Origin: a virus
Taxonomy: Duplodnaviria; Caudoviricetes
Reading direction: 5' to 3' (one strand)
Length of the DNA: 64,000 bases
Virus record (IMG/VR): IMGVR_UViG_3300023119_000004
The notes beneath the pieces were generated by a model, which did no database searches, was not told where the DNA came from, and worked only from the letters and a program-made list of their open reading frames with translations. Of this stretch, positions 1 to 64,000 are shown in pieces. A program made the translations under genes and the position numbers. Numbering within the stretch: the stretch's first letter is position 1; each line of letters opens with the position of its first letter.

Positions 1-303
1 AAACATAGGTTTATTTAGATCATACATATCATTACTATTATGAAATGTAACTAAACTTTGCAAGTGTTGTGTATCTACTTCGTCGCTGTTAATTTCAATA
101 CCGTCTTTGGTACTTGTAGCAGTAAAGTTAACAGGACTTTTTAGAACATAATAAGAGTTATACCAAGAAGCAAACGATGGGCAATCAATTACACCTCGTT
201 TATTGTAGTCTTTATTCTTTACTGTTAACTTAGGTAGTTTTTCAGGTTCTAGAATTAATAACTCTGGAATAGGACCTGTCCAACACCAACCGACTGTAGT
301 CAT
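1..303 (-). CDS. Partial hypothetical protein (3' end outside window); probable paralog of 32293..33039
   Basis: Manually translated: MTTVGWCWTGPIPELL...VIDCPSFASWYNSYYVLKSP; ATG overlaps upstream stop (TAATG); the CP..(W/Y)...Y(V)..P motif resembles 32293..33039. Confidence 0.7.
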   Translation of the reverse strand, partial: MTTVGWCWTGPIPELLILEPEKLPKLTVKNKDYNKRGVIDCPSFASWYNSYYVLKSPVNFTATSTKDGIEINSDEVDTQHLQSLVTFHNSNDMYDLNKPMF

Positions 304-1076
304 TAAAACTCCTGCTTGTAAAAATAGCAATAGTAACCTTTGCCGTTAGTATCGCCACCGTCGTTGCTTAATTCTTCACCATCATACTTTATAGCATATA
401 CAAGATCTTCACCATTAGGTGCTTCGCCAATACAGAACTTTAATTTTTTTGGATCAAACAATCCAGGTGTAGTAAACCCTGCATCGAAGAATGTGCCTTT
501 TTCTGCACTATAAAATTGACAAATATAATCACCCTTTTCAGGATATCTATCTCCATAATCGTGATTGTCATCGTAGCATTCTACATATTCATCATCAGTA
601 GAAAACTTTTCTGATGTTTCTTCCATCCACTCACTTAGGTCTTGTCCTTCAACAATATCTTCAATAAACTTTGAACGATACTCATCACTCTCTACTTTTT
701 CGATAGTAAGATATGCACCATCAAGTGTTGGCCCCCATGTATGATCAAATTCATCAAGCGGTTCATACCAACTAGCACCTACTTCGCCTGTATCATCGTG
801 CATGAACATTGCTTCTTTAGGAATGTCTTTTGCTTTAACTTCTTCGTAGTGATCATCTTCATTTACTTCTTTTACTGATTTATCTTCAGCACTTGTAATG
901 TAATGAATGGCATCGCTGTCACCATGATCTTTTGTATGTGGATACCAAAAATCAAATGCTTCTTTTGAAATACGCATATATGAACATTCGGCACCATAAC
1001 CACTTAATGAAAGTCTATAGTGATGTGGACCTTTTATTTCTTCAACTAGTTCTTGTTTTTCTTCTGAAGTAGCCAT
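303..1076 (-). CDS. Acidic hypothetical phage protein
   Basis: 257-aa ORF with coupled start/stop junctions; no recognisable motif. Confidence 0.75.
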   Translation of the reverse strand: MATSEEKQELVEEIKGPHHYRLSLSGYGAECSYMRISKEAFDFWYPHTKDHGDSDAIHYITSAEDKSVKEVNEDDHYEEVKAKDIPKEAMFMHDDTGEVGASWYEPLDEFDHTWGPTLDGAYLTIEKVESDEYRSKFIEDIVEGQDLSEWMEETSEKFSTDDEYVECYDDNHDYGDRYPEKGDYICQFYSAEKGTFFDAGFTTPGLFDPKKLKFCIGEAPNGEDLVYAIKYDGEELSNDGGDTNGKGYYCYFYKQEF

Positions 1077-1279
1077 TATCTTTTTCCTTGATTATTAATA
1101 CAAACTGCTTGTGTTCCAGGTGGAAAATATTCAGTACCTGTGCCTAGTTCGTTTAGTAAAATATCACGACCTATAAAGCACTCTTCCATAGTGTCAAACT
1201 CGTAGTATGCTTCGATATAAGGCTCATCGTAACCTGCTTGGGCATTAAACATTATATTGATAAAAACTAAAAACCACAT
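1076..1279 (-). CDS. Small hypothetical protein with hydrophobic N-terminus
   Basis: Likely start MWFLVFINIMF at 1279 (TAATG overlap with PRTase stop) rather than the track's 1318. Confidence 0.6.
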   Translation of the reverse strand: MWFLVFINIMFNAQAGYDEPYIEAYYEFDTMEECFIGRDILLNELGTGTEYFPPGTQAVCINNQGKR

Positions 1280-1824
1280 TAGTATTGACCAACATTTTCC
1301 CAAGGATAAACAAGCCAAACATCTTCTTCAAACTTATTAACCGTGTCGCAATGATAGTTAACACACCCATCAAACTTTGATGAAAGGTTATCTGTTAATA
1401 CTGCGAAACGAACGTTATTACCCCATACCTTCTCCCATTTAGGATCGTTAGGTAAACAACCTGAACGCCAGTCGTCCTTGATCCAATTAAATGTAGCACC
1501 AGTATCGTTGATATCGTCTACAATAAGAATTTTCTTTTCTAGTGGTCCGCCTGTAACACGGTCTTCTTCTTTTTCACGATATCCAAAGGCATCTTCTGCC
1601 ATCCAAAAATTGCTTTCACTTTCTCTGTTATCATCACGCAGGCTTACCTTAAGTGCTTCGCAACGAATGCCGGTCATGTTTGAAATGATAGTAGCAGGCA
1701 CATTACCGCCTCGTGTAATACCTACAATGTAATCAGGCTTCCAATTATCATAATACATTTGTAAAACAATGTTATTACACATACGTTCTACATCTGCCCA
1801 ACTGTAATATTTCTTTTTAATCAT
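1279..1824 (-). CDS. Type I phosphoribosyltransferase (xanthine/guanine PRT-like)
   Basis: IVGITRGG motif and PRPP-binding loop ILIVDDINDTGAT; C-terminal WLVYPWE. Confidence 0.85.
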   Translation of the reverse strand: MIKKKYYSWADVERMCNNIVLQMYYDNWKPDYIVGITRGGNVPATIISNMTGIRCEALKVSLRDDNRESESNFWMAEDAFGYREKEEDRVTGGPLEKKILIVDDINDTGATFNWIKDDWRSGCLPNDPKWEKVWGNNVRFAVLTDNLSSKFDGCVNYHCDTVNKFEEDVWLVYPWENVGQY

Positions 1825-2990
1825 GATGATTTCCTCTTGAAGTTACCGCTAATAGAATATCTATCCTTTCCTGATAAATTTTTTCCTGTGTAGTGCGGTA
1901 TGCTACTAGGAAAAATAAACATCGTCCCTGTGCTTGGGTGTACAGTCTTTTCATATGATTCTGTATTTGCAAATAGTTTAAAATGCAGATCACCTTGATT
2001 GTCAAGTACACGTGGATAATATACAAAAGATATATCACTACCGTGATGATTATGAAAATTAGTACTACCGTTTGGCTCAGTTTTATGAACCCAAATACCT
2101 GTTAGTTCTAAATCATCTCCATAGTACTCTTGTACAGTTCTTTCTAGTTCTGCTTGTAAATGTGTGCAACCTGCAGAACTAGGATAAACTAAATCTTCGT
2201 AATGTGTGTCATTAGGGTCATTATCAATTCTGTTATCACAAACTTCAATTTCTTCAACGATTTTATCGTGAATAACATTTGTAATAGCAGTTTCTAGTAC
2301 ATCAATTCTAGCAACAGTATGTACGGTTTCTTTTTGAGGCATAGGAGGAACATACTCTTTTGTCCAAGGATAGGTTTCTGGATATCCCATTCTAATAGCA
2401 CCTTCTCCTTTACCATGCCTATCTGGTTCGTATTTTACAAATTTAAATGTAGGCGTAAATCTATGTTCATTCCTTAAAGGAGTAGCAGTATGTAGGATAT
2501 TGCTTTTCCAAATAAGCATACGTCCTGGAATAGGAGGTATTGCCCAAATAGTTGGATAGTCGCCTGTTCCTTCTAAGTTACCTTTTTCTTGTTTGTTAAT
2601 AATAAACTTAGTTTCGCCACCGTCATTGATATCCCAGTTATTATTTGCATAAAACATAAATGTCCAAGCATCATCGTTTTCGTCATCTACATGATAATAT
2701 GCTTGTTCTCTTGGAGCAAAAATGTTTGCGTGTGATCTTTTTAAAATACAACCATGAACCTCTGGTACATACTTTTCACAAAACTCCCATAAAGCATGGA
2801 ATATTTTTGTGCCTAAGTAATCACCAGTACTCATTCCAGTTGGCGGTAAGTCAACATTATCAACTTCACCATACATATATAACATATTCTTAACGTCTAA
2901 AACAAGTTCGTTAAGGTGTGGCGGCGACCACACGTCATCAAAAATTTTCATTCTACCATCTAGTAGAGTTTGTACTTTAGGCTCCTGCAT
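1821..2990 (-). CDS. Tandem two-domain 2OG-Fe(II) oxygenase
   Basis: Domain 1: HVD...H(TATP)...RFT; domain 2: HNH...ISFVYY...FPSSIPH...RYSISGN. Confidence 0.8.
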   Translation of the reverse strand: MQEPKVQTLLDGRMKIFDDVWSPPHLNELVLDVKNMLYMYGEVDNVDLPPTGMSTGDYLGTKIFHALWEFCEKYVPEVHGCILKRSHANIFAPREQAYYHVDDENDDAWTFMFYANNNWDINDGGETKFIINKQEKGNLEGTGDYPTIWAIPPIPGRMLIWKSNILHTATPLRNEHRFTPTFKFVKYEPDRHGKGEGAIRMGYPETYPWTKEYVPPMPQKETVHTVARIDVLETAITNVIHDKIVEEIEVCDNRIDNDPNDTHYEDLVYPSSAGCTHLQAELERTVQEYYGDDLELTGIWVHKTEPNGSTNFHNHHGSDISFVYYPRVLDNQGDLHFKLFANTESYEKTVHPSTGTMFIFPSSIPHYTGKNLSGKDRYSISGNFKRKSS

Positions 2991-3471
2991 CTTTTTCTTT
3001 CAAATACTCCTCATTATGGATCCAACGATATCCTTCGTTTCTAACCCAACGCATAAATCCCCATTCTTGAACTTTACGTCCCATAAAGAATAAACTCCAA
3101 CAAGGGATTTCATTTCCGTTTTCATCCTTTTGTAATTCTAACCAATGCAAGTCGTCTGCTTTACGCATACGAAAATGCCCAGGTCCTCTCCAAACTCTTG
3201 TACTACCACATACGTGACCTTCTTGTGCAAAGATTGGAATATGTTCCCAATAACCACCTTTAAGAATAAAAGTTGCATAACTCCATGGGTGGTCATGTAG
3301 TGTGGGCTCATCACTTACAAGAACTTTGTGTAGTGTGATATTAAAAGGAAAGTGTTTTCTATTTTTAAGAAATAGGTAATAACGGATAAGGTAAGGCACC
3401 TTTCCGTCTCTGTCTGTAATTACTCGACGCCTGCCGAGTTTGTCCATAATTTTAGAAAGGAACATCATCAT
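2977..3471 (-). CDS. Cupin-like hypothetical protein
   Basis: LHK...LHDHPW...ILKGGYWEH...H cupin-type metal motif; AGGA RBS before the run of ATGs at 3463-3471. Confidence 0.6.
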   Translation of the reverse strand: MMMFLSKIMDKLGRRRVITDRDGKVPYLIRYYLFLKNRKHFPFNITLHKVLVSDEPTLHDHPWSYATFILKGGYWEHIPIFAQEGHVCGSTRVWRGPGHFRMRKADDLHWLELQKDENGNEIPCWSLFFMGRKVQEWGFMRWVRNEGYRWIHNEEYLKEKDAGA

Positions 3472-3835
3472 CTTTCCTACTGTTATAATCATCCTTACAC
3501 AAGTTATATATTTCTAAAAACTTTTCATACTGTAGTTTTAGGGCAGGGTATAACTTAATCATATCTTCGATCTTATATTCTGCCGGCCAATTATCGCCAT
3601 ACTCTCCAAGTGTTATACTAGATGGAAAATCACCAGTATCAAAAGTTGTATCAAAACTTGTGTCAACATTAACAGTATAAGTGCCATCGCTTTGTACGTA
3701 ACTTGTATCTATTGGATATGTAGTTGAATCCATTGTTGAATACGATGTAATTCCGCCTACAGTTGCACCTGGGCCTGTATAATCGATATTAGTATTATCT
3801 AGTGTAATAGTAAATTTCTTTTCATCATCGTCCAT
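3452..3835 (-). CDS. Hypothetical protein, T/D-rich N-terminus
   Basis: 127-aa ORF in operon with overlapping junctions. Confidence 0.65.
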   Translation of the reverse strand: MDDDEKKFTITLDNTNIDYTGPGATVGGITSYSTMDSTTYPIDTSYVQSDGTYTVNVDTSFDTTFDTGDFPSSITLGEYGDNWPAEYKIEDMIKLYPALKLQYEKFLEIYNLCKDDYNSRKDDDVPF

Positions 3836-4892
3836 TATTAATCACCTTGTAAAGTGCTTGACCTGAAAAGAAGTCTTCTTTTAATTTTGTAACTTGTTTA
3901 AGTAACACTGGAAGATAATTGTCATAGTTTTCCATGTAATCAGTAATTCTGTCAACTAAGACTCTTCTATATTTCTTGTAAGCAAAGAAGTCTTCTGTCC
4001 ATTCGCTTGGATACTTAAATTCATCTAATCCCATTTCGCTATAACTTAAACGATCCGGAACCATCGGAATAGCATTAACTAGTGCGCCTTCATACCAACT
4101 AATACCAAGTGTTTCTTGTAAGTTAGCACTAAACACTAGTTTTGCTTTACCTAGTAGGTTATGATACTCATTCTTTGTTAACGATTGTTCTTGACAAATA
4201 ATAAGTTCATAGTTAGGTAAATGTTCTTTTAAGTCTCTAAATATTTCTGGTTGTTTCTCTGGAGCAACTCTATGCGGAAACAGAATAATATTTTCTTTAG
4301 GCATACCTTTGTAAGAGTCTAAACTATTTTTTAGATACTCCATAGGCCATCCTACACGATGAAATTCTGTTTTATAATCGCCATATGCATATGGCTTCAA
4401 TTGGAATGCTTTTTTAAACATTTCAATATGGAATTCTGTAGCAAAGAAGTTATCATGATAACATTCTAGCATACTTTGTTCTGCAAGACGTACCCAAGGT
4501 TTATCACCAATTAGTCTGCCCAAGAAATCTTGTGGGTCATAACTACCAGCGTGCCAGAGGCCACCAACGCGAATATTAACACCAAGTAACTCTGCCATGT
4601 AACGTAGTTGTATAACTGTAGGATTCCAGGCATCGGTATAGAGAAAATAATCACCGTCCTTAATTTTACCATTGCAGAACATCTCTCCAATTTGTTCTAG
4701 TTGTTTACTCTTGTAAACATTAGTACCGCCAAAGTTAAGAAATGCCCCAGGCGTAGTAGCCTGAGGCGTCTCTCCTCCACTGATAACAGTGACTTCGCTA
4801 TTAGTAGCACGTTGTAACTGCTTAGGAAGATGTTCCTTCCACTGCTTAGTATAACGTGTATCTACTGCTTCGATGTCAACTATATAAATCAA
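3825..4892 (-). CDS. GT-B fold glycosyltransferase (GT4-like)
   Basis: FPHRVAPEKQP, FSANLQETLGI...EG...VPD.LSY.E, typical of the GT4/Glycos_transf_1 C-terminal donor-binding domain. Confidence 0.75.
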   Translation of the reverse strand: MIYIVDIEAVDTRYTKQWKEHLPKQLQRATNSEVTVISGGETPQATTPGAFLNFGGTNVYKSKQLEQIGEMFCNGKIKDGDYFLYTDAWNPTVIQLRYMAELLGVNIRVGGLWHAGSYDPQDFLGRLIGDKPWVRLAEQSMLECYHDNFFATEFHIEMFKKAFQLKPYAYGDYKTEFHRVGWPMEYLKNSLDSYKGMPKENIILFPHRVAPEKQPEIFRDLKEHLPNYELIICQEQSLTKNEYHNLLGKAKLVFSANLQETLGISWYEGALVNAIPMVPDRLSYSEMGLDEFKYPSEWTEDFFAYKKYRRVLVDRITDYMENYDNYLPVLLKQVTKLKEDFFSGQALYKVINNGR

Positions 4893-5095
4893 TGAAACTT
4901 CCTTTTATTAAATTTTCGCTTTGGCTTTCGCGAAATTTTTGAAGGATCTAAATAACTTTGGTAAGTGCGAGACTTTTTATTATAAAGATCTGCTTCGTTA
5001 AAAATAAACCCGTTGAAACGGCAAAAGTCACGATAACTATCTAAGTCATCGAAAATTTGAACCACGTCAGGGCGTTTATCCCAATACTTGCTCAT
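4889..5095 (-). CDS. Small basic hypothetical protein
   Basis: Likely start MSKYWDKRP at 5095 with AAGGA RBS; track ORF is over-extended to 5215. Confidence 0.65.
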   Translation of the reverse strand: MSKYWDKRPDVVQIFDDLDSYRDFCRFNGFIFNEADLYNKKSRTYQSYLDPSKISRKPKRKFNKRKFH

Positions 5096-5108
5096 TTTAA
5101 TGCTTCCT

Positions 5109-5564
5109 TTAGTTTCTAGCATATTCAATGTGGGCACCGTTCTCTCCATCTTCGGAGACATCGATGTGGACTTCACGTCCAGGGTGTTTAGCACGGATTT
5201 GTTCATACAAATCATCTGCCATCATTTCACAACTCTTATAATCTAGTTCAAGGGTTTTCTCCTCATAAAGTTTTTCTAACCATCTTTTGAATTGAATAAA
5301 TTCGATATCTCTGTCGTTGTGTGTAACTGAGATAGCGACTTTGAAATGGAATATGTGTCTGTGGGGATATCCCAAAAACGAAACATCATATTCATCACCT
5401 GTTGCAAGACTAGGATCATCTAGTGCCGCAGGATACTTGTGGATTCCTTCCTTTCGGAATGTTACCCAAATCATTCTCTTTGCGTTTTCCATAATTGCCT
5501 TTTCGTTATCTTCTCTCATCATTCTCAACATATAATTGTGATAAGATTCTCTTACTGTTTCCAT
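5109..5564 (-). CDS. dpdL: QueD-like T-fold protein, DpdL-like (predicted 7-carboxy-7-deazaguanine decarboxylase)
   Basis: LGYPHRHIF matches the LxxxHRHxF signature I recall for DpdL; also DRDIEF, SCEM, SEDGENG. True start may be a downstream ATG (5531/5522/5519). Confidence 0.7.
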   Translation of the reverse strand: METVRESYHNYMLRMMREDNEKAIMENAKRMIWVTFRKEGIHKYPAALDDPSLATGDEYDVSFLGYPHRHIFHFKVAISVTHNDRDIEFIQFKRWLEKLYEEKTLELDYKSCEMMADDLYEQIRAKHPGREVHIDVSEDGENGAHIEYARN

Positions 5565-5566
5565 TT

Positions 5567-5595
5567 ATTATAACTTCTTTCTTAGTCATTGTCAA
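5567..5595 (-). promoter_or_regulatory. sigma70-type promoter
   Basis: TTGACA-17 nt-TATAAT upstream of the dpdL/glycosyltransferase operon. Confidence 0.8.
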
Positions 5596-6121
5596 CCGGA
5601 TTATCGTTTTCATATTTGGACCAATCTGTAAATTTTGAACGGTCTTGTAAATCGTGTACCTGATGAATCCAAACACCGGCATTAGTTGCTTTAAAATCTT
5701 TGTCGTCAATTTTGATACACGCATTATAATTAAGTTGATCAATGTAAGGAATTTTTACACTAATCTGACTAATAAAGTTTGTTTTTTCGTTGTAACCGCT
5801 TTCTAACACCCACTCATGATATTTTACATCATAATCAAGTGTTACATGATATCCTTCTTTAAGCAAACCGTAAATTAGTGTATCCCAAGCCTTGTTAGTT
5901 TCTTCTTCACCATTTGGTAAAACTATTTCAAAACTTTGATTAGCACCCAAGTAAATATGGTCTACGTGCTTTGCTTTTGCTTGTTCTAATACTTCATCTA
6001 ACGGACGACATCCAACTACAAATAGTGTATCCATATCGTATGCTGGTGTTTTCTCTACTTCATATCCAGTAAAATAAACAACATCATCTTTTACAATGCC
6101 GTCTGAGTAATCACGTTTCAT
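5582..6121 (-). CDS. Hypothetical protein linked to dpdL
   Basis: 179 aa; FTGYEVEKTP, HIYLGANQSF, KIDD.DF..TN.GVW; no family confidently assigned. Confidence 0.75.
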   Translation of the reverse strand: MKRDYSDGIVKDDVVYFTGYEVEKTPAYDMDTLFVVGCRPLDEVLEQAKAKHVDHIYLGANQSFEIVLPNGEEETNKAWDTLIYGLLKEGYHVTLDYDVKYHEWVLESGYNEKTNFISQISVKIPYIDQLNYNACIKIDDKDFKATNAGVWIHQVHDLQDRSKFTDWSKYENDNPVDND

Positions 6122-6279
6122 GATTGTAATCTCTCAATTTCCTGTTTAACTATTAATTTCTCTTGTTTCATTTTCTTAAGTGCCGCATCATCTATATAAT
6201 TACTATAACCTCTTTGGATCTCTTTGTCAAGTGTTTTATGCTTGATTATTAGTGCTTCCAATCTGTTTTCTTTAGTCAT
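6118..6279 (-). CDS. DUF465/YdcH-like small coiled-coil protein (missed by ORF track)
   Basis: MTKENRLEALIIKHKTLDKEIQRGYSNYIDDAALKKMKQEKLIVKQEIERLQS; AAGGAG RBS; ATGA overlap. Confidence 0.7.
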   Translation of the reverse strand: MTKENRLEALIIKHKTLDKEIQRGYSNYIDDAALKKMKQEKLIVKQEIERLQS

Positions 6280-6299
6280 ATGCTCTCCTTAATATAACA

Positions 6300-6890
6300 T
6301 TATAGTGTGTCGTTGTCAAGTCCAAATCCTTCAATATCGCCATTAAATGCAATACTAATCCTATCTTTCTTGCTCCAATTTTCTTTAACTTGATGATTAA
6401 TCCAACCTGGGAAAGAAACTAATTTACCAGTTTGTGGAATAACTGTAAATCTACAACCGTTATAAGAATTGGCCGCTTGAATTAGTTTAGGTGGTAGAGC
6501 ATAGTCTACGATATTAGATGGGGGGAATAAAACTAAATCTCCGCAGTTTTGTTCGGCTTGTGGATAGTATACACAGGCTACGAAGTGTTTAGGGTGTAGA
6601 TGTGTTTCTACAATGTTTGATGTTTGTTCTAAAGGCTTTTGTACATTTAGCCAAGCCTGTGTGGGTTTAATTTCATACCCATCAACCAAGTTCCACAGTT
6701 GTGTGAGCATTTTAAAATGTTCTCTTACCGCTTCTACTAGCGGTTGAAGAACAGGCTCGGCTAAATTTAAATGATTACTTTGACCTCTGTGCTTAACATT
6801 CTTGTATGCAAACTTAATAAGTTCGTCATTGTTAATGTCGCTAAGGTGCTCGTCTGAGAACGGAGTAGTAAACAAGTCAACTATTGCCAT
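6300..6890 (-). CDS. 2OG-Fe(II) oxygenase (TIGR02466-like)
   Basis: HLHP..FVACVYY...FPGWINH.V...RISIAFN. Confidence 0.85.
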   Translation of the reverse strand: MAIVDLFTTPFSDEHLSDINNDELIKFAYKNVKHRGQSNHLNLAEPVLQPLVEAVREHFKMLTQLWNLVDGYEIKPTQAWLNVQKPLEQTSNIVETHLHPKHFVACVYYPQAEQNCGDLVLFPPSNIVDYALPPKLIQAANSYNGCRFTVIPQTGKLVSFPGWINHQVKENWSKKDRISIAFNGDIEGFGLDNDTL

Positions 6891-6903
6891 TCTCTGATCT
6901 CCT

Positions 6904-7092
6904 TTAAATTTTATTTTTAAATTTTAAAATAGCATCTTTTAGTGCTAGTTTGATTTTCTTATGCCTTTGCAAAAGTTCTTTTGAAGTCCATGAACGATCT
7001 CCGTCACGTTCCTGTTCCATCTCTGTAACTTTTTTATCGTAATATTGATGCTCTTCTTCTAAACGTTTTAGTTGCTTATTAGATTTGCTCAT
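6904..7092 (-). CDS. DUF465/YdcH-like small coiled-coil protein
   Basis: LEEEHQYYDKKV..ME...KKIKLALKDAI pattern. Confidence 0.65.
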   Translation of the reverse strand: MSKSNKQLKRLEEEHQYYDKKVTEMEQERDGDRSWTSKELLQRHKKIKLALKDAILKFKNKI

Positions 7093-8623
7093 CTTCTAAC
7101 TCCTCGAGTTTATGTTCTTGTTCTTCAGTAAATTCACTGTCACTTGAGTCATCTGAAGTTGTTGTGTCTGCTTCTTCAAATAAATTAGCAAACTGTGTAC
7201 TAGCATTAACTGTCTTTTTACCAGTAGCACCTCTAGTGCCAATAACTGACATCCAGAATCTTGAAAATTCTTCTATGACCGCATTCGCTTCGTCTCTGTT
7301 GTCAGTTGCAAATATCGCTTCCACAACATCTCTAAAAAATAACCTGTCAAAACGTTCTTCGACAAGCATCGCTGGAATTCTGCCTGCGTCATATTCTCTG
7401 TTTGCTTCTTGTACTGCATTAATGTGACTCCATACATTATGACCCATTTGGATCGCATATGAAAAACTATCCCAAGATGTTTTTCCTTCTTTACCTACTT
7501 TATTTAGATCGCCTGGTGCATAGATACAAACATCTTTGGCTGTTAGTCCTGTTGTAATAGGCGAGTCTTTAAAACTTCCGTGTTTGTTTTCACGTACAAA
7601 TGCTTGACCAAACGGTGTAAGGTCTTGTGCTAAACCTTTGTCGTCAATGCTAGGTACCATTCTGTATACCCATTTACTTCTATCTTTTGTTTCAAGTTCA
7701 CAATAGATTTGACCATTTGCTGTTGCTAAGAATGGACTAGCACAGTCAAATGTAATTGTAAAGTTTTCGTTATGATGTTTACGAACTGCTCTTTGTACAT
7801 CAGTTAGTAGTGTTGCCCACTCTAGTTTACTTGTACCCAAGAAGTGCATAAAGTCATGTTTGCCTTTTTCAAGTAATCCATCAAAACGTAGTGCAACAAT
7901 ACGTTTTAATGCTAGGTGAATATCACACATATTCTGACCACCCATTGACCACCCATTAAAGTGATCAGTATACTTTTTAGGATCGCAATAGTCTTTCATT
8001 TGCTGATACCAATCTTCTGCATCAGCATGATTCTCACCTTGTAGTACATTTAAGAATTTACAATTACCATTACGATTTTTCATAAAGTAATCGTTATTAA
8101 TACGTGTGGCATTTACTGCTTCTTGGTATGTACTAATACCAGTTGCTTTAACACCTTGTGGACTACGAGCAACCCAAGCCGGAATATCAAGGATCATACC
8201 GTAATCCATATATTCGTCCATCCAACGTAAAACTTGTTCACGTTTCTTTTTCGCCTTAGGACAGTTAGGATCTTTCCAATCACCTTCCCATACACCTTTA
8301 CCAATCTGGAATCCTCCAGAGTCGCCAAGCAACCAACTAGTATTGCGATCTCTGTTTCGGATCATATCTTCTTTAGGTGAGTCTTTGTTAATATCTAATT
8401 CAGCGTGACCTGCGGAATACAATGACCAATTATATTGAAACATACCGTCATTGCGATTTAACCAGTTCAGACTTTCAACGTCATTAGGAAAGTTACTAGG
8501 AATTCTAGTTCTTTCAACATATTCTTCACGACGCTGTTTACCAATGAATGTAGCATAGAAGCCACTAATCGCTGGTAGGAAGATTGCGTAATCCTTTTGC
8601 TGTGCTGTTAAGTCCGTATTCAA
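7079..8623 (-). CDS. dpdA: DNA 7-deazaguanine transglycosylase (TGT-fold DpdA)
   Basis: GDSGGFQ, LDIP, NVLQG, GWSMGG, HFLG, FDCASP; probable TTG start at 8623 after GGAG. Confidence 0.85.
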   Translation of the reverse strand: MNTDLTAQQKDYAIFLPAISGFYATFIGKQRREEYVERTRIPSNFPNDVESLNWLNRNDGMFQYNWSLYSAGHAELDINKDSPKEDMIRNRDRNTSWLLGDSGGFQIGKGVWEGDWKDPNCPKAKKKREQVLRWMDEYMDYGMILDIPAWVARSPQGVKATGISTYQEAVNATRINNDYFMKNRNGNCKFLNVLQGENHADAEDWYQQMKDYCDPKKYTDHFNGWSMGGQNMCDIHLALKRIVALRFDGLLEKGKHDFMHFLGTSKLEWATLLTDVQRAVRKHHNENFTITFDCASPFLATANGQIYCELETKDRSKWVYRMVPSIDDKGLAQDLTPFGQAFVRENKHGSFKDSPITTGLTAKDVCIYAPGDLNKVGKEGKTSWDSFSYAIQMGHNVWSHINAVQEANREYDAGRIPAMLVEERFDRLFFRDVVEAIFATDNRDEANAVIEEFSRFWMSVIGTRGATGKKTVNASTQFANLFEEADTTTSDDSSDSEFTEEQEHKLEELEDEQI

Positions 8624-8624
8624 A

Positions 8625-8816
8625 TTATTCTCCAAATGCCTTAAATGCTAAGAGAGGAACAAGCCAAGGATAAACCAAATGCTCAACCAACTCATATACA
8701 ACCAAAATAGTGAGCAACACGGCCCATAGTTTTGATGTTTTTGCTTTGTTGCTAACATATTCAAATATCCTCGAATGCCACTTTCCTAAACGTTCTATTA
8801 TACCTGGTTTCGGCAT
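8625..8816 (-). CDS. Small membrane protein
   Basis: Start MPKPGII with AAGGAG RBS; one or two hydrophobic segments. Confidence 0.65.
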   Translation of the reverse strand: MPKPGIIERLGKWHSRIFEYVSNKAKTSKLWAVLLTILVVYELVEHLVYPWLVPLLAFKAFGE

Positions 8817-8823
8817 AAACTCC

Positions 8824-9555
8824 TTACTTAGATTGTGCTGGAAGAATATAATCGTACTCAACCATTCCACTATCTACTGTGATTTGCATAGCACCTTGAT
8901 CTGAAATCTTCATGTTTAATTTACCATCAAGATTTAGAATTGCTTGTACTTGTGCTACAGGCCATGCCCAAGTGTGTTGTAATGCACCAGTTACACCTGT
9001 TTGGAAATTAAACTTACCAGCGTGTGTACTGTGATCACCAAAACTAAACACTAGGTTATCACCGTTAGTTGAAACATTAAAAGTTGGCTCTTCTGAATGC
9101 GCCGCACTTTGTAGTTTCATTCTATTAATACTTGCAACAGTTGGCTCAAACTCTACTTCCCAACTTGCACCTTTAAACTTAACACTCTTTAGTTTTTCTT
9201 CAATGATTTGTTTGTTCATAAAACGATAATCATTTTGGAAGTCACCTGCTTCGTTTTCAAAGTGAATGTGTGTTGGAACAGTTTCGCCATTACGTTCTGC
9301 TTTCTCTACAGAAAGTTTTGCGTTCTTTTGATACTCAGGATTCTTTAAGTGTAGTGCTAACTTGTCTAAGTTAGGCATACCAAAAGTACCATTGAACTCG
9401 CCTACGGAATTCTTTGCTTTTGCAGTTAAGATAACACTTCTATCTTCTGCCATACTTTCGATTGTTGTTGATTGATCATCGCCACTTACTTTAACTAGAT
9501 TAAGAAAACCTAGTGAATGTGTGTGTGCGACAACGTCTTGTAAAATGTCTTTCAT
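8824..9555 (-). CDS. DNA polymerase sliding clamp (T4 gp45-like)
   Basis: About 243 aa; FGMPNL..L, NDYRFM, C-terminal Y.Y.LPA clamp-like pattern; polB and clamp loader in same window. Confidence 0.7.
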   Translation of the reverse strand: MKDILQDVVAHTHSLGFLNLVKVSGDDQSTTIESMAEDRSVILTAKAKNSVGEFNGTFGMPNLDKLALHLKNPEYQKNAKLSVEKAERNGETVPTHIHFENEAGDFQNDYRFMNKQIIEEKLKSVKFKGASWEVEFEPTVASINRMKLQSAAHSEEPTFNVSTNGDNLVFSFGDHSTHAGKFNFQTGVTGALQHTWAWPVAQVQAILNLDGKLNMKISDQGAMQITVDSGMVEYDYILPAQSK

Positions 9556-9569
9556 TGGTTGCTTCTCCT

Positions 9570-10325
9570 TTATATTACATTATATTTAGGTTTTTGCGAA
9601 AAGTCAAGTTCTTTATTGGTCTCAATAAAGTCAAAAATATTAACTTTCGGCTTCCACCCTAAATTCTTTAAGACAGTTATATCGGCTGTATTGTCCATAC
9701 GTTCATTGTCCTTAGTTGTTTGTTCAGGATCAATGTTTGCCAATTTAGTTAAATCTGTAAGTGCTACAGACGTTCCTGTACCAATATCAATTATTCCTTT
9801 GGTATCTGTTTTGATTAATAGTAGAATTGCGTTTACAATATCACTGACGTGAATAAAATCTCTTTTATGGTTGGTAACGTAGGGGACATCGTTTCTTAGT
9901 AATCGAGGTATAAACATATTGGGCCTTGTCTGCTTGTTATTATATATAGTTGTAAATCGCATACCTAAACTGTTATCTGGCGCAATTTCTTCCATAACCT
10001 TTTTAGTCATCGCATAAGGATTTAAAAAAGGTTCTTTGGCTGTGCTAGAACTAGCATACAAAATTCTTGTGTTTGGAAAACTTTGAAAAATCTTTTTAGA
10101 TGCTATAACATTATTTTCCCAAAACAGTTTTGGATTATCAATGCTTCTTCGTAGTCCTGATTCTCCGGCAAGATGAATTACTAAATCAACATCAAAGTTT
10201 ATTTCTAGATCAAGTATATCATTACCTTCTAGTCTATCAATACCAATTACAAAATGTTCTTTTACTAACTCTGCATATAGTTCTTGACCTACTAAACCTT
10301 TATGTCCTGTTAGTAAAATTTTCAT
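9570..10325 (-). CDS. NAD-dependent epimerase/dehydratase (extended SDR)
   Basis: LLTGHKGLVG Rossmann motif, HLAG, ASSS, YAMTK (YxxxK), RDFIHVSD. Confidence 0.9.
   Translation of the reverse strand: MKILLTGHKGLVGQELYAELVKEHFVIGIDRLEGNDILDLEINFDVDLVIHLAGESGLRRSIDNPKLFWENNVIASKKIFQSFPNTRILYASSSTAKEPFLNPYAMTKKVMEEIAPDNSLGMRFTTIYNNKQTRPNMFIPRLLRNDVPYVTNHKRDFIHVSDIVNAILLLIKTDTKGIIDIGTGTSVALTDLTKLANIDPEQTTKDNERMDNTADITVLKNLGWKPKVNIFDFIETNKELDFSQKPKYNVI
9579..9607 (-). promoter_or_regulatory. sigma70-type promoter
   Basis: TTGACT-17-TATAAT, followed by AAGGAG and the clamp ATG. Confidence 0.8.
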
Positions 10326-10711
10326 ACTAATTCCTCAGCAATGTATCTTTTTAATTCTTTGTCTTGCACATCTGTAGGTATTTCATTTTTATAAAAAAGT
10401 CTATAACTGTCAGAACCGTACTTACCAATACCGTATAATTGTGTAGCATCTTCTCCATCCCAATCTTCAAATTGTTCGCTCATTCGATACAGTCTTTCTG
10501 CTCGAACACGTTGCATACCTAACGGCTTTAGCACATCTTCAATTTCTTTTTTAGTAGCATATAGCAAACTACTATGTGTAGGCCAACGTCTAAAGAACTC
10601 TGTAAGTACAGGTTTAGTTTGACGCCTGTTTACCTGATTAAGACATATAACGCCAACCATATGTTGCCATACATTGTCGACTTGCTGTTGAACCATTAGA
10701 TCATCACGCAT
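10322..10711 (-). CDS. MBD4-like HhH-GPD DNA glycosylase
   Basis: W.HMV.VICLNQ, LKPLGM...RA, HhH LYGIGKYGSDSY, catalytic D in VQDKEL; start likely MRDDLM at 10711. Confidence 0.8.
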   Translation of the reverse strand: MRDDLMVQQQVDNVWQHMVGVICLNQVNRRQTKPVLTEFFRRWPTHSSLLYATKKEIEDVLKPLGMQRVRAERLYRMSEQFEDWDGEDATQLYGIGKYGSDSYRLFYKNEIPTDVQDKELKRYIAEELV

Positions 10712-11033
10712 CGTATCTCTTTCCATCAAACACACAAACAAAGTATAATTCTTCATCACCTGCGTGTACACGATGAAATACTCCGTCTTGAATTAGTACT
10801 GTATCGCCTGGATAAACACTAAACGTTTCATCATCAAGTTGCATATTACCTGTACCTTCGATAAACAAGTAAACTTCTTCTTGACCTTCGTGTTTATGTC
10901 CTGTTGTACTTTTATTAGGTCTTAATCTAGTACTACTTACAATAAGATTTTTTAATCCTTTATTATCTTTTACAGTATAGCGGTCATCTTGTTTAACAAC
11001 TTCACCGCCTATATCCCAGTTACCGAATTTCAT
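10704..11033 (-). CDS. Cupin_2 domain protein
   Basis: GHKHEGQEEVYLFIEGTG...GD.VLI..GVFHRV. Confidence 0.85.
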   Translation of the reverse strand: MKFGNWDIGGEVVKQDDRYTVKDNKGLKNLIVSSTRLRPNKSTTGHKHEGQEEVYLFIEGTGNMQLDDETFSVYPGDTVLIQDGVFHRVHAGDEELYFVCVFDGKRYDA

Positions 11034-11572
11034 TTTTTCACTCCAAAATGTTTAAAGGTTGATTGGACACACTTTGCTTGATAATAACAATCTGCTAGTG
11101 CGTTGTGAGCCTCTTCTTGTATTGCCTTACGTGGATCACTTGGCATCATACTAAATAGAGTTCTGCTGTCTCTAATTTGCCAATAGTTCCATGGGCAAGG
11201 TTTTCCTACTTGTTTGTATAAATTTTGTAGAATAGCGTAGTCAAACAACGGACCTTGACACCAAAGTTGGTCAAGTCCAACACACCATTTATTAATTGCT
11301 TTTGTAAGTGTATCCATGTTTACTCTATTCTCATGATCACCAAATGCTTCGTCTTGAATATTTTGTTCTTGTCTACCCCACCAAGCAAGAGTATTATCAT
11401 CAATTGAACGATTATACTTTTCTGATTGCTCTTCGATATCACAACGTAGATATAATCCATCATGTGGCTCTGTATCAGAGTATGGATCAAACTTAATAGC
11501 ACCAAGTGTAATAACTACACTATCTGGTTCTACACCAAGTGTTTCTAAGTCTATCATTCCGTGAGTAGCCAT
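11030..11572 (-). CDS. DEDD 3'-5' exonuclease (Rv2179c/RNase AS-like)
   Basis: MIDLETL, QGPLFD, RDSRT, HNALADC. Confidence 0.85.
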   Translation of the reverse strand: MATHGMIDLETLGVEPDSVVITLGAIKFDPYSDTEPHDGLYLRCDIEEQSEKYNRSIDDNTLAWWGRQEQNIQDEAFGDHENRVNMDTLTKAINKWCVGLDQLWCQGPLFDYAILQNLYKQVGKPCPWNYWQIRDSRTLFSMMPSDPRKAIQEEAHNALADCYYQAKCVQSTFKHFGVKK

Positions 11573-14242
11573 TTATTCTCCAAAGTCAAATAAATTGTTA
11601 AACGTATTTTTCTGTTGTGTACTACTTAGATCATAATCCAACACACCGATAAGGTTATCTAGTTTATTATCAATAATAGTACCTTCCATAGCATCGTCAT
11701 CAAATGGAAGTTCTTTAAACCAGTCCGGCAAACGTAGTTCATCTGTAGGATATGCAACACTTGTATACCCTAATGGATTCTGTTTTAGTTTACAAACAAT
11801 AACTTTCATACCATCTACAATTTCTTGCGAGTATTTGTCACCGTTCATTTTCTTCAGTGTATTCCAATTGATACTTGCTCGAACGTGACCAGGCATATTT
11901 GTTTTGCCATCACGTTGTTCTTTTCGTAAGTATTCACCAATCTTGTTTGCACGTTTAGGCGAACCTTTTTCAAAGCCAGGACGTATTTTAAATTCAGTTC
12001 TAAATTCTGTAATACGATCTAATACTTCTTTTTCAGATGCTTCTTTTAAAACCATAAGTAATAGTTCACTTAAAAATTCCTGCATAAACACAGGAGTATC
12101 TGAACGTTTAAGATCAAGACCCATTGCTTTTACTTTACCTGGCTTGCCATCAACATCTTTACGTTCACCTTCTTCATCATATACAAGTGCCGCATAACGT
12201 TTCTTTGTAATGTATAATCCTGTTTCAGCAACAATTTCTCTACCTGCCGCAATAACATCTGAACGACTCTTTGGACAGTGAAATGCCTTTGCCATAAAGG
12301 CTTCAAAAGAACTGTTTGCTTCATCGCATACTTGGTCATAAAGTTTAATTACACTTTCTTTAGTCCACGGTATTTGACCTTCTTCAATTTCTTTCTTAAG
12401 AACTGGATATGCACTAAAGTACACAGAGTCAGTATCACCATAGATAACACTTTCGCCTACGTGATCATATGTACCTGTAATAACTTTGTTTACTTCAGCG
12501 GCCATATGTTTTGCAATTTGTCTACCTGTTAGTGTAGTTGATTGTCCTATCCTCGGGTCAAAAAATCTGCAACCAGGATTAAGAATGGCCCCGTAAAGAG
12601 AGTTAAGATTAATCTTTTTAACAAGTTGCCTTTTGTCCCAAAATGCAATTTCAATTTTGTTTCCTGCATCAATTGCCTTCTTCTTCATTGCTTGGAGTTC
12701 TTTACGTTCAGCATACCAACGTTTTAGTAGTCCTGGAATAACACCATCAAACTCGGTTGTAAGTATTGTTCCGTTTGCTGTAAGCATCCAAGGGTTATTG
12801 CTATCAAAGATAATTTTATGAACTTCTGCCGCACTATATACTTCAGGTTCTTTACCTTCCCAGTCTACAGTAATGTCAAAGTCTTTTCTCTTTTCCATAA
12901 CTGCATCATATTCTAATGTTCCAAACTTACCTTCCCAAGCACCTGCAAATGATTTCTTTTGCAATGTCATTGCTTCTTCTAAGTATGCTTGTGTGTGATC
13001 AGGACGTAGTTGTCCAACGATAGTTGCTGGATCCATATTCAATGCACGAATCACAGATGGATATAGTGAATTCAAGTCCATCGAACCAATCCACTTGTGT
13101 ACACCTTTTTTAGGAAATGCAACATAAGCACCTGCCGCAGGATCACTACCTGGTTCACGTTTTGTCCTGTTAGGAACTTGTAGTCCTCTGTGATGTGCTT
13201 CGTTAATAATTGCTTGTTCTGTAACTGCTACCGCACCCATTGTGGTCTGTAGCAAAACCGTATTTGCGTGTGCTAGTTCATTTGATAGGTCAATGAACTT
13301 TAGTTTTTGGTCCAACTTGTCCAGTAGTGCAACGTCTTGTCGGTTGTATTCGATGAACTTTCTGAAATCATTGTTATAAAGTTGATCGAGCGTACCTTCG
13401 TAAACAGTTTTGTTTTCGCCGACTTCCATTTCACCAATGGCATCAAGTCTGTAAGTATGTCTTTCTTCATATGTGTATTTACGATATAATTCCAAACTAT
13501 CTAAATGCACTCTGCCTACTAGGTCATAGGTTTGTGCTGTTTTACCAAACTTTTCATACTCACGTTTTTTAGGAAGTTGTTTCCATAAACAAAAACGTCT
13601 TGTATCATCTTTGCTTAGTACACGAGCAACACGATTAACTGTGTAAGGAATATCATAACCTTCACTGTTCCAACCACTTAGTATATCTGCATCTTGAATA
13701 ATATCTAAGAATGCTTCAAGCATATCGCCTTCGTTATCATACAAGTATGTGTTTGGAAATTCTTTTACTTCTTCTTTTGCTTGTTCCATTGTCAAACCTT
13801 TAGGCGGCATTGCAAATGTAACAAGACTATCTAGCCATTGTAAGTGTACTGTAATTGCAGTAATTGGCATAAATGGATCGCTTGGATCTGCGAATCCACG
13901 TTCTGGATCAAAGTCAGTCTCAATGTCAAAGAAGCAAACATTTAGTTTTGGAGCATCAACGTTTAAATAATTTTCACTTAAACATTGGAATATAGGATTA
14001 ATATCACTTTCAAACAGTTCTTTGTTTTGATTAATAGCAAGTTCTTTTCTAAATTGCTTTGTATTTTTTGCTACAATACGTGATAACGGATCGCCAAAGA
14101 TACTTTTATACTTTCCTCTTTGGTCTTTATAATAGAATGTATATTTAATTGGATATTCTGTAAGGTGTCGCTTACCGTCTTTTCGTTCTACTACACGAAT
14201 AATATCTTGGTCGCGATCAAAGATTGCATCTACATAACTCAT
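11573..14242 (-). CDS. polB: Family B DNA polymerase (T4 gp43-like)
   Basis: Exo DIETD, WNSEGYD, Y.LD.I; pol DLNSLYPS, KINLNSLYG, YGDTDS, KKRY; no intein evident. Confidence 0.97.
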   Translation of the reverse strand: MSYVDAIFDRDQDIIRVVERKDGKRHLTEYPIKYTFYYKDQRGKYKSIFGDPLSRIVAKNTKQFRKELAINQNKELFESDINPIFQCLSENYLNVDAPKLNVCFFDIETDFDPERGFADPSDPFMPITAITVHLQWLDSLVTFAMPPKGLTMEQAKEEVKEFPNTYLYDNEGDMLEAFLDIIQDADILSGWNSEGYDIPYTVNRVARVLSKDDTRRFCLWKQLPKKREYEKFGKTAQTYDLVGRVHLDSLELYRKYTYEERHTYRLDAIGEMEVGENKTVYEGTLDQLYNNDFRKFIEYNRQDVALLDKLDQKLKFIDLSNELAHANTVLLQTTMGAVAVTEQAIINEAHHRGLQVPNRTKREPGSDPAAGAYVAFPKKGVHKWIGSMDLNSLYPSVIRALNMDPATIVGQLRPDHTQAYLEEAMTLQKKSFAGAWEGKFGTLEYDAVMEKRKDFDITVDWEGKEPEVYSAAEVHKIIFDSNNPWMLTANGTILTTEFDGVIPGLLKRWYAERKELQAMKKKAIDAGNKIEIAFWDKRQLVKKINLNSLYGAILNPGCRFFDPRIGQSTTLTGRQIAKHMAAEVNKVITGTYDHVGESVIYGDTDSVYFSAYPVLKKEIEEGQIPWTKESVIKLYDQVCDEANSSFEAFMAKAFHCPKSRSDVIAAGREIVAETGLYITKKRYAALVYDEEGERKDVDGKPGKVKAMGLDLKRSDTPVFMQEFLSELLLMVLKEASEKEVLDRITEFRTEFKIRPGFEKGSPKRANKIGEYLRKEQRDGKTNMPGHVRASINWNTLKKMNGDKYSQEIVDGMKVIVCKLKQNPLGYTSVAYPTDELRLPDWFKELPFDDDAMEGTIIDNKLDNLIGVLDYDLSSTQQKNTFNNLFDFGE

Positions 14243-14253
14243 TTTTTCTCCTG

Positions 14254-14275
14254 TTTGTCACTTCAGGCTGACAAA
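14254..14275 (-). promoter_or_regulatory. Hairpin immediately 5' of the polB Shine-Dalgarno (candidate translational operator)
   Basis: mRNA UUUGUCA-GCCUGAAG-UGACAAA-C-AGGAG-AAAAA-AUG: 7-bp stem, 8-nt loop. Confidence 0.55.
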
Positions 14276-14289
14276 TACCAACTAATCGT

Positions 14290-14565
14290 TTACTGGCCGA
14301 TAACACCATACAAATGTTTAAAAATGCCTACTAAGTATATAATTGTTAGTACGCCGTTTAAAACTATTAATGACTTCTCTTTCCAAAGTATTCCAACTAC
14401 TGTCCAAATAGTAGATGCAATACCAAATCCGTATGTAGCATAAACTTGATTATCTAAAGCAGATAACGTAGTTGCCGCTAATAGCAAGACAGCAGTTGCC
14501 ACCCATGCTAACGGTTGGTAGGGTTTAGTCTGTACTTCCTTGTTGTTTAAAGTATTCTTTATCAT
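14290..14565 (-). CDS. Small membrane protein (about 3 TM)
   Basis: Hydrophobic segments throughout. Confidence 0.7.
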   Translation of the reverse strand: MIKNTLNNKEVQTKPYQPLAWVATAVLLLAATTLSALDNQVYATYGFGIASTIWTVVGILWKEKSLIVLNGVLTIIYLVGIFKHLYGVIGQ

Positions 14566-14836
14566 TTATTGCCTTATCATCTATCCAAATATCATAATGT
14601 GGTTTGCCAAATCTTACACTAGTAAATTTAACTCCCCAGCCTTTAAGTTGTTTCATTGTAAAGTCTTGCCAATCTTTGCCTGATACTGCACCTCGTGCAG
14701 TCCAATAATGAATGTCATGGCCTTCATCAAACAACTTATTAAAGTGAGCGATTCTATCTAAATCGGGTTCACTTTTTTCATAATTACTATCGTTAGTATA
14801 GCAGATTGTGTTGTCAATGTCAACCATATATTTCAT
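14525..14836 (-). CDS. Minimal HAD-superfamily phosphatase
   Basis: VDIDNTI (DxDxT), WTARG, GKP..D.WIDDK. Confidence 0.85.
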   Translation of the reverse strand: MKYMVDIDNTICYTNDSNYEKSEPDLDRIAHFNKLFDEGHDIHYWTARGAVSGKDWQDFTMKQLKGWGVKFTSVRFGKPHYDIWIDDKAINDKEYFKQQGSTD

Positions 14837-14841
14837 CTATT

Positions 14842-15123
14842 TTACCACCATCCCATTGCTACGCCAAATCCAAAAATGTTTACACTAAGAAAGTAGTAAA
14901 CCATTACTAATGGCCATGCAAGTTTTCGTCTTGTATATGTAAAAATTGCTAGTGCTGAACCTAGCATAAATCCTGGATAAACAATACGCATATCCGGGTC
15001 AGCGGCATTAATGGCTAGAGTCATACTTGCACCTATAGTAACTAAGGTACCTATCATTTCTAACCAAAATGCTAAAGGGTCTTGTTTTTTTGCTTCTTTC
15101 CAGAAGTTGATAATTTTATTCAT
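14842..15123 (-). CDS. Small membrane protein (about 3 TM)
   Basis: Hydrophobic segments; similar architecture to 14290..14565. Confidence 0.7.
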   Translation of the reverse strand: MNKIINFWKEAKKQDPLAFWLEMIGTLVTIGASMTLAINAADPDMRIVYPGFMLGSALAIFTYTRRKLAWPLVMVYYFLSVNIFGFGVAMGWW

Positions 15124-15386
15124 TATAGTTTATCACGTCCTACAGTAACAATCAATGTTTCTAGGTCGTCAAAATCATCAGCAACTTTACCCCATTCACC
15201 TTTTTGTGCAATCTTAATTGCTTTGTTAATTAGTGATGGTTTAATGTTTAGTTCTTCTGCAACTGCTTTAACAGTATCTTTCAAACCTTCTTGTAAGTCT
15301 GAAATTTCTTGAAGTACTGTTACGCCTTCGTTAACCAATCTTTCTAGTTTGGCTTTTTCGTCTGCGCCGTAAGTTCGGTCACTCAT
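15123..15386 (-). CDS. T4 DsbA-like dsDNA-binding protein
   Basis: 87 aa; L.D....VAEEL.IKP..INKAI helical pattern; own promoter and AGGAG RBS. Confidence 0.6.
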   Translation of the reverse strand: MSDRTYGADEKAKLERLVNEGVTVLQEISDLQEGLKDTVKAVAEELNIKPSLINKAIKIAQKGEWGKVADDFDDLETLIVTVGRDKL

Positions 15387-15411
15387 TTGTTTCTCCTATG
15401 TTATAATGTGT

Positions 15412-15440
15412 ATTATATATTCGTTTGTTCTTAATGTCAA
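15412..15440 (-). promoter_or_regulatory. sigma70-type promoter
   Basis: Perfect TTGACA-17-TATAAT; likely drives the run of genes down to polB. Confidence 0.85.
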
Positions 15441-15973
15441 GTCGCTTGTGGTCTTTCCATAGTCAAATTGCCACTAACAATAACTCGTTCAAAATCTGTT
15501 TCTTGAATTGGTACCATGTGTGTTACCCAACCAGGAAAAATAACAATAAGACCTGGTTCGGGTTGAATGGCTCTTTCAGCAGTTGGAAATACTAAAGGAG
15601 CACATTCTTCCGAAGCATCAACATAATAACAAAAACTCCAAAGTGCTGGATGATGGGCGTGTGGTAGGGTTTCACCTCCTCTTTTATAAATTGCACCCCA
15701 GCAATCTGTTGCATAAAAATTTCCTTGTGGTACTGGATCTAATCCTTCTTCCAAAAGTTCTATAGCAAAGTCAATAATTTTTTTGAAATGCGGATTGTCA
15801 TACATAGTCCAACGTGTCATATCCGCTTTGACATTTGTTTTATGGTATTGTTGATCACCTTGTTCCTTAATACAAGAAATAAGGTCTGCTTTGATAGATT
15901 CCTTTTCGTGGAACATACCAGTAAAAATATTCGCTCGTTCTTTAAACTCAAAAGTTTGAATATGTGGTACCAT
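15437..15973 (-). CDS. 2OG-Fe(II) oxygenase (TIGR02466-like)
   Basis: HAHHPALWSFCYY...FPGWVTH.V...RVIVSGN. Confidence 0.8.
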   Translation of the reverse strand: MVPHIQTFEFKERANIFTGMFHEKESIKADLISCIKEQGDQQYHKTNVKADMTRWTMYDNPHFKKIIDFAIELLEEGLDPVPQGNFYATDCWGAIYKRGGETLPHAHHPALWSFCYYVDASEECAPLVFPTAERAIQPEPGLIVIFPGWVTHMVPIQETDFERVIVSGNLTMERPQAT

Positions 15974-15991
15974 GCAAATATTTATGATATG

Positions 15992-16642
15992 CTAGGTGTC
16001 TAAGGTTTCGTTGCGGTCCTTGTAGTGCCACTCGTCTGTGTGTCCTACACTCCACTTAGGAGTATTTTCAACTGTGTAGTTTTGGGTGCATACTTTGAAG
16101 TCTGGTGTTTTACGATCAGTTGGAACAAGACTTTGATCTGTAAACACTACTCTGTTATTTGGTTGTGCGGCAAATTGTCCGTTGTCTAATTTAATTACAT
16201 TAAATGATTTGTGTTCTGGATCGTGTTCTGCAAAGTTTTGATTAAGAGCAGTTTTATCTCTATGACAATTATCAATAGTAAAAAGATATTCACCTTTATG
16301 CATTTTACGATCTTTGCCAAAAAATTCACAATCACTTAGCATAGGCTTTTTAATTACTGTAATATCGTAATCAAAGCAATCCCAAATCTGTAGTGTATCT
16401 AAAGGAAGTTGTTCGCTATGTAAGTAATCTTCTTTCCAAACAAACGCACTAAGAGGTAATTTATCGTATAATGCACCGTACTCTGTTAGTAGTGTTTCAA
16501 AATATAATGCTCTACCTTCTATACTTTTAACACTAATCCATAACCCAGGAGTAACTTCTCCGTGACCTTTTTGATGGTCATATAAGAATTCCTTCTTTAC
16601 AAAAACTTCGATAGGTGGTAGGTTATGAACTAAAAAGGCCAT
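15992..16642 (-). CDS. Hypothetical protein
   Basis: 216 aa; AGGAG RBS and late-type ACTAAATA upstream (16669-16676). Confidence 0.8.
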   Translation of the reverse strand: MAFLVHNLPPIEVFVKKEFLYDHQKGHGEVTPGLWISVKSIEGRALYFETLLTEYGALYDKLPLSAFVWKEDYLHSEQLPLDTLQIWDCFDYDITVIKKPMLSDCEFFGKDRKMHKGEYLFTIDNCHRDKTALNQNFAEHDPEHKSFNVIKLDNGQFAAQPNNRVVFTDQSLVPTDRKTPDFKVCTQNYTVENTPKWSVGHTDEWHYKDRNETLDT

Positions 16643-16671
16643 ATGTTCTCCTAGGTTAATACTAGAGTTAT

Positions 16672-16980
16672 TTAGTTATTTTTGCTTTGAACTTTTGCTA
16701 GATAGTCACGAAACAGTGAGCCATGTTCACCGCGAATATCTTCTGGTTCTTTTGGAGAGTGCATACCGCCACCAGCGTCAGTAGTAACTGCTTCAATGTC
16801 AGCATACTGTTCTTTTGGTGCATTTGCAACAGATCCACATCCGCAATCATCGTCGGGAATTAAATCCTTTACTTGATCAAAACGTCGGTCATCATCTGTT
16901 TTGTTAATAGTAATATCTATTTTAGGTTGTTCAGCATCGATAATATCTAAAAAGCCTCTAATAAGATCTGCTATTCTCAT
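16672..16980 (-). CDS. Putative head-internal protein
   Basis: N-terminus MRIADLIRGFLDIIDAE; acidic. Confidence 0.6.
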   Translation of the reverse strand: MRIADLIRGFLDIIDAEQPKIDITINKTDDDRRFDQVKDLIPDDDCGCGSVANAPKEQYADIEAVTTDAGGGMHSPKEPEDIRGEHGSLFRDYLAKVQSKNN

Positions 16981-17927
16981 TGTTGCCCACCCTTATTTGC
17001 TTGTTTCATTAATTGTTTAAACTTGCCCATAAGTTGTGGATCTTGCATTATAGTCATAATGCTTTGAGCATACGGTGAAATTGCTTTAAGCACATTTGGT
17101 GGAACAGTTTGGCCTTGTGCAACTTTATCTAGTCCTTTAGCAACTTGAGCACCACTTGCTGTTGATCCTGTAACACCTTTAAGTGCTGTTGCTTTTTGTG
17201 CAACCTTTTGCGTATCTGCACCACCGGCCATTCCAGCAACTTTACCTGCAAGTCCGCCTTGTTGTTGTGCCGCCGCTTTAACTTCATCAGGTGTCGCACC
17301 AGCCGCTTTTGCTACTGCACCTACAGCCATATTAGCACCTTTTTGTGCTACTTTACCAGCCGCTTTTTTTAACATTCCTACACCCGGAGGTGCTTCGCTA
17401 ATAGAAGGATTAAAGTAAGGATTAGTTTCCTTTTCTTTAACCATTGCTTGACCTTTTGCCAGTGCTTTATTAAATTGTTTTAAACCTGTTTGTGGATCTT
17501 GTGTATTCTTACCGTCACTCCATTGTGTTCCGTCCCATTGCCAAGTAGTATTGCCATCGTTAAATGCACTACCGGGTTTTAGTTTACCGACATCTTTAAT
17601 TGGTTGTGGTTTTGTTGGAGCAGGAGCAGGAGCAGGTTCTGCTTTTGGTGCAGGTTTCTCTTTAGCAGGTTTGTCAAAGTCTTTGCCTTTAACATAAGCA
17701 TCTATATCTTTACCGTGATCAATACCACCATCTGGAACATTAGGATCGATTTGATAATTTGATGCGTATTTCTTATTAACTGCTTTATTTAATTTACTAA
17801 GCCAGTTACCTACTGCACCTGTACGTAGTTTGTTATCTGCTCTGTCTAATGATGCTTTAGGATTGAATCCGCCTGGAGGTGCTTCATTTAAGCCTTCGAA
17901 CTCTTCTGTGATGTCCGAAAGTTTCAT
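16977..17927 (-). CDS. Putative head-internal protein, Ala/Gly/Lys-rich
   Basis: MKLSDITEE..LNE; PAPAP linker; WQWDGTQW module. Confidence 0.6.
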   Translation of the reverse strand: MKLSDITEEFEGLNEAPPGGFNPKASLDRADNKLRTGAVGNWLSKLNKAVNKKYASNYQIDPNVPDGGIDHGKDIDAYVKGKDFDKPAKEKPAPKAEPAPAPAPTKPQPIKDVGKLKPGSAFNDGNTTWQWDGTQWSDGKNTQDPQTGLKQFNKALAKGQAMVKEKETNPYFNPSISEAPPGVGMLKKAAGKVAQKGANMAVGAVAKAAGATPDEVKAAAQQQGGLAGKVAGMAGGADTQKVAQKATALKGVTGSTASGAQVAKGLDKVAQGQTVPPNVLKAISPYAQSIMTIMQDPQLMGKFKQLMKQANKGGQQ

Positions 17928-17928
17928 A

Positions 17929-18336
17929 TTACTCTCCTAGTGATTCTGATAGTCTTTGTTCTAGTTTTGAAATGTAAGAATCTTTGTTTTCGTTCTTTTC
18001 TGCTTTAGCGGCGTGTACTGCTTTGCGTTGTGCATCGTTTTTGTACTTGCCTTCAGTAGCAACTTCGTCGAATTTTGTTTGATAATCCATATGATGATAA
18101 ACAGAACCTAAATAGTCAGCGGCTTTGGTAATCTTAGCCTGTACCCACCCTTCTAAGCCTTCTTGCTCAGATACGCTTTTAAGCATTTCGTGTAACTTGA
18201 TTGAATACTTTGCTAACTTGTATAAATCTGCACGTGCCATTTGTACTTCATGATCACGTTCGGCCATATCAGCCATGTCGGCTAAGCCTTCGTTAAGTAA
18301 TTTTTCTGCTTCAATCATTAGTTTGTCCTGTTTCAT
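17929..18336 (-). CDS. Putative head-internal protein
   Basis: LLNE...DHEVQMA...LEGWVQAKIT module; GATAAATA 5 nt upstream of ATG. Confidence 0.65.
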   Translation of the reverse strand: MKQDKLMIEAEKLLNEGLADMADMAERDHEVQMARADLYKLAKYSIKLHEMLKSVSEQEGLEGWVQAKITKAADYLGSVYHHMDYQTKFDEVATEGKYKNDAQRKAVHAAKAEKNENKDSYISKLEQRLSESLGE

Positions 18337-18341
18337 ACTAG

Positions 18342-18349
18342 TATTTATC
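18342..18349 (-). promoter_or_regulatory. Late promoter (T4 gp55-type), leaderless
   Basis: GATAAATA-5 nt-ATG. Confidence 0.65.
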
Positions 18350-18575
18350 TTTTAACTGTTTTGCCACCCATCAAATTGTTATCAATGTCGAGGGCGTTTT
18401 TAGCAGTTCCATCTGGATTTTTCTTTTGCGGAGCCTTAGGCAGTCCTTTTGAATCCTTAGGACGCTGTCCATATGCTTGTGCTGGATTAACTACTGTAGC
18501 AATAGCACCGGCACTTGTAGCACCCGCTGTTGCTGTTTCGTCTACTTTTCTATTAAATATTTCTCTTATTAGCAT
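18345..18575 (-). CDS. Putative head-internal protein
   Basis: MLIREIFNRKVDE-TATAGATSAGAIA. Confidence 0.65.
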   Translation of the reverse strand: MLIREIFNRKVDETATAGATSAGAIATVVNPAQAYGQRPKDSKGLPKAPQKKNPDGTAKNALDIDNNLMGGKTVKR

Positions 18576-18579
18576 AGTA

Positions 18580-20718
18580 TTATTTATCTTGCATTAAACT
18601 AATTATTTCACGCAATGACCCTTTCATTATTCTAACTTTAGCGTCTGTTTCGCCCATAAATCTAAGTGCATCATATCTGTGATGACCATTAACAATATAT
18701 CCTGTATTATCAATTACTATAGGAGCATAGTTGCCTTCTTTTACACGAGTCATTTGCTTGTGTAGTTTATCCCAGGATCTATTACGTTGTACAGGTTTTA
18801 TTAATGAAATATCCATATATACTTCTTCATTAGTAAACTCTTGTAAATCTTCTTCACGTACTTGCGGTGGAGCCATGCCGTTTGTTATATAAAAGTATGA
18901 AGGATCTTCATATCCAGTTTCAGTTAGATCATAACCTTCTTTAGCCAACTTAGTTGCAGTTGCATACATAACTGCTTTCCAGTTATCTCCATAACGCTTT
19001 TTAAAGTCTGCTGAACCTTTTTTCATTCCTTTAACAATACGCTCTTTGTCTTTTTCTTCGCCTTTAGTAAGTTCACGCTCGTCATACTGTGCATCATCAC
19101 CTGGCTTATCAGCATCTTGTATATCATATCCAAGACGCTTTAATTGTTTCATCATGTATTTCTTTTCTTTTTCGCCACCCCAAAATTGAAGCATAATATC
19201 AGGATCGTTAGGATTTACATCTTCAGGATCAACATCTTTGACATTGGCTATATTAGTACCAAGTTTCATAAAGTCATAGTCTGAATCTGATTTAACTAAA
19301 GAAGTATTTTTAGGATTAGGAATTAATTCACCTTCGTCTTTTTTGTGTGGATCAAAGTCAGGATCTTGTATTACAATACGATCCTTTTTAACATAAACTT
19401 CTTTACCTAGTTTACGTGCAATATCCATTAAGTCTTTTGTTCTATTAGGATCAAGATTTTTAACCATATCTGAAACAAATGATGGTAGTTTAGATGCTGG
19501 AATACTTAACGCACCTTCTTCTATATCTTCAGTTGCAAATTTATCTTCAAGTCCTTGCATTTTATAAACAGCCTTAATACCAAACTGTCTAATTTTTGCA
19601 AACAATTTATCTAGTAATGGTTTCTTACCTTGGTTATGTTTTATCAAAAGCATTAACATACCAAAGTCGTTTGGATCTTTGATTAAATCTCTTAATTCTT
19701 CTGCATATGGTTTCAATATTTTTTCAACTTCAGCCCAAGCCATCTCGTGTGCATTGACTTGTTTGTTCCACCATTTTTCCATTTTGCCTAATATTTTATC
19801 AGCAAATCCAGATAGTTTATCAGTAATACCTTCGTCCATTACTTCTTCTGCAGGTTTTTTAAAGTAGTCTTTCAAATTACCAGCCGTCCTTTCAAACTTA
19901 TGATCTTTGTGTTTAAATCCAACACCACCTTTTGATTCCCAATTTCTAATGTTACTACCAAAGTCATCAATTAATATGTTTGGTGTTCCATCTGCTTGTT
20001 TAGCAAACTTCCATTTGTCTGCTGTAATAATAACTTCTTTAGGCGGAAAGAAACTTAAATTATCTTTAACCCATTCTCTTTTGTGTGGCTCTGCTTTAGG
20101 ATCATTTGCTAGAGGAGCACTTAGTATTTTATATTCGCCTTTAAGATCCTTAATAATATTTAGTAATCCTTTGGCGTTAGGTGTTAAAGGCAAAGACAAC
20201 CAAAAGTCTTCTTTGTCTCTAATTTTTTGTAGTGCATCTTCAATATCTTTAATTTCTCTCCAATCAGCACCAACAAGTTTTTTCCAAGCAGGAAAGAAAT
20301 CTGCAAGGACACCGTCCATGTCTACAAAAATTTCTGTAGCACTAGACAGTTCTTTACCCATACGTTCGTCTACGTTTTTATACTTTTGTTTGCGGGGAAT
20401 AATTTTTGACTTGTCTTTATGCGATCCAGCGGCACCACTTTTGCGTAATGCTTCCATATCTTTCCAATTTGGATCTCTTGCTTTAATTGGTTTCTTTATA
20501 TCTTTTTTACTCTCTGCCATTCCTAAATTAAACAATGTGTTTGGATCGCTATTCTTATGTGCTTTCTTGTGCATAGTATATAACGGTTTGCCTTGTTTGT
20601 CAACCGAATTTCCAAATTTCTTTGCTTGTTTAGGGATTTCATTAGGGCCTACATCAACAGTAGTATTAACTCCTGGTACAATTAATCCGCCGTTTTCTTT
20701 TAATTCTCTAAATCTCAT
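18580..20718 (-). CDS. Modular protein with NT5C-like HAD nucleotidase and C-terminal ParB/Srx-like domain; putative virion-packaged polyprotein
   Basis: IFVDMDGVLADF...ILIDD (HAD); PIVID...VNGHHRYDAL (ParB); modules bounded by xxE sites. Confidence 0.75.
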   Translation of the reverse strand: MRFRELKENGGLIVPGVNTTVDVGPNEIPKQAKKFGNSVDKQGKPLYTMHKKAHKNSDPNTLFNLGMAESKKDIKKPIKARDPNWKDMEALRKSGAAGSHKDKSKIIPRKQKYKNVDERMGKELSSATEIFVDMDGVLADFFPAWKKLVGADWREIKDIEDALQKIRDKEDFWLSLPLTPNAKGLLNIIKDLKGEYKILSAPLANDPKAEPHKREWVKDNLSFFPPKEVIITADKWKFAKQADGTPNILIDDFGSNIRNWESKGGVGFKHKDHKFERTAGNLKDYFKKPAEEVMDEGITDKLSGFADKILGKMEKWWNKQVNAHEMAWAEVEKILKPYAEELRDLIKDPNDFGMLMLLIKHNQGKKPLLDKLFAKIRQFGIKAVYKMQGLEDKFATEDIEEGALSIPASKLPSFVSDMVKNLDPNRTKDLMDIARKLGKEVYVKKDRIVIQDPDFDPHKKDEGELIPNPKNTSLVKSDSDYDFMKLGTNIANVKDVDPEDVNPNDPDIMLQFWGGEKEKKYMMKQLKRLGYDIQDADKPGDDAQYDERELTKGEEKDKERIVKGMKKGSADFKKRYGDNWKAVMYATATKLAKEGYDLTETGYEDPSYFYITNGMAPPQVREEDLQEFTNEEVYMDISLIKPVQRNRSWDKLHKQMTRVKEGNYAPIVIDNTGYIVNGHHRYDALRFMGETDAKVRIMKGSLREIISLMQDK
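18581..18588 (-). promoter_or_regulatory. Late promoter, leaderless
   Basis: GATAAATA-5 nt-ATG. Confidence 0.65.
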
Positions 20719-20933
20719 TTCTTACGGCCTCTGAATTGTGGCATACCTGTCATAAATGGTTTTGAAAACCAAAGTTTAAACCATTCTGGATCACCAGGCT
20801 TAACACCCATGTCACGTTCTTTTTGTTTAATAGCAGTAGCAGTTAAACTAGGATTCTCATCTATTTTGTATTCTGTGTATCCTTTAAATTCACCAATACC
20901 TGCTAGTTTTTGTAATTGCTTTATATCGTCCAT
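20715..20933 (-). CDS. Putative head-internal protein
   Basis: MDDIKQLQKLAGI motif. Confidence 0.6.
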   Translation of the reverse strand: MDDIKQLQKLAGIGEFKGYTEYKIDENPSLTATAIKQKERDMGVKPGDPEWFKLWFSKPFMTGMPQFRGRKK

Positions 20934-21136
20934 TACTTCTTACCGCCCTTCATATTAGCACACCAGTGATACATTTTACCTTTCTCACCACTGTACTTTT
21001 TAGCCTTAGCACGTAATGAACTAACACTTCCTTTACAACTTGCGCCAGCCTTCTTTACACGACCAGGACGACTTTTGCCTTTCTTTTTACCATCAGCAAA
21101 GTTTTCGTATACGGATTCTATCTCAGCAAATCTCAT
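20933..21136 (-). CDS. Putative head-internal basic protein
   Basis: MRFAEIESVYE-NFADGKKKGKSRPG; Lys-rich. Confidence 0.6.
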   Translation of the reverse strand: MRFAEIESVYENFADGKKKGKSRPGRVKKAGASCKGSVSSLRAKAKKYSGEKGKMYHWCANMKGGKK

Positions 21137-21906
21137 TTGCCACTCCGTGCCATACTAATAAACCATTCTGCTAGGTCTTCGTCTTTTTTATTAAACTTGT
21201 GTGTGAATGCGTCTTTGTCGCCTTTAGCCGCCGCGGCTCTTCTTGCTTTTAATTTATCCTGTACACTTGGCTCTTCCGGAGCACGTTTCTTTTTAATAGT
21301 TGTACGCGGAACATTGCGAGTAGTAAACCCTAGTATTTCGTTTTTAATGCCCATGCCTTGTTTAACTGCATCAAACATTTCTTTTGCTAGATTTTCGTCT
21401 CCAGCAACACCTTGTTTAAATGTATCAAAGTCATCTTGTGCGGCCGCCGCCTTTAATTTACTAGCACTCATTCCTTCTGCACCTTCTGCATCAGGATCAC
21501 GTTCACCAGCATTCACAACTTCGATTACATCAAATGTATAATCATCACCGCCATTATATTTTTTAAGTAATTGATCAAAACTATCAACTCTGTCACTACC
21601 AGCAACATAAATTACTTTTGTATAACCTAGTGTGTATAGTTTTTTCATAGCATCGATAATAGTTCTAACATCGGGCGAACCAATAGTTATATCTGTACCG
21701 AAACTTTTTTGTGCAAAGTAAACTTTTTCTTTGTGTGATAAAGGATCTGTTTTAGGTTTTACAGTATGTGATAAAAAAAGAAAGTGGTCACCTGGAATAG
21801 AAGTTATTTTATCAACTAATTTCTTATGCCCAATGGTAGGCGGATTCATTCTGCCAAAAGCAAAAACAGCAATCTTTTGGTTTTCCGTAAGGTGACGAAG
21901 TAACAT
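21133..21906 (-). CDS. HIGH-motif cytidylyltransferase-like protein of T4-like phages
   Basis: FGRMNPPTIGH, VAGSDR, AG.RDPDA...MSASK. Confidence 0.85.
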   Translation of the reverse strand: MLLRHLTENQKIAVFAFGRMNPPTIGHKKLVDKITSIPGDHFLFLSHTVKPKTDPLSHKEKVYFAQKSFGTDITIGSPDVRTIIDAMKKLYTLGYTKVIYVAGSDRVDSFDQLLKKYNGGDDYTFDVIEVVNAGERDPDAEGAEGMSASKLKAAAAQDDFDTFKQGVAGDENLAKEMFDAVKQGMGIKNEILGFTTRNVPRTTIKKKRAPEEPSVQDKLKARRAAAAKGDKDAFTHKFNKKDEDLAEWFISMARSGK

Positions 21907-22241
21907 TAATACTCCCCGTTTCTCAATAACTCCTCTTCTTCTCCGAAGATTAATTCTGCAAGAGACATTTTTTCTTCTTTGGATAAAAGTTCTTCAGGAC
22001 GTTTAGGAATATCATATTTTGAACAGTAATGTTTTACACCTGTTTCGATCATTTTTTCTAAATCAATTGGACCAATTGAATTACCATTCTTAATTTTATT
22101 TTGACAATCACACATTGTTGGATAGTAAGACTTCCTATAAAAGATAGGATCGTTCTTCATATGTGTTTGAAGGTCTTGAACTACACTATAAGGTAATTCT
22201 GTTTTTTCAGGTTTGCTATCAAAATCTACTGCTTTTACCAT
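21906..22241 (-). CDS. Hypothetical protein
   Basis: 111-aa ORF, coupled junctions. Confidence 0.7.
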   Translation of the reverse strand: MVKAVDFDSKPEKTELPYSVVQDLQTHMKNDPIFYRKSYYPTMCDCQNKIKNGNSIGPIDLEKMIETGVKHYCSKYDIPKRPEELLSKEEKMSLAELIFGEEEELLRNGEY

Positions 22242-22996
22242 TTTCTACAACTCCAGTATCTTGCTTTTGTTCTTGGCCCTGGATTATCACAATTATGTCT
22301 AGCACGGAATGAACGTCTACGTGCTGGATTAGATTTTTTAATCTTCATATTAGGATCGCCAAAGTTAACTTTCTTTACGTTACCTGTTTTAGGATCCTTT
22401 ACGTATACTTTAAACTTTTTAACATCGCCACGCATAGGCTTGCCTAGTTTAACTTTACGTCCTTGGTATTCTGCTTCGTCAACAATGTCATCTTCGTTAA
22501 ACCACAAATCACCGTATGCTTCATAGAAGTCATCACCATCATATGTTTCTTCAAAAACGTTAGATAGTGTTTTTAATCTTGCTAATTCGTCTGACTCATT
22601 TTCATCTTCAGGTACAGCCTCTGCCATTTCTTGACAATCAGTACATCTTCCTACACCGTCATAAACATCTGCAATAGCCGCTCCGCAACAGTTGCTTACC
22701 ATGTCTGGTTCGTTCTCATCGCCTGGAGAATAAGATTCTTTTTTAGCCCAGTCGCCTGAAGAAAATGCAAGTCCTAAATCGGCTATAAACTTATCAATAG
22801 CGTCTTTATCAAGTGGGTTACTATCTGGAAGGATTGTTGTAAATTCTTGTCCAAAAGCACTAGGTTCTGTTTTCCAACCTAGTTGTTGAGCCGCTGTTGG
22901 TATTTTAGTATTATTGCCTTTAACAACTACCTTGGAATAGTTTCCTTCGCCTAAGGCTACTTCAGCAAGATAATCTTTAAATGTTTTATTAGTCAT
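22235..22996 (-). CDS. Putative head-internal modular protein
   Basis: MTNKTFKDYLAE resembles T4 IPIII CTS MKTYQEFIAE; CC..C..C module; basic C-terminal module EAEYQGRKVKL...RYWSC. Confidence 0.7.
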   Translation of the reverse strand: MTNKTFKDYLAEVALGEGNYSKVVVKGNNTKIPTAAQQLGWKTEPSAFGQEFTTILPDSNPLDKDAIDKFIADLGLAFSSGDWAKKESYSPGDENEPDMVSNCCGAAIADVYDGVGRCTDCQEMAEAVPEDENESDELARLKTLSNVFEETYDGDDFYEAYGDLWFNEDDIVDEAEYQGRKVKLGKPMRGDVKKFKVYVKDPKTGNVKKVNFGDPNMKIKKSNPARRRSFRARHNCDNPGPRTKARYWSCRKW

Positions 22997-23028
22997 ATGA
23001 TAGCACCTTCATAATACGTATTATAAAG

Positions 23029-23036
23029 TATTTATC
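23029..23036 (-). promoter_or_regulatory. Late promoter
   Basis: GATAAATA, then AAGGTG RBS. Confidence 0.6.
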
Positions 23037-23044
23037 AATAATTG

Positions 23045-23368
23045 TTAGATGCTGATTTCGATATCGAAGTTGCTGTAGCCTAGATCAAACAGTTTGTTTG
23101 CTACTCTTTCTGCTACAACATTAGATTCTGACTCTGATAGTGCTTTATGTAGTCCTACAGTAAGCACAATACCGTCATTTACAGTATTATATGACTCATA
23201 CATAGTTTCGTCTTCTAGTAATCCTTCGTCAGCACATTCAAGAATAGCATCAACGAGATACTCGTCTACTTCTGCTACTTGCTTTTTATTCCATACAATG
23301 CTAATAAAATTTTCCATGTTACTTCCTAATGATTTAGTAAGACGCTGTTTATTGTACCGTCTGTCCAA
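23045..23368 (-). CDS. Acidic hypothetical protein
   Basis: ORF; start may be MENFISI downstream of the track start. Confidence 0.6.
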   Translation of the reverse strand: MDRRYNKQRLTKSLGSNMENFISIVWNKKQVAEVDEYLVDAILECADEGLLEDETMYESYNTVNDGIVLTVGLHKALSESESNVVAERVANKLFDLGYSNFDIEISI

Positions 23369-23676
23369 TTTTCAATTACTGCTCTAACCCACACAAAATT
23401 ACCAGTAAAATTCTTAAAATCTACACCATCTTGTGAGTATGTTGTAGTAATATCAGTACCAGTAATGTCAAACCAATCACCTGCAACTGGATTGGTAGCA
23501 AGTGTGCCTTGCAATTTAACAGTTCCTAAGAACCCTGTGTAGTTAAATTGTGCTGTGTGAAAGCCGTCTGATCTACCGTAGTAGCCATCACCCTGATATT
23601 TGTCACCCGTATGAGTCTGTACAGAACTGTCTCCTACGTGTGTTTGTGCTGATAATATTGTAGTACTTGTGGACAT
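23326..23676 (-). CDS. Beta-rich hypothetical, probably structural, protein
   Basis: GATAAATA-5 nt-ATG; F.G.V.LQGTL...P...DWF...NF.GNFVWVRA. Confidence 0.7.
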   Translation of the reverse strand: MSTSTTILSAQTHVGDSSVQTHTGDKYQGDGYYGRSDGFHTAQFNYTGFLGTVKLQGTLATNPVAGDWFDITGTDITTTYSQDGVDFKNFTGNFVWVRAVIENWTDGTINSVLLNH

Positions 23677-23680
23677 AGTA

Positions 23681-24337
23681 TTATTTATCTGTTTTTTCTA
23701 TTGTTAGGACTTTGTCTGTACGTAGCACATTCTTGTTTAAAAATAGGCTAATCATAGTAAATGTTTGCTCATCTTTAACAAAAATATAACGTCCTTTTAG
23801 ATTATATCCCTTTTCAATATCTTCTAATACTGCATGACCAACACGTACTTTATCTGGATTCTTTTTACAATAATTTGCTAGGTTAGGGTCAGCAGTACCG
23901 TTAAGTGTAATCTTTAGTTGGTAAGTATCGTCCTCGCTAATAATAGTGTTAGCATCAAGATCTATACCTTCGGGCGGTTCAAATAGTGTGCTATTTGGAT
24001 TCTTTAATTTGCTATCTAAAAGTAACAACCAATCTTTGTTATTAGAATAAACTCCTAAATACGAACCTTCGCAACGTAATGAGTATTCTTGATCAGCAAA
24101 CGTAAAGTGATTAAGAAGTACTTTTAGATCTTCAACTTGTGAATCAGTTAAAGGCCTTTCGTGCATTCGTGTTTTTAAAAAATACGAGTTACCTTGTTTA
24201 CTATTAATAATATTATCAATAGCAGACCTAGCATATTCTAATTTTTTATTACGAAAGATATGAGCAATAGGACAGATTACACCTAATTTGAACTTATACT
24301 TATCGTAGAATAGTTTATTTGTTGTTTTATACTTCAT
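23681..24337 (-). CDS. Hypothetical protein
   Basis: 218-aa ORF overlapping the clpA stop. Confidence 0.7.
   Translation of the reverse strand: MKYKTTNKLFYDKYKFKLGVICPIAHIFRNKKLEYARSAIDNIINSKQGNSYFLKTRMHERPLTDSQVEDLKVLLNHFTFADQEYSLRCEGSYLGVYSNNKDWLLLLDSKLKNPNSTLFEPPEGIDLDANTIISEDDTYQLKITLNGTADPNLANYCKKNPDKVRVGHAVLEDIEKGYNLKGRYIFVKDEQTFTMISLFLNKNVLRTDKVLTIEKTDK
23682..23689 (-). promoter_or_regulatory. Late promoter, leaderless
   Basis: GATAAATA-5 nt-ATG, overlapping the upstream stop codon. Confidence 0.65.
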
Positions 24338-26573
24338 TGGTTACGACTTCTTTGCTTTTGATATTTAACAAGAATTCTCCATCTTTAATATCAATATTTA
24401 AGTCGCCACCGTTTTTAAGTTCACCAAACAACAATTTTTTAGATAGTGGTGTTTTAATCTGATCGTCAATAACACGTTGTAACGGTCTTGCACCCATCTT
24501 AGCATCGAACCCTTTGTCTACCAATAAGTCTATTGCTTCGTCTGTAATAGTTGTATTAACATTTTTCTCTTTTAACATATTTTTAAGATCAAGCAAGAAC
24601 TTGCCAACAATCTTAAGCATAGTATTTTTATCTAGTTTACCAAACAACATAATTCCGTCAAGTCTGTTACGGAACTCTGGAGGGAAAAACTTCTTAAGTT
24701 CTTTGTCTTCATATTCTTTTTCAAGAGTATCACCAAACCCAATTGAATTTTGTTCTGCTTCTTGTGAACCTAAGTTAGTTGTTAAAATAAGAACAACATT
24801 TCTACAGTCTGCTTGTTTACCATTAGATCCTGTAACAAATCCGTTGTCCATAATTTGTAATAGCAACGAACTTACATCAGGATGTGCCTTTTCAATCTCA
24901 TCTAATAGTAATACAGCATTAGGATTTTCTTGTAACTTAGTAATTAATAGTCCTGCGTTTTCTTCAAATCCCACATAACCTGGAGGTGAACCAATTAGTT
25001 TAGCAACTGAATGCTTTTCTTGATATTCTGACATATCAAAACGTATAAGTTTAACACCCAAGTTGTCTGCTAGTTGTTTTGCAGTTTCTGTTTTACCTAC
25101 ACCAGTTGGTCCCATAAACACAAACGAACCAATAGGTTTATTTTCTGTCTTAAGTCCTGCTTGGGCAACATGAATTTTATCAACAATGCTTTCTAACGAT
25201 GCATCTTGACCAAATACAACTGCTTTGAGGTTCTTTTCTAAGTTTGCAAGATTGCTTGTTTCTGTTTCAGCAATTTGCTCTTTAGGTAGGTCGACTGCTT
25301 TTGCAAGTTCAAATTGAATTTCTGCAACGTCAACAATTTTTTCTTCTGCTTTTTTCAATTTAAATCTTGAACAAGCACAATCAAGTAAGTCAATTGCTTT
25401 ATCTGGAAGTTTCTTATCACTTTGATATTTTACACTTAATTTAATAGCAGAGTCAACTGCTTCTTCTGTAATAACAACACCGTGAAATTCTTCGTAGTAT
25501 TTCTTAATACCTAGCAAAATACTCTTAGCAATTTCTTTACTTGGTTCGTCTACGGTTACTCTTGCAAATCTACGCATTAATGCACGATCTTTTTCAAAGT
25601 ACTTGCGATATTCTTCCCAAGTAGTTGATGCTACAACTTTAATATTTCCTTTTGTAAGAACAGGCTTTAACATATTAGCAAGATCGTTTGAACTTTGGCT
25701 TCCGCCAGCACCAGCACCACTAATCATATGTGCTTCATCGATAAACACAATAGTTTTGCCACGCTTCTTTAACCCAGCAATAACTAATTTAAAACGTTCT
25801 TCAAAGTCGCCTCGATATTTACTACCAGCCAACATACTACCAATGTCTAAATTATATACCGAATACTCTTTTAAGAATTCTGGTACAGCACCGTTTACAA
25901 TATTCCATGCAAGTCCTTCTGCAATAGCAGTTTTACCTACACCTGGATCACCTACAAGTAACACATTGTTTTTACTACGGCGACCTAGTGCAAGTGCAAT
26001 ACTTTCTAGTTCTTCGTGTCTGCCAATTACAGGATCAATTTTACCTGTTTCGGCATCTTTGTTTAAGTTAGTTGTGTATGAACGCAATGCTCTTGCCGCC
26101 ATACCTGCCATTTCCTCATCTTCAAATGACTGTTCAATTTCGTTATTCAAGTAATCTGCAAACTTCTCTTTTTCAATATCTGATTGTGCAATATAATAAT
26201 GTGCCCAAGATTTCTTTTCACTAAACATACTTAAAAATACATCTTGTATTTCAATAGTACTTCTTCCGCTAAACAATACTTGTGTAAATGCTCTGTTAAG
26301 AACACGCTCTACTGCTTGTGTCTTTTTAGGCTTGTATTTTTTATCAGCGGCTTCTCTAATAATATCTTCACATTTAGTTTTTAAATGATGTTCAACATTC
26401 TTTTTGAGATACTCAGGATCTGTTCCAAACCCGTTTACAATATTAACAAAACCGTCATCGCATAACATAGCAAACAACAAGTGCTCCAATGTTACATAGT
26501 CATGATTAAGTTTCTTAGCATCGTTAACTGCTTTGTCAAAAACTCCTTGTAAACTTTCGCTAGGTTCTACCAC
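24327..26573 (-). CDS. clpA: ClpA-like AAA+ chaperone / Clp protease ATPase subunit
   Basis: Clp N-domain (HDYVTLEHLL); GDPGVGKT/FIDEAH; KYRGDFEER; GPTGVGKT/LLDEIEKAH; GARPL; no M-domain. Confidence 0.95.
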   Translation of the reverse strand: MVEPSESLQGVFDKAVNDAKKLNHDYVTLEHLLFAMLCDDGFVNIVNGFGTDPEYLKKNVEHHLKTKCEDIIREAADKKYKPKKTQAVERVLNRAFTQVLFSGRSTIEIQDVFLSMFSEKKSWAHYYIAQSDIEKEKFADYLNNEIEQSFEDEEMAGMAARALRSYTTNLNKDAETGKIDPVIGRHEELESIALALGRRSKNNVLLVGDPGVGKTAIAEGLAWNIVNGAVPEFLKEYSVYNLDIGSMLAGSKYRGDFEERFKLVIAGLKKRGKTIVFIDEAHMISGAGAGGSQSSNDLANMLKPVLTKGNIKVVASTTWEEYRKYFEKDRALMRRFARVTVDEPSKEIAKSILLGIKKYYEEFHGVVITEEAVDSAIKLSVKYQSDKKLPDKAIDLLDCACSRFKLKKAEEKIVDVAEIQFELAKAVDLPKEQIAETETSNLANLEKNLKAVVFGQDASLESIVDKIHVAQAGLKTENKPIGSFVFMGPTGVGKTETAKQLADNLGVKLIRFDMSEYQEKHSVAKLIGSPPGYVGFEENAGLLITKLQENPNAVLLLDEIEKAHPDVSSLLLQIMDNGFVTGSNGKQADCRNVVLILTTNLGSQEAEQNSIGFGDTLEKEYEDKELKKFFPPEFRNRLDGIMLFGKLDKNTMLKIVGKFLLDLKNMLKEKNVNTTITDEAIDLLVDKGFDAKMGARPLQRVIDDQIKTPLSKKLLFGELKNGGDLNIDIKDGEFLLNIKSKEVVTNEV

Positions 26574-27094
26574 TATACATTACTCCTACTAAATTTCTTT
26601 ATTAATTTTTGTTGTTTCTTCTTAGCCAAATCAAGTTTTAGTTTGCTTACTCTGTCAATATAATTAATTCCATATAGATGATCATATTCATGACCAAAGA
26701 TTCTTGCATTCCAACCTGTTAATTCTATTGTACACTCTTTTCCGCTAGAGTCAAGACACTCTGTTACCAAACCAAATGGTCGTTTTACTTTTAGATATAG
26801 TAAAGGAAAACTTAAACAGCCTTCTTCACCTTCAATCATCTCTTCGGACACGGCTGTAATTTTAGGATTAATAATTGCAAAAGGTTTTTCATCTTCGTAA
26901 CCTTTTAATCCTGTTGGTTTAATAATAAAGATTTGTCCGTTAAACTCGACCTGATTAGCCGCCAAACCTACACCCTGATGCTTTTCCATAATTTCAATCA
27001 TATCTTTTTCAATTTGTTTAGCATCTTGTGTTTCGAAGTCAAAAGGATCAACCCTTTTCTCTAAGAAATCATTAGGATAAGTTATCAGTTTCAT
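26573..27094 (-). CDS. def: Peptide deformylase
   Basis: GVGLAANQV, EGCLS, HEYDH. Confidence 0.95.
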   Translation of the reverse strand: MKLITYPNDFLEKRVDPFDFETQDAKQIEKDMIEIMEKHQGVGLAANQVEFNGQIFIIKPTGLKGYEDEKPFAIINPKITAVSEEMIEGEEGCLSFPLLYLKVKRPFGLVTECLDSSGKECTIELTGWNARIFGHEYDHLYGINYIDRVSKLKLDLAKKKQQKLIKKFSRSNV

Positions 27095-27923
27095 TCTTAA
27101 TCTTTCTCAATTGTTCAATAATGTCAGTATCTTGTATCTTAGGAGTATCACCATAAATCTTAACAAATAGGTTACCAGTTTGCCCAGTACGTCTATCCGG
27201 AAGACCCTGTCCGTGCATACTAAAAGTTGTTCCACTATTAGTTCCAGGAGGTATTTTTAAACTTACTTCTTTGCCTTGGATAGTACGTATGTGTATACTA
27301 GAACCAATCATAAGATCAAAAACATTTACTCTCTCGTCTACATATAAATTTATGCCATCTACGGTATAACGTGGGTGCCTTCTGACTCTTACAATTACAA
27401 ATAAATCACCTCTAGGAGCATTAGGAATTTGGTCGCCGCCCATTCCGGAATATCGTATTTTATCTCCTGGTCTTACGCCTGACGGTAATGTAACATTTAC
27501 ACTTTGTTCTTTACCACTAGGTAGTCTATACGTAATTAAAAAGTCTTTACCAAACACAATATCTTCAATATCAATATCTGCGGCCAATGTAATATCTTGG
27601 TTACGCATTTGTCTTTGTCCAAATGGTGAACGATGTCCAAAAAATGAACCAAAAATATCTTCCATATCACTAGCATTGAAATGAAAACTCGAACCACCAT
27701 GCCCTCTTGCGTGTGCCTGTTGAGGATCAGCAGTTCCGTATTGATCATACATACGTTTCTTTTCAGGATTACTTAGTGTTTGGTATGCTTCGTTTAACTG
27801 TGTAAACAATTTATGATCACCACCCTTATCGGGGTGCTGAGTCGCCGCCTTTTTTCTAAAGGCAGTTTTAATTTCTTTTTCGGATGCGTTTCGTGAGACG
27901 CCTAATAATTCATAATAATCCAT
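27072..27923 (-). CDS. dnaJ: Class B DnaJ/CbpA-like co-chaperone
   Basis: J-domain with HPD, G/F linker with DIF, C-terminal domain, no Zn finger. Confidence 0.92.
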   Translation of the reverse strand: MDYYELLGVSRNASEKEIKTAFRKKAATQHPDKGGDHKLFTQLNEAYQTLSNPEKKRMYDQYGTADPQQAHARGHGGSSFHFNASDMEDIFGSFFGHRSPFGQRQMRNQDITLAADIDIEDIVFGKDFLITYRLPSGKEQSVNVTLPSGVRPGDKIRYSGMGGDQIPNAPRGDLFVIVRVRRHPRYTVDGINLYVDERVNVFDLMIGSSIHIRTIQGKEVSLKIPPGTNSGTTFSMHGQGLPDRRTGQTGNLFVKIYGDTPKIQDTDIIEQLRKIKNETDNLS

Positions 27924-27929
27924 AGTACT

Positions 27930-27958
27930 ATTATATACTTAGTTTAGGCGAAAGTCAA
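27930..27958 (-). promoter_or_regulatory. sigma70-type promoter, leaderless dnaJ-def-clpA transcript
   Basis: TTGACT-17-TATAAT-6 nt-ATG, no SD. Confidence 0.8.
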
Positions 27959-27961
27959 CGG

Positions 27962-28285
27962 CTACTTGTCTGACTTTTTACTCGAACCTGTATAAAGACC
28001 GAACCAAGCCGCACCAGCACCAACTACAATACTAACCAACCCTGATTGTTCCATAGTAGGATTTGGAAGTGCCATATACCAAACTACAACTTTGTATAAT
28101 AAAATAATATATGTTGAAATAAAGAATCTTGGGAAAATTCTCCAACTATCAACGGCACGTGCCATATGAATCCATTTTGCGTATGGATTAACTCCTAAGT
28201 CTTTTGCTGAAGCATCAACTTCTAACTCAAGATTAACTTTCTTTTTATGTTCTGTACTTTGAACTTTTACTTCTGTATCAGCCAT
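27962..28285 (-). CDS. Putative holin (2 TM)
   Basis: WRIFPR.F TM1, second TM; located downstream of endolysin and spanins. Confidence 0.55.
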   Translation of the reverse strand: MADTEVKVQSTEHKKKVNLELEVDASAKDLGVNPYAKWIHMARAVDSWRIFPRFFISTYIILLYKVVVWYMALPNPTMEQSGLVSIVVGAGAAWFGLYTGSSKKSDK

Positions 28286-28566
28286 TATTTTTTACCCTCT
28301 AATTTTCTGATTCGAGATTCTAACTCGTCAATCTTCTTAGTAACATGGGGATATTTTGTACGCCAAGCATTAGGATCGTTTTGTAACCAAGTCCAGCCCC
28401 AACGATTAACTAGATATTCAAGAGTGGCATCAAATTTACCTACCGCCCATATTGCCATTTTTGTGTCTTTAAACCAGAACAAAAATGCGGCACCAAATAA
28501 AGATCCTGCTAAGGCTGTGTAAATCCACAGTCTATCGGATGCCATTCTTTCTATCATTTCCCACAT
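28285..28566 (-). CDS. Membrane protein in lysis region
   Basis: One N-terminal TM, coiled C-terminus; late-type AATAAATA upstream. Confidence 0.65.
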   Translation of the reverse strand: MWEMIERMASDRLWIYTALAGSLFGAAFLFWFKDTKMAIWAVGKFDATLEYLVNRWGWTWLQNDPNAWRTKYPHVTKKIDELESRIRKLEGKK

Positions 28567-28599
28567 ATAAATCCCTCGTTTTGTTTATATGTGTATTTA

Positions 28600-28764
28600 T
28601 TAGAAATTACAGCGAATTTCGCCTTTGGGTATTACTTTTTCTTGGATGGTTTCGCCCTTGCTAATGTTTATATCAGCGCCAGGGTGTGCGGTACAATTAG
28701 ATCTAGCAGAACAACTACTGACTATCAGTGCCGTCAGTAGCAGTATCGCCTTCGTAATAGTCAC
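28600..28764 (-). CDS. Small lipoprotein (missed by ORF track)
   Basis: GTG start; MTITKAILLLTALIVSS/CSARSNC...RCNF, 54 aa, lipobox VSSC; overlaps o-spanin 3' end. Confidence 0.55.
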   Translation of the reverse strand: MTITKAILLLTALIVSSCSARSNCTAHPGADINISKGETIQEKVIPKGEIRCNF

Positions 28765-29107
28765 GATATTTCTCTATAATCAATTGTTGCTGTATCATGT
28801 ACGCACGAATTTGTGCAAAGTTTTTAGCAAGTGTTTCGTAGTCGTCATCGCTTAAACCAAACAGCACAGGATCTTTACCTTGCTCTTTCATTTTAGCAAA
28901 CACTTCTTCTGCATTGTTGCTGTGTATGATAATGAACTTTAGTTCTTCCATTTTTGGAGTCGCAGGATTCTCTAGATTCAGAGGTGCTCTTTTAACCTCA
29001 GTCTTGAAAATATCTAACTTGGATACCGTACTACAACTAGTAAGGAACGTAGTTAGGATTAGCAAGGCTAGGACATTCTGAATTGATTTCAGACTTCTTA
29101 GTTGCAT
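28715..29107 (-). CDS. o-spanin (Rz1-like lipoprotein)
   Basis: Signal peptide with lipobox LTS/C; overlaps i-spanin 3' end by 71 nt. Confidence 0.7.
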   Translation of the reverse strand: MQLRSLKSIQNVLALLILTTFLTSCSTVSKLDIFKTEVKRAPLNLENPATPKMEELKFIIIHSNNAEEVFAKMKEQGKDPVLFGLSDDDYETLAKNFAQIRAYMIQQQLIIEKYRDYYEGDTATDGTDSQ

Positions 29108-29522
29108 TTCGCTCTTTCTCCGTTAATGGACTGCCCATGGCAATCTCTACACATCTCATTGCTTTCTTAGATGCATTGTTTATAATACGTTCTACTGCAC
29201 GATCTTTATCAATGGCAAGTTTGCCGATATCTCTAACTTCACCTTTGCCATTAATTTTGTTAAAACGTTCATCAAGCGATTTAAATTCTGCTTGTAGAAC
29301 TCTATTTTTCTCTTCAAGTTCTTTATTTGCGGCTAGTATAGCAGTAAAATCTTTTTGCTGTTGTTCTATAACTGCTTTTTGGTCTGCTACACTTTCTTGT
29401 AATTTAGCATTGTTGGCTTCACTAATAGCAAGATCACTTTTAAGTGTTTTTACATACATAAAACCACCGCCGGCACCTGCCAACATAAACAATACTAACG
29501 CAATTTTAATTGAACTAAACAT
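29037..29522 (-). CDS. i-spanin (Rz-like)
   Basis: Start MFSSIKIAL at 29522; N-terminal TM, long coiled coil, C-terminal Cys residues. Confidence 0.7.
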   Translation of the reverse strand: MFSSIKIALVLFMLAGAGGGFMYVKTLKSDLAISEANNAKLQESVADQKAVIEQQQKDFTAILAANKELEEKNRVLQAEFKSLDERFNKINGKGEVRDIGKLAIDKDRAVERIINNASKKAMRCVEIAMGSPLTEKERNATKKSEINSECPSLANPNYVPY

Positions 29523-29649
29523 TTTCTTCCTCTGTATAACGCGGTTGTTCGCAAACAACTATGTCGATAGGCTTATTGTCACCATCTGTGAAAGTTTCAA
29601 TTAGCCTACCTTCGTGTTCTCTACCGCAGTTTAAACAGGTTTGACTCAT
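29515..29649 (-). CDS. 44-aa Cys/His protein (missed by ORF track)
   Basis: MSQTCLNCGREHEGR...VCEQPRYTEEENV; ATGA overlap with endolysin stop. Confidence 0.55.
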   Translation of the reverse strand: MSQTCLNCGREHEGRLIETFTDGDNKPIDIVVCEQPRYTEEENV

Positions 29650-30158
29650 ACCATTTTAAGTGCGAGTTCAGTAGTTTCTGTTACTCTGCGAGTCCATCCT
29701 CTACCGAAAGTTTCAAAAGTACTTAATTGTTCATAGTATGATTGACGTGCTTCTTGGAAATTTTTAATAGCAGTCTCAACACCTTCTGAATCAACATAAG
29801 TTGCTAATGCTTTTAATGTATTTGGACCAATACCGCCGTCAGCAACAGTACCAATCATACGTTGTAAGTACTTTGCAGAACGACCAGTGCCTGCATTGAC
29901 ACCAAAGTCAAATACACATAAGTCAAGACCTGCTGGAATGTCATCGCACTTCATACGGTCCCAATAATTTTTTCTGTAAATGGGAGCAACATCTTCAACT
30001 AAAAGATCTTTCATGTCTTTAGTTCCGCCCCATTCTTCGTAAACCCTTTTTGTAACACCTAAGTTAGTTTCCCCACCTGGATCTTTCGGATGGTTTACAT
30101 ATCCGCCTTCGTGATGAAGGATGGTTTCTAAACACTTATCGTAGTTTTCACTTGCCAT
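29646..30158 (-). CDS. GH108 endolysin with peptidoglycan-binding region
   Basis: HEGGYVNHP.DPGGETN.GVT, FD..VN.G, DG.IGP.T, FGRGW.RR. Confidence 0.92.
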   Translation of the reverse strand: MASENYDKCLETILHHEGGYVNHPKDPGGETNLGVTKRVYEEWGGTKDMKDLLVEDVAPIYRKNYWDRMKCDDIPAGLDLCVFDFGVNAGTGRSAKYLQRMIGTVADGGIGPNTLKALATYVDSEGVETAIKNFQEARQSYYEQLSTFETFGRGWTRRVTETTELALKMV

Positions 30159-30170
30159 ATTTTAATAATC

Positions 30171-30887
30171 CTATCTTTTTGTTAACACTAATGAATAATC
30201 ATTGTGTTCGATTAGAAACTTATCACCGTATTTTTCGATATCAAAGTCTCCAATATATTTAGTTAGGAAAACTATTTCAGGAAAAGAATTGATATTGTAT
30301 GACTCGGTAACTGTTTTATTAACATCTGATGATTTACCAAAATCTACAATATTAAATTTTAATGTATCAGCATATTGCTTCTTCATTATAAGGATAGTTT
30401 CGTTGATAATATCAATGCTATCAACATAACTTTTGCTAAAGAAGTTTTTAACATTATCCATATTACTTTCGTTAACTTTAACTTCATAAGCATCTTTGTC
30501 TAACGGAATAGTTTCACCTAATTGCTCTTCTGATGAAGGCAAACTTTTAAAACTCTTATAATATCTAAACTTCATATCTTCAATGCCTGATACTTTTTTC
30601 ACACCGTCAATAATTTCTAAAATTTGTGCAGGAACATCTTTCATTCTTTCTAGTTCAACAAACACTTTATAAGTACCATCGCTTTGTTCACCTGATGTAA
30701 CATCAGCATCTAGTACAAATGGATATCCTTTTTCAATAAAGTTCATTAAATCTCTGCCTGAAGTTTCAGTCATAGTGGAAAAACTTAGGACAACAATATC
30801 TTTATCTTCTCCCATCTTAGATTTAAATGAATCAATTTCGTAAATTCTGTAAACTAGATCTTTAAGATCGTCTGCTCTTAGTCCCAT
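30171..30887 (-). CDS. Phage hypothetical protein
   Basis: 238-aa ORF, late operon with endolysin. Confidence 0.75.
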   Translation of the reverse strand: MGLRADDLKDLVYRIYEIDSFKSKMGEDKDIVVLSFSTMTETSGRDLMNFIEKGYPFVLDADVTSGEQSDGTYKVFVELERMKDVPAQILEIIDGVKKVSGIEDMKFRYYKSFKSLPSSEEQLGETIPLDKDAYEVKVNESNMDNVKNFFSKSYVDSIDIINETILIMKKQYADTLKFNIVDFGKSSDVNKTVTESYNINSFPEIVFLTKYIGDFDIEKYGDKFLIEHNDYSLVLTKR

Positions 30888-31405
30888 TATAAGCCACCTT
30901 CTGCCGCAACGTCTGCTTCTTGTGGAGCCGCCGCATCGCCACCTGGATTAGTTTCAGCAACTGCTGGTTCTTTTAAGTAATCTAGTTGTTCTGCGTAACC
31001 ACTGTAGATGTTAAGAATTAATTCTTTAGGCATTTTAATTTTAACAACCCAAATAGGATGTCTATCTAGTTTTCCTTTTTTAGTACCAGGACGAACATCG
31101 TCTGGTTCTTTAATTTTTCTTGGTTTAATAATCTGTGTTTTTTCGTATGATACTTGACAATCATAATCTAGTAAACGTTTACCACCTTGTGGATCAGGCA
31201 TTCTATCTCTAGGCCACATAAACGAGCAACTAACCCAATGTCTTTCAATATCAGGACCTGAAACTAATTCACCGTCCTCCCAATTATCATATACATATAG
31301 GTCTAGTTCATCTAAAACTCTTTCAAAGTCTTTTAAAACTGAAAGAGCAGAATCACTATCGTAAATGTTTTCAATATTTTTAACTAGATCTAAAACGTCA
31401 TACAT
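30887..31405 (-). CDS. Phage hypothetical protein
   Basis: 172-aa ORF; GATAAATA (31433-31440) and GGTG RBS upstream. Confidence 0.75.
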   Translation of the reverse strand: MYDVLDLVKNIENIYDSDSALSVLKDFERVLDELDLYVYDNWEDGELVSGPDIERHWVSCSFMWPRDRMPDPQGGKRLLDYDCQVSYEKTQIIKPRKIKEPDDVRPGTKKGKLDRHPIWVVKIKMPKELILNIYSGYAEQLDYLKEPAVAETNPGGDAAAPQEADVAAEGGL

Positions 31406-31575
31406 ATTATTATCACCTATGCTTTATATACTTATTTATCCGGTTTGCGTTTATAAGTATGCAGTTTTGTCTCTGCAAAATCGACTAAATATTTTTAGTA
31501 AGCACTAAAACAAGTGTGTTTACGGACATACTAAGTGCCTACTATGACTACTTATAACTCATGAAGGAGGACTTA

Positions 31576-32292
31576 ATGGGTGCAAAAAGAGCCAAACGGC
31601 AAAACTACTCTAATAACGGTTCAAATGTTATTAGTTTTAATCAATCTAAAAAACAAGTTAACATACTTCCAAGAAATAAATCACAAGAAACATATATGCT
31701 AAAACTGTTGGATAACAAGAAGGACATAGTCTTCGGTGTAGGTCCAGCGGGAACCGGTAAAACGCTTCTAGCAGTACAGGTGGCTATTAAAGCATTTAAA
31801 GAAGGAGTTGTTGACAAGATTGTAATCACGAGGCCAGCAGTTTCTGTTGATGAAGATTTAGGGTTTTTACCAGGATCAATGGAAGAAAAAATGGCACCGT
31901 GGACCCGACCGATCTTTGATGTATTAAAGGAGTACTATAATAAGAAAGAAATAGAAAATATGATTTACGATGGTGTTGTAGAAATTGCACCACTAAGTTA
32001 TATGCGTGGTCGGACGTTTAAAAAAGCATTTATTGTTGCAGATGAGATGCAAAATGCCACACCTAACCAAATGAAAATGCTACTTACAAGAATAGGAGAA
32101 GGTAGCCAAATGGCAGTAACGGGTGATTTAGCACAGGCAGATAGAATTAAGAGTAACGGACTTCTTGATTTTATTAAATCATTAGAGCATCACCATGCAA
32201 CTAAGCACATTGACATAGTCAGATTTCATCAAAATGATATTGAGAGACATGAAGCAGTTAAGGAGGTGCTTGAAGTCTACGGAGACGAGTAA
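31576..32292 (+). CDS. phoH: PhoH-like ATPase
   Basis: GPAGTGKT, RPAVS, YMRGRT, DEMQN, TGD..Q.D; AAGGAGG RBS favours ATG 31576. Confidence 0.95.
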   Translation: MGAKRAKRQNYSNNGSNVISFNQSKKQVNILPRNKSQETYMLKLLDNKKDIVFGVGPAGTGKTLLAVQVAIKAFKEGVVDKIVITRPAVSVDEDLGFLPGSMEEKMAPWTRPIFDVLKEYYNKKEIENMIYDGVVEIAPLSYMRGRTFKKAFIVADEMQNATPNQMKMLLTRIGEGSQMAVTGDLAQADRIKSNGLLDFIKSLEHHHATKHIDIVRFHQNDIERHEAVKEVLEVYGDE

Positions 32293-33039
32293 TTAATTAT
32301 CGCCAGGAAGGTCTGTATCGTTTCTATCTAAGATATAGGTCTTCTTGGCGTGTTGCCATTTAGACCAGCCATTAAAAATCATTTTTAATTGTTTGATAAT
32401 GGCATTGTGCCTGTTAACGGCAGTTTCAGATAAGTCGCCTGAACGGGCAACTACGGGTTCTCTTCTAATTGGAATAACCTGTACTAAAGGTTCACCCATT
32501 TTAATTTTAGTTAACTTAGGTTCTTTTAACATAATATTAATAGGACTAATAAGAGCACCTACATCATGATCAATAACCCCAGGAATTGCGTCCCAATTCT
32601 TTTCTTCATGAAACCACATTGGTTGATATAGTAGACTCCAACCTGGTTTACTATATATTTTCCAAGGACAGTCCAGTTTTACTGCTGTTCTTACACCGTA
32701 TTGTTTAATAAAACTATTACCTACTTGATCGGCAGGATGATAAGCACCGTTGTAATCGGGGTCTGAATATCGAGTTTCAACATATTGTCCGTCTGGTCTT
32801 GGATTTATTTCTATATCGCACCAAGCAGGAATAACATATCCCATTTGCATATAGTCTCCGATACCTGGACAAGCACGAACGGTTTGATCGCTATCAATTT
32901 TGTGTGTTTCTTTTTTAGTAAACACAGGAATATCTTTCCAAGCCTGTGGTAAAAATTCTTTTGCAGGTAAAATTGGAGCGTGTTTTCTTACAGCCCAATT
33001 TTCTGTTTCAAAGAATATTACAGGTTCTTGTTTACTCAT
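32293..33039 (-). CDS. Hypothetical protein (possibly DUF6065-like)
   Basis: T..ACPGI.DY...GY.IPAW.D, K...PW.I...PG.S, G.PL.Q.IP. Confidence 0.7.
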   Translation of the reverse strand: MSKQEPVIFFETENWAVRKHAPILPAKEFLPQAWKDIPVFTKKETHKIDSDQTVRACPGIGDYMQMGYVIPAWCDIEINPRPDGQYVETRYSDPDYNGAYHPADQVGNSFIKQYGVRTAVKLDCPWKIYSKPGWSLLYQPMWFHEEKNWDAIPGVIDHDVGALISPINIMLKEPKLTKIKMGEPLVQVIPIRREPVVARSGDLSETAVNRHNAIIKQLKMIFNGWSKWQHAKKTYILDRNDTDLPGDN

Positions 33040-33716
33040 ACTAATTCTTCTGCTAATGGAAAGATTTTTGCAATAACTTTAGCACAAGCATGAGCAATAT
33101 CCATGTGTTCTTGCTGTGTACCGTTAGCACCACGTAATTCAATGTAATGAATCCAAGAACGTAATGTACCGTTCATGTACAATCGTGTCTTAGTACATCC
33201 TTCTGGTAGTACAGCACGAGCCTGTTCTTTAGCAATGCCGTTATCAATTGCCCATTCGTATGCTTCTTTTGCGGCATCAATAACTTTTTGTTGTTGTGAT
33301 TCCCAATCGTTAATTAGATTCATCTCTTGTTGTGTAGTACCTAAGCCAATTGAGTTTTGTCTATTCTTTTCATCTTGTAATCGTGCTTCACGTAGCACAA
33401 ATTGATTACCAAACTCAGCAGGATCAGCATAACGCTGACTAAACTCTTGGAAACTAAATGAACGATGACGCACAATTTGATGTGCAATATCACGTGTAGT
33501 ATTAATTTCTAAACAAGCACTAACCATTTCTAGTGGAGACCAATGTGCGTGTTTGATCAAATACTTTATAAGTTTTTCCGAAGTCTCCTTGTTCATTTGA
33601 TTGCTAGGATTTGAAACTCTTGCACAATAGGCAATGAGATCCTGCATATTAGTTAAATGCTGTGCAGTTAAATCTTCAACTGGTGTTGAGTATGATACTA
33701 ATTTTACATCTGACAT
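33036..33716 (-). CDS. thyX: FAD-dependent thymidylate synthase
   Basis: HWSPLE, RHRSFSFQEFSQRY, AR.VLP, N...RSWIH. Confidence 0.95.
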   Translation of the reverse strand: MSDVKLVSYSTPVEDLTAQHLTNMQDLIAYCARVSNPSNQMNKETSEKLIKYLIKHAHWSPLEMVSACLEINTTRDIAHQIVRHRSFSFQEFSQRYADPAEFGNQFVLREARLQDEKNRQNSIGLGTTQQEMNLINDWESQQQKVIDAAKEAYEWAIDNGIAKEQARAVLPEGCTKTRLYMNGTLRSWIHYIELRGANGTQQEHMDIAHACAKVIAKIFPLAEELV

Positions 33717-33720
33717 TAAT

Positions 33721-34056
33721 TTATCCTGTTCTCCATATTACGTGTACACCAAAAGGTGATACTACTGGGTGTGGTCCTAGTTCTCCAACTGGAATATTTA
33801 AACAAGCACTTGAAAATTCAATAGCCATTTCAGTTGGATCAAACCAACCAAGATCACCACCGTTTGTTTTGCTTGGACAAGCACTATTTTCTCTTGCCAT
33901 TTGATCAAAACTTACGCCGCCGCGTTTTAATTCAGCGGTAATTCTTTCGCCTTCTTGCATAGCGAAAGCAATACTTCTACTATGTGTAGAGTTTCTTGCA
34001 CCTTTAAATGACAACAAGATATGACTTGCTCTCATTTTACTTGGAAACTTAGACAT
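33721..34056 (-). CDS. ppiC: Parvulin-type peptidyl-prolyl isomerase
   Basis: RASHIL, F..MA..NS.CPS...GGDLGWF, S.FG.H.I. Confidence 0.9.
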   Translation of the reverse strand: MSKFPSKMRASHILLSFKGARNSTHSRSIAFAMQEGERITAELKRGGVSFDQMARENSACPSKTNGGDLGWFDPTEMAIEFSSACLNIPVGELGPHPVVSPFGVHVIWRTG

Positions 34057-34388
34057 TATTGTCCTCCTGGCTTATCACTAAAATATTTTTCAAATTTACC
34101 TTCAACGCCTTGCCATTCTTCTGCATCTTCAGGTTCAGTACCTTTAACAGTAATGTTAGGCCATTCTTGACTGTATTTAAGATTTAATTGCATCCATTTA
34201 CCGTCATCCTGGCTTTCAGTGATAATTGCTTCTGCTGGACATTCTGGTTCACATACACCGCAATCAATACATTCGTCAGGGTTAATTACAAGCATATTTT
34301 CACCTTCATAAAAGCAGTCTACCGGACATACTTCTACGCAATCCATGTGTTTACATTTAATACACTTGTCGTTAACTAAGTAACTCAT
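34056..34388 (-). CDS. fdxA: 7Fe ferredoxin (FdxA-type)
   Basis: [21 protein letters not shown]...[13 protein letters not shown] plus acidic C-terminal extension. Confidence 0.92.
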
Positions 34389-35302
34389 TATAACCTCGCA
34401 AGTTTAATTAGTGTTGCTGACAAGTTAATTTCTGGATCAACAACTAGTGTATGATCTACAAGTCCTTGTTTGATAATTAAAATTGCTTTATCTTGTGTTT
34501 CTTCATCGCCAAACAATTCAATATTGTCATACAACCAACGATAAATTTCTTCCATCTCTTCTGTACGAACTGTACCACAAAGAAGTTTACGTGCTTCTTT
34601 AATTTTGCCTGCTTTAAACAGTTCAACCATATCAAGTTTCCAGTCTGCTTCTGACTTATCACTTTCATTTGGTGCAAGTAACTTTCCATCTTGAGAATTC
34701 ATTTGTACCATATTGATACATTTACGCAAGTCCGGATATGTTGCTTTTACATAAGTGTCTAATGTATCTAAATCAGGTTGTACACCTTCTGTAATTAGAA
34801 TTTCTGCTACACGAGCAGTAAACTCTGTTTGATCTACTTTAGCAATATGGAATCCTTGACACCTACTGTGAATAGCAGGAATAATTCTGTTTGGGTAGTT
34901 ACAAGTTAAGATAAAACGTGCAGTAGTATGATATTCTTCCATTACACCACGTAGTGCCGCCTGTGCGTTTGGACTCAAGTAATCAGCCTCGTCTAGCAGT
35001 ACAACCTTAAACTCACCAAATGGAATCATTTGTACAAAGTTTACAATCTTATCACGAACGTCATCTACTGAGTTTGTTCGCGATGCGTTAATTTCTAGTA
35101 TGTCTAAGTCGTTAATTTCTAGTTCATTGAAAAGAATCTTAGCAAGTGTTGTTTTACCAATACCTGCATTACCACTAAACAACAAATGCGGAATTGTACC
35201 TTCTTTAATCCAGTTCTTTACTTGTGATTTTTGATGTTCATCTCTGAACACATAACCATCTACTGTTTTAGGACGATATTTTTCTACCCATAGTTCTTTC
35301 AT
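34388..35302 (-). CDS. Clamp loader AAA+ subunit (gp44/RFC-like)
   Basis: [29 protein letters not shown]. Confidence 0.93.
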
Positions 35303-35472
35303 TTATTTGCCTCTTCTTTTTTCTTTCGACGTTTTGTGTAAAATCCGCCTTTGTAATCTATATTATCAGAACGTTCGCCCGTTTCGCAATATGTAATCTT
35401 ACCACCTTTAGCCAAATATTCATCAATCATTCTTTGTGTTTCGTCATCTGTTTTACGAGGTACTGGGTTCAT
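35299..35472 (-). CDS. 57-aa SutA-like putative RNA polymerase-binding protein (missed by ORF track)
   Basis: MNPVPRKTDDETQRMIDEYLAKGGKITYCETG...; ATGA overlaps at both ends. Confidence 0.55.
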   Translation of the reverse strand: MNPVPRKTDDETQRMIDEYLAKGGKITYCETGERSDNIDYKGGFYTKRRKKKEEANK

Positions 35473-35876
35473 GCCTGTTCTATCCTTTTTCTTAGTCCAC
35501 TTGTACTAAATGAATGTTGACGTTTATTATAGTATATTTCTATGCCTTTGTCAACACAAATCTGTTTACCAGTAAAGTCATTATCTCTGTATTCTTCACC
35601 AATAAATCGTACATCAATTTGGTATGTTAATAATATATCAATTAAATCTTTTTCTGTTTCATAGGGAATAATTTGATCAATGTATTTGCACCCTTCAAGT
35701 TGAACGTAGCGTTCAAAAACACTTTGGATTGGTTTATTCTTTTCAGGCCGATCAATAGTTGGATCTGTTTGTAGTCCTACCATCATGTAATCACAGTTGT
35801 TACGTGCTTCTTTTAACATAGCAACGTGTCCGCTGTGAAATAAGTCAAATGATGAAAAAGTAATTCCTATCTTCAT
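35469..35876 (-). CDS. TagD-like glycerol-3-phosphate cytidylyltransferase family
   Basis: FSSFDLFHSGH (HxGH), R.H.FST.GLR. Confidence 0.9.
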   Translation of the reverse strand: MKIGITFSSFDLFHSGHVAMLKEARNNCDYMMVGLQTDPTIDRPEKNKPIQSVFERYVQLEGCKYIDQIIPYETEKDLIDILLTYQIDVRFIGEEYRDNDFTGKQICVDKGIEIYYNKRQHSFSTSGLRKRIEQA

Positions 35877-36040
35877 TTTCTTTTAGGTGCCTGTTCTTCG
35901 CCTATACCCATAATAATCAATAATACATACAGCAAAGGCCATGCCCATCCTGTTAAATATCCTAAAATGTGTAAGACCATTAATGCTATACCGGTTGCAC
36001 CAGCAGTACCAATACCAGTATTTTTATTTTGAAAATACAT
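35873..36040 (-). CDS. 55-aa membrane protein (missed by ORF track)
   Basis: MYFQNKNTGIGTAGATGIALMVLHILGYLTGWAWPLLYVLLIIMGIG...; AGGAG RBS. Confidence 0.65.
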   Translation of the reverse strand: MYFQNKNTGIGTAGATGIALMVLHILGYLTGWAWPLLYVLLIIMGIGEEQAPKRK

Positions 36041-36059
36041 ATCTTCTCCTATTGTATAA

Positions 36060-36088
36060 ATTATATAATAAAACTAAGGAAAAGTCAA
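36060..36088 (-). promoter_or_regulatory. sigma70-type promoter
   Basis: TTGACT-17-TATAAT. Confidence 0.8.
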
Positions 36089-36090
36089 GT

Positions 36091-36714
36091 CTAATTGTGA
36101 TTAGGAAATATCTTTTCTTGTTGATCTTTGAATATTGGCATTACAATATTTCTAGATTGTGCAAATGGTGTTGAACGACCACTAAAGACAAACCCAACAC
36201 TAGTTCTTGGTTCTATTTCTTTTGGTGGAATCCCTCTATGAATAAATTTACTTGGAAAAACAATGCAACGGCCTTCTTTATATAATACAGACTTGATCAT
36301 TTTACCACCGTTATCTGGGTTATCATCCCAAAAATCCATTCCACTGTCTCCGCTGACTAGATATACCATAGTATAAGCAGGTACATCTTCGCCGCTGTCG
36401 ACGTGCAATCCACCGACTAGATTCTTAGTTGTAATGTTTACTTGTACTTGATTTAATTGTAAGTCACCAATGTTATCACCTAGTTTATCTTTCTGTCCAT
36501 TGAATGCACTCCATACTGCTTTTAATTGCCATGGAGCATTTTCAAGTTCTTGGTGTGTCCATTGATTACTAAAAAATTGATGCCCTTGATACGGACCTAA
36601 TCCTCTATGTCCAAATGACACCTTAGTATGTGGAATTTCTGCAACTACTTCGTTATGCAACCAACTAGGTACAATATCATCTAATACTATAATGTCATCT
36701 GGATTATATTTCAT
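36091..36714 (-). CDS. 2OG-Fe(II) oxygenase
   Basis: LHVD...YTMVY...FPS..IHRG..P...R. Confidence 0.8.
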   Translation of the reverse strand: MKYNPDDIIVLDDIVPSWLHNEVVAEIPHTKVSFGHRGLGPYQGHQFFSNQWTHQELENAPWQLKAVWSAFNGQKDKLGDNIGDLQLNQVQVNITTKNLVGGLHVDSGEDVPAYTMVYLVSGDSGMDFWDDNPDNGGKMIKSVLYKEGRCIVFPSKFIHRGIPPKEIEPRTSVGFVFSGRSTPFAQSRNIVMPIFKDQQEKIFPNHN

Positions 36715-36717
36715 TAA

Positions 36718-37131
36718 TTACAAATCGCCATCTTTACGATTTTCACTGTAATAAACATCAAACTCGCCACCAGGGTAACGTGCTTTAAGTTTGTTTACGT
36801 TTTCTGCAACTACCTCGTTAGGGTCCAAGCCAAGTGCCCTACAAGAATTAATCCAATACCACATAATATCGCCAAGTTCTCGTTTGCAATGAAAGACAGT
36901 TTCATCATCCATTGGTTTACCTTGGAAGATACATTTTTTAACAATTTCACTAAACTCTCCTCCTTCGGACGCAATACCGATTGCACCTGTTAGCAATAAT
37001 GCTACATTAACATTTGGGTTATTTGCTTCAATGTCTTTTGCCCTATAAAACATTTCAGACAATTGATTACTTTCTTTTGATGTGACTTGTTCTACAAATT
37101 CTTTGTATTTGTTTAAATCTACGTTACTCAA
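36718..37131 (-). CDS. mazG: MazG-like NTP pyrophosphohydrolase
   Basis: GIASEGGEFSEIVKK, ELGD..WY, N..KL..RYP. Confidence 0.88.
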   Translation of the reverse strand: MSNVDLNKYKEFVEQVTSKESNQLSEMFYRAKDIEANNPNVNVALLLTGAIGIASEGGEFSEIVKKCIFQGKPMDDETVFHCKRELGDIMWYWINSCRALGLDPNEVVAENVNKLKARYPGGEFDVYYSENRKDGDL

Positions 37132-37142
37132 TTTAACCTCTT

Positions 37143-37580
37143 TTATCTTGGTCTGTCTGCAAAGTCCTCAGGACGAGGACCACCGCTATTAAAGTCAGTA
37201 TTAGTTCCGATTTGCAAATCTTCTGGCTCTTCTTCTTGCCAGGCTAATATTGCATTTACATCAATTAGTCTAACTTCAATTTCTCCCATATCGGGATCAT
37301 CTAAAATGATACCACGTGACCAACGTCCGTGTTCAACATAGATCCAGTTACCCACAGCATAGGGGTCTTTATTTTCATGTCCGATAGCATAAATTTTACA
37401 CCATCTTGGACGGATGCCTGCTTCTTGGCCGTCATCACTTGCGATAATAATACCACCTTTAGTAGTACGTTCTCCAAAGTTCATGTCATAAGCAAGTACG
37501 CCATCATGTATCGGTCTAAGTTTGCCAGTTGCCCTAGTTTTTAACTTAGGACCGGCTCCTAACATCTGCGTATCCATCAT
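37143..37580 (-). CDS. groES: GroES-like co-chaperonin (gp31-like)
   Basis: LRPIHD.V...GE.TT.GGIII...V G..I.V.HG.W. Confidence 0.75.
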   Translation of the reverse strand: MMDTQMLGAGPKLKTRATGKLRPIHDGVLAYDMNFGERTTKGGIIIASDDGQEAGIRPRWCKIYAIGHENKDPYAVGNWIYVEHGRWSRGIILDDPDMGEIEVRLIDVNAILAWQEEEPEDLQIGTNTDFNSGGPRPEDFADRPR

Positions 37581-37584
37581 TTAA

Positions 37585-38001
37585 CTATTCACCTTTCTTT
37601 ACAAAGTTACCAGCATCGTCTTCAACCCACTCTGTACCAGTTTCTTCAGCCTCGGCATCAATATCTGCCATTTCTGCTTCTACTGAATTTGCAGGCGCTT
37701 CTTTCTTAACTGCTTCTACTTTAGGAGTAGGAGCCGCCGCTGGTGTTGATGTTGGAGTTGCTGTTTCTTTGCGAGGTGACTCATCTGGAACTGCTTGTGG
37801 ATGATCTCTATAATATTCGTCTAGAATATCATCACGACGCCTAATAATTTTACCACCTGGGCCTAATTCATCGCCACGTGCATTTACACGAGCATTTCCA
37901 ACCGCAGGAGTAAGTTCATTTTTTTGACGTAGTAAGTCCATGTCAACTTGCTTACCTTGCATTGACTTATAAACTTTACGTCCAGTTTGTTTCATCGCCA
38001 T
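37585..38001 (-). CDS. Phage hypothetical protein
   Basis: AVGN..VNARGD.LG.GGKII; GATAAATA (38027-38034) plus AAGGAG RBS. Confidence 0.75.
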   Translation of the reverse strand: MAMKQTGRKVYKSMQGKQVDMDLLRQKNELTPAVGNARVNARGDELGPGGKIIRRRDDILDEYYRDHPQAVPDESPRKETATPTSTPAAAPTPKVEAVKKEAPANSVEAEMADIDAEAEETGTEWVEDDAGNFVKKGE

Positions 38002-38029
38002 ATTATCTTCTCCTTAATTATGTACGTAT

Positions 38030-38587
38030 TTATCTTAGGAACTCACGCCAATCGAGGTCAAAGTGGATTGAGTCTACCCTATGAATTCCAATAATATATA
38101 GCACATAACTTGCTACACTTGATCCTCTTCCGACACCCCATACAATATTGTTTTCACGCATATAATCAACCAAATATACCAAATATTGTAATAATGGATA
38201 CATTCCTCTTTCAAAAAACTCAGTTAATTCTTCGGTAATACGTATCCATTCCTTTGTATCACGTAATGCTACTGGATCATCAATTTGTAATTTTTCCATT
38301 AATTTTGCTTCAAGCCATTTGTTTGGATTTAATTGTTTATACTCTTCTGGCATAAACCATTCGCTTTGACAAACATTATCAAATTCTTTTTGTTCTACAT
38401 CTAATGGAATATATTTTTGTAATGGATTCATACCTTGTTCTTCCATTACTTTATTAAACTTATCAATATCGTCACTAGGGTCGCAGAGAACTACATGACA
38501 CTTGTCAATGTTTCCTGTATAGATCATTTCTATCAGGTCACGATTAGAAAATCGTGGTATTCCTAGAGAATCAGTTTTCATAAGCAT
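38030..38587 (-). CDS. Short DnaE (Pol III alpha)-like fragment protein
   Basis: WGVGRGSSVASYVLY.IG.H..D...L...EFL matches the DnaE GRGS region; ends before the catalytic PDxD. Confidence 0.75.
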   Translation of the reverse strand: MLMKTDSLGIPRFSNRDLIEMIYTGNIDKCHVVLCDPSDDIDKFNKVMEEQGMNPLQKYIPLDVEQKEFDNVCQSEWFMPEEYKQLNPNKWLEAKLMEKLQIDDPVALRDTKEWIRITEELTEFFERGMYPLLQYLVYLVDYMRENNIVWGVGRGSSVASYVLYIIGIHRVDSIHFDLDWREFLR

Positions 38588-38594
38588 ATAGTAT

Positions 38595-38623
38595 ATTTTA
38601 ATCGATATTGATCAAATTGTCAA
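38595..38623 (-). promoter_or_regulatory. sigma70-type promoter, leaderless
   Basis: TTGACA-17-TAAAAT-7 nt-ATG. Confidence 0.7.
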
Positions 38624-38822
38624 GATCTTTATCAGGATTATTGATAGTTTGTTTTACCAATCTGTCTCGTTGTTCTAATTTTAAATGGTCAAGAATGATA
38701 GTGATTTGACGTTTTGCGTCAGGATTTCTAGTTTGGAAATATTTTTTAGTTAGTGTGCTGATGTTAGCATCTAGATCTGCATCCGATAGATTTTCGGCGT
38801 TATTAAATAGCGGATGATCCAT
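38598..38822 (-). CDS. Small hypothetical protein
   Basis: 74 aa; GAGG RBS. Confidence 0.65.
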   Translation of the reverse strand: MDHPLFNNAENLSDADLDANISTLTKKYFQTRNPDAKRQITIILDHLKLEQRDRLVKQTINNPDKDLDNLINID

Positions 38823-38832
38823 AAATTACCTC

Positions 38833-39396
38833 TTATGCAAACACGCCGACATATTGAGCATATACAGTTGTACCACCGTCATATGTCCAAAAGTCGACAA
38901 CTACTGGATTTTCGTTGCTGTTTACAACAAATGGTGCTGGGAAATCCGGTCCGTATTTAATTGAACCGTTATCAGTTGCCCAAGTTACTGTACGTGCAGT
39001 ACTATCACCTAGTGTATCTAGTAGTTGAATTCTAATTTTGCTTAGCCTATCTTCTGCAGGCCAATCTTGGAAAGTTAGTGTAACGTTATTACCAATAGTA
39101 AATGTTTGAAAATTACCATTATTGAAACTAATATTTTGAGGAGCAACAATAGTACCACCTGCGTAATGCTTTTCAGTATTACCAATTAAGTTAGCACCTG
39201 TTACGTCATTGCCAAGAAAGTTGTTTGTGGTGTTTAACTTTGCAGTATTTGTTTGTAGTTCTTCAATTTCGTTTTTTGCCGCAGTAAAGTTATTCTTAAT
39301 TGTGTTAAAATTATTTCTAAACCCCTGCGAATCATTATCCTGTCCTGCAACAGGAAATTGTGCATCAATACTTGTATTATCAATATTACTTGGCAT
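38833..39396 (-). CDS. Putative baseplate/tail protein
   Basis: Asn/Thr-rich, coiled N-terminus; GATAAATA at 39420-39427. Confidence 0.6.
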   Translation of the reverse strand: MPSNIDNTSIDAQFPVAGQDNDSQGFRNNFNTIKNNFTAAKNEIEELQTNTAKLNTTNNFLGNDVTGANLIGNTEKHYAGGTIVAPQNISFNNGNFQTFTIGNNVTLTFQDWPAEDRLSKIRIQLLDTLGDSTARTVTWATDNGSIKYGPDFPAPFVVNSNENPVVVDFWTYDGGTTVYAQYVGVFA

Positions 39397-39430
39397 ATTA
39401 GTTCCTCTCTAACTTAATATATTTATCAGA

Positions 39431-42400
39431 TTACACATTATATCTGTAATTTCCGAAAGCGATATACTGCTCATTACTGTTGTTTTCAGTAGCATCGATA
39501 ATATATCTGTCAATTTCGAAGTCTATTTGTTTAAAATCAAACCCGCTATTCTGAATATTTAACAGTATTTGCTGGCTTGTCCCTGGCTTACAATAACACA
39601 ATGGAACAGCAGTAACATACCCTAGTTCTTGTACACCGTCACCCTGTGCAGTTGCCATCCATAACGGTAAGAAACTTGCTTCTGTAATACCCACCTGACT
39701 AATATTTTCACGCATATTGTCAACACTACTTAAAAAGCGTGTGTTGTCATTTGGATCACTAATTATTACAGCATCGCTGTCTACTTTAAGTGTATTATAG
39801 TCAGGTCTAAATCTAAATGGATCACTGCTTGTAGTAGCAATTTGACCTACATTTAATTCTTGCCCATTTCTTAGTGTTACTTGAATGCTTCCATTAGCAT
39901 CATATACAACAGTACCGGCTCTTGTAATAATTTCCAAGTCATTACCTAATGCTCTAACTTGAATAAGTTGACCAATACTATTTCTAATTTCAAATACTGC
40001 TAGACCAGCACCTTCTTTAGTTACATCGTCTCTTGTTTCTAATTCAATGCTATCAACAGTAATTTTATCTTTGTTGGCTATGCTAATTTTTGATCTTAAT
40101 TTGTTTTCATTTTCTATGTTCTTTAACGGATCAATTACATCAACATAAATTACTTCATATAATGTGTCGGTACTACCGATGTTTTTAGCAACAGCAGTTC
40201 TTAAAGCACCAAACTTAAATCTTTTTCTCTTATGATTCTTTCTACTTGCAGAAATATATTCTCTAATGTTTCTTGTTTCAATACCTGCATATACTAACAT
40301 TTTAATATCTTTTTGTAAACCAAATTGTGAGTCGTTTGGTCTGTAGATCGACCCTGGTAAAAAGATATTACTGTCACCGATAAAGTTTTTGTAAATTTGT
40401 CTTTGTGTTTCTTTTAAGAATGGTTTTACATATAAATTTGAATATGTAATATTATCTGGATCTGTTACAACAATATTAAATGTTTTCTTTGTAGCACTAA
40501 AGCCAAATCTGTCTCTTGCTTCGATAGTAAATGTAAACTTACGATCAATAGTCGAAGTACCGCCATCAAGTGTAAACAAGTTTTTATCAATTGTTGTCAA
40601 ACCTAAGTTACCGTCATTAGCAAACTGTCTTACTTTACCAACAATTTCGCCGTTAAGATTAATTGATAATCCCGGCGGAAGTCTACCTTCTGTCAAGTTG
40701 TATAATAGTGTTGCATTAGGTACGTTAGTTACAGCATTAACAGAGAATGTACTTGTAAAGTTTGCTTGAATAGTTCCTAAGTCTTCGACTGTAGTCCATT
40801 GGATAGTACTTTCAACTTCACCTAGTATTTTTACTGTAAATGTTTTTTTCTTTTCTGCTAAAATATCACTACCGATATCTGTATATCTAATAGCGTTTAC
40901 TGTAAACTTATATTCTTTTGTAATTGCTGGTTGATAAGGAATTCTACCTGCAACTTCTCCACTAATAGCATCGATGCTCATTCCTGGAGGAAGTATACTA
41001 GGACTTCCGTCATCATTAAGTGCTTCTAAATTGTATTGTAATTCGCCTAAAATTGTTTGTGGGTCAAATACTTCTAAGTAAATTGTAATATAATTGTTTG
41101 CTCTTTTGTATCCAAGATCTGCTGGTGTTAACCATACAGGTGCTCTAAGATACGTGTTATCAGCAGTGAATATTCCTGTACCTACTTGCATTACTGTGTT
41201 GTCTGATCTTAAGAAATCATCACCTACAACATAAATTTGGAAGGTACGTTTTTCAATAGTGTCACCGTCGCTTACACTTACTTTAAATTCATAATAACGA
41301 TTTAGTTTTTTACGACTTTGTGTTGCAATAGCATAATCATAACCTTGTGTGTCATAGTAGTAACTTTCAAAACCATTAGCACTTCTTAAACCAAAGTCAA
41401 ATGCATAAGCGTCAAACTGTGTTGTATCATAAAAGCCTTGTCCTGCATTTTTATCTAATGCTAAAATAGGATCGATAATACCTACAAGTCTACCGTCAAC
41501 TGTTAACTGTGTTCCTGGAGGTAATTCGCCGTCGCCGTCTGCTACATAATATTCTAAAGTGTCGCCTGCTGGTAAATCAGGATCAATTGCCGCAAGTTGA
41601 AAATCAATAATACTAGAATCTAAAACATAGAAACTGTTATTAGTACCAATAGGAAGTAGTCCTTCGTTCGTTGACCATACCGGTTCATCTGGACCTTGTA
41701 CTTCAATAATGAATGTTCTATCTCTAATACCGTCCTCATTAGTTGCTCGTAGAACAAACTCAAACTCAGTATTTCTAGCAACTTCAAATGGAGTACCAAT
41801 AATTTGACTGCTTGACAATCTCATTCCATCTGGTAATTTACCACTAATAAGTGTAATAACATCTGTGTTAAGTGTAATTGATGTTGCTGATCCAACATCT
41901 AAGTATACATCTTGTAAGTTATCTTGTGTATAAAGTAAAAAGTTAGAAACAATAGTTTTTTCAAAATCTTCAATAGTGTGTGTAGTACCTGTTTTATAAT
42001 GTAGTACTTGCCCTGACAAATATGAGTAATAATATGTTTGGAAAGCACCATAAAAGATACCGCCAACATCAGGAATTACATTTCCGTTATATCCTTGTGA
42101 TTTTGCCCAATAAAAGGTATTGTCTTGTGCTGGATAATAGTTATATCCGTCGGATGAAATTCCACCATTATAATCTATTGTTGTATCATTAATACCGTTA
42201 ATAGTTAAAATTCTTCTTCCTAAGATAGGTGAAGTTACAGTATCATAATTGGCATCGTTTAAACCAGTTGATAGATATGAACTTGGTTTATAAAACGTGT
42301 TAGTTCTAAACTGTGGATCAAAGAGTGCAGTTTTTACAAATACAAAAGTATCTACTGAACTATCGTCAATTTCAATTAATGCTCGTTGTGCTAAAGCACC

Positions 42401-42919
42401 ACCGTTGCCTACACCTAAGATTCTAATTTTAGTAGAGTCAACGTTTGAATAATTTTTTAGGTTAACAATTAATTCTTCAAGAAACTGTATATCAGGATGT
42501 TTGCTTTCAACAGCAATATTCCAATCTTGGTTAATACCTGTTGGAGCAATAAGAATATGATCACCTAAATAGTTTTGCCAGTCAGCAATCATGTTACTAC
42601 CACTACCGCCATTATCGTGTAGCAGTATACAAACCGGAACAAGTTTATTGTTTAGTGCCGGAATTGACGGAATTCTAATACTAATATTATCATACACGTG
42701 ATCAGTTACAGGATCATTTGGTGTATTAATTGTAATAGTTAAATCTGTTGTGTTAGTTACTTTAGGTACAGGATCTAAACTTAATGCACCTGTGCTAGGG
42801 TTAAAACCGCCACCTGCTTGTGTGGAAGGATCGAGCGGTAAGTCAATTGTAGTTGTTACCCTTTCTTGTAGGGTCGCTAACTTATATCCTGATTTTTGTG
42901 TCCAATTTGGTGCTGGCAT
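39431..42919 (-). CDS. Putative baseplate protein with Ig-like repeats and an inserted degenerate alpha/beta-hydrolase domain
   Basis: Repeated (S/E)G.LPPG..L...G.I.G Ig-like motifs; LLHDNGG...ILGVGNGG...NG.ND...H insertion; GATAAATA at 42942-42949. Confidence 0.7.
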   Translation of the reverse strand: MPAPNWTQKSGYKLATLQERVTTTIDLPLDPSTQAGGGFNPSTGALSLDPVPKVTNTTDLTITINTPNDPVTDHVYDNISIRIPSIPALNNKLVPVCILLHDNGGSGSNMIADWQNYLGDHILIAPTGINQDWNIAVESKHPDIQFLEELIVNLKNYSNVDSTKIRILGVGNGGALAQRALIEIDDSSVDTFVFVKTALFDPQFRTNTFYKPSSYLSTGLNDANYDTVTSPILGRRILTINGINDTTIDYNGGISSDGYNYYPAQDNTFYWAKSQGYNGNVIPDVGGIFYGAFQTYYYSYLSGQVLHYKTGTTHTIEDFEKTIVSNFLLYTQDNLQDVYLDVGSATSITLNTDVITLISGKLPDGMRLSSSQIIGTPFEVARNTEFEFVLRATNEDGIRDRTFIIEVQGPDEPVWSTNEGLLPIGTNNSFYVLDSSIIDFQLAAIDPDLPAGDTLEYYVADGDGELPPGTQLTVDGRLVGIIDPILALDKNAGQGFYDTTQFDAYAFDFGLRSANGFESYYYDTQGYDYAIATQSRKKLNRYYEFKVSVSDGDTIEKRTFQIYVVGDDFLRSDNTVMQVGTGIFTADNTYLRAPVWLTPADLGYKRANNYITIYLEVFDPQTILGELQYNLEALNDDGSPSILPPGMSIDAISGEVAGRIPYQPAITKEYKFTVNAIRYTDIGSDILAEKKKTFTVKILGEVESTIQWTTVEDLGTIQANFTSTFSVNAVTNVPNATLLYNLTEGRLPPGLSINLNGEIVGKVRQFANDGNLGLTTIDKNLFTLDGGTSTIDRKFTFTIEARDRFGFSATKKTFNIVVTDPDNITYSNLYVKPFLKETQRQIYKNFIGDSNIFLPGSIYRPNDSQFGLQKDIKMLVYAGIETRNIREYISASRKNHKRKRFKFGALRTAVAKNIGSTDTLYEVIYVDVIDPLKNIENENKLRSKISIANKDKITVDSIELETRDDVTKEGAGLAVFEIRNSIGQLIQVRALGNDLEIITRAGTVVYDANGSIQVTLRNGQELNVGQIATTSSDPFRFRPDYNTLKVDSDAVIISDPNDNTRFLSSVDNMRENISQVGITEASFLPLWMATAQGDGVQELGYVTAVPLCYCKPGTSQQILLNIQNSGFDFKQIDFEIDRYIIDATENNSNEQYIAFGNYRYNV

Positions 42920-42963
42920 TATCTATCCTCTAACTTAGTAGTATTTATCGGATATTAATGTTA

Positions 42964-43842
42964 TTAAATTGAGCGTTGTTGTTTAGTTGATGGTCCTACA
43001 ATATAAGGATATACAGGCTGTAAACTAGCATTTACTGAAAGGTGATATGCATAAGTTCCATTTGGATATTCTGGAGTTTTTGCAAATCTACCATTATATT
43101 CATCTAGTGTTCCTGTACCAACTTGATACTCAAAGTCGTTTACAAATGTTCCGGCAGTTTTTTCTGCATATAAATATCCTCGGCCTGGGGGTTCACTTGA
43201 ATAAAATTGATATGAACTAGTCATTCTAGTAACAACTGATAACGGATCATTAAAATCTGAATAACCAAATGGACCGTAAATAGGATAACCGTCAAAACAG
43301 TAACCTAATATTTTACTGTGACCATCTGCGTGTCTAAAGTAATCACCACTAAAGTTTGTACCACTATAATATGTCGGAGTAGGTGTAGCAATAGTTGTAA
43401 TCATATTGTCATCCCATGCCGCACTTGCTTCTGAACTTCCTGTTGGTAGATTTAAAAACATACCAGACATATAATGATACTGTCCATTTGATTCAGGCCA
43501 GCCACCTGCATCATCACCACCGTAGTTTGATCTAAAGTTTACTGAGTTATATTCAAAACCTGTTCCAGGAGCATCGTCTTCAGCATCAAGACCCGGCGGA
43601 ACTTGACCAATACCTGCATTAGGAGCATAAAATACTACACCGTTATTAAAAACACCAATTGGAGATAGTGATGCAATTAACTGCGGATTGCTTGTATTTT
43701 CTCCACCTCTGTAAGTAAATGAAAAACTATAGTTTTGTGCTGTTGCTGTATTAGAACTTGGTGCAAATTGGTTTTGCCCAAATGGTTTTCCAAACTTTGC
43801 TGGATTAGGTAAACCGTTTGATGTAATTGTTAATGTTGCCAT
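42964..43842 (-). CDS. YHYH-domain protein
   Basis: G...NGV, GQYHY, HS.I.G..FDGYPIYG, LDE.NG...TPEYP.G.YAYH. Confidence 0.85.
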   Translation of the reverse strand: MATLTITSNGLPNPAKFGKPFGQNQFAPSSNTATAQNYSFSFTYRGGENTSNPQLIASLSPIGVFNNGVVFYAPNAGIGQVPPGLDAEDDAPGTGFEYNSVNFRSNYGGDDAGGWPESNGQYHYMSGMFLNLPTGSSEASAAWDDNMITTIATPTPTYYSGTNFSGDYFRHADGHSKILGYCFDGYPIYGPFGYSDFNDPLSVVTRMTSSYQFYSSEPPGRGYLYAEKTAGTFVNDFEYQVGTGTLDEYNGRFAKTPEYPNGTYAYHLSVNASLQPVYPYIVGPSTKQQRSI

Positions 43843-43850
43843 ATCTTATC

Positions 43851-44555
43851 CTATGCTAGTAACCCCGAATCAAATGTTCTATCATCTGGTAGTAACATTT
43901 GACCAAAATCAATATCTGTTTCGTATATTAACCAGTCACTTAGTCCTCTTACGTTGTTATCTAGTGTACCAAAATCAAAACCTGCTGTGTTTGGTTCAAT
44001 ACTACGAATGTCAATTCCATATACCAAACCGTTAACATTACCAGTTAGTACACCTTGTAAATTACTTGCTGTTAATGTATTTACATTAAAAATATCGTTA
44101 CCCGCGGCATCAAGGTTTGCACTTAATTCCGGAGATGAATCTGTTGAAAGTACAGTTGCTACATCAAAAATAACATCACTGCCAGCAACTCTAGTAGTTA
44201 CTCCAGTACCACCTGCAAGTCTAACGCTATCACCGTCAGCAAGTATAACACTTCCAGCATCTGATACAACAACTAATTGCTGTAATCCACCTGTAGCATT
44301 TACAGTAATACCTTGTGGTGAACTTGTTAACGAAACGTTTGAACCTGCAACTAATTTTTTAAGTTGAATTTCAGCACCAACTTTTTGTGAGAAAAGACCT
44401 TCCCCAATGTTTCCTACGTTGGTTACTGTAGTTGATTCCGGCGCTCTAAGATCTAGGTCATCAAAGTTTTGATTTACTTTAATAAACGCTTCACGGAGAT
44501 CGTCGCCAGTTCCGTCGTTTGCAAGTGTTCCAATGTTAATTGTTTGTAAAGCCAT
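43851..44555 (-). CDS. Baseplate/tail fibre protein (gp9/gp10-like N-terminus)
   Basis: IN.GT.ANDGTGD.LR.AF.K.N motif; GATAAATA at 44576-44583. Confidence 0.7.
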   Translation of the reverse strand: MALQTINIGTLANDGTGDDLREAFIKVNQNFDDLDLRAPESTTVTNVGNIGEGLFSQKVGAEIQLKKLVAGSNVSLTSSPQGITVNATGGLQQLVVVSDAGSVILADGDSVRLAGGTGVTTRVAGSDVIFDVATVLSTDSSPELSANLDAAGNDIFNVNTLTASNLQGVLTGNVNGLVYGIDIRSIEPNTAGFDFGTLDNNVRGLSDWLIYETDIDFGQMLLPDDRTFDSGLLA

Positions 44556-44584
44556 TATATCTACCTTCTATAGTGTATTTATCC

Positions 44585-46219
44585 TTATCCTTTAGTGAAG
44601 CCACTTGAACTTGTATACTTAATTTTATCAGGTGAATTTAAAGGAAAATATACTACCTTATTTGTACCACCATATAACCGTGGTGTAGTATTTGCGTACA
44701 CATAATCATCTGGACCACCTGTGTCATATAATTCTTCTTGGGCTATATTTTGTAACCAGTCTTTAAATTGTTGAGCAGTTGCACCTGGATTTGCCTGCAT
44801 ATACAAACAACAAATTCCTGCAATTTGAGGAGCCGCCATGCTAGTTCCACTAATTCTTGCAATATAGTGTGCATTGCTTTCCGGGTGTGGTTGTTTTGTG
44901 CTATAAGTTGATTGTGTACCTGTGGCACTTGTAATTTGTGTACCAGCGGCATTAATATCTAATCTTTCGCCACGTTCACTTGATTCTGCTAACATTTCTT
45001 CACCGCCAAAATCTGTATTATCAATGTTGCCAACCCATACAGTATCTAATGAATGTGGTGAACTAGGTCTATTATAATATATAGGGTTACCTGCTACAAT
45101 GTAGCCGGCCCATGATTCATTAAGTGTGTAATAACTGTTATAACGTGTACTACCATATTGTCCTGAAGCCTGGCCAGCACAAGGATGATATCCATTACCT
45201 GCGGCTTTAATGCAAATAACACCAGCATCAGTTAATTGTTCTTGTTCAACATCTGCTGGAAGATATTCCATAGGGTGCCTTGAACCTGTACACCCATATT
45301 GTGCAAATGTTGCCGAACTAAATGTTTGTGGTGCTATGTTTTGGTTAACTCCTCTAAACCAAATAGTTTGAATATTTGGAGGAGTAAAAAAATCTCCGTT
45401 ATTGTAGTACCAACTGTAGCCCCAACTTTGATTTACTACTGTAGGACGTTTATAACCTGTTTTAGGATCTACTGGTTTTTGTTCGTGGAATAATCTTATT
45501 AGATCGTATCTATCAGTATCTATTCTATAACCAGTTCCGCCAAAAATTCTCATGCTGTATATAGTTGCGTTCTTTGCCCAGCCATACGTTTTACCTGCGG
45601 CAATACCACAACAATGGCTACCATGTGCGCCACCTGGGTTTGAGTCGTTGGAACCTGGCGAATAAAAGTTCGCAGGCATTGATCCTGCTAATCCGGTTAG
45701 TTCATACCAATCAACTTGTTGGAATCGTGTATTACCGTCTGCATCTTCCCATTCAGGATGTCCTGTTGGGTCAACACCGTCGTCTTGAATAATTAAATCA
45801 ACGCCAGTTCCGTCCAGTGTATATGTATAGTCTGCATTATTTGTTGTTGAAGTATCGTCAACAGCGCCTAGGGATTTTTGAATATGTCTCCATAATCCCC
45901 AGTTAACACTATTTTGTGCATTGTTAGTTGATCTTTGAAAATTTCCTGTTTGTGTTGCATAAAGTTCTTGTGTTTCGTCTAGTGGTCTAGTTGATACAGA
46001 TAAAATTCTTGGGTCTGTTGAAAGTGTTTGTGCTTCTTCGTCAGTCAAATTGTAGTGTGTCATTCTGTTGTTAAATTGACGAGCATTTACTACATCAACT
46101 GATCTATCAGGTATTGCATCTGAAACAGAATCGTCCATTGAAGTATCACGTTGTAGGTCTGCATCTAACTCTGCAACGTCAACACCTTTTACAGTTACTA
46201 CAATATATTCTTTTTCCAT
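44585..46219 (-). CDS. S8 subtilisin-like peptidase
   Basis: IQDDG (Asp), HGSHC (His), AAGN, GTSMAAP (Ser); acidic prodomain. Confidence 0.9.
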   Translation of the reverse strand: MEKEYIVVTVKGVDVAELDADLQRDTSMDDSVSDAIPDRSVDVVNARQFNNRMTHYNLTDEEAQTLSTDPRILSVSTRPLDETQELYATQTGNFQRSTNNAQNSVNWGLWRHIQKSLGAVDDTSTTNNADYTYTLDGTGVDLIIQDDGVDPTGHPEWEDADGNTRFQQVDWYELTGLAGSMPANFYSPGSNDSNPGGAHGSHCCGIAAGKTYGWAKNATIYSMRIFGGTGYRIDTDRYDLIRLFHEQKPVDPKTGYKRPTVVNQSWGYSWYYNNGDFFTPPNIQTIWFRGVNQNIAPQTFSSATFAQYGCTGSRHPMEYLPADVEQEQLTDAGVICIKAAGNGYHPCAGQASGQYGSTRYNSYYTLNESWAGYIVAGNPIYYNRPSSPHSLDTVWVGNIDNTDFGGEEMLAESSERGERLDINAAGTQITSATGTQSTYSTKQPHPESNAHYIARISGTSMAAPQIAGICCLYMQANPGATAQQFKDWLQNIAQEELYDTGGPDDYVYANTTPRLYGGTNKVVYFPLNSPDKIKYTSSSGFTKG

Positions 46220-46227
46220 AATTTAAA

Positions 46228-47724
46228 TTAATCCTGTCTTAATGCTCTATGTCCTGCAAAAGGAAAATAAGCAATTCTATTCACACCGTTATATAAACTT
46301 CTTGTATTTGAGAAAAACGTAGACGCATTATTTTCGTCGGTATCACCTTGGAACATTAGGCCTTTAATACTACCTTGATTATGCCACCACTGTCTTGCTT
46401 GTGCTGGCGTCCACCCTGGGTTAAGTTGCATCAACAAACAAGTCATTCCACTAATTTGTGGTGTACTCATACTTGTTCCTGTATAGTTTGCTACGGCAGT
46501 CGGACTTGAATTATATGCACTAACAATATCAGTACCAGCAACCCACACATCAACCCTTGGACCTTTGTCGCTTGATGTTGCAGTTGCTTCTTCACCGTTA
46601 TATAATCCACTATCTAGATTACCACAAACAATAGTGTTTGGACCAATGTTGCCTGCACCTCTGTTATAGTAAATAGGACTTCCTGCTGTAATGCCGCCTG
46701 TTGTAATACTTCTAGTAATATAGTTGTTGTAATCGATGTCTCCAACGGAGCATAATTTTTGTCCTTGGTTACCTGCACTTTTTACATATATTACTCCAAC
46801 CTCTTCCATTTCTTCAACTTCAACATTTAGGTTATAAAGGTTAGCGTTAAATCTATTTGAAATATCTCCAATCATTCCATATTGTGATGATTTGACTGTG
46901 CCTACACTACTGCCTCTAAACACAATATCAGTTATGCTTGTAAAGTATGCTTTGTATCCCCAACTAGCACCAACTATGGTCGGACGCTTAACACCAGTAA
47001 TTGGGTCTGGTGTTTTTGCTTTGTGAAATTCTTTAATAGCATCAAACCAAGCACTTGAACTAATAGTGTTCATATCTAAGCAATAGATATTTGCATTCTT
47101 TGCCCAACCGTAATCTTTACCTACAGCCGTACCACAACAGTGGGTAGCATGATAACTTGATCCTGATATGTTGTCATAGTCCTGTGTTAACTCAGCACCC
47201 ATGTTTGGAAGTGTGTTCCATTGGAATCTTTGTAAACGACTATTACCGTCTTTATCTTCCCATTGTTCATGATCGTATCTAAATTTAGTTTCTTGGTGTA
47301 CATAATCAACACCAGTACCATCTAAATGGTAATCATAAGTTCCGCCAATATCACTAGTTACATTTGAGCCCCATGGATTGCTTTCATTTACGTGTCTAGT
47401 AAATGCCCAATTATCTCTAGTAGTGCTTGTACCATCTCTTTGGTTGTTTAATTCTTGTTGATAGTCTGCCCATTCATCGTCCCAAGTTAATGGTTCGTTT
47501 ACACCACCTACCCTTGGATCATTCATTAATGCTTCTGCTTCAGCATCAGATAATTCTACTTCAAAAATACGTTGACTTGACGGACGAGTATTTACATTAT
47601 CAACTTGTCTATCAGGAATAATATTACTATCAACCCAACTGTCGCTAGTTGTGTCTCTGTTTAGTTCGTCCATTATTTCTGATTTATCGTATCCTTTAAC
47701 TAAAGACACTACATAATGTTTCAT
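46228..47724 (-). CDS. S8 subtilisin-like peptidase with Glu at the catalytic Asp position
   Basis: VDYVHQET, HATHC, SAGN, GTSMSTP. Confidence 0.85.
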   Translation of the reverse strand: MKHYVVSLVKGYDKSEIMDELNRDTTSDSWVDSNIIPDRQVDNVNTRPSSQRIFEVELSDAEAEALMNDPRVGGVNEPLTWDDEWADYQQELNNQRDGTSTTRDNWAFTRHVNESNPWGSNVTSDIGGTYDYHLDGTGVDYVHQETKFRYDHEQWEDKDGNSRLQRFQWNTLPNMGAELTQDYDNISGSSYHATHCCGTAVGKDYGWAKNANIYCLDMNTISSSAWFDAIKEFHKAKTPDPITGVKRPTIVGASWGYKAYFTSITDIVFRGSSVGTVKSSQYGMIGDISNRFNANLYNLNVEVEEMEEVGVIYVKSAGNQGQKLCSVGDIDYNNYITRSITTGGITAGSPIYYNRGAGNIGPNTIVCGNLDSGLYNGEEATATSSDKGPRVDVWVAGTDIVSAYNSSPTAVANYTGTSMSTPQISGMTCLLMQLNPGWTPAQARQWWHNQGSIKGLMFQGDTDENNASTFFSNTRSLYNGVNRIAYFPFAGHRALRQD

Positions 47725-47733
47725 AGTTACTCC

Positions 47734-50247
47734 TTAAACAATAGTTAAATTACCAAGCATGGCTGAGTGAAGTGTACATTGATATACTAGTGCTGTATCA
47801 CTTGGTTCATGTGGTACTTCAAATATTTGTGTTCCTGTTTGCGATCCGCTTACTCCTTCACTAAATGTACTACCACCATCTTCTGTTCTAATTGCAAATG
47901 GATGTGAAGAACCTGTTGTATTTTTAAAGATATATGTTGCACCTCTGTAAAGTGTTAGATTCGGATTATCAGTTGTGTTGCTTACACCCGGACCTTCAAG
48001 TCTATAAGCAGTTGTACCACTGTTTGTAACTGTATAATGATAAACTGGTCCGCCAACAGCAACCCAGTTAGTGCCATTGTAATATGTCATGTCACCTTCA
48101 CTAGGACCAGTAACAACAACACCGCCTGCAATCGCGGCATTAACTGTAATATTACCTTCAGCGTCACTAGTTGTTGAAACGTTGTTACCACCAATAATTT
48201 TAATGCTTTCTTTATTTTCAACAGTACGCATTGTTGAATCATCTGCGCCAATAAAGAATGAATATGGTTGAGTTACTCCTTCAAATTGGGAACCGTTCCA
48301 CCATTGAATTTCACCAACTGATGAGTTATAAATTATATCACCTTTTTGTCCTACAAGAAGGTTAACACCGTCAGTATCAAAAATACCTAATCTTAATGGT
48401 GCTCTTTGAATTACAACAGCATTCGCGGCATCTAGTATCAAGTTACTTGCACTTGTTAATGTTGGAATACCTGTGCTTGATGAAACAATCTCATCTGCTG
48501 AAATTTGTGTAGCATTAATATTTGTAACTGCAAGTGTGTTAGTGTTTGCATCAAATGTGAAGTCTGCATCACCTGCTAACGATCCGCCATCATTATATTG
48601 TACTGTTCCACTAATACCACCCGGAGTGCTTCCACCTCCTCCAGTTGATGTAATTGTAATGCTATCTGCAACATTATCAGTTGTTAGTGTAATTCCAGAA
48701 CCTGCAACAAGTGTTAGTGTATCACTAATAGAATCTGCGGAAACTGTGTTTTGTCCTGCAACAGCAAAATTAACAAACGTATTTGTGCTTGAACTTACTG
48801 AAGTCCAAGATAATGTTCCGCTACCGTCTGTTACTAAAACTTGTCCGTTAAGTCCATCACCATTTGGTAAAATAAATGTTGTATTACCACTTAGTGTTGC
48901 CGGTGCTCTAAACGCTGAGTAGTTTTGATTATCACCAGCATAATATCTTACTTCACCTGCACTTGAAAGTTTAACATTATCATTAAATGTTACTTCGTTA
49001 CTAGTACCACTTACATTTCCGTTTACAGTAATATTTGTGGTAGTAAATGTTGTTGATGTTAGTACCTGTGTTGCAAGTGTGTTTGTACTAGGATTATATG
49101 TAATACCTGCGTCAGTATGTAATGTTTGCCCACCTGCACTACCTTGTGAAACAAAAGTTATAAACTGTGAAGTTGCAGTAGCATCAAACTGTGTGCTTAC
49201 AGTTGCCGCATCTAAGTTGTTTAGTGGTCTTGGTCTCCACTCACTATTACCGCCATTCCAACTTAATACATAATTGTCTTGTGGAGCAACAGTAATAACG
49301 TTTACATCATCTAAGTCACCAAGTTCTGCAATAGAACTAGAAACTGTACCCGGTTGCCATCTTTGATTTAAGTTACTCCAGATAAGTGCTTGTCCGTTGT
49401 TTGGACTTGCCGCATCTACATCTGTTAAATCATCTAATGCACCAACAGTAATTGTAACATTACCTTGTCCATCAGTTGTAGTAGTAATACCAGTACCACC
49501 TAAGAAACTAATTGTTTCATTGCTCGAAACTGTTTTTGCTTGTCCGTCATCACCAGCAGTTGACCAACCAGCAAACGCTGAGGATTCATTTTGTAAAGGA
49601 ACCCAAGAACCGCTGTGTGCAAAATATCCTTTGCCTGTTGCGTGTACATGAGCAAACATACCGTGGTATGTACTTGCATCTGGTAAATCTGCTTCTTCTG
49701 CAAATACGTTTGAGAAATAAACTTTACCAGTTGAATTAATATCTAGTTCAGTTGTATTACCTCTGCTTAAAATACTGTTTAGTGTATCTGCTTCTGTAAC
49801 AACGTTAGTTAATTTAAAGTTTCCTGAAGCATGATCGTAGTATAAAACTTTTCCATCATCTGTTGCACTAACATTATCAACATTAGATAAACTTGATAAC
49901 GTAGTACCTTGGATCCGAGCATCAACTCTAGCAGTTGAAAAATATAAGTTTGACAAGCCTTCATTAACTTGATCAGTAGTTGTACCAGCCGCTAAAAATC
50001 CTGTGTCGTTTGCAAACGCACTTAACGCTGTTGGTACAGTAGGAATAATTGGTTTGTTAGTAAGATCGTTATAGTCACCACTAAATGGATTGTTAAACGA
50101 AACTCCGTTAATTGTTACGTCAGTTGCATTAATTGATCCAACGTTAGTAACACCAGCACCACCTAGATCTAAATTATCACCTACCGGTAGTTCTTTAATT
50201 TTATTGTCATCGAGCGTGTCGACTATAAGTGGTATTCTATTTGCCAT
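47734..50247 (-). CDS. Tail fibre-like protein with C-terminal cupredoxin-like domain
   Basis: L.DL.DV repeats, S/T-rich beta segments; HPF...YQCTLHSAM. Confidence 0.7.
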   Translation of the reverse strand: MANRIPLIVDTLDDNKIKELPVGDNLDLGGAGVTNVGSINATDVTINGVSFNNPFSGDYNDLTNKPIIPTVPTALSAFANDTGFLAAGTTTDQVNEGLSNLYFSTARVDARIQGTTLSSLSNVDNVSATDDGKVLYYDHASGNFKLTNVVTEADTLNSILSRGNTTELDINSTGKVYFSNVFAEEADLPDASTYHGMFAHVHATGKGYFAHSGSWVPLQNESSAFAGWSTAGDDGQAKTVSSNETISFLGGTGITTTTDGQGNVTITVGALDDLTDVDAASPNNGQALIWSNLNQRWQPGTVSSSIAELGDLDDVNVITVAPQDNYVLSWNGGNSEWRPRPLNNLDAATVSTQFDATATSQFITFVSQGSAGGQTLHTDAGITYNPSTNTLATQVLTSTTFTTTNITVNGNVSGTSNEVTFNDNVKLSSAGEVRYYAGDNQNYSAFRAPATLSGNTTFILPNGDGLNGQVLVTDGSGTLSWTSVSSSTNTFVNFAVAGQNTVSADSISDTLTLVAGSGITLTTDNVADSITITSTGGGGSTPGGISGTVQYNDGGSLAGDADFTFDANTNTLAVTNINATQISADEIVSSSTGIPTLTSASNLILDAANAVVIQRAPLRLGIFDTDGVNLLVGQKGDIIYNSSVGEIQWWNGSQFEGVTQPYSFFIGADDSTMRTVENKESIKIIGGNNVSTTSDAEGNITVNAAIAGGVVVTGPSEGDMTYYNGTNWVAVGGPVYHYTVTNSGTTAYRLEGPGVSNTTDNPNLTLYRGATYIFKNTTGSSHPFAIRTEDGGSTFSEGVSGSQTGTQIFEVPHEPSDTALVYQCTLHSAMLGNLTIV

Positions 50248-50273
50248 TATGTTTTCCTATACTCATATTTATT

Positions 50274-51122
50274 TTATACTGCATTTGCAATTTCTCTCCA
50301 AGCACCATTTAAGTAAACTACCATAGTTTGAACACCATTAGTCATTGGATCCCAACCACTGCCGTCTGCTATTGCTACCATACCGTCTGCTGGTGATGTC
50401 GGAGCCGATGTTAGTACAGATAGTTTTGCTAATCCAGTTATGGAAACACCATATGATACAGTATCTAATTTAACATTATTTTGATAACGTAATTCTACAC
50501 CTTGACCAACAAGAAATCTTGCAAGTGTTCCACCACTTGTTCCATCAATAACAAAAGAATCTGGTGTTCTAACATATATAAATCCTCGTGAGTTCTGTAA
50601 TCTTGCATTTGCTCCGTCATGATAAAAATCTAAGTCACTATCCGTTCCTAAAAACAAATGATCGCTATCTTGAAATATAATGTCATTTCCATTGGTATCT
50701 AAGTTTCCACCAAGTTGTGGGGTTGTGTCTGAACTTAATTCTACAGTTGTTAAATAATCAGTCCCTGCAACCGCCTGTGAAATATTACCAGCACCGTCTG
50801 CTTTTACTAATCCGTTAATAGCACCTACAACTGGATCTGTTTCTACAACACTAATACCTGTTAGTGCTGAACCATCTATTGCAGGTAAAGCACCTGATAA
50901 GTTTGCCGCTGGAATCTTAGCATTGATAGCATCTACAAGTAGTGTACTATCTTCTGCAAAAACATTTCCGCTAACATCTGTTGCAACGTGTCCATCTTCA
51001 AGTGCTGTAAGTTTTGTATAAACTTCTGTAAAGTTAGTGTTTACTTTATTAAAGGCAACTCTAATTGGATCGCCATCACCCTTATTTGCACTTGACCCAA
51101 TGTTTATAGTTAGTTGTGCCAT
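50274..51122 (-). CDS. Baseplate/tail fibre protein (gp9/gp10-like N-terminus)
   Basis: INIGSSANKGDGDPIRVAFNKVN; VFAEDSTLLVD; D.TPQLGG.LD. Confidence 0.7.
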   Translation of the reverse strand: MAQLTINIGSSANKGDGDPIRVAFNKVNTNFTEVYTKLTALEDGHVATDVSGNVFAEDSTLLVDAINAKIPAANLSGALPAIDGSALTGISVVETDPVVGAINGLVKADGAGNISQAVAGTDYLTTVELSSDTTPQLGGNLDTNGNDIIFQDSDHLFLGTDSDLDFYHDGANARLQNSRGFIYVRTPDSFVIDGTSGGTLARFLVGQGVELRYQNNVKLDTVSYGVSITGLAKLSVLTSAPTSPADGMVAIADGSGWDPMTNGVQTMVVYLNGAWREIANAV

Positions 51123-54100
51123 TATACTCTCCCTACCACTGCTTCAATTACGCCATGTCCGGGATCGTCTTTGGCTTCTAGTGCTTTACCAATTACAGTA
51201 CCTACCTTAGCATTATTGTTTGCTATTGCAAATCCTGGAATACTTGCTGAAACTAACAAGTCTCCTTTCTTAACAATACCAACAACCTTAACTGGAGTAC
51301 GTCCTTGTAAAGCAACCGCTGTAACATGATTACCTTCTAACTGGCTGTTCATTAAGTGTGCAGGATTTTCTGAAACAACGCCTGCTACCCTTGTGTCGTC
51401 TTTCATCTTAGTAGTTGTAATTTCTTCTTCACCACCAAATATTAATACAGTACCTACTTCGTAATCTGCATCTGCTAGATAGTTCTCAGCCAAGTCAGCG
51501 TATCTTGCTTGTGTTGATGTTCCATCATAAACACCTGCGTAAAGTGTATTGTATCTTAATGAAGCAGTACCAATATTGTATGTGTTATTCTGACTTGGTT
51601 CAAATCCTGATGTTGTAGTTCTAAGAACCATTTCACCATCGGAAATTAATCCAATTTGTCCTGCGGCAGTATAACCTGTATTAGCACCAACTGATATACC
51701 TGTACTTGTTGCATCAAGTTCTCCTGGTGCTTCAATAAATGAACTGTGTATCCAATCTACAGCAAGTCTACTTTCACCTGCTAGTGCAGAGTTAGTTTGG
51801 AAGAATCCTTGTGTAACACCTGTGTTACCAATATTAACGCTTCCTGGAATTTCAACTGTTGGTGTAACTGTACCTGCTGATGAAAGGAATAATGCACCAC
51901 CAGGTGTAGTAAATTGAATTTCAGTACCACTAGTATCTGCAATCAAGTAACCATCAATCTTAAGTCCTTGCATATCAGCATTACCTAAGTTGTCAGTTTT
52001 AATTAATGAATTAATTGCACCAGTTGTTGTAACATTCTCTTGTACACCGCCACCTTCGTTAACGATTGTAGTAAATGGAATTTCTGTAACATCACCTGAA
52101 CTTGAATCACCACTTGCTCTACCTAGTGCAGTACCATCAGCAATATTAATAATTTTTCTGTAGTCTAATGCACCATTGTCAATAGTAATCCAGCCATTAT
52201 CTGCTGTAAAGATATCACTATCGAAACTAGCAACACCTAGGTCATTTTGTGTAATGCCTGTTGCGTTTGCTCTTGTACTTGCATTGTTAAGAGCAAGTTT
52301 AGTTTGTTGAATACCTGCGGCAGAATTAACGTCTGCATCAATAATACTGTCTGGTGCAATTCTGTATTCTACAGTTGCTCCATTAGCATCTCTCGATACT
52401 ACAATGTTAATATCACTTGCGGCATCTTCAACTAAGTTTGCCCATTCAAAGTGTGGACCGTCTTCCATCTGTGCCGAAACACCGCCGGTTGTTGTAATAA
52501 TATCTTGAGTATTAAATGTTCCACTTGCAGGAGTGTAAACTAACAAGTTGTAATTAACACCACCTACTGTAACATTTTCTACTGTAAGAATTGTACCAGT
52601 AGCATTTGTAAAGTTACCTGTAATAACATCGCCTGCTTGGAAGTTACCACCAATTGCTGGTTGTGTGTAAATTCTATATTTGCCTGTTGAACCAATTAAC
52701 TGATCAACATCTAAGTTGTTAAATTCAGTATCAACTAGTTCGCCAATTGTATCACCTTCTTTAATTAATCCATCAACATAAGATTTAGTTGCGGCATCCT
52801 GAGCACCTTGTGGATCACTTAGTGATTCAATTCTGTATCCACCAGCATTCAAGTTACCTGTCATTGATGTAGTACCATCACGTGCTAGTACACCTGGACC
52901 AATAATATTTGGATTTATATTTCCACCGTGGTCAAATCCTAAACGTCTAGTAACATAACCACGCACCGCTGATTCAACTGGAACTGTATCAGTTGAGTTG
53001 TCAGTCATGCCGTCATCGGCACTAAATTCTGCTACAACAACACCACGTTTAAATCCAATACCGTCCAAGTTACTTAATGCAATTGAAGCACTAAATGTAA
53101 CTGTACCAGTACCTTGGTCAACTGTAAAGAATCTACCTACGCGGAAGAAACCATCTTGGTCAGTTGATACGTAGAAACATCTACCTTTATCTCTTTCATC
53201 AACTTCTCTGTCTTGGTCTTTAGGTTGTGTTGCTTCACCTAGTACAACGTTCGGGAAGTTAGAAGTATTATAACCACCAGTACCAATATTTAGGAAGTCG
53301 TGTCCTGTTGCTCTACATAGTGAAATGTTAACAGTAATGTTACCACCTTCACCTGCGGCTAAACCTGCTCTTAGTGTTACGTTATTAGTTGCATTAACAA
53401 CAGTACTGTTTAGACCTGTACCAGCATAACTAGCATTAACGTTTGTACCAGCAACATCAGTAATTTGAATAGTACCATAACCAACACGTTGAGTATAATT
53501 TGTAATTTGATGTAGTTTACCATCCCAGGCAAAAATCATATCACCTGCGTTCAATCTATCAAGCACAGGTTGTGATAAGATACTAACAACAGCAATAACA
53601 ACGTCACCCTGTGTAGCACCCATTGTTGTTCCTACGCCTGCATAGGTATTAGTTGCGGCATTAGTATTATCAACAACTAGTTTAATGTATTCATATGGCG
53701 AATCAAATCTAGTAATCTTTTCTGTTCCTGGTAATGCATTACCTAACGCATCTGTTGTTCCAAATGATAATGTTCTATAAACTTTACCTGGGTTTTGGTC
53801 AAATATCAATGCTGAACTTGGTCTTGAACTTACTGACTCAACACCATCAATATGATGCGACAAGTTCATTCTAATCATACCAATTGAACCATCTACTGGA
53901 ACTGCTTTAAGTCCTGTTGTACTTGTACTATCTGTACCAGTTGTAGCAAGGTTTAATCTATAAACTGTGCCGTCAATGTATGCACTAGATTCAATCTGTC
54001 CTGTGTTTTGTACAGTTGTAATTTCGTAACGTGTTGTTCCTAATTGTCCACCATGGTCAATTTCAACTTCTGAGTTTGCTAGTGGTACAAATGGCAATTC

Positions 54101-57100
54101 GTACACATACATATAAAGTTGATCAAGAGCGTGTGTATAATCAGCACCGTCATCGTAAATTCTGATAGGACGTACCATGTCATGTTTAGTAGTAATAATG
54201 TCTGGTACTTCGTTTGGATCAGAGCCAGTTGCAACTAAACCGTATTCACCATATGCGTTAGAACCGTTTAGTGATCTAATTTCACCACCTTTGTCTGCGT
54301 AGTAAGCCGCTTGACAGTAGTAAGTAAATTGTGATACAAGTTCTGATAAACCAGTGTTAGTAACAACAGTACCGTAACCTAAGTCGTTAACCTGTGTAAA
54401 GTCGTTTGCCAACATTGATCTATTACCTGGTGTTTGTAATACAATGTGTGTTGGTAGTGGTTCACTAAATCCTGCACCACTGTTTGATGTTGGATCAAGT
54501 AATAGTGTAGCAGTACCTGCCTGCTGATCGTAATTTGTAAATGAGTTAACTTGGTAACGTTTACCTTGAATATAGAACGGACAAGGAACGTTTGGTTTCT
54601 TAATTCGTAAGCCTTCGCCTAATGCACTCTGTACGTTAATGCTGTATGCATTGTTAATGCCAGTTACAACAGTTCTCAAGTTACCAACGAAACCGTCGAT
54701 AAACATACCACCAGCAAACGTTTGTTTGTTTACTGATTTACTAAACGATGTACCAGTTTGCATATAAGGTGATTTAGTAAGCACAATACCTTCTGGATCT
54801 AGTACTGCCATAAATCCACCGTGTCCAGTAACACTCATATTTCTTAAGATAGTTGTGTCGTTCATTAAGAACACATCCATCTCATCGTTGTTCTTAGGTG
54901 GATTATAATCACTATCAAATGCGTATAATATTGATGTAATAAAGTTACTTACGATTGTTTGTACTGCTGTCGAAGATGCAATAACATTAGTATTGATGTA
55001 AGTTGCAATGTGTTGCATACCAGAACGACAGTCTGCGTCAATACCTGTTTGATTCCAGAACTTGCCTTGCATAGTAAGAACATTTTCTCTACCACCTTTG
55101 CGTAAGTCTGCAACAATAGCATCAACAATGTACCCTGTATCTCTTCTGCTCTTTGTTTCTTCAGTACCTGTTAGAACTCCAAGTGCATTAATGTGTGTAA
55201 CAACAGCGTCTTGGATATCTGATTTTGCTTCTGCAATAGCACTTGCTTCTGTATTATATCCGCCAGCATTAGTATATGAAGGACCAATGTCTGTTACAGA
55301 AGTATGATCTCTTAAGTAATGATAACCATAACTAGTTGAATCGAGTGCAGGTAAAACAGATAGACCATTTTGAATAACATTACTAATGATACCCATTAAT
55401 GTATCTACTTGTGTAGACGCCGCCGCTTCGCCGTTTGTACCAGAAATTGTTTGTGTAGTTTTAGACTGTAAAGATCCGTATGCAGTATTTGTTAAAATAT
55501 AATCTGTTACTAAATCTCTTGTAAAGTCAATTGCCGCCGCAGTTTGCCCTTCTTGTCCATTAATTAAACTTGAAGTACCTTCATAATAGCGTGAAGCATT
55601 AAAATGTGTCTTTTCATTTCCACCCCATTTTAGATCATAAATGATACCATCTAAAATAAGTCCTGTATCTCTTTCACATTTCTGTGCATCGTACGTAAAC
55701 CCTGACCAAATTCCTGTGTTTAAAGATATTTGGTAATTAATCCAAGCAATAGTTTCGTCTTTAATATATTCTTTATTATCTTCTAATAGTGAAATAGCAT
55801 CTGGATTGTAAGATGCTTTTAAATCCAATCCGTCAAACTCGGGCTCTCTATAGAAGTATGTTTCTGCCCAACGTGACTGTGAAACACCATCTTTTGGTTT
55901 AACAATAACACGTCTAAATTCGTCACCTTTTAGTGAAACACCTACTGGAACTTTAATTGGGAAGTGTTCAAAGTAAGTTCCACTTTCAATGTGGATACTA
56001 ATATTCTTAATTGTTAATCTACTGCCATATTGTAATTCTTCACCAACAACAAATTCTTTTGGTTCTAATAATTCAAGTTCAATAATATCAGCAACACCAA
56101 CATCACCGTCTCTGTCAACAGACACAATTCTACCAACTGCACCTGACTGCTTACCAATAATAAGTTTACCTGGAATTAAGTCTTGGTTTGTAACAACGTT
56201 TTGATCAACATAACCTTGTCCGCCATGTGAAATGTGTATTGTCCAAGTACTACCTTCAACAAGTTGTGGAGCCGCTGTTTTATAATCAGGACCAACAATA
56301 ATAGTTTTAATAATATCCCATTTAGCACCAACTGATGTTTGACCAACTAGATCGACAGTTTGGTTAGTGTCAACTTGTTGTGTATATGTAGATTGGTAAA
56401 GATTTGTTTCTAGTGTATTAGTAATAATTTTTGCGTGTAACTGTTTTGCAAAGTTAAGAGAAGCAATAGTTTCTGTTAACTGAGTTCTTCTTGCAATTTG
56501 ACCACTTGCTGAACTGTAGTATCTTAAACCAGCATTTCTACTGTGGTAGTTTGCAAGTGTGCTATCAAGAACATCAAGAACAATACCATCTGCAATAAGT
56601 CCTAGGTCTCTGCGGCATAGTTCTCTATCATATAACAACGATGGATATGTTTCATCGAGATATGCAATAGTTTCTTCAATTAAGAATTTTCTGTTTAGGT
56701 CTGTTAGAATTTTAACTTCTTCGTAACCGCTTGATGTAGTAACACCCGAATCTGTAACAAGACTTTTTCCTGCACCATTATTGTATGTAATGTCTTGTAC
56801 ATATGGTCCAACGCCCAATGGTGAAGTATCAATAATTTCTTCTGCTTTAGCACAGGCCGCCGCCAGTGTTTTGTAAGCATAGTTCCATGCTCTACCTTCT
56901 TGACCAACTGGAACATTAGCCATGCTGTCGTCACCACTTGTTGCAACATATAAATTAGCAACGGATGGAAACGCACTATTGTCTACATAAAGTTTTGTAG
57001 CCGCTTGTAAATCTGTTTCACCATTTGGTGTACCTGCACCTGCAAATGAACCTGGATGATCATGTAATGTTAATGCACCAACCATTGTGTCGCCTTGTCT

Positions 57101-57994
57101 ACGAACAACACTTTGTCTTGGCATTGCTTCTGTACTAATAAAGAAGCCTTGTAAACTTGAATCATACTCGGCATCAGTCATTGACTGCGTACCAGTACCT
57201 GTTCCTGTAGTTAAACTAATTTTAACTCTAGTTTCGTCGTCGTTATTTTGTGCTTCATCAAGAGTTGTATGAACACTTAATTGTGTGTCACTTACAAAGC
57301 GTAAGTAATATGTATTACCACTAACTAAACCAGTTGCATCAGTTCCTGTTGAATTATACTTGTATGCAATACCATTTGATGTAGAAGTAAATCCGTGTCC
57401 ACCATTAACAACAATATTACCATTTGCGTAACTGCTAATTACAAAAGTATAACTTGAAGCATCGGCAGGCTCTGTACGTACACGAACTTGTCCTTCAGCA
57501 CCTGGTGACCCAGCACTTCTTAAAAATCTACTATCTGCATACCCTTTGGTAATTACAAGATCATCAATATCAAAGTTAGTACCATGTGCAGAGTTTAACG
57601 AGTTTACAGCGGCTTGTGAAACTGCCGCGTTAGCAATAGCCTGGTTTGCCGCATTTAGAGGACCACCTAAACTTGGAACACCGTCTGTACTAACAACTGA
57701 ACTTGTATTTGAAATAACAATCTGTTCTGGACTTGTTGTTTGGATTGTCATACCTTGGCCAGCAACCAAAGTCTTCATTTCAATTGCACTACCTTGTGCG
57801 TTTGCCATTGGTACTGTATATGGTGTTAATACTGACGGAACATCACTTAAACTTGTAAAGTTAATTTGTCCACCGATACCAAATACTGCGTATAGTTCTG
57901 TAAAGTTTTCGTTTACTTTATTAAACGCTTCACGTATCGCGTCACCGGTATTATCGTTACCCTCTGTACCAATGTTAATAATCTGTTTTGCCAT
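51122..57994 (-). CDS. Very large virion/tail structural protein (2290 aa)
   Basis: INIGTEGNDNTGD.IREAFNKVN N-terminus; DAATK.YVD fibre motifs; beta-helix-like middle; C-terminal YADLAENY..D..Y..GTV. Confidence 0.75.
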   Translation of the reverse strand: MAKQIINIGTEGNDNTGDAIREAFNKVNENFTELYAVFGIGGQINFTSLSDVPSVLTPYTVPMANAQGSAIEMKTLVAGQGMTIQTTSPEQIVISNTSSVVSTDGVPSLGGPLNAANQAIANAAVSQAAVNSLNSAHGTNFDIDDLVITKGYADSRFLRSAGSPGAEGQVRVRTEPADASSYTFVISSYANGNIVVNGGHGFTSTSNGIAYKYNSTGTDATGLVSGNTYYLRFVSDTQLSVHTTLDEAQNNDDETRVKISLTTGTGTGTQSMTDAEYDSSLQGFFISTEAMPRQSVVRRQGDTMVGALTLHDHPGSFAGAGTPNGETDLQAATKLYVDNSAFPSVANLYVATSGDDSMANVPVGQEGRAWNYAYKTLAAACAKAEEIIDTSPLGVGPYVQDITYNNGAGKSLVTDSGVTTSSGYEEVKILTDLNRKFLIEETIAYLDETYPSLLYDRELCRRDLGLIADGIVLDVLDSTLANYHSRNAGLRYYSSASGQIARRTQLTETIASLNFAKQLHAKIITNTLETNLYQSTYTQQVDTNQTVDLVGQTSVGAKWDIIKTIIVGPDYKTAAPQLVEGSTWTIHISHGGQGYVDQNVVTNQDLIPGKLIIGKQSGAVGRIVSVDRDGDVGVADIIELELLEPKEFVVGEELQYGSRLTIKNISIHIESGTYFEHFPIKVPVGVSLKGDEFRRVIVKPKDGVSQSRWAETYFYREPEFDGLDLKASYNPDAISLLEDNKEYIKDETIAWINYQISLNTGIWSGFTYDAQKCERDTGLILDGIIYDLKWGGNEKTHFNASRYYEGTSSLINGQEGQTAAAIDFTRDLVTDYILTNTAYGSLQSKTTQTISGTNGEAAASTQVDTLMGIISNVIQNGLSVLPALDSTSYGYHYLRDHTSVTDIGPSYTNAGGYNTEASAIAEAKSDIQDAVVTHINALGVLTGTEETKSRRDTGYIVDAIVADLRKGGRENVLTMQGKFWNQTGIDADCRSGMQHIATYINTNVIASSTAVQTIVSNFITSILYAFDSDYNPPKNNDEMDVFLMNDTTILRNMSVTGHGGFMAVLDPEGIVLTKSPYMQTGTSFSKSVNKQTFAGGMFIDGFVGNLRTVVTGINNAYSINVQSALGEGLRIKKPNVPCPFYIQGKRYQVNSFTNYDQQAGTATLLLDPTSNSGAGFSEPLPTHIVLQTPGNRSMLANDFTQVNDLGYGTVVTNTGLSELVSQFTYYCQAAYYADKGGEIRSLNGSNAYGEYGLVATGSDPNEVPDIITTKHDMVRPIRIYDDGADYTHALDQLYMYVYELPFVPLANSEVEIDHGGQLGTTRYEITTVQNTGQIESSAYIDGTVYRLNLATTGTDSTSTTGLKAVPVDGSIGMIRMNLSHHIDGVESVSSRPSSALIFDQNPGKVYRTLSFGTTDALGNALPGTEKITRFDSPYEYIKLVVDNTNAATNTYAGVGTTMGATQGDVVIAVVSILSQPVLDRLNAGDMIFAWDGKLHQITNYTQRVGYGTIQITDVAGTNVNASYAGTGLNSTVVNATNNVTLRAGLAAGEGGNITVNISLCRATGHDFLNIGTGGYNTSNFPNVVLGEATQPKDQDREVDERDKGRCFYVSTDQDGFFRVGRFFTVDQGTGTVTFSASIALSNLDGIGFKRGVVVAEFSADDGMTDNSTDTVPVESAVRGYVTRRLGFDHGGNINPNIIGPGVLARDGTTSMTGNLNAGGYRIESLSDPQGAQDAATKSYVDGLIKEGDTIGELVDTEFNNLDVDQLIGSTGKYRIYTQPAIGGNFQAGDVITGNFTNATGTILTVENVTVGGVNYNLLVYTPASGTFNTQDIITTTGGVSAQMEDGPHFEWANLVEDAASDINIVVSRDANGATVEYRIAPDSIIDADVNSAAGIQQTKLALNNASTRANATGITQNDLGVASFDSDIFTADNGWITIDNGALDYRKIINIADGTALGRASGDSSSGDVTEIPFTTIVNEGGGVQENVTTTGAINSLIKTDNLGNADMQGLKIDGYLIADTSGTEIQFTTPGGALFLSSAGTVTPTVEIPGSVNIGNTGVTQGFFQTNSALAGESRLAVDWIHSSFIEAPGELDATSTGISVGANTGYTAAGQIGLISDGEMVLRTTTSGFEPSQNNTYNIGTASLRYNTLYAGVYDGTSTQARYADLAENYLADADYEVGTVLIFGGEEEITTTKMKDDTRVAGVVSENPAHLMNSQLEGNHVTAVALQGRTPVKVVGIVKKGDLLVSASIPGFAIANNNAKVGTVIGKALEAKDDPGHGVIEAVVGRV

Positions 57995-58003
57995 TTGCTA
58001 TTC

Positions 58004-58327
58004 CTAAAGTCCTATTGATTCCCCACAACCGCAACTTGATGTTGAAGCAGGATTTGTAATGTTGAAGTAAGATCCAAATAATTCTTTTTTGTAATCAACT
58101 GTTGATCCTATCAAATACATAATACTTGTACTATCTATAGCAAACTTGCCATTTTCTAGATCAATTACTTCATCGTTATCTTCTAGCGTGTCCTCTAATG
58201 ACCAATCATACATGAATCCTGCACAGCCACCACCTTTTAAGGATAGTTTTACGGCTGGTTTTTGATGCTCTTTAAGCATACTGTTTAGATGTTCTTTTGC
58301 AGAATCAGTTAATGTTACTACTGTCAT
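58004..58327 (-). CDS. iscA: A-type Fe-S carrier (IscA/HesB)
   Basis: GGGCAGF.Y, G..VDY, NP...CGCGES. Confidence 0.92.
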   Translation of the reverse strand: MTVVTLTDSAKEHLNSMLKEHQKPAVKLSLKGGGCAGFMYDWSLEDTLEDNDEVIDLENGKFAIDSTSIMYLIGSTVDYKKELFGSYFNITNPASTSSCGCGESIGL

Positions 58328-58379
58328 TTTTAAAACCTCTCATTGTTATTTACCTTTATTTCTATAATCTTAATGTAAT

Positions 58380-58387
58380 TATAAATA
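58380..58387 (+). promoter_or_regulatory. Late promoter (exact T4 consensus)
   Basis: TATAAATA-8 nt-ATG. Confidence 0.6.
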
Positions 58388-58395
58388 TATGTGTT

Positions 58396-58686
58396 ATGTT
58401 TTTAAGAACCGAGCAAAAAATTCAGTACTACCTACGTAAAGGTAAGAAGGGTCAGCACCATCCTTATAAACGTAAGAAGACGATTGTGTTCTTCGAATGT
58501 GATAATTGTCACGAAGAATTTACCCGTGACAAAGGACAAGTAGATCCTAAACGTTTAAATGATGATTATTCACACGTTTGCCCTAAGTGTGATCCTAAAA
58601 GATTTGCACAGAAAAAAGGTGTGCAACAACGAAAGAAATTAAACTTGCCTGTAGATAGTATGGACGTTGACATTAGCAGTCTATAA
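58396..58686 (+). CDS. Basic Zn-ribbon protein
   Basis: CDNC...CPKC; start MFLRTEQ at 58396 rather than the track's 58297. Confidence 0.75.
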   Translation: MFLRTEQKIQYYLRKGKKGQHHPYKRKKTIVFFECDNCHEEFTRDKGQVDPKRLNDDYSHVCPKCDPKRFAQKKGVQQRKKLNLPVDSMDVDISSL

Positions 58687-58714
58687 CTTTTTAATGCCAA
58701 CTCCATTTAACTAA

Positions 58715-58879
58715 TTATTCGGACTTCCAAATAGTCCAAGCACCGTATGCGATTGCCCCGTATGCGAATAGAGCCGCGATAGGTTTAAAAATAAGAAAAG
58801 TTAGTCCGGCTACTACTAATACTACACCGTCTAATGTTGTACGCTCTTTTAAACGAGCATTAATCCATTTTTGTAACAT
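58715..58879 (-). CDS. 54-aa membrane protein (missed by ORF track)
   Basis: MLQKWINARLKERTTLDGVVLVVAGL...GAWTIWKSE; TATAAATA (58903-58910) plus AAGGAG RBS. Confidence 0.7.
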   Translation of the reverse strand: MLQKWINARLKERTTLDGVVLVVAGLTFLIFKPIAALFAYGAIAYGAWTIWKSE

Positions 58880-58910
58880 AAGTATCTCCTTTTGTGTAGA
58901 AATATTTATA

Positions 58911-59930
58911 TTAGATAGATTCGTACAATTTAATGCTGGCTAAGTTTTTGGCTTTAGATTCTACCATAATATCTGCACGATCACGGAATGAAAGAGCCCA
59001 TTCGTTAACTGCCGAATTCCACATAAAGTCGGAGTGAGCACGTAGTTTCTGCTTCTTATAACCGTTCATAAGCAGATATTCCATATCAGGCATTTCATCT
59101 GTAGGCCATTCTGTAAGTAGATCTTCACGTGATACTGAGTAGTGAATAACAGGACGCACACCACGCCAACTATCAATTATGCGATCAAATCTACGATCGG
59201 TGGGTTGAATGTATTCTCCACTAGCGACCCAGTGGTGGTGTATGTCAAGAACGAGTGCGACGTGGTTGGCAAGTTCCAGGCTGGCGTCGATGCCCCAGGA
59301 CATTTCGTCATTTTCAATTGTAATACAGTTTCGTGCTTCTGGAGACAGTCTTGGAAGGACGTCGATGATACCGGCTGGACCTTGTCTGCCTGAGATGTGG
59401 ACGTTACACTTGAAGTCTTGCCAATTGTTACCGTAACCCATCCACCTGGCGATGTCAATGTGATACTCAAATTCTTCTATGCTCCGTTCAACGATATCAG
59501 GATTATCTGACGCAAGTACAGTAAACTGACCAGGATGCATAGAAAGCCTAACATCCAGTTCACGAGCCTTTGCGCCGACGTGAGCCAAGTTCCTTTCACA
59601 ATATTGTCGTACATCAGGCTTGCGCCAGAAATAACTCCAAGTAGGCTCAGTATAAACAGGTAGGACGTCACTTCCCAACCTAACCATACGTAATTCATTC
59701 GGTAGTCCTCCTACATAGTTAACAAGGTTCCAATAACTTTGTATGTTATGAACCATAATGTCCCATAGACGCTGTTCAGCAACATCACGTGTTTGCCTAT
59801 TCAACCAAGCAACAGTTGTTGCTTTTGTATTTAACGGTCGTTGAATCTCCTCTAGCAGTTTCTTCTTCTGCGTTTGATCAGGATGCATATATTTGCAGGC
59901 AAAGCCTATACGTTTCGTAGTCGATTCCAT
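58911..59930 (-). CDS. uvsE: UV damage endonuclease (UvsE/UvdE)
   Basis: RIGFAC, RLGSD.LP, RLSMHPGQF..L.S, END, VLDIHHH, P..HYS.SR, HSD, M.E.K.K. Confidence 0.93.
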   Translation of the reverse strand: MESTTKRIGFACKYMHPDQTQKKKLLEEIQRPLNTKATTVAWLNRQTRDVAEQRLWDIMVHNIQSYWNLVNYVGGLPNELRMVRLGSDVLPVYTEPTWSYFWRKPDVRQYCERNLAHVGAKARELDVRLSMHPGQFTVLASDNPDIVERSIEEFEYHIDIARWMGYGNNWQDFKCNVHISGRQGPAGIIDVLPRLSPEARNCITIENDEMSWGIDASLELANHVALVLDIHHHWVASGEYIQPTDRRFDRIIDSWRGVRPVIHYSVSREDLLTEWPTDEMPDMEYLLMNGYKKQKLRAHSDFMWNSAVNEWALSFRDRADIMVESKAKNLASIKLYESI

Positions 59931-60607
59931 GTGTCTTCCCAGTTTTTAATATTATAGCAAATTCCTAGATCGTTGTCAATGATTTGTTTTTTCAAAGGAT
60001 AGTCATTTCCTTCAGGATACATAGCATCACCAAAAAAGTGTAGTGTATCATTTGGACTAAAATCTCTTAAGATTTGTGATTTGTCATTGCCTTTTGGAAA
60101 AACATCAATGCCTGTTTCACCGCCAACCTTAGCACTTATCTCTGGGAACATAGTTTCGAACGCTCTTGCTATTCTATCTCGTTCGTTTATCCTTAAATCA
60201 TGCTCTACATATAGTTTACGTTCACCCACAGTAGCATTACGTCCTACTACACTAAAATTACACATACCAGGTCTATGCTCAAAGTGTAGTCCTGTACGTA
60301 GTGGGAATTCGCTTTCGTTCATGCATTGTGTTAAAAACTGTTCTGCTATTTCAGGTAATTTCCAATCTGTTGTATAAACATTAGTTCCTGCTTCGTAAAC
60401 ATCACTGCCTGAACAGTTGTAAACTTTTTTAACATTTTCGCAAATGTCAGAACCAATTTGTTCAACAGTTTTTTCGTAATCACTGCCTGTTACAAGATAT
60501 ACATTATTTGAATATGTAAATTCTAAAAACCAACGTTGAAACTCAACGTTCATTTTTTGACGACTCGGAGTCAGAGTACCGTCCACGTCAAATATGAATC
60601 TTTCCAT
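59906..60607 (-). CDS. HAD-IIB phosphomannomutase (PMM-like)
   Basis: FDVDGTLTP.RQ, VTGSD, E.R.GM.N.S..GR, GG...D.FP.G.DK, FFGD...GND. Confidence 0.9.
   Translation of the reverse strand: MERFIFDVDGTLTPSRQKMNVEFQRWFLEFTYSNNVYLVTGSDYEKTVEQIGSDICENVKKVYNCSGSDVYEAGTNVYTTDWKLPEIAEQFLTQCMNESEFPLRTGLHFEHRPGMCNFSVVGRNATVGERKLYVEHDLRINERDRIARAFETMFPEISAKVGGETGIDVFPKGNDKSQILRDFSPNDTLHFFGDAMYPEGNDYPLKKQIIDNDLGICYNIKNWEDTWNRLRNV
59951..59979 (-). promoter_or_regulatory. sigma70-type promoter
   Basis: TTGACA-17-TATAAT upstream of uvsE. Confidence 0.8.
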
Positions 60608-60760
60608 TTACTGCTTTTTCCTTACTTGTGGCTTAGGTTTACGTTCTTGCGGTTTTTCTAAAATGTTACGAATTGTATAAAGTTGTTCAATAACATCTTC
60701 AACTAGGTCTATGTCACTTGGCTTGTCTGTATCAAGATCAAGTTCTATTTTAATTTTCAT
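60608..60760 (-). CDS. 50-aa hypothetical protein (missed by ORF track)
   Basis: MKIKIELDLDTDKPSDIDLVEDVIEQL...; fills the gap between flanking genes. Confidence 0.55.
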   Translation of the reverse strand: MKIKIELDLDTDKPSDIDLVEDVIEQLYTIRNILEKPQERKPKPQVRKKQ

Positions 60761-61415
60761 TTTGTTGTCCGTCTAAATATATATGAATTTTCTTTGCTCT
60801 ATCTTTTACAAGTGTTGTATAATCAGGATTAGTACTCCACTTGTTTAAAAAATCTATTTGTTTATCTATATCAAAATTGTGATCGTTAAATTGTTTTACA
60901 CGTTCTGCTCTAAATTCTGTGTAAGCCGGATGGGTGTTAATAATTCTAATCATGTCTTTAACACTTGCACATTTACTTCTATACTTTTTAACACCAAAGT
61001 CGGCATCAGGTAAGTCAATCGGTTTTAATTGAGGTACGTTAGGATCCCAGGTTCTAATGCCAAAAAGGTTATTTCCATCTCTTGCAAATCTACTTTTGCC
61101 ATAGCCTGTTTCAAGCACAGCCATTGCTATAATAATATCTCTATGAATTCTTTCTCTAGGTTCAATACCTAAGTTCCAAAAGTCAACACAACGAGCAACA
61201 CCTTTAACAAATTGTTCGTCGGTAGTATAATCAATTGCAGGTTCTAAAAATCCAAACTCAGACCATTCGTTTGCAAATGCTTTTTGCATTTTAGCAGTCC
61301 ATTTGTCTGTAATCCAATGATTAGGAAACCAAGTGCCTAGCCCAAATGTAGAAATAATCACAACTACACCTGCAAGAAAATATGTTATTTGTTTTTTGAC
61401 TTTTTTACTAATCAT
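60750..61415 (-). CDS. Membrane-anchored GH73/Bax-like glucosaminidase
   Basis: N-terminal TM; A.A.LETGYG.SRFA..GNNLFGI; WST.P.Y. Confidence 0.8.
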   Translation of the reverse strand: MISKKVKKQITYFLAGVVVIISTFGLGTWFPNHWITDKWTAKMQKAFANEWSEFGFLEPAIDYTTDEQFVKGVARCVDFWNLGIEPRERIHRDIIIAMAVLETGYGKSRFARDGNNLFGIRTWDPNVPQLKPIDLPDADFGVKKYRSKCASVKDMIRIINTHPAYTEFRAERVKQFNDHNFDIDKQIDFLNKWSTNPDYTTLVKDRAKKIHIYLDGQQNEN

Positions 61416-61423
61416 ATGACTAT

Positions 61424-61452
61424 ATTATAACTAACTTTGTTTGAAAAGTCAA
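61424..61452 (-). promoter_or_regulatory. sigma70-type promoter, near-leaderless
   Basis: TTGACT-17-TATAAT-8 nt-ATG. Confidence 0.8.
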
Positions 61453-61455
61453 GTC

Positions 61456-62157
61456 CTATTTCCAATTTTCTTTGCACCAAGGATCAATGCAATCTTTTGG
61501 ATTCGGATCACCATGAAAAACTGCAACACTTGTTTCGGGTAGAATTTTTGGTACGCCAGGAGAGACAAAGTTGCGTTTACCTGTAATACGTGTCATTTCG
61601 GGTCTGCCACGCATTTCCCATTTATAACTTTGTATCCATTCGTCAGGCCAAAAGTTAAATTCTGAACGAACATTTTCATATAGCCAATCTTGATCTCCAT
61701 GATATCTTTTTGAATGATATCCAGGCTGTTCCATAAACCTTTGATATACAACCTTGTGTTGTCCTGTTTCTAATCTAAATATACTAGAGTTCATTCGAGA
61801 CCATGTCGATTGCATTGATCTATTAAAATCTCTAATAACACAGAACTCACCTGCCTTATATGTAAACAGTTTATCTATGTTATCAAAGATAATAACATCT
61901 AGATCAATATAAAGTACTGTACCATGTATTCCTAAATTAGGATTAAAGAACATAGTCTTGTACCACCAACCATTAATTTCAGGATGCTTTTGAATAGGCA
62001 TAACTTGTATGCCCGGGTTAATTCCTGTAGCATCTTCTGTAAAGCAGACAAAGGTATGAGGTACTGTTAGATTACGACTAACCATACTATGCAAAGTGTT
62101 TACATACTCAGCACTATATTTGTTACCGTATTTTAAGCAAACAACATAGTTAGCCAC
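61456..62157 (-). CDS. GT-A fold glycosyltransferase-like protein (GT8-like)
   Basis: CFTED, WW.K..F, YIDLDV (DxD), NSS, GDQD, FHG.P.P. Confidence 0.75.
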   Translation of the reverse strand: MANYVVCLKYGNKYSAEYVNTLHSMVSRNLTVPHTFVCFTEDATGINPGIQVMPIQKHPEINGWWYKTMFFNPNLGIHGTVLYIDLDVIIFDNIDKLFTYKAGEFCVIRDFNRSMQSTWSRMNSSIFRLETGQHKVVYQRFMEQPGYHSKRYHGDQDWLYENVRSEFNFWPDEWIQSYKWEMRGRPEMTRITGKRNFVSPGVPKILPETSVAVFHGDPNPKDCIDPWCKENWK

Positions 62158-62167
62158 TGTGCCCTCC

Positions 62168-62761
62168 TTACATTGATGTATTTACTGGACCGTATGATTT
62201 AGTATTCATTGCTTTCATAGGATTAGCACCCAAACTTAACGTTACCCTTGGACCTATAATCATAGGTTTGTGATTTGTTAGTCTTGGTAATAAAATTGCA
62301 TCACCCGGATTTAGTGTGTAGATTGTTTTTTCTTGAGTATCTTTATCAGTTACTAAGTAAGCAACCTGTCCGTATCCTTGAATTAGTAATACAGTTTCAT
62401 AGTCATTATGAAGCATTAAACTATTGTGTGTGTCACTCATGCTGTAAAATAAACTAGCATTGAAGTGAGTTTCAGTTTCGTGTCGATCATAGTTTGATTG
62501 GAAGTCAAGCATATACTTTTGCAATCTCTTATCAGATCCAACATCGGGCAAGTGCGATCCGCCTCTTGCTAATTCATCGACATTAGTAATTGTTGCTTTG
62601 TATTGATTTACTTCTACAAGAGTTTCAAAATTAATATCGTTTTTTGCATCGGGAAAAGCATTACGATAAACAGCAACGTTTAGATTTTTACGATCTTCGT
62701 TTACTTGACTCCAATCCATCTTACGCCTCGTAGATTGCAGAGTTAGCACCGTGTTCTGCAC
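62168..62761 (-). CDS. JmjC/cupin_4-like protein
   Basis: H.D..TVLLIQ.YG...L.PGD...LP....H...R.TLS; start may be downstream (MDWSQV). Confidence 0.7.
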   Translation of the reverse strand: MQNTVLTLQSTRRKMDWSQVNEDRKNLNVAVYRNAFPDAKNDINFETLVEVNQYKATITNVDELARGGSHLPDVGSDKRLQKYMLDFQSNYDRHETETHFNASLFYSMSDTHNSLMLHNDYETVLLIQGYGQVAYLVTDKDTQEKTIYTLNPGDAILLPRLTNHKPMIIGPRVTLSLGANPMKAMNTKSYGPVNTSM

Positions 62762-63170
62762 ATTCTACCTTAACGCAATAACAACGATTATCTGTCTTTT
62801 CTCTAATTAGTTTGTCTGCAAAATTAAATGCGTGTTCTGCAAACTTCTCTGCACCAACACCATCAAATATTCTTAGTTCTGCTAGACCCAGTGCTTCTAG
62901 TTTTTGTAATTCTTCTAAAAATGGATCTGCTCGATCTACTGCTACCTTGTGATCAAAACTATCTTCTAGCCAAGCCTTTAGTGGTTTTAGTCCTCCAAAG
63001 TCTACTGCCCAGTTTTTGTTATCTAGTTCATCACAACCAAATGTGAATGTAAATGCTAGACTGTAACCGTGTAGTAGATGGCAATGTGAATGATCTGCGT
63101 TTGGTTGTCTAAAGACTGCCGATAGGCCAATATTATGACCATAATGTTTTGTACTGTAATGTTTACCCAT
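62721..63170 (-). CDS. queD: 6-carboxytetrahydropterin synthase
   Basis: C..LHGY, VDFGGLK, FDH, GAE.FA, EH..NSA. Confidence 0.9.
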   Translation of the reverse strand: MGKHYSTKHYGHNIGLSAVFRQPNADHSHCHLLHGYSLAFTFTFGCDELDNKNWAVDFGGLKPLKAWLEDSFDHKVAVDRADPFLEELQKLEALGLAELRIFDGVGAEKFAEHAFNFADKLIREKTDNRCYCVKVECAEHGANSAIYEA

Positions 63171-63176
63171 TATTAA

Positions 63177-63222
63177 CTCCTATATATAATGGCGGCAGAA
63201 TTAGAAGGGGTGACGCCAAGTC
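63177..63222 (-). ncRNA. Candidate cis-regulatory RNA (H-type pseudoknot, preQ1-I-like) in queD 5' UTR
   Basis: UGGCG-UCACCCCUUCUAAUUCUGC-CGCCA stem-loop; loop CUUCUA can pair with UAGGAG (SD). Confidence 0.55.
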
Positions 63223-63242
63223 CTATATTAAACATATTGTAT

Positions 63243-63271
63243 AGTATATACAATTTATTTGCTTTTGTCAA
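63243..63271 (-). promoter_or_regulatory. sigma70-type promoter for queD operon
   Basis: TTGACA-17-TATACT, giving a 5' UTR of about 65 nt. Confidence 0.8.
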
Positions 63272-63866
63272 GTCTTTTGTGGTACGTATTAAAACTTATA
63301 GTTACTCGTTTTGTAGTTGTGTTTGGTGTTGAATAGTGATACAACCAACTAGGAAACAGTATTAACAGTTCGCTTCTAGGTTGAAACTCCATATTATTAG
63401 TTGTATAATACGTAGCCTTGTTGTGTATTTCAGCCATTTTAGGTCCAAGTATAGGACTTTCAAATACTAGTGGCGCACTACCTTCTTCAACAATTGGATA
63501 ATATGCTCCGCTAATAATTGATAACTCGTGCCTGTGTTTGTTGATTACACCTTGTTCCTCTTGTATGTTAAGCCAACTCTTTCCAAGTTCTACAATGTCA
63601 AGACCTGCATCTTCACAATACTCGTCAAGACAATCCTGAATGCCTGTTCTTACTTTTGTTAATTCTTTCGAATGTAGAAAGTTCATTTCATGTTGGCTAG
63701 AAGTTTTACCATTGCCAATATCATCAGGCCATACAGTTAGGTCTTTGTAGTTGTTTAGATATTCTTTTTCTTCAGTGCCAAAAGGAACTTGGTACACCTG
63801 TACTAGTGTAGGAAAGATATCATATGTTGCTTTTCTAAACGTTCCGTCAACTATCGACGCTCTCAT
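63255..63866 (-). CDS. 2OG-Fe(II) oxygenase (TIGR02466-like)
   Basis: HRHELSIISGAYY...FPSWLYH...RVTISFN. Confidence 0.85.
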   Translation of the reverse strand: MRASIVDGTFRKATYDIFPTLVQVYQVPFGTEEKEYLNNYKDLTVWPDDIGNGKTSSQHEMNFLHSKELTKVRTGIQDCLDEYCEDAGLDIVELGKSWLNIQEEQGVINKHRHELSIISGAYYPIVEEGSAPLVFESPILGPKMAEIHNKATYYTTNNMEFQPRSELLILFPSWLYHYSTPNTTTKRVTISFNTYHKRLDKSK

Positions 63867-64000
63867 GCTTTTCCATCCTATAATCTCTTAGAGTAGAGTA
63901 GTAATCTCTGTCCATGTGTCGAACTGTATTAAAACTAATTGTATATCTTTTTTGTGTAGGATTTCTAGGAACACTATGTCGCAACCAACTTGGGAAAATA
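63847..64000 (-). CDS. Partial 2OG-Fe(II) oxygenase (5' end outside window)
   Basis: Manual translation ...IFPSWLRHSVPRNPTQKRYTISFN...VDS*. Confidence 0.75.
   Translation of the reverse strand, partial: IFPSWLRHSVPRNPTQKRYTISFNTVRHMDRDYYSTLRDYRMEKHESVDS

Follow-up and report, generated by a model that had tools for sequence, protein, structure and literature searches.

The prohead protease gp21 of T4 phage is a zymogen when made and is active solely in assembled proheads. Its cleavage motif is L/I-x-E and that of the phiKZ and SPN3US homologues is S/A-x-E, with the cut falling behind the Glu (PMC9026906, PMC5694885). In T4 IPIII, the first ten residues target the protein to the prohead, and residues 8 and 10 govern its processing (PMC9026906, PMC5694885). 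An Asp at P1 prevents processing of the T4 capsid-targeting sequence. This T4 capsid-targeting/internal-protein system and the polyvalent proteins (PMC5512222) are the closest published concepts for the gene described here, which encodes a 712-aa string of shuffled modules joined at Glu residues; a literature search for shuffled polyproteins cut by a prohead protease found no published description.

The window, i.e., the whole stretch of 64,000 nucleotides that was analysed, stems from an uncultured giant phage of the T4 superfamily. Nearly all of its genes lie on the minus strand, and its GC content is approximately 36%. The family-B DNA polymerase of the window is closest to those of the jumbo phages Phosso, Atu_ph07, and 121Q, and the baseplate and fibre genes are found at 39-58 kb. 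The polyprotein ORF (P0001; 18580..20718, minus strand) starts with an ATG that overlaps the stop of the upstream gene within ATGA. An identical 712-aa protein occurs on 23 public contigs, the longest being a JGI contig of 272,735 bp, and a protein search yielded more than 1000 metagenomic homologues. Megablast of the polyprotein gene against 50,697 phage records gave 0 matches. By tblastn, the whole polyprotein recovered from cultured phages only stand-alone NT5C genes and the F module, and module H recovered nothing from the cultured phage collection; hence, the polyprotein is absent from the cultured phages of this collection. The stand-alone NT5C of phage Melnitz lacks a targeting-like leader.

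The protein consists of eight modules behind an 8-residue leader, with boundaries taken from shuffled homologues and all parts encoded on the minus strand. The leader MRFRELKE (20695..20718) ends in LKE8, with E8 being invariant and P3 being I, L, or M in 38 aligned homologues. Module A (residues 9-69; 20512..20694; 6.5 kDa, pI 9.5) ends in NLGMAE (MAE69) and is strongly conserved and mostly N-terminal. It is followed by module B (residues 70-118; 20365..20511; 5.7 kDa), a basic 49-aa unit ending in NVDE (VDE118), and by module C (residues 119-296; 19831..20364; 20.4 kDa), a predicted HAD 5'(3')-deoxyribonucleotidase (NT5C) ending in VMDE (MDE296). Modules D (residues 297-401; 19516..19830; 12.2 kDa) and E1 (residues 402-462; 19333..19515; 6.9 kDa) have no function assigned; the former ends in the twin sites ATE398 and IEE401, the latter in KKDE (KDE462). 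Module E2 (residues 463-547; 19078..19332; 9.7 kDa) is an acidic small alpha/beta unit ending in QYDE (YDE547). For E2, the predicted model has a pLDDT of 68, and Foldseek at E <= 0.001 gave no match. Module F (residues 548-600; 18919..19077; 6.1 kDa) is a basic 53-aa unit that belongs to phrog_12788, is present in cultured cyanophages too, as in protein QDH50537.1 of an S-B43-type cyanophage, and ends in AKE594 and LTE600. The string closes with module G (residues 601-712; 18583..18918; 13.1 kDa), a predicted ParB/sulfiredoxin-fold domain. All masses are those predicted for the separate pieces, of which A, B, and F are small and basic with pI values of 9.4-10.1. Profile searches of the PDB, started from the alignments of E2 and G, yielded no significant match, and Pfam and PHROGs scans of the whole polyprotein and ten long homologues detected no peptidase family. 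A preliminary description of this DNA had proposed about seven modules separated by xxE sites and had named MAE69, VDE118, MDE296, IEE401, YDE547, and LTE600; these six coincide with boundaries set independently from the shuffled homologues, so the separation at xxE sites stands, and the count rises to eight by the extra boundary KDE462. The leader ending in LKE8 and the twin sites ATE398 and AKE594 are likewise additions.

The two recognizable enzyme-type domains are modules C and G. Residues 130-264 match the Pfam family NT5C (PF06941) with 29.4 bits against a gathering cut-off of 24.8, and residues 125-278 match the PHROG 5'-3' deoxyribonucleotidase with an E-value of 3.6e-20. Module C also aligns to the solved deoxyribonucleotidases PDB 3BWV and 2JAO, including the DMDGVLADF and LIDD motifs. 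In 105 of 105 NT5C family sequences, D133, D135, K235, D251, and D252 never vary, and position 200 is occupied by Ser or Thr (S200 here). The domain thus has all four HAD catalytic motifs intact, as judged by alignment, and the HAD 5'(3')-nucleotidase with a DxD motif that had been placed at about 19850-20340 is borne out by the Pfam and PHROG domain at nt 19885-20344 with motifs I-IV kept. Residues 633-700 of module G match a ParB-like PHROG with an E-value of 6.7e-8 (nt 18619-18822), and the Pfam ParBc model stays below threshold on the polyprotein itself. The AF2 model of this module reaches a pLDDT of 88.5, and its top Foldseek hits are pNOB8 ParB-N, sulfiredoxin, Noc, and the serine kinase SerK. 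In addition, an N-G-H-H-R motif, corresponding to the Arg-containing GxxR-type nucleotide-binding motif of the superfamily, is invariant in 39 sequences. The predicted structure, hence, has the ParB/sulfiredoxin fold; a GHHR ParB-like domain had been described at about 18600-18820, and the PHROG match, the modelled fold, and the invariant motif all agree with it. The invariance of the nucleotidase catalytic residues and of N-G-H-H-R argues for selection on enzyme activity.

The modular build becomes apparent in relatives. As judged by BLAST against the best 120 homologues, parts of the polyprotein recur in altered order, and per-module HMMs were then mapped on 104 non-redundant relatives. The typical layout among these 104 has module A first and the basic Cys/His module H last, with C, D, E1, E2, F, G, and I permuted between them; orders such as A-F-E2-G-C-D-H, A-C-G-E2-H, and A-F-C-E1-I-E2-G-H occur. 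From one relative to another, modules change places, disappear, are newly acquired, or occur as genes of their own, and A and H are what stays constant in the family. Module H is missing from the polyprotein itself and is C-terminal in most homologous polyproteins, and module B sits in relatives behind the leader of the next gene. The profile of module A retrieves 752 clusters at 50% identity, many of which are without the nucleotidase. Relatives carry further cargo, namely a Cu/Zn superoxide dismutase and a nucleotidyltransferase of the poly(A)/CCA type. A Tat-type signal begins directly after a junction Glu in three relatives; this fits a cut that creates a functional N-terminus. One protein with 13 apparent stretches of module A (P0132, 1836 aa) is a false positive: an unrelated repeat protein in which weak repeat matches were summed.

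The joints between these interchangeable modules follow a strict rule, which was derived from 335 distinct leader and junction contexts across homologues. P1 is Glu in 318 of the 335 contexts (95%) against a Glu background of 6.2%, and 15 of the 17 remaining contexts are one-residue register slips. P3 is hydrophobic—I (27%), L (24%), V (18%), M (7%), or A (7%)—in 83% of the contexts, and roughly one junction in ten has T or K at this position; the site K-D-E462 of the present protein is one with a non-hydrophobic P3. Its sites are LKE8, MAE69, VDE118, MDE296, ATE398/IEE401, KDE462, YDE547, and AKE594/LTE600. Glu precedes E1 in 14 of 14, E2 in 47 of 48, F in 27 of 27, and H in 83 of 83 contexts. 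Each downstream module is found behind four to six different upstream partners and has Glu ahead of it whichever partner is present. Where module A is internal, it keeps the flanks x-x-E/[DW]GRIV...NLGxxE/ (the slash, here and below, marking the joint), and the leader junction is built alike, with the consensus M-[RK]-x-x-x-[IL]-x-E in homologues. The pattern is far beyond chance. Silent codon positions at the joints vary (GAA/GAG, GGT/GGC, CGT/AGA), and the constraint is, therefore, on the peptide and not on the DNA. As read from the residues at P3 and P1, the junction rule is the L/I-x-E motif of T4 gp21.

The same elements extend to the neighbouring genes, which lie on the minus strand. A 67-aa gene (20933..21136) consists of the leader MRFAEIESVYE followed by module H. 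A 257-aa gene (21133..21906) starts with the leader MLLRHLTE, continues with a cytidylyltransferase/NMNAT-like domain, and ends with module I, which makes up its C-terminal 55 residues and is embedded in the polyproteins of relatives. A 76-aa gene (18345..18575) reads MLIREIFNRKVDE/TATAGATSAG..., the joint being KVDE/TATAGATSAG, and, in relatives, longer proteins carry its product as their C-terminal module. The first gene of the operon (MTNKTFKDYLAE...; 22235-22996) has the late-promoter-like motif GATAAATA 39 nt upstream of it (23029..23035, minus strand), and the same motif occurs 25-30 nt ahead of tail-fibre and baseplate genes; by sequence, the operon hence has a late-promoter-like motif in common with tail genes. 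The window has fewer copies of ATAAATA than expected overall, but 12 of the 13 on the coding strand are placed 12-39 nt ahead of an ORF start. The canonical T4 late promoter TATAAATA was also considered and is not enriched, with 3 copies in the window against 8.7 expected.

Virion data exist for relatives of this cluster. Homologues of the 257-aa gene occur in 556 phage records. One of them, gp154 of S-CREM2 phage, is 36% identical to the product of the 257-aa gene and starts with MKNFSSFLTE/A; gp160 of the same phage has a module in common with cluster genes of relatives. Both gp154 and gp160 were detected in CsCl-purified virions (PMC10665884), a detection that concerns relatives of the neighbouring cluster genes and not the 712-aa polyprotein. 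According to the S-CREM2 authors, cytidylyltransferase-type enzymes recur in cyanophage virion proteomes, and contamination of virions by abundant proteins is possible (PMC10665884).

The lineage encodes a gp21-type protease, which is known from the sequences of relatives. The relative G001, with 267 kb and a polyprotein N-terminus that shares 66% identity with the present one, carries a Peptidase_S77 gene, identified with an E-value of 4.5e-27. The product of this gene aligns to the T4 gp21 structure (PDB 5JBL) with an E-value of 8e-16 and has His and Ser at the presumed catalytic positions, and a scaffold gene and a capsid-protein gene adjoin it. The N-terminus of this capsid protein carries KWLNE/TATAGSTSAG, and the KVDE/TATAGATSAG site of the 76-aa gene resembles this capsid-protein maturation site. 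A scan with the G001 protease revealed homologues on hundreds of related metagenome contigs, and the window's own contig is not among the 80 matches listed.

In the proposed mechanism, the polyprotein would be made late as a precursor and would enter the prohead via its leader or via module A. The leader resembles the T4 capsid-targeting sequence in length and in P3/P1 layout. Inside the prohead, the gp21-type protease would cut after each [I/L/V/M/A]-x-Glu joint, giving a short leader peptide and eight free pieces that would stay within the DNA-filled head. On the model of the T4 internal proteins and Alt, the pieces would then pass into the next host along with the DNA. Cutting of the polyprotein by the prohead protease inside the head is somewhat more probable than its opposite. 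Ejection of the pieces as active enzymes, which draws on the T4 analogy, is a tentative extension with somewhat less than an even chance. The preliminary description had held that protease maturation releases enzymes that act immediately after injection: the polyprotein part of this idea is strongly supported, by comparison, through the shuffled modules, the Glu joints, and the lineage protease. Residence in the virion has indirect support from the leader, the late-promoter-like motif, and the virion-borne relatives of a neighbouring product, and release after injection is drawn by analogy. As for nucleotide pools or immune signals, the domain families are what suggests such an action, and no result from the analyses of the polyprotein and its relatives connects these domains with CBASS, Thoeris, or defence by dNTP depletion; any specific anti-defence target is unlikely at best. 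In its full form, the reading is that of a combinatorial cargo cassette: one leader would load an interchangeable string, the protease would cut every Glu joint, and the released pieces would be injected and act separately. Taken as a whole, this is conceivable but on balance somewhat doubtful. The enzymes of such a cassette may here be a dNMP nucleotidase and a ParB/Srx NTP-dependent enzyme and, in relatives, the CCA-type nucleotidyltransferase and Cu/Zn superoxide dismutase; Tat signals exposed by the cut may re-route some pieces to the periplasm.

Three other explanations share parts of this evidence. In one, the protein is never cut and acts as a multidomain "polyvalent" protein with its modules tethered in the cytoplasm or the virion, the Glu joints being acidic flexible linkers or recombination joints. 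N4 vRNAP is packaged unprocessed, the combination of ParB/Srx with other enzymes in phage multidomain proteins is well known (PMC5512222), and the conserved Glu of a junction might, in principle, serve as a linker or cap a domain. A generic linker, however, leaves unexplained why an invariant Glu and a hydrophobic P3 stand ahead of seven unrelated module families, why the same rule applies at the N-terminal leader, and why free-standing modules have an x-x-E leader of their own. A fixed DNA shuffling junction is not present, and a DNA recombination signal is unlikely, since silent sites at the joints vary. An uncut protein is, hence, an unlikely explanation of this locus.

The two remaining explanations accept the cut and differ in its place or purpose. 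The junction rule alone is silent on where cutting takes place, and it could occur after Glu in the cytoplasm of the producing cell, by prohead protease outside heads or by another Glu-specific protease, so that the arrangement would be an economical means to express several late enzymes and the pieces would not be virion cargo. The Tat-signal modules of relatives would work in the producing cell as well, and the polyprotein gene lies approximately 100 kb away from the head-gene cluster, a distance that counts against head cargo. Against this stand the activity of the T4 gp21 zymogen solely in assembled proheads, the likeness of the leader to a capsid-targeting sequence, and the polyprotein gene cluster, in which no other protease gene was seen. 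Moreover, purified virions have repeatedly been found to contain relatives of the co-transcribed cytidylyltransferase (PMC10665884), and cytoplasmic cutting appears improbable. The same word applies to a role of cut and packaged pieces in the head itself, by DNA condensation, core building, or charge balance, with the enzyme modules as passengers that have no part to play in the next host. Half of the pieces are seen as small and basic (A, B, and F), like T4 internal peptides, and the constant parts of the family are A and H. Passengers would, in contrast, hardly be expected to keep the nucleotidase catalytic residues invariant in 105 sequences, save for the conservative S/T exchange at 200, or N-G-H-H-R in all 39 sequences of the ParB/Srx module, and relatives add further enzymes of the CCA-type nucleotidyltransferase and Cu/Zn superoxide dismutase kinds. 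All three of these explanations are weakened by the junction rule and the leader as well as by the stand-alone modules and the invariant active sites.

If cutting inside the head and injection of the pieces hold true, the set of proteins that a very large group of ocean phages injects, spanning the 752 clusters of module A, could be read from sequence, and the gp21-type junction would be a natural "cut here" signal by which one gene delivers many proteins. The T4 capsid-targeting scheme, in which every protein has a leader of its own, would widen to a polyprotein logic so far tied to RNA viruses. This would also offer a mechanism for the unexplained enzymes in purified cyanophage particles as well as new candidates for early host-takeover or counter-defence functions. 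With interchangeable cargo, shuffling at the joints would let phages quickly re-assort the set of effectors that act in the first minutes, and T4-type capsids meant to deliver several proteins could take the polyprotein layout as a natural template.

Among known systems, S-CREM2 gp154 (PMC10665884) is a homologue of the operon gene two positions upstream of the polyprotein, bears the leader MKNFSSFLTE, which resembles the T4 capsid-targeting sequence, and was detected in purified virions. Unlike the polyprotein, gp154 comprises one enzyme only, and its leader is not reported to be cleaved. Inside the prohead, gp21 also cuts the T4 core proteins gp22, gp67, and gp68 into several fragments; however, they are scaffold, and most of their fragments leave the head, unlike enzyme-bearing modular cargo. 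In phiKZ, 201phi2-1, and SPN3US, a gp21 homologue cuts ejection or inner-body proteins after S/A-x-E, sometimes at several sites, and the cargo is ejected (PMC5694885, PMC9026906). These phages belong to another lineage, and their processing is mostly propeptide removal from single proteins, whereas the 712-aa protein is a string of shuffled modules. The polyvalent proteins (Iyer et al. 2017, PMC5512222) feature the same accumulation of many unrelated effector domains in one polypeptide, including ParB/Srx, and they are predicted to arrive together with the DNA and to be split into units. Their processing is attributed to an embedded zincin-like MPTase or other peptidase, whereas the 712-aa protein has none and instead has putative sites for a protease acting in trans; the survey of Iyer et al. 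(PMC5512222) does not describe T4-like marine phages, the lineage of the 712-aa family. The T4 proteins IPI, IPII, IPIII, and Alt (Mullaney and Black 1996; PMC9026906) have in common with the present system a short leader ending in hydrophobic-x-Glu and a T4-type prohead protease in the lineage, as well as an enzyme among the cargo and diverse, fast-changing cargo sets—features that are here read from sequence; late expression, too, is predicted here from the promoter-like motif. However, T4 internal proteins have one leader per cargo, whereas here one leader precedes up to eight or more unrelated modules, each with a site of its own; these modules are permuted among relatives, and a conserved 61-aa module A follows directly behind the leader.

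Three of the homologous metagenomic polyproteins (P0072, residue 680; P0118, residue 537; P0250, residue 141) carry an internal Tat-type twin-arginine signal, [LI]TRR[GN]F[LMV]KG with a run of hydrophobic residues behind it, which starts immediately after a junction Glu. Cleavage at this Glu, the putative site of a gp21-type prohead protease, would turn the signal into an N-terminal export signal. The position of these motifs hints at the periplasm as the onward destination of some polyprotein pieces.

Extra enzyme cargo was noted in the relatives P0086, P0039, P0104, P0047 and P0050, which contain a Cu/Zn superoxide dismutase (P0086: Pfam, E 7.6e-46) or a poly(A)/CCA-type nucleotidyltransferase; the nucleotidase is present twice in P0039. 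A small basic Cys-rich module, GWSxKYKxSINCSNPKGFSQKAHCAGKKK, recurs between Glu joints (P0006, residues 319–346; P0086, residues 270–297) and resembles the Cys-containing C-terminus of the 253-aa product of the window gene 22235-22996. The 76-aa gene of the window (18345-18575, minus strand) features KVDE/TATAGATSAG (slash, predicted cut), a near-copy of KWLNE/TATAGSTSAG, the inferred maturation site of a relative's major capsid protein (L087, 709-1878, minus strand).

Four GATAAATA-type motifs on the minus strand (18581-18587, 18342-18348, 23682-23688 and 15979-15985) each lie just 12 nt ahead of an ATG, a gap into which a Shine–Dalgarno sequence cannot fit; they may mark leaderless late mRNAs. 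The region immediately upstream of the cargo operon, at 24327-27923 (minus strand), codes for a ClpA-like ATPase and a peptide deformylase, along with a DnaJ-like protein.

The cultured T4-like cyanophage Synechococcus phage S-B43 (MN018232.1) encodes a basic 269-aa protein (L088, 2114-2923) featuring module F, preceded by a VQE/RTLS junction, and its gene adjoins a cytidylyltransferase gene. S-B43 could serve as a culturable test case.

Follow-up and report, generated by a model that had tools for sequence, protein, structure and literature searches.

Among described RNAs, those closest to the element reported here are the class I preQ1 riboswitches. In this class a cytidine of L2 directly 5′ of the 3′ strand of P1 is the specificity base, a uridine of L1 and an adenine of L3 read the other edge of the ligand, and P2 hides the Shine–Dalgarno (SD) sequence (PMC10622847). 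The class I pseudoknot can also repress translation sterically at distances of up to 10 nt from the SD (PMC10018353). A 2024 review of the preQ1 family recognizes three classes and five motifs, all of them repressors, and mentions neither phages nor queD (PMC11625349). Riboswitches in phages have been called rare, and those reported so far are borrowed bacterial classes, as with the glutamine riboswitches of marine myoviruses, which belong to the bacterial glnA RNA class (PMC9004378).

The stretch analyzed here (the window) comprises 64,000 nt of an uncultivated jumbo myovirus from a salt marsh. The phage has T4-like structural genes and a DNA polymerase with 51% identity to the Sinorhizobium phage Phosso enzyme and 47% to the Atu_ph07 enzyme. 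A PTPS-family gene at 62721-63170 (minus strand; start codon 63170-63168) encodes a QueD-like protein of 149 aa (PF01242, 6.3e-14) and is the gene that the leader would regulate. The TIGR03367 QueD model gives this protein 33.7 bits (cut-off 89.25), on which measure it is divergent; it shares 50–55% identity with QueD-like proteins of isolated phages, and a PDB sequence search with it returned zero matches.

All genes around the leader lie on the minus strand. The upstream neighbor of queD, a 2OG-Fe(II) oxygenase gene, ends at 63255, leaving a gap of 84 nt with a sigma70-like site, a GC-richer core, an SD, and the ATG. An earlier note, made from the letters of the window, had described a sigma70 promoter, a 5′ UTR of about 65 nt and a GC-rich island in AT-rich DNA, all of which we recovered: a consensus scan matched 11 of 12 promoter positions (63243..63271, minus strand; TTGACA at 63271-63266, a 17-nt spacer, and TATACT at 63248-63243), the predicted transcription start falls near 63236 with a predicted UTR of ~66 nt, and GC content is 0.45 in the core vs 0.18–0.28 in the flanks. 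Salt-marsh metatranscriptome contigs cover queD and break at the leader, yielding neither start site nor strand. Upstream of the motif in 243 distinct relatives, −10-like boxes or T4-late-like TAAATA boxes cluster 4–22 nt 5′ of P1; at 4–12 nt before P1 they occur in 126/243 leaders vs 16/243 in a control interval. Boxes at this position imply that the pseudoknot would sit at the extreme 5′ end of the mRNA. Transcription attenuation was dropped as a mechanism because no terminator-like site was found in the window leader.

The pseudoknot core of the window copy spans 36 nt (63225-63190; all coordinates of the element are on the minus strand). Its P1 is just 3 bp, AGG (63222..63224) with CCU (63206..63208, read 63208-63206), plus a U·U mismatch at the fourth position, where U63225 stands opposite U63205. 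L1 follows as ACU (63219..63221), the C and U of which are invariant across the family (alignments A2 and A4 and class A). The 5′ strand of P2, UGGCG-U-CA (63211..63218), pairs with UG-C-CGCCA (63190..63197, read 63197-63190) through five outer base pairs (UGGCG/CGCCA, 63218-63214 with 63194-63190), then a mismatch between an invariant U and an invariant C, then two inner pairs, C-G and A-U, the latter becoming G-C in one clade; six of the seven pairs covary. The P2 hairpin alone is predicted at −6.5 kcal/mol. L2 is CC (63209..63210), of which the second base, 63209, never varies and immediately precedes the 3′ strand of P1; by analogy with the L2 cytidine of preQ1-I (PMC10622847), C63209 is a candidate specificity base. 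The tail L3, UCUAAUUC (63198..63205), ends in an invariant UC.

Because the 5′ strand of P2 lies within the loop of P1, the fold is an H-type pseudoknot. The earlier note had recognized a preQ1-I-like pseudoknot before queD, and a covarying H-type fold is indeed present there in hundreds of phage contigs, with helices other than those it assigned. The stem UGGCG/CGCCA that it took for a 5-bp P1 exists as P2, the true P1 (AGG/CCU) having been missed, and the loop U and C that it read as ligand contacts are instead the two bases of the invariant U·C mismatch within P2. Single-sequence folding of the window leader against shuffles gave z = −0.16, no extra stability and non-informative either way. 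Where 0.01 occurrences of the class A motif pattern would be expected over the 64-kb window, there is one, and it is by comparison only that the window element stands beyond chance.

Such comparison was possible on a large scale, as more than 595 IMG/VR contigs encode a QueD 86–99% identical to that of the window. The motif is carried by 74 of 81 queD leaders read side by side, and by ~240 distinct leaders from IMG/VR contigs. Stem sequences vary widely among these. In the window class P1 is (A)AGG/CCU(U); elsewhere it is GAGG/CCUC, GCGG/CCGC, GUGG/CCAC, CCGG/CCGG, UCGG/CCGA, or GUCG/CGAC. Likewise, P2 is UGGCG/CGCCA in the window class and elsewhere includes GGCAU/AUGCC, GACGC/GUGUC, AUGC/GCAU, and AACG/CGUU.

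Copies of equal length were aligned with MAFFT, blind to structure and with zero gaps needed; a joint MAFFT alignment of all length classes (A1) misplaced the P1 5′ strand, and gap-free length classes with an anchor-based parse were used. In alignment A2 (17 sequences) 93.1% of cells are paired, compared with 29–57% when partners are slid by 1–3 columns, and 10 of the 12 pairs show double changes. A queD-blind scan of IMG/VR with a long-class pattern made up of unpaired invariant bases and GG/CC only returned at least 120 loci, and all matches listed have at least four of the five P1 pairs. The 82 distinct sequences among the long-class matches listed (alignment A4) are paired in 93.7% of cells (32–55% in slid controls) and hold 230 compensatory cells vs 64 in column shuffles, a value attained by none of 500 shuffles. 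Across the alignments, compensatory changes affect 9–10 of the 12 pairs; in the long classes P1 has 5 bp, 3–4 of which covary. Class A behaves similarly: its fourth P1 pair is A-U, G-C, U-A, or C-G, with U·U and C·U variants common, and in P2 G-C changes to A-U at two positions, with compensatory UAGCG/CGCUA and UGACG/CGUCU. The earlier note took an absence of P1/P2 covariation as refuting its reading; for P1 and P2 as assigned here, covariation is present in A2, A4, and class A. Class A copies score weakly with model R1, built from the long classes, and blend with noise, and class A was left out of the use of R1.

In the column numbering of A2 and A4, P1 joins columns 2–6 with 22–26 and P2 joins 12–16 with 40–44, followed by the U17·C39 mismatch and the pairs C18-G38 and R19-Y37; L2 is N20-C21. 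L1 begins N-C-U, its first base being A, U, or C and the next two, C8 and U9, invariant. L3 in the long classes reads U-A-n-A-n-A-n-U-C with its A, U, and C bases invariant. Altogether about 11 unpaired bases are invariant, among them C8, U9, U17, C21, A29, A31, A33, U35, C36, and C39 in A2 and A4, and C21 (63209 in the window) is the same in every aligned copy. L3 is 7 nt long where P1 has 3–4 bp (class A) and 10–11 nt where it has 5 bp, and this tracking of lengths is consistent with L3 following the groove of P1. Fixed loops on varying stems is the pattern seen in aptamers. We regard it as near certain, judging from comparative sequence data, that the motif is a conserved, structured leader RNA specific to queD.

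The association with queD is almost without exception. Among the long-class matches listed (at least 120), 115 have a QueD-like downstream ORF by BLAST; of the five lacking BLAST support, three have a motif followed by sequence that opens a queD-like ORF, and two have leaders identical to leaders that precede queD. A queD-blind scan with the class A pattern found 116 of 117 matches to precede queD, the exception being cut by a contig end. Taken together, all but one of the at least 237 matches listed precede queD or a queD-like ORF, and one extra copy (L066) lies upstream of a 236-aa ORF of no assigned function. The motif occurs once per large relative contig. One contig (L002) has a QueD 99% identical to that of the window yet a different leader class. 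Neighborhoods of queD are very mosaic, and the motif travels with queD through them.

The motif was found in phage contigs only. A scan of the genomes of 185,579 prokaryote species gave eight matches, of which three have the pairings; these three lie upstream of a queD-like gene in Bacteroidota metagenome-assembled genomes, into which the phage-like contigs bearing them had been binned, and apart from them the scan revealed no bacterial counterpart. The other five were set aside as chance matches because P2 pairing is absent. L109 and L114, bacterial intergenic sites that are homologous and flanked by genes for RND-type transporters, have a shifted possible P2 and were treated as chance. Searches of isolated phages by blastn with the locus and two leaders gave no real match.

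A leader structure of this kind might also be bound by a protein, encoded by phage or host, and serve in translational control or mRNA stability, in analogy to the operator-like leader pseudoknot of T4 gene 32. It is established that T4-like phages use protein–RNA translational control, the stretch between pseudoknot and ribosome-binding site is AU-rich and unstructured in class A, and the candidate ligand of the alternative reading, a riboswitch, is only predicted. We nevertheless consider a protein site distinctly improbable, given that the motif is tied to a single metabolic gene across mosaic neighborhoods and that its invariant loops, covarying stems, and preQ1-I-like layout are traits of aptamers. 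No conserved regulator gene was seen next to the motif in the neighborhoods examined. Unlike T4 gene 32, whose protein binds its own leader, the gene that follows the queD motif encodes an enzyme of the PTPS/QueD family, for which we know of no RNA binding.

Further evidence on function comes from a third helix, P3, which can form around the start codon. Folds of the individual leaders and a comparison of their tails brought out helices that begin within or just after the P2 3′ strand and extend to the ribosome-binding region. In general, the 5′ arm of P3 is made up of the final 3–4 nt of the 3′ strand of P2 and the 3–6 nt that follow, while the 3′ arm surrounds the AUG from about −6 to +6. 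The window has CCAUUAU (63186..63192, read 63192-63186), which pairs with AUAAUGG (63167..63173, read 63173-63167) at −5.0 kcal/mol; CCA (63192-63190) is common to this arm and the P2 3′ strand, and the 3′ arm includes the queD start codon (63170-63168). An SD, AGGAG (63177..63181), can be read 8 nt downstream of P2 within the P3 loop. The arms in other classes include UGUCAUUG/CAAUGGCA, UGCCAUUGUU/AACAAUGGCA, GUCAUC/GAUGGC, CCCAUA/UAUGGG, and GCCAUAU/AUAUGGC. Over 106 distinct leaders P3 averages 6.9 bp vs 5.6 bp with start regions swapped, and none of 300 permutations attains the observed value, in a comparison uncorrected for shared ancestry. The pair adjoining CAU:AUG, be it U-A, A-U, or C-G, persists in 78 of 81 leaders. 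In 47 of 47 leaders a base of the P2 strand, column 42, is matched to the second position of codon 2, with C-G replaced by G-C as codon 2 changes between Gly and Ala. Some classes have an extra SD-masking hairpin overlapping P2, for example CCUAUG/CAUAGG (compensatory CUCUAUU/AAUAGAG) and ACUCC/GGAGU.

P2 and P3 share a strand and therefore cannot coexist, and mutually exclusive P2 and masking helices point to a translational layout in which a ligand would turn expression on. For a biosynthetic gene such a direction would be out of the ordinary. Among riboswitch readings ON is favored over OFF by about 2:1. By joining the 3′ strand of P2 to the start codon, the covarying P3 argues against the feedback repression proposed in the earlier note. 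Nor is the SD hidden in P2, as had been suggested: across the family it is never part of that helix but follows it at a distance of 7 to about 30 nt. The SD pairing named in that note, CUUCUA:UAGGAG, can form in the window (−2.4 kcal/mol) but is not a family feature, because the P1 3′ strands of most classes (CCGCU, CCACU) cannot pair with AGGAG.

Two mutually exclusive, covarying helices imply two states, and this bears on the possibility that the motif is a conserved structure with no switching role, such as 5′-end protection of the mRNA, a ribosome standby site or an enhancer, the window copy perhaps being weakened or inactive. The 3-bp P1 and U·U mismatch of the window would suit such a role, as would the minimum-free-energy folds of class A, in which no strong SD sequester is seen. 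U·U and C·U variants of P1 are, however, frequent in class A and hence appear tolerated rather than decayed, and we find a purely structural role very improbable.

The explanation that we prefer, with a probability of roughly 0.6, is that the motif is a new preQ1-I-like metabolite riboswitch, one that would probably turn queD on by release of its start codon. The window element would then be a single instance of a cis-regulatory RNA that is conserved in uncultivated jumbo myoviruses at the 5′ end of their queD mRNA, and its pseudoknot would act as an aptamer, binding a small molecule that presents a guanine-like face. Such a face would be read by the invariant L2 cytidine, as in preQ1-I, and is proposed solely because of this cytidine. 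Candidate ligands are a 7-deazaguanine (preQ0, preQ1, or CDG) or a pterin, the substrate or product of QueD. In the absence of ligand, P3 (−5.0 kcal/mol in the window) would compete with P2 (−6.5 kcal/mol) and mask the AUG; bound ligand would lock P2, freeing the start codon and allowing translation of queD. Against this explanation stand the 3-bp P1 with U·U mismatch in the window, the failure to match the Rfam preQ1 model, the want of the conserved preQ1-contacting U and A in L1 and L3, and the 8-nt spacer of the window, short enough for a steric OFF effect of the class I kind (PMC10018353). In the broader sense that counts a divergent class I member as well, we think it very likely that the motif is a metabolite riboswitch.

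The gene content of related phages bears on the pathway that such a switch might serve. Genes for FolE, QueD, and a radical SAM enzyme resembling QueE, the last near FolE (phrog_2076, 4.7e-55), occur in five large relatives, of which one, at 356 kb, is 96% complete. Neither QueC, bar one weak PP-loop match, nor TGT/DpdA was found in these five. The module is accompanied by a Gpt-like phosphoribosyltransferase, whose gene in the window occupies 1279-1824. CDG could be the end point of the pathway, or the pathway could supply enzymes of the host. The earlier note had the phage regulating its supply of a DNA-modification precursor; a DpdA-type modification was dropped because the five relatives are without TGT/DpdA and, but for the weak PP-loop match, without QueC. 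In sum, what that note observed at the locus is partly confirmed and its interpretation partly supported.

Within the preferred explanation a more specific version can be put forward tentatively, namely that this is a class native to phages, in which a preQ1-I-like pseudoknot has been rebuilt with a long P2, a U·C mismatch, and an L3 ending in UC. It would bind a ligand other than preQ1 and switch queD on, timing a FolE–QueD–QueE branch that leads to a 7-deazapurine without QueC or DpdA. Such a class might sense CDG, preQ0, guanine, or the pterin that QueD uses or makes.

The motif is absent from Rfam. Neither 1.5 kb around the window element nor an 81-nt stretch of it gave a relevant Rfam 15 match at E values up to 10, and 20 relatives gave no PreQ1 match at the same limit. 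The best relative, L064, reached 10.4 bits (E 5.2) with the PreQ1 model over a 79-nt stretch, relative to a gathering threshold of 39; the alignment covers P1, the following U-C, UCCC before the 3′ strand, and AUAcAAA, with the 3′ part of the model unmatched. The Rfam scan suggested in the earlier note as a check thus speaks against membership in the preQ1 family. Models of preQ1-II/III, guanidine-III, SAM-II/V, and fluoride riboswitches had no match at E values up to 10 in the window and relatives scanned, and a full-text literature search found no description of the queD leader motif.

To our knowledge, riboswitch classes confined to viruses are essentially unknown. The motif is a pseudoknot of ~40 nt with strong covariation and invariant loop bases that accompanies a single gene across hundreds of jumbo-phage contigs from the environment, and its alternative helix predicts activation. 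If a ligand is bound, the smallest known aptamer fold would be extended to a new specificity or regulatory direction. Binding would also provide a handle on an uncharacterized phage FolE–QueD–QueE (plus phosphoribosyltransferase) pathway, and a compact ON switch for engineering.

Comparison with preQ1-I (RF00522, types I–III) shows the same plan: both are small H-type pseudoknots at the 5′ end of a que-gene mRNA with predicted translational control, with a P1 of up to 5 bp (5 bp in most classes of the queD motif) closed by G-C and pyrimidines next to it. Adenines are conserved in the L3 tail (AUAnAAA), and the invariant cytidine immediately 5′ of the 3′ strand of P1 stands where class I has its specificity base (PMC10622847). 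The queD motif could on these grounds be an ordinary, divergent preQ1-I member under end-product feedback by preQ1 or preQ0, acting through SD pairing or a steric block 8 nt upstream of the SD. That spacer is within the ≤10 nt at which class I aptamers repress sterically (PMC10018353), and feedback logic is natural for a biosynthetic gene. The differences make this unlikely. P2 has seven pairs and an invariant U·C mismatch in place of the 3–4 pairs of preQ1-I, L2 is 2 nt, the first L1 base is variable, and L3 ends in the invariant U35-C36 and not in A, the nearest invariant A being 3 nt upstream. The SD lies outside the aptamer, the CUUCUA:UAGGAG pairing is not kept in the family, and the covarying P3 competes for the P2 3′ strand, predicting ON. 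Sharing the preQ1-I plan but failing the family model and two of three contact features, the motif is by our sequence criteria not a member.

Guanidine-III (mini-ykkC) and other H-type pseudoknot riboswitches share with the queD motif a compact fold of ~40 nt in which ACN follows P1 and C-rich sequence precedes the 3′ strand of that helix. The queD motif differs from them in its unrelated gene context and in having no Rfam match at E values up to 10 on short stretches. Like the glutamine riboswitches of phages, the queD motif is a riboswitch-like RNA in T4-like environmental phages; unlike them, it is without a bacterial class counterpart in the prokaryote genome scan. In regulatory logic the nearest parallel is the add adenine riboswitch, a translational ON switch whose start-masking helix makes use of the 3′ strand of an aptamer helix. 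The add aptamer is a three-way junction and the queD motif a pseudoknot of unrelated fold, but in both an aptamer strand is common to a start-masking helix, predicted in the case of queD, and in the queD leader, as in add, the ligand would free the start site.

Leaders of different classes were found beside nearly identical coding sequences. In the relatives' sequences L001–L003, QueD is 99% identical to that of the window, yet the leader belongs to another class than window 63171-63236, with P1 GUGG/CCAC, P2 AUGC/GCAU, and a long tail, so the present pairing of queD leader and coding sequence has arisen through recombination. The complete leader is also duplicated on a single contig, L066 (633-677 and 1430-1474), where one copy lies upstream of queD and the second upstream of a 236-aa open reading frame (705-1415), the sole non-queD gene seen downstream of the motif. 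Each copy comprises the pseudoknot, the Shine–Dalgarno (SD) hairpin, and an AGCAUG start context. No Pfam, PHROG, or NCBIfam matches were obtained for the 236-aa product.

A perfect inverted repeat, AUUGUAUA-UAC-UAUACAAU, is present at the predicted promoter in the window (63232-63260, minus strand) and is the dominant feature of the minimum-free-energy structure there. It overlaps the -10 box (63248-63243) directly past the upstream gene's stop codon, and could be an operator or the 3' hairpin of the upstream mRNA, lacking a U-tract. In class E leaders (e.g., L123, L056, and L074), 17 nt separate the L3 tail (TTTACA or ATACAA) from the SD-hairpin loop (TATAAT), both within the element. Together they resemble a near-consensus sigma70 promoter, situated ~60 nt upstream of the queD ATG, whose transcript would be without the aptamer. 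The pair could be a coincidence or a second, unregulated promoter.

Matches to the motif pattern were also recovered on contigs from the prokaryote genome scan. On a contig binned as Haliscomenobacter (L111:1-1250), two genes lie upstream of the motif, one of the HIT family and one for a PP-loop protein of 282 aa that contains SGGLDS and is matched by none of the family models; downstream of queD is a B12-type radical SAM gene. GC-rich intergenic sites on two gammaproteobacterial MAG contigs (L109:5370-5404 and L114:201-235), the former flanked by RND-type transporter genes, are homologous to one another; P1 has 5 bp in both, but P2 is displaced by 3 nt, and these are probably chance occurrences.

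In the window, queD (62721-63170, minus strand) is followed by a JmjC/cupin-like open reading frame (62168-62761, minus strand) sharing 41 nt with the queD end if its GTG start is used, and then by genes for a glycosyltransferase (phrog_1962), a glucosaminidase, and a eukaryote-type phosphomannomutase. Searches of five large relatives found neither QueC nor DpdA, save one weak PP-loop match. The contigs of these relatives (G001–G005, 156-356 kb) each encode 8-18 radical SAM proteins, an unusually high number for a phage. A Gpt-like phosphoribosyltransferase (window 1279-1824, minus strand; also in L355 and L106) is found in these jumbo phages alongside FolE, QueE, and QueD, a gene combination shared by Synechococcus phage BUCT-ZZ01. 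Together with the negative searches for QueC and DpdA, this gives a hint of a 7-deazapurine route operating at the nucleotide level.
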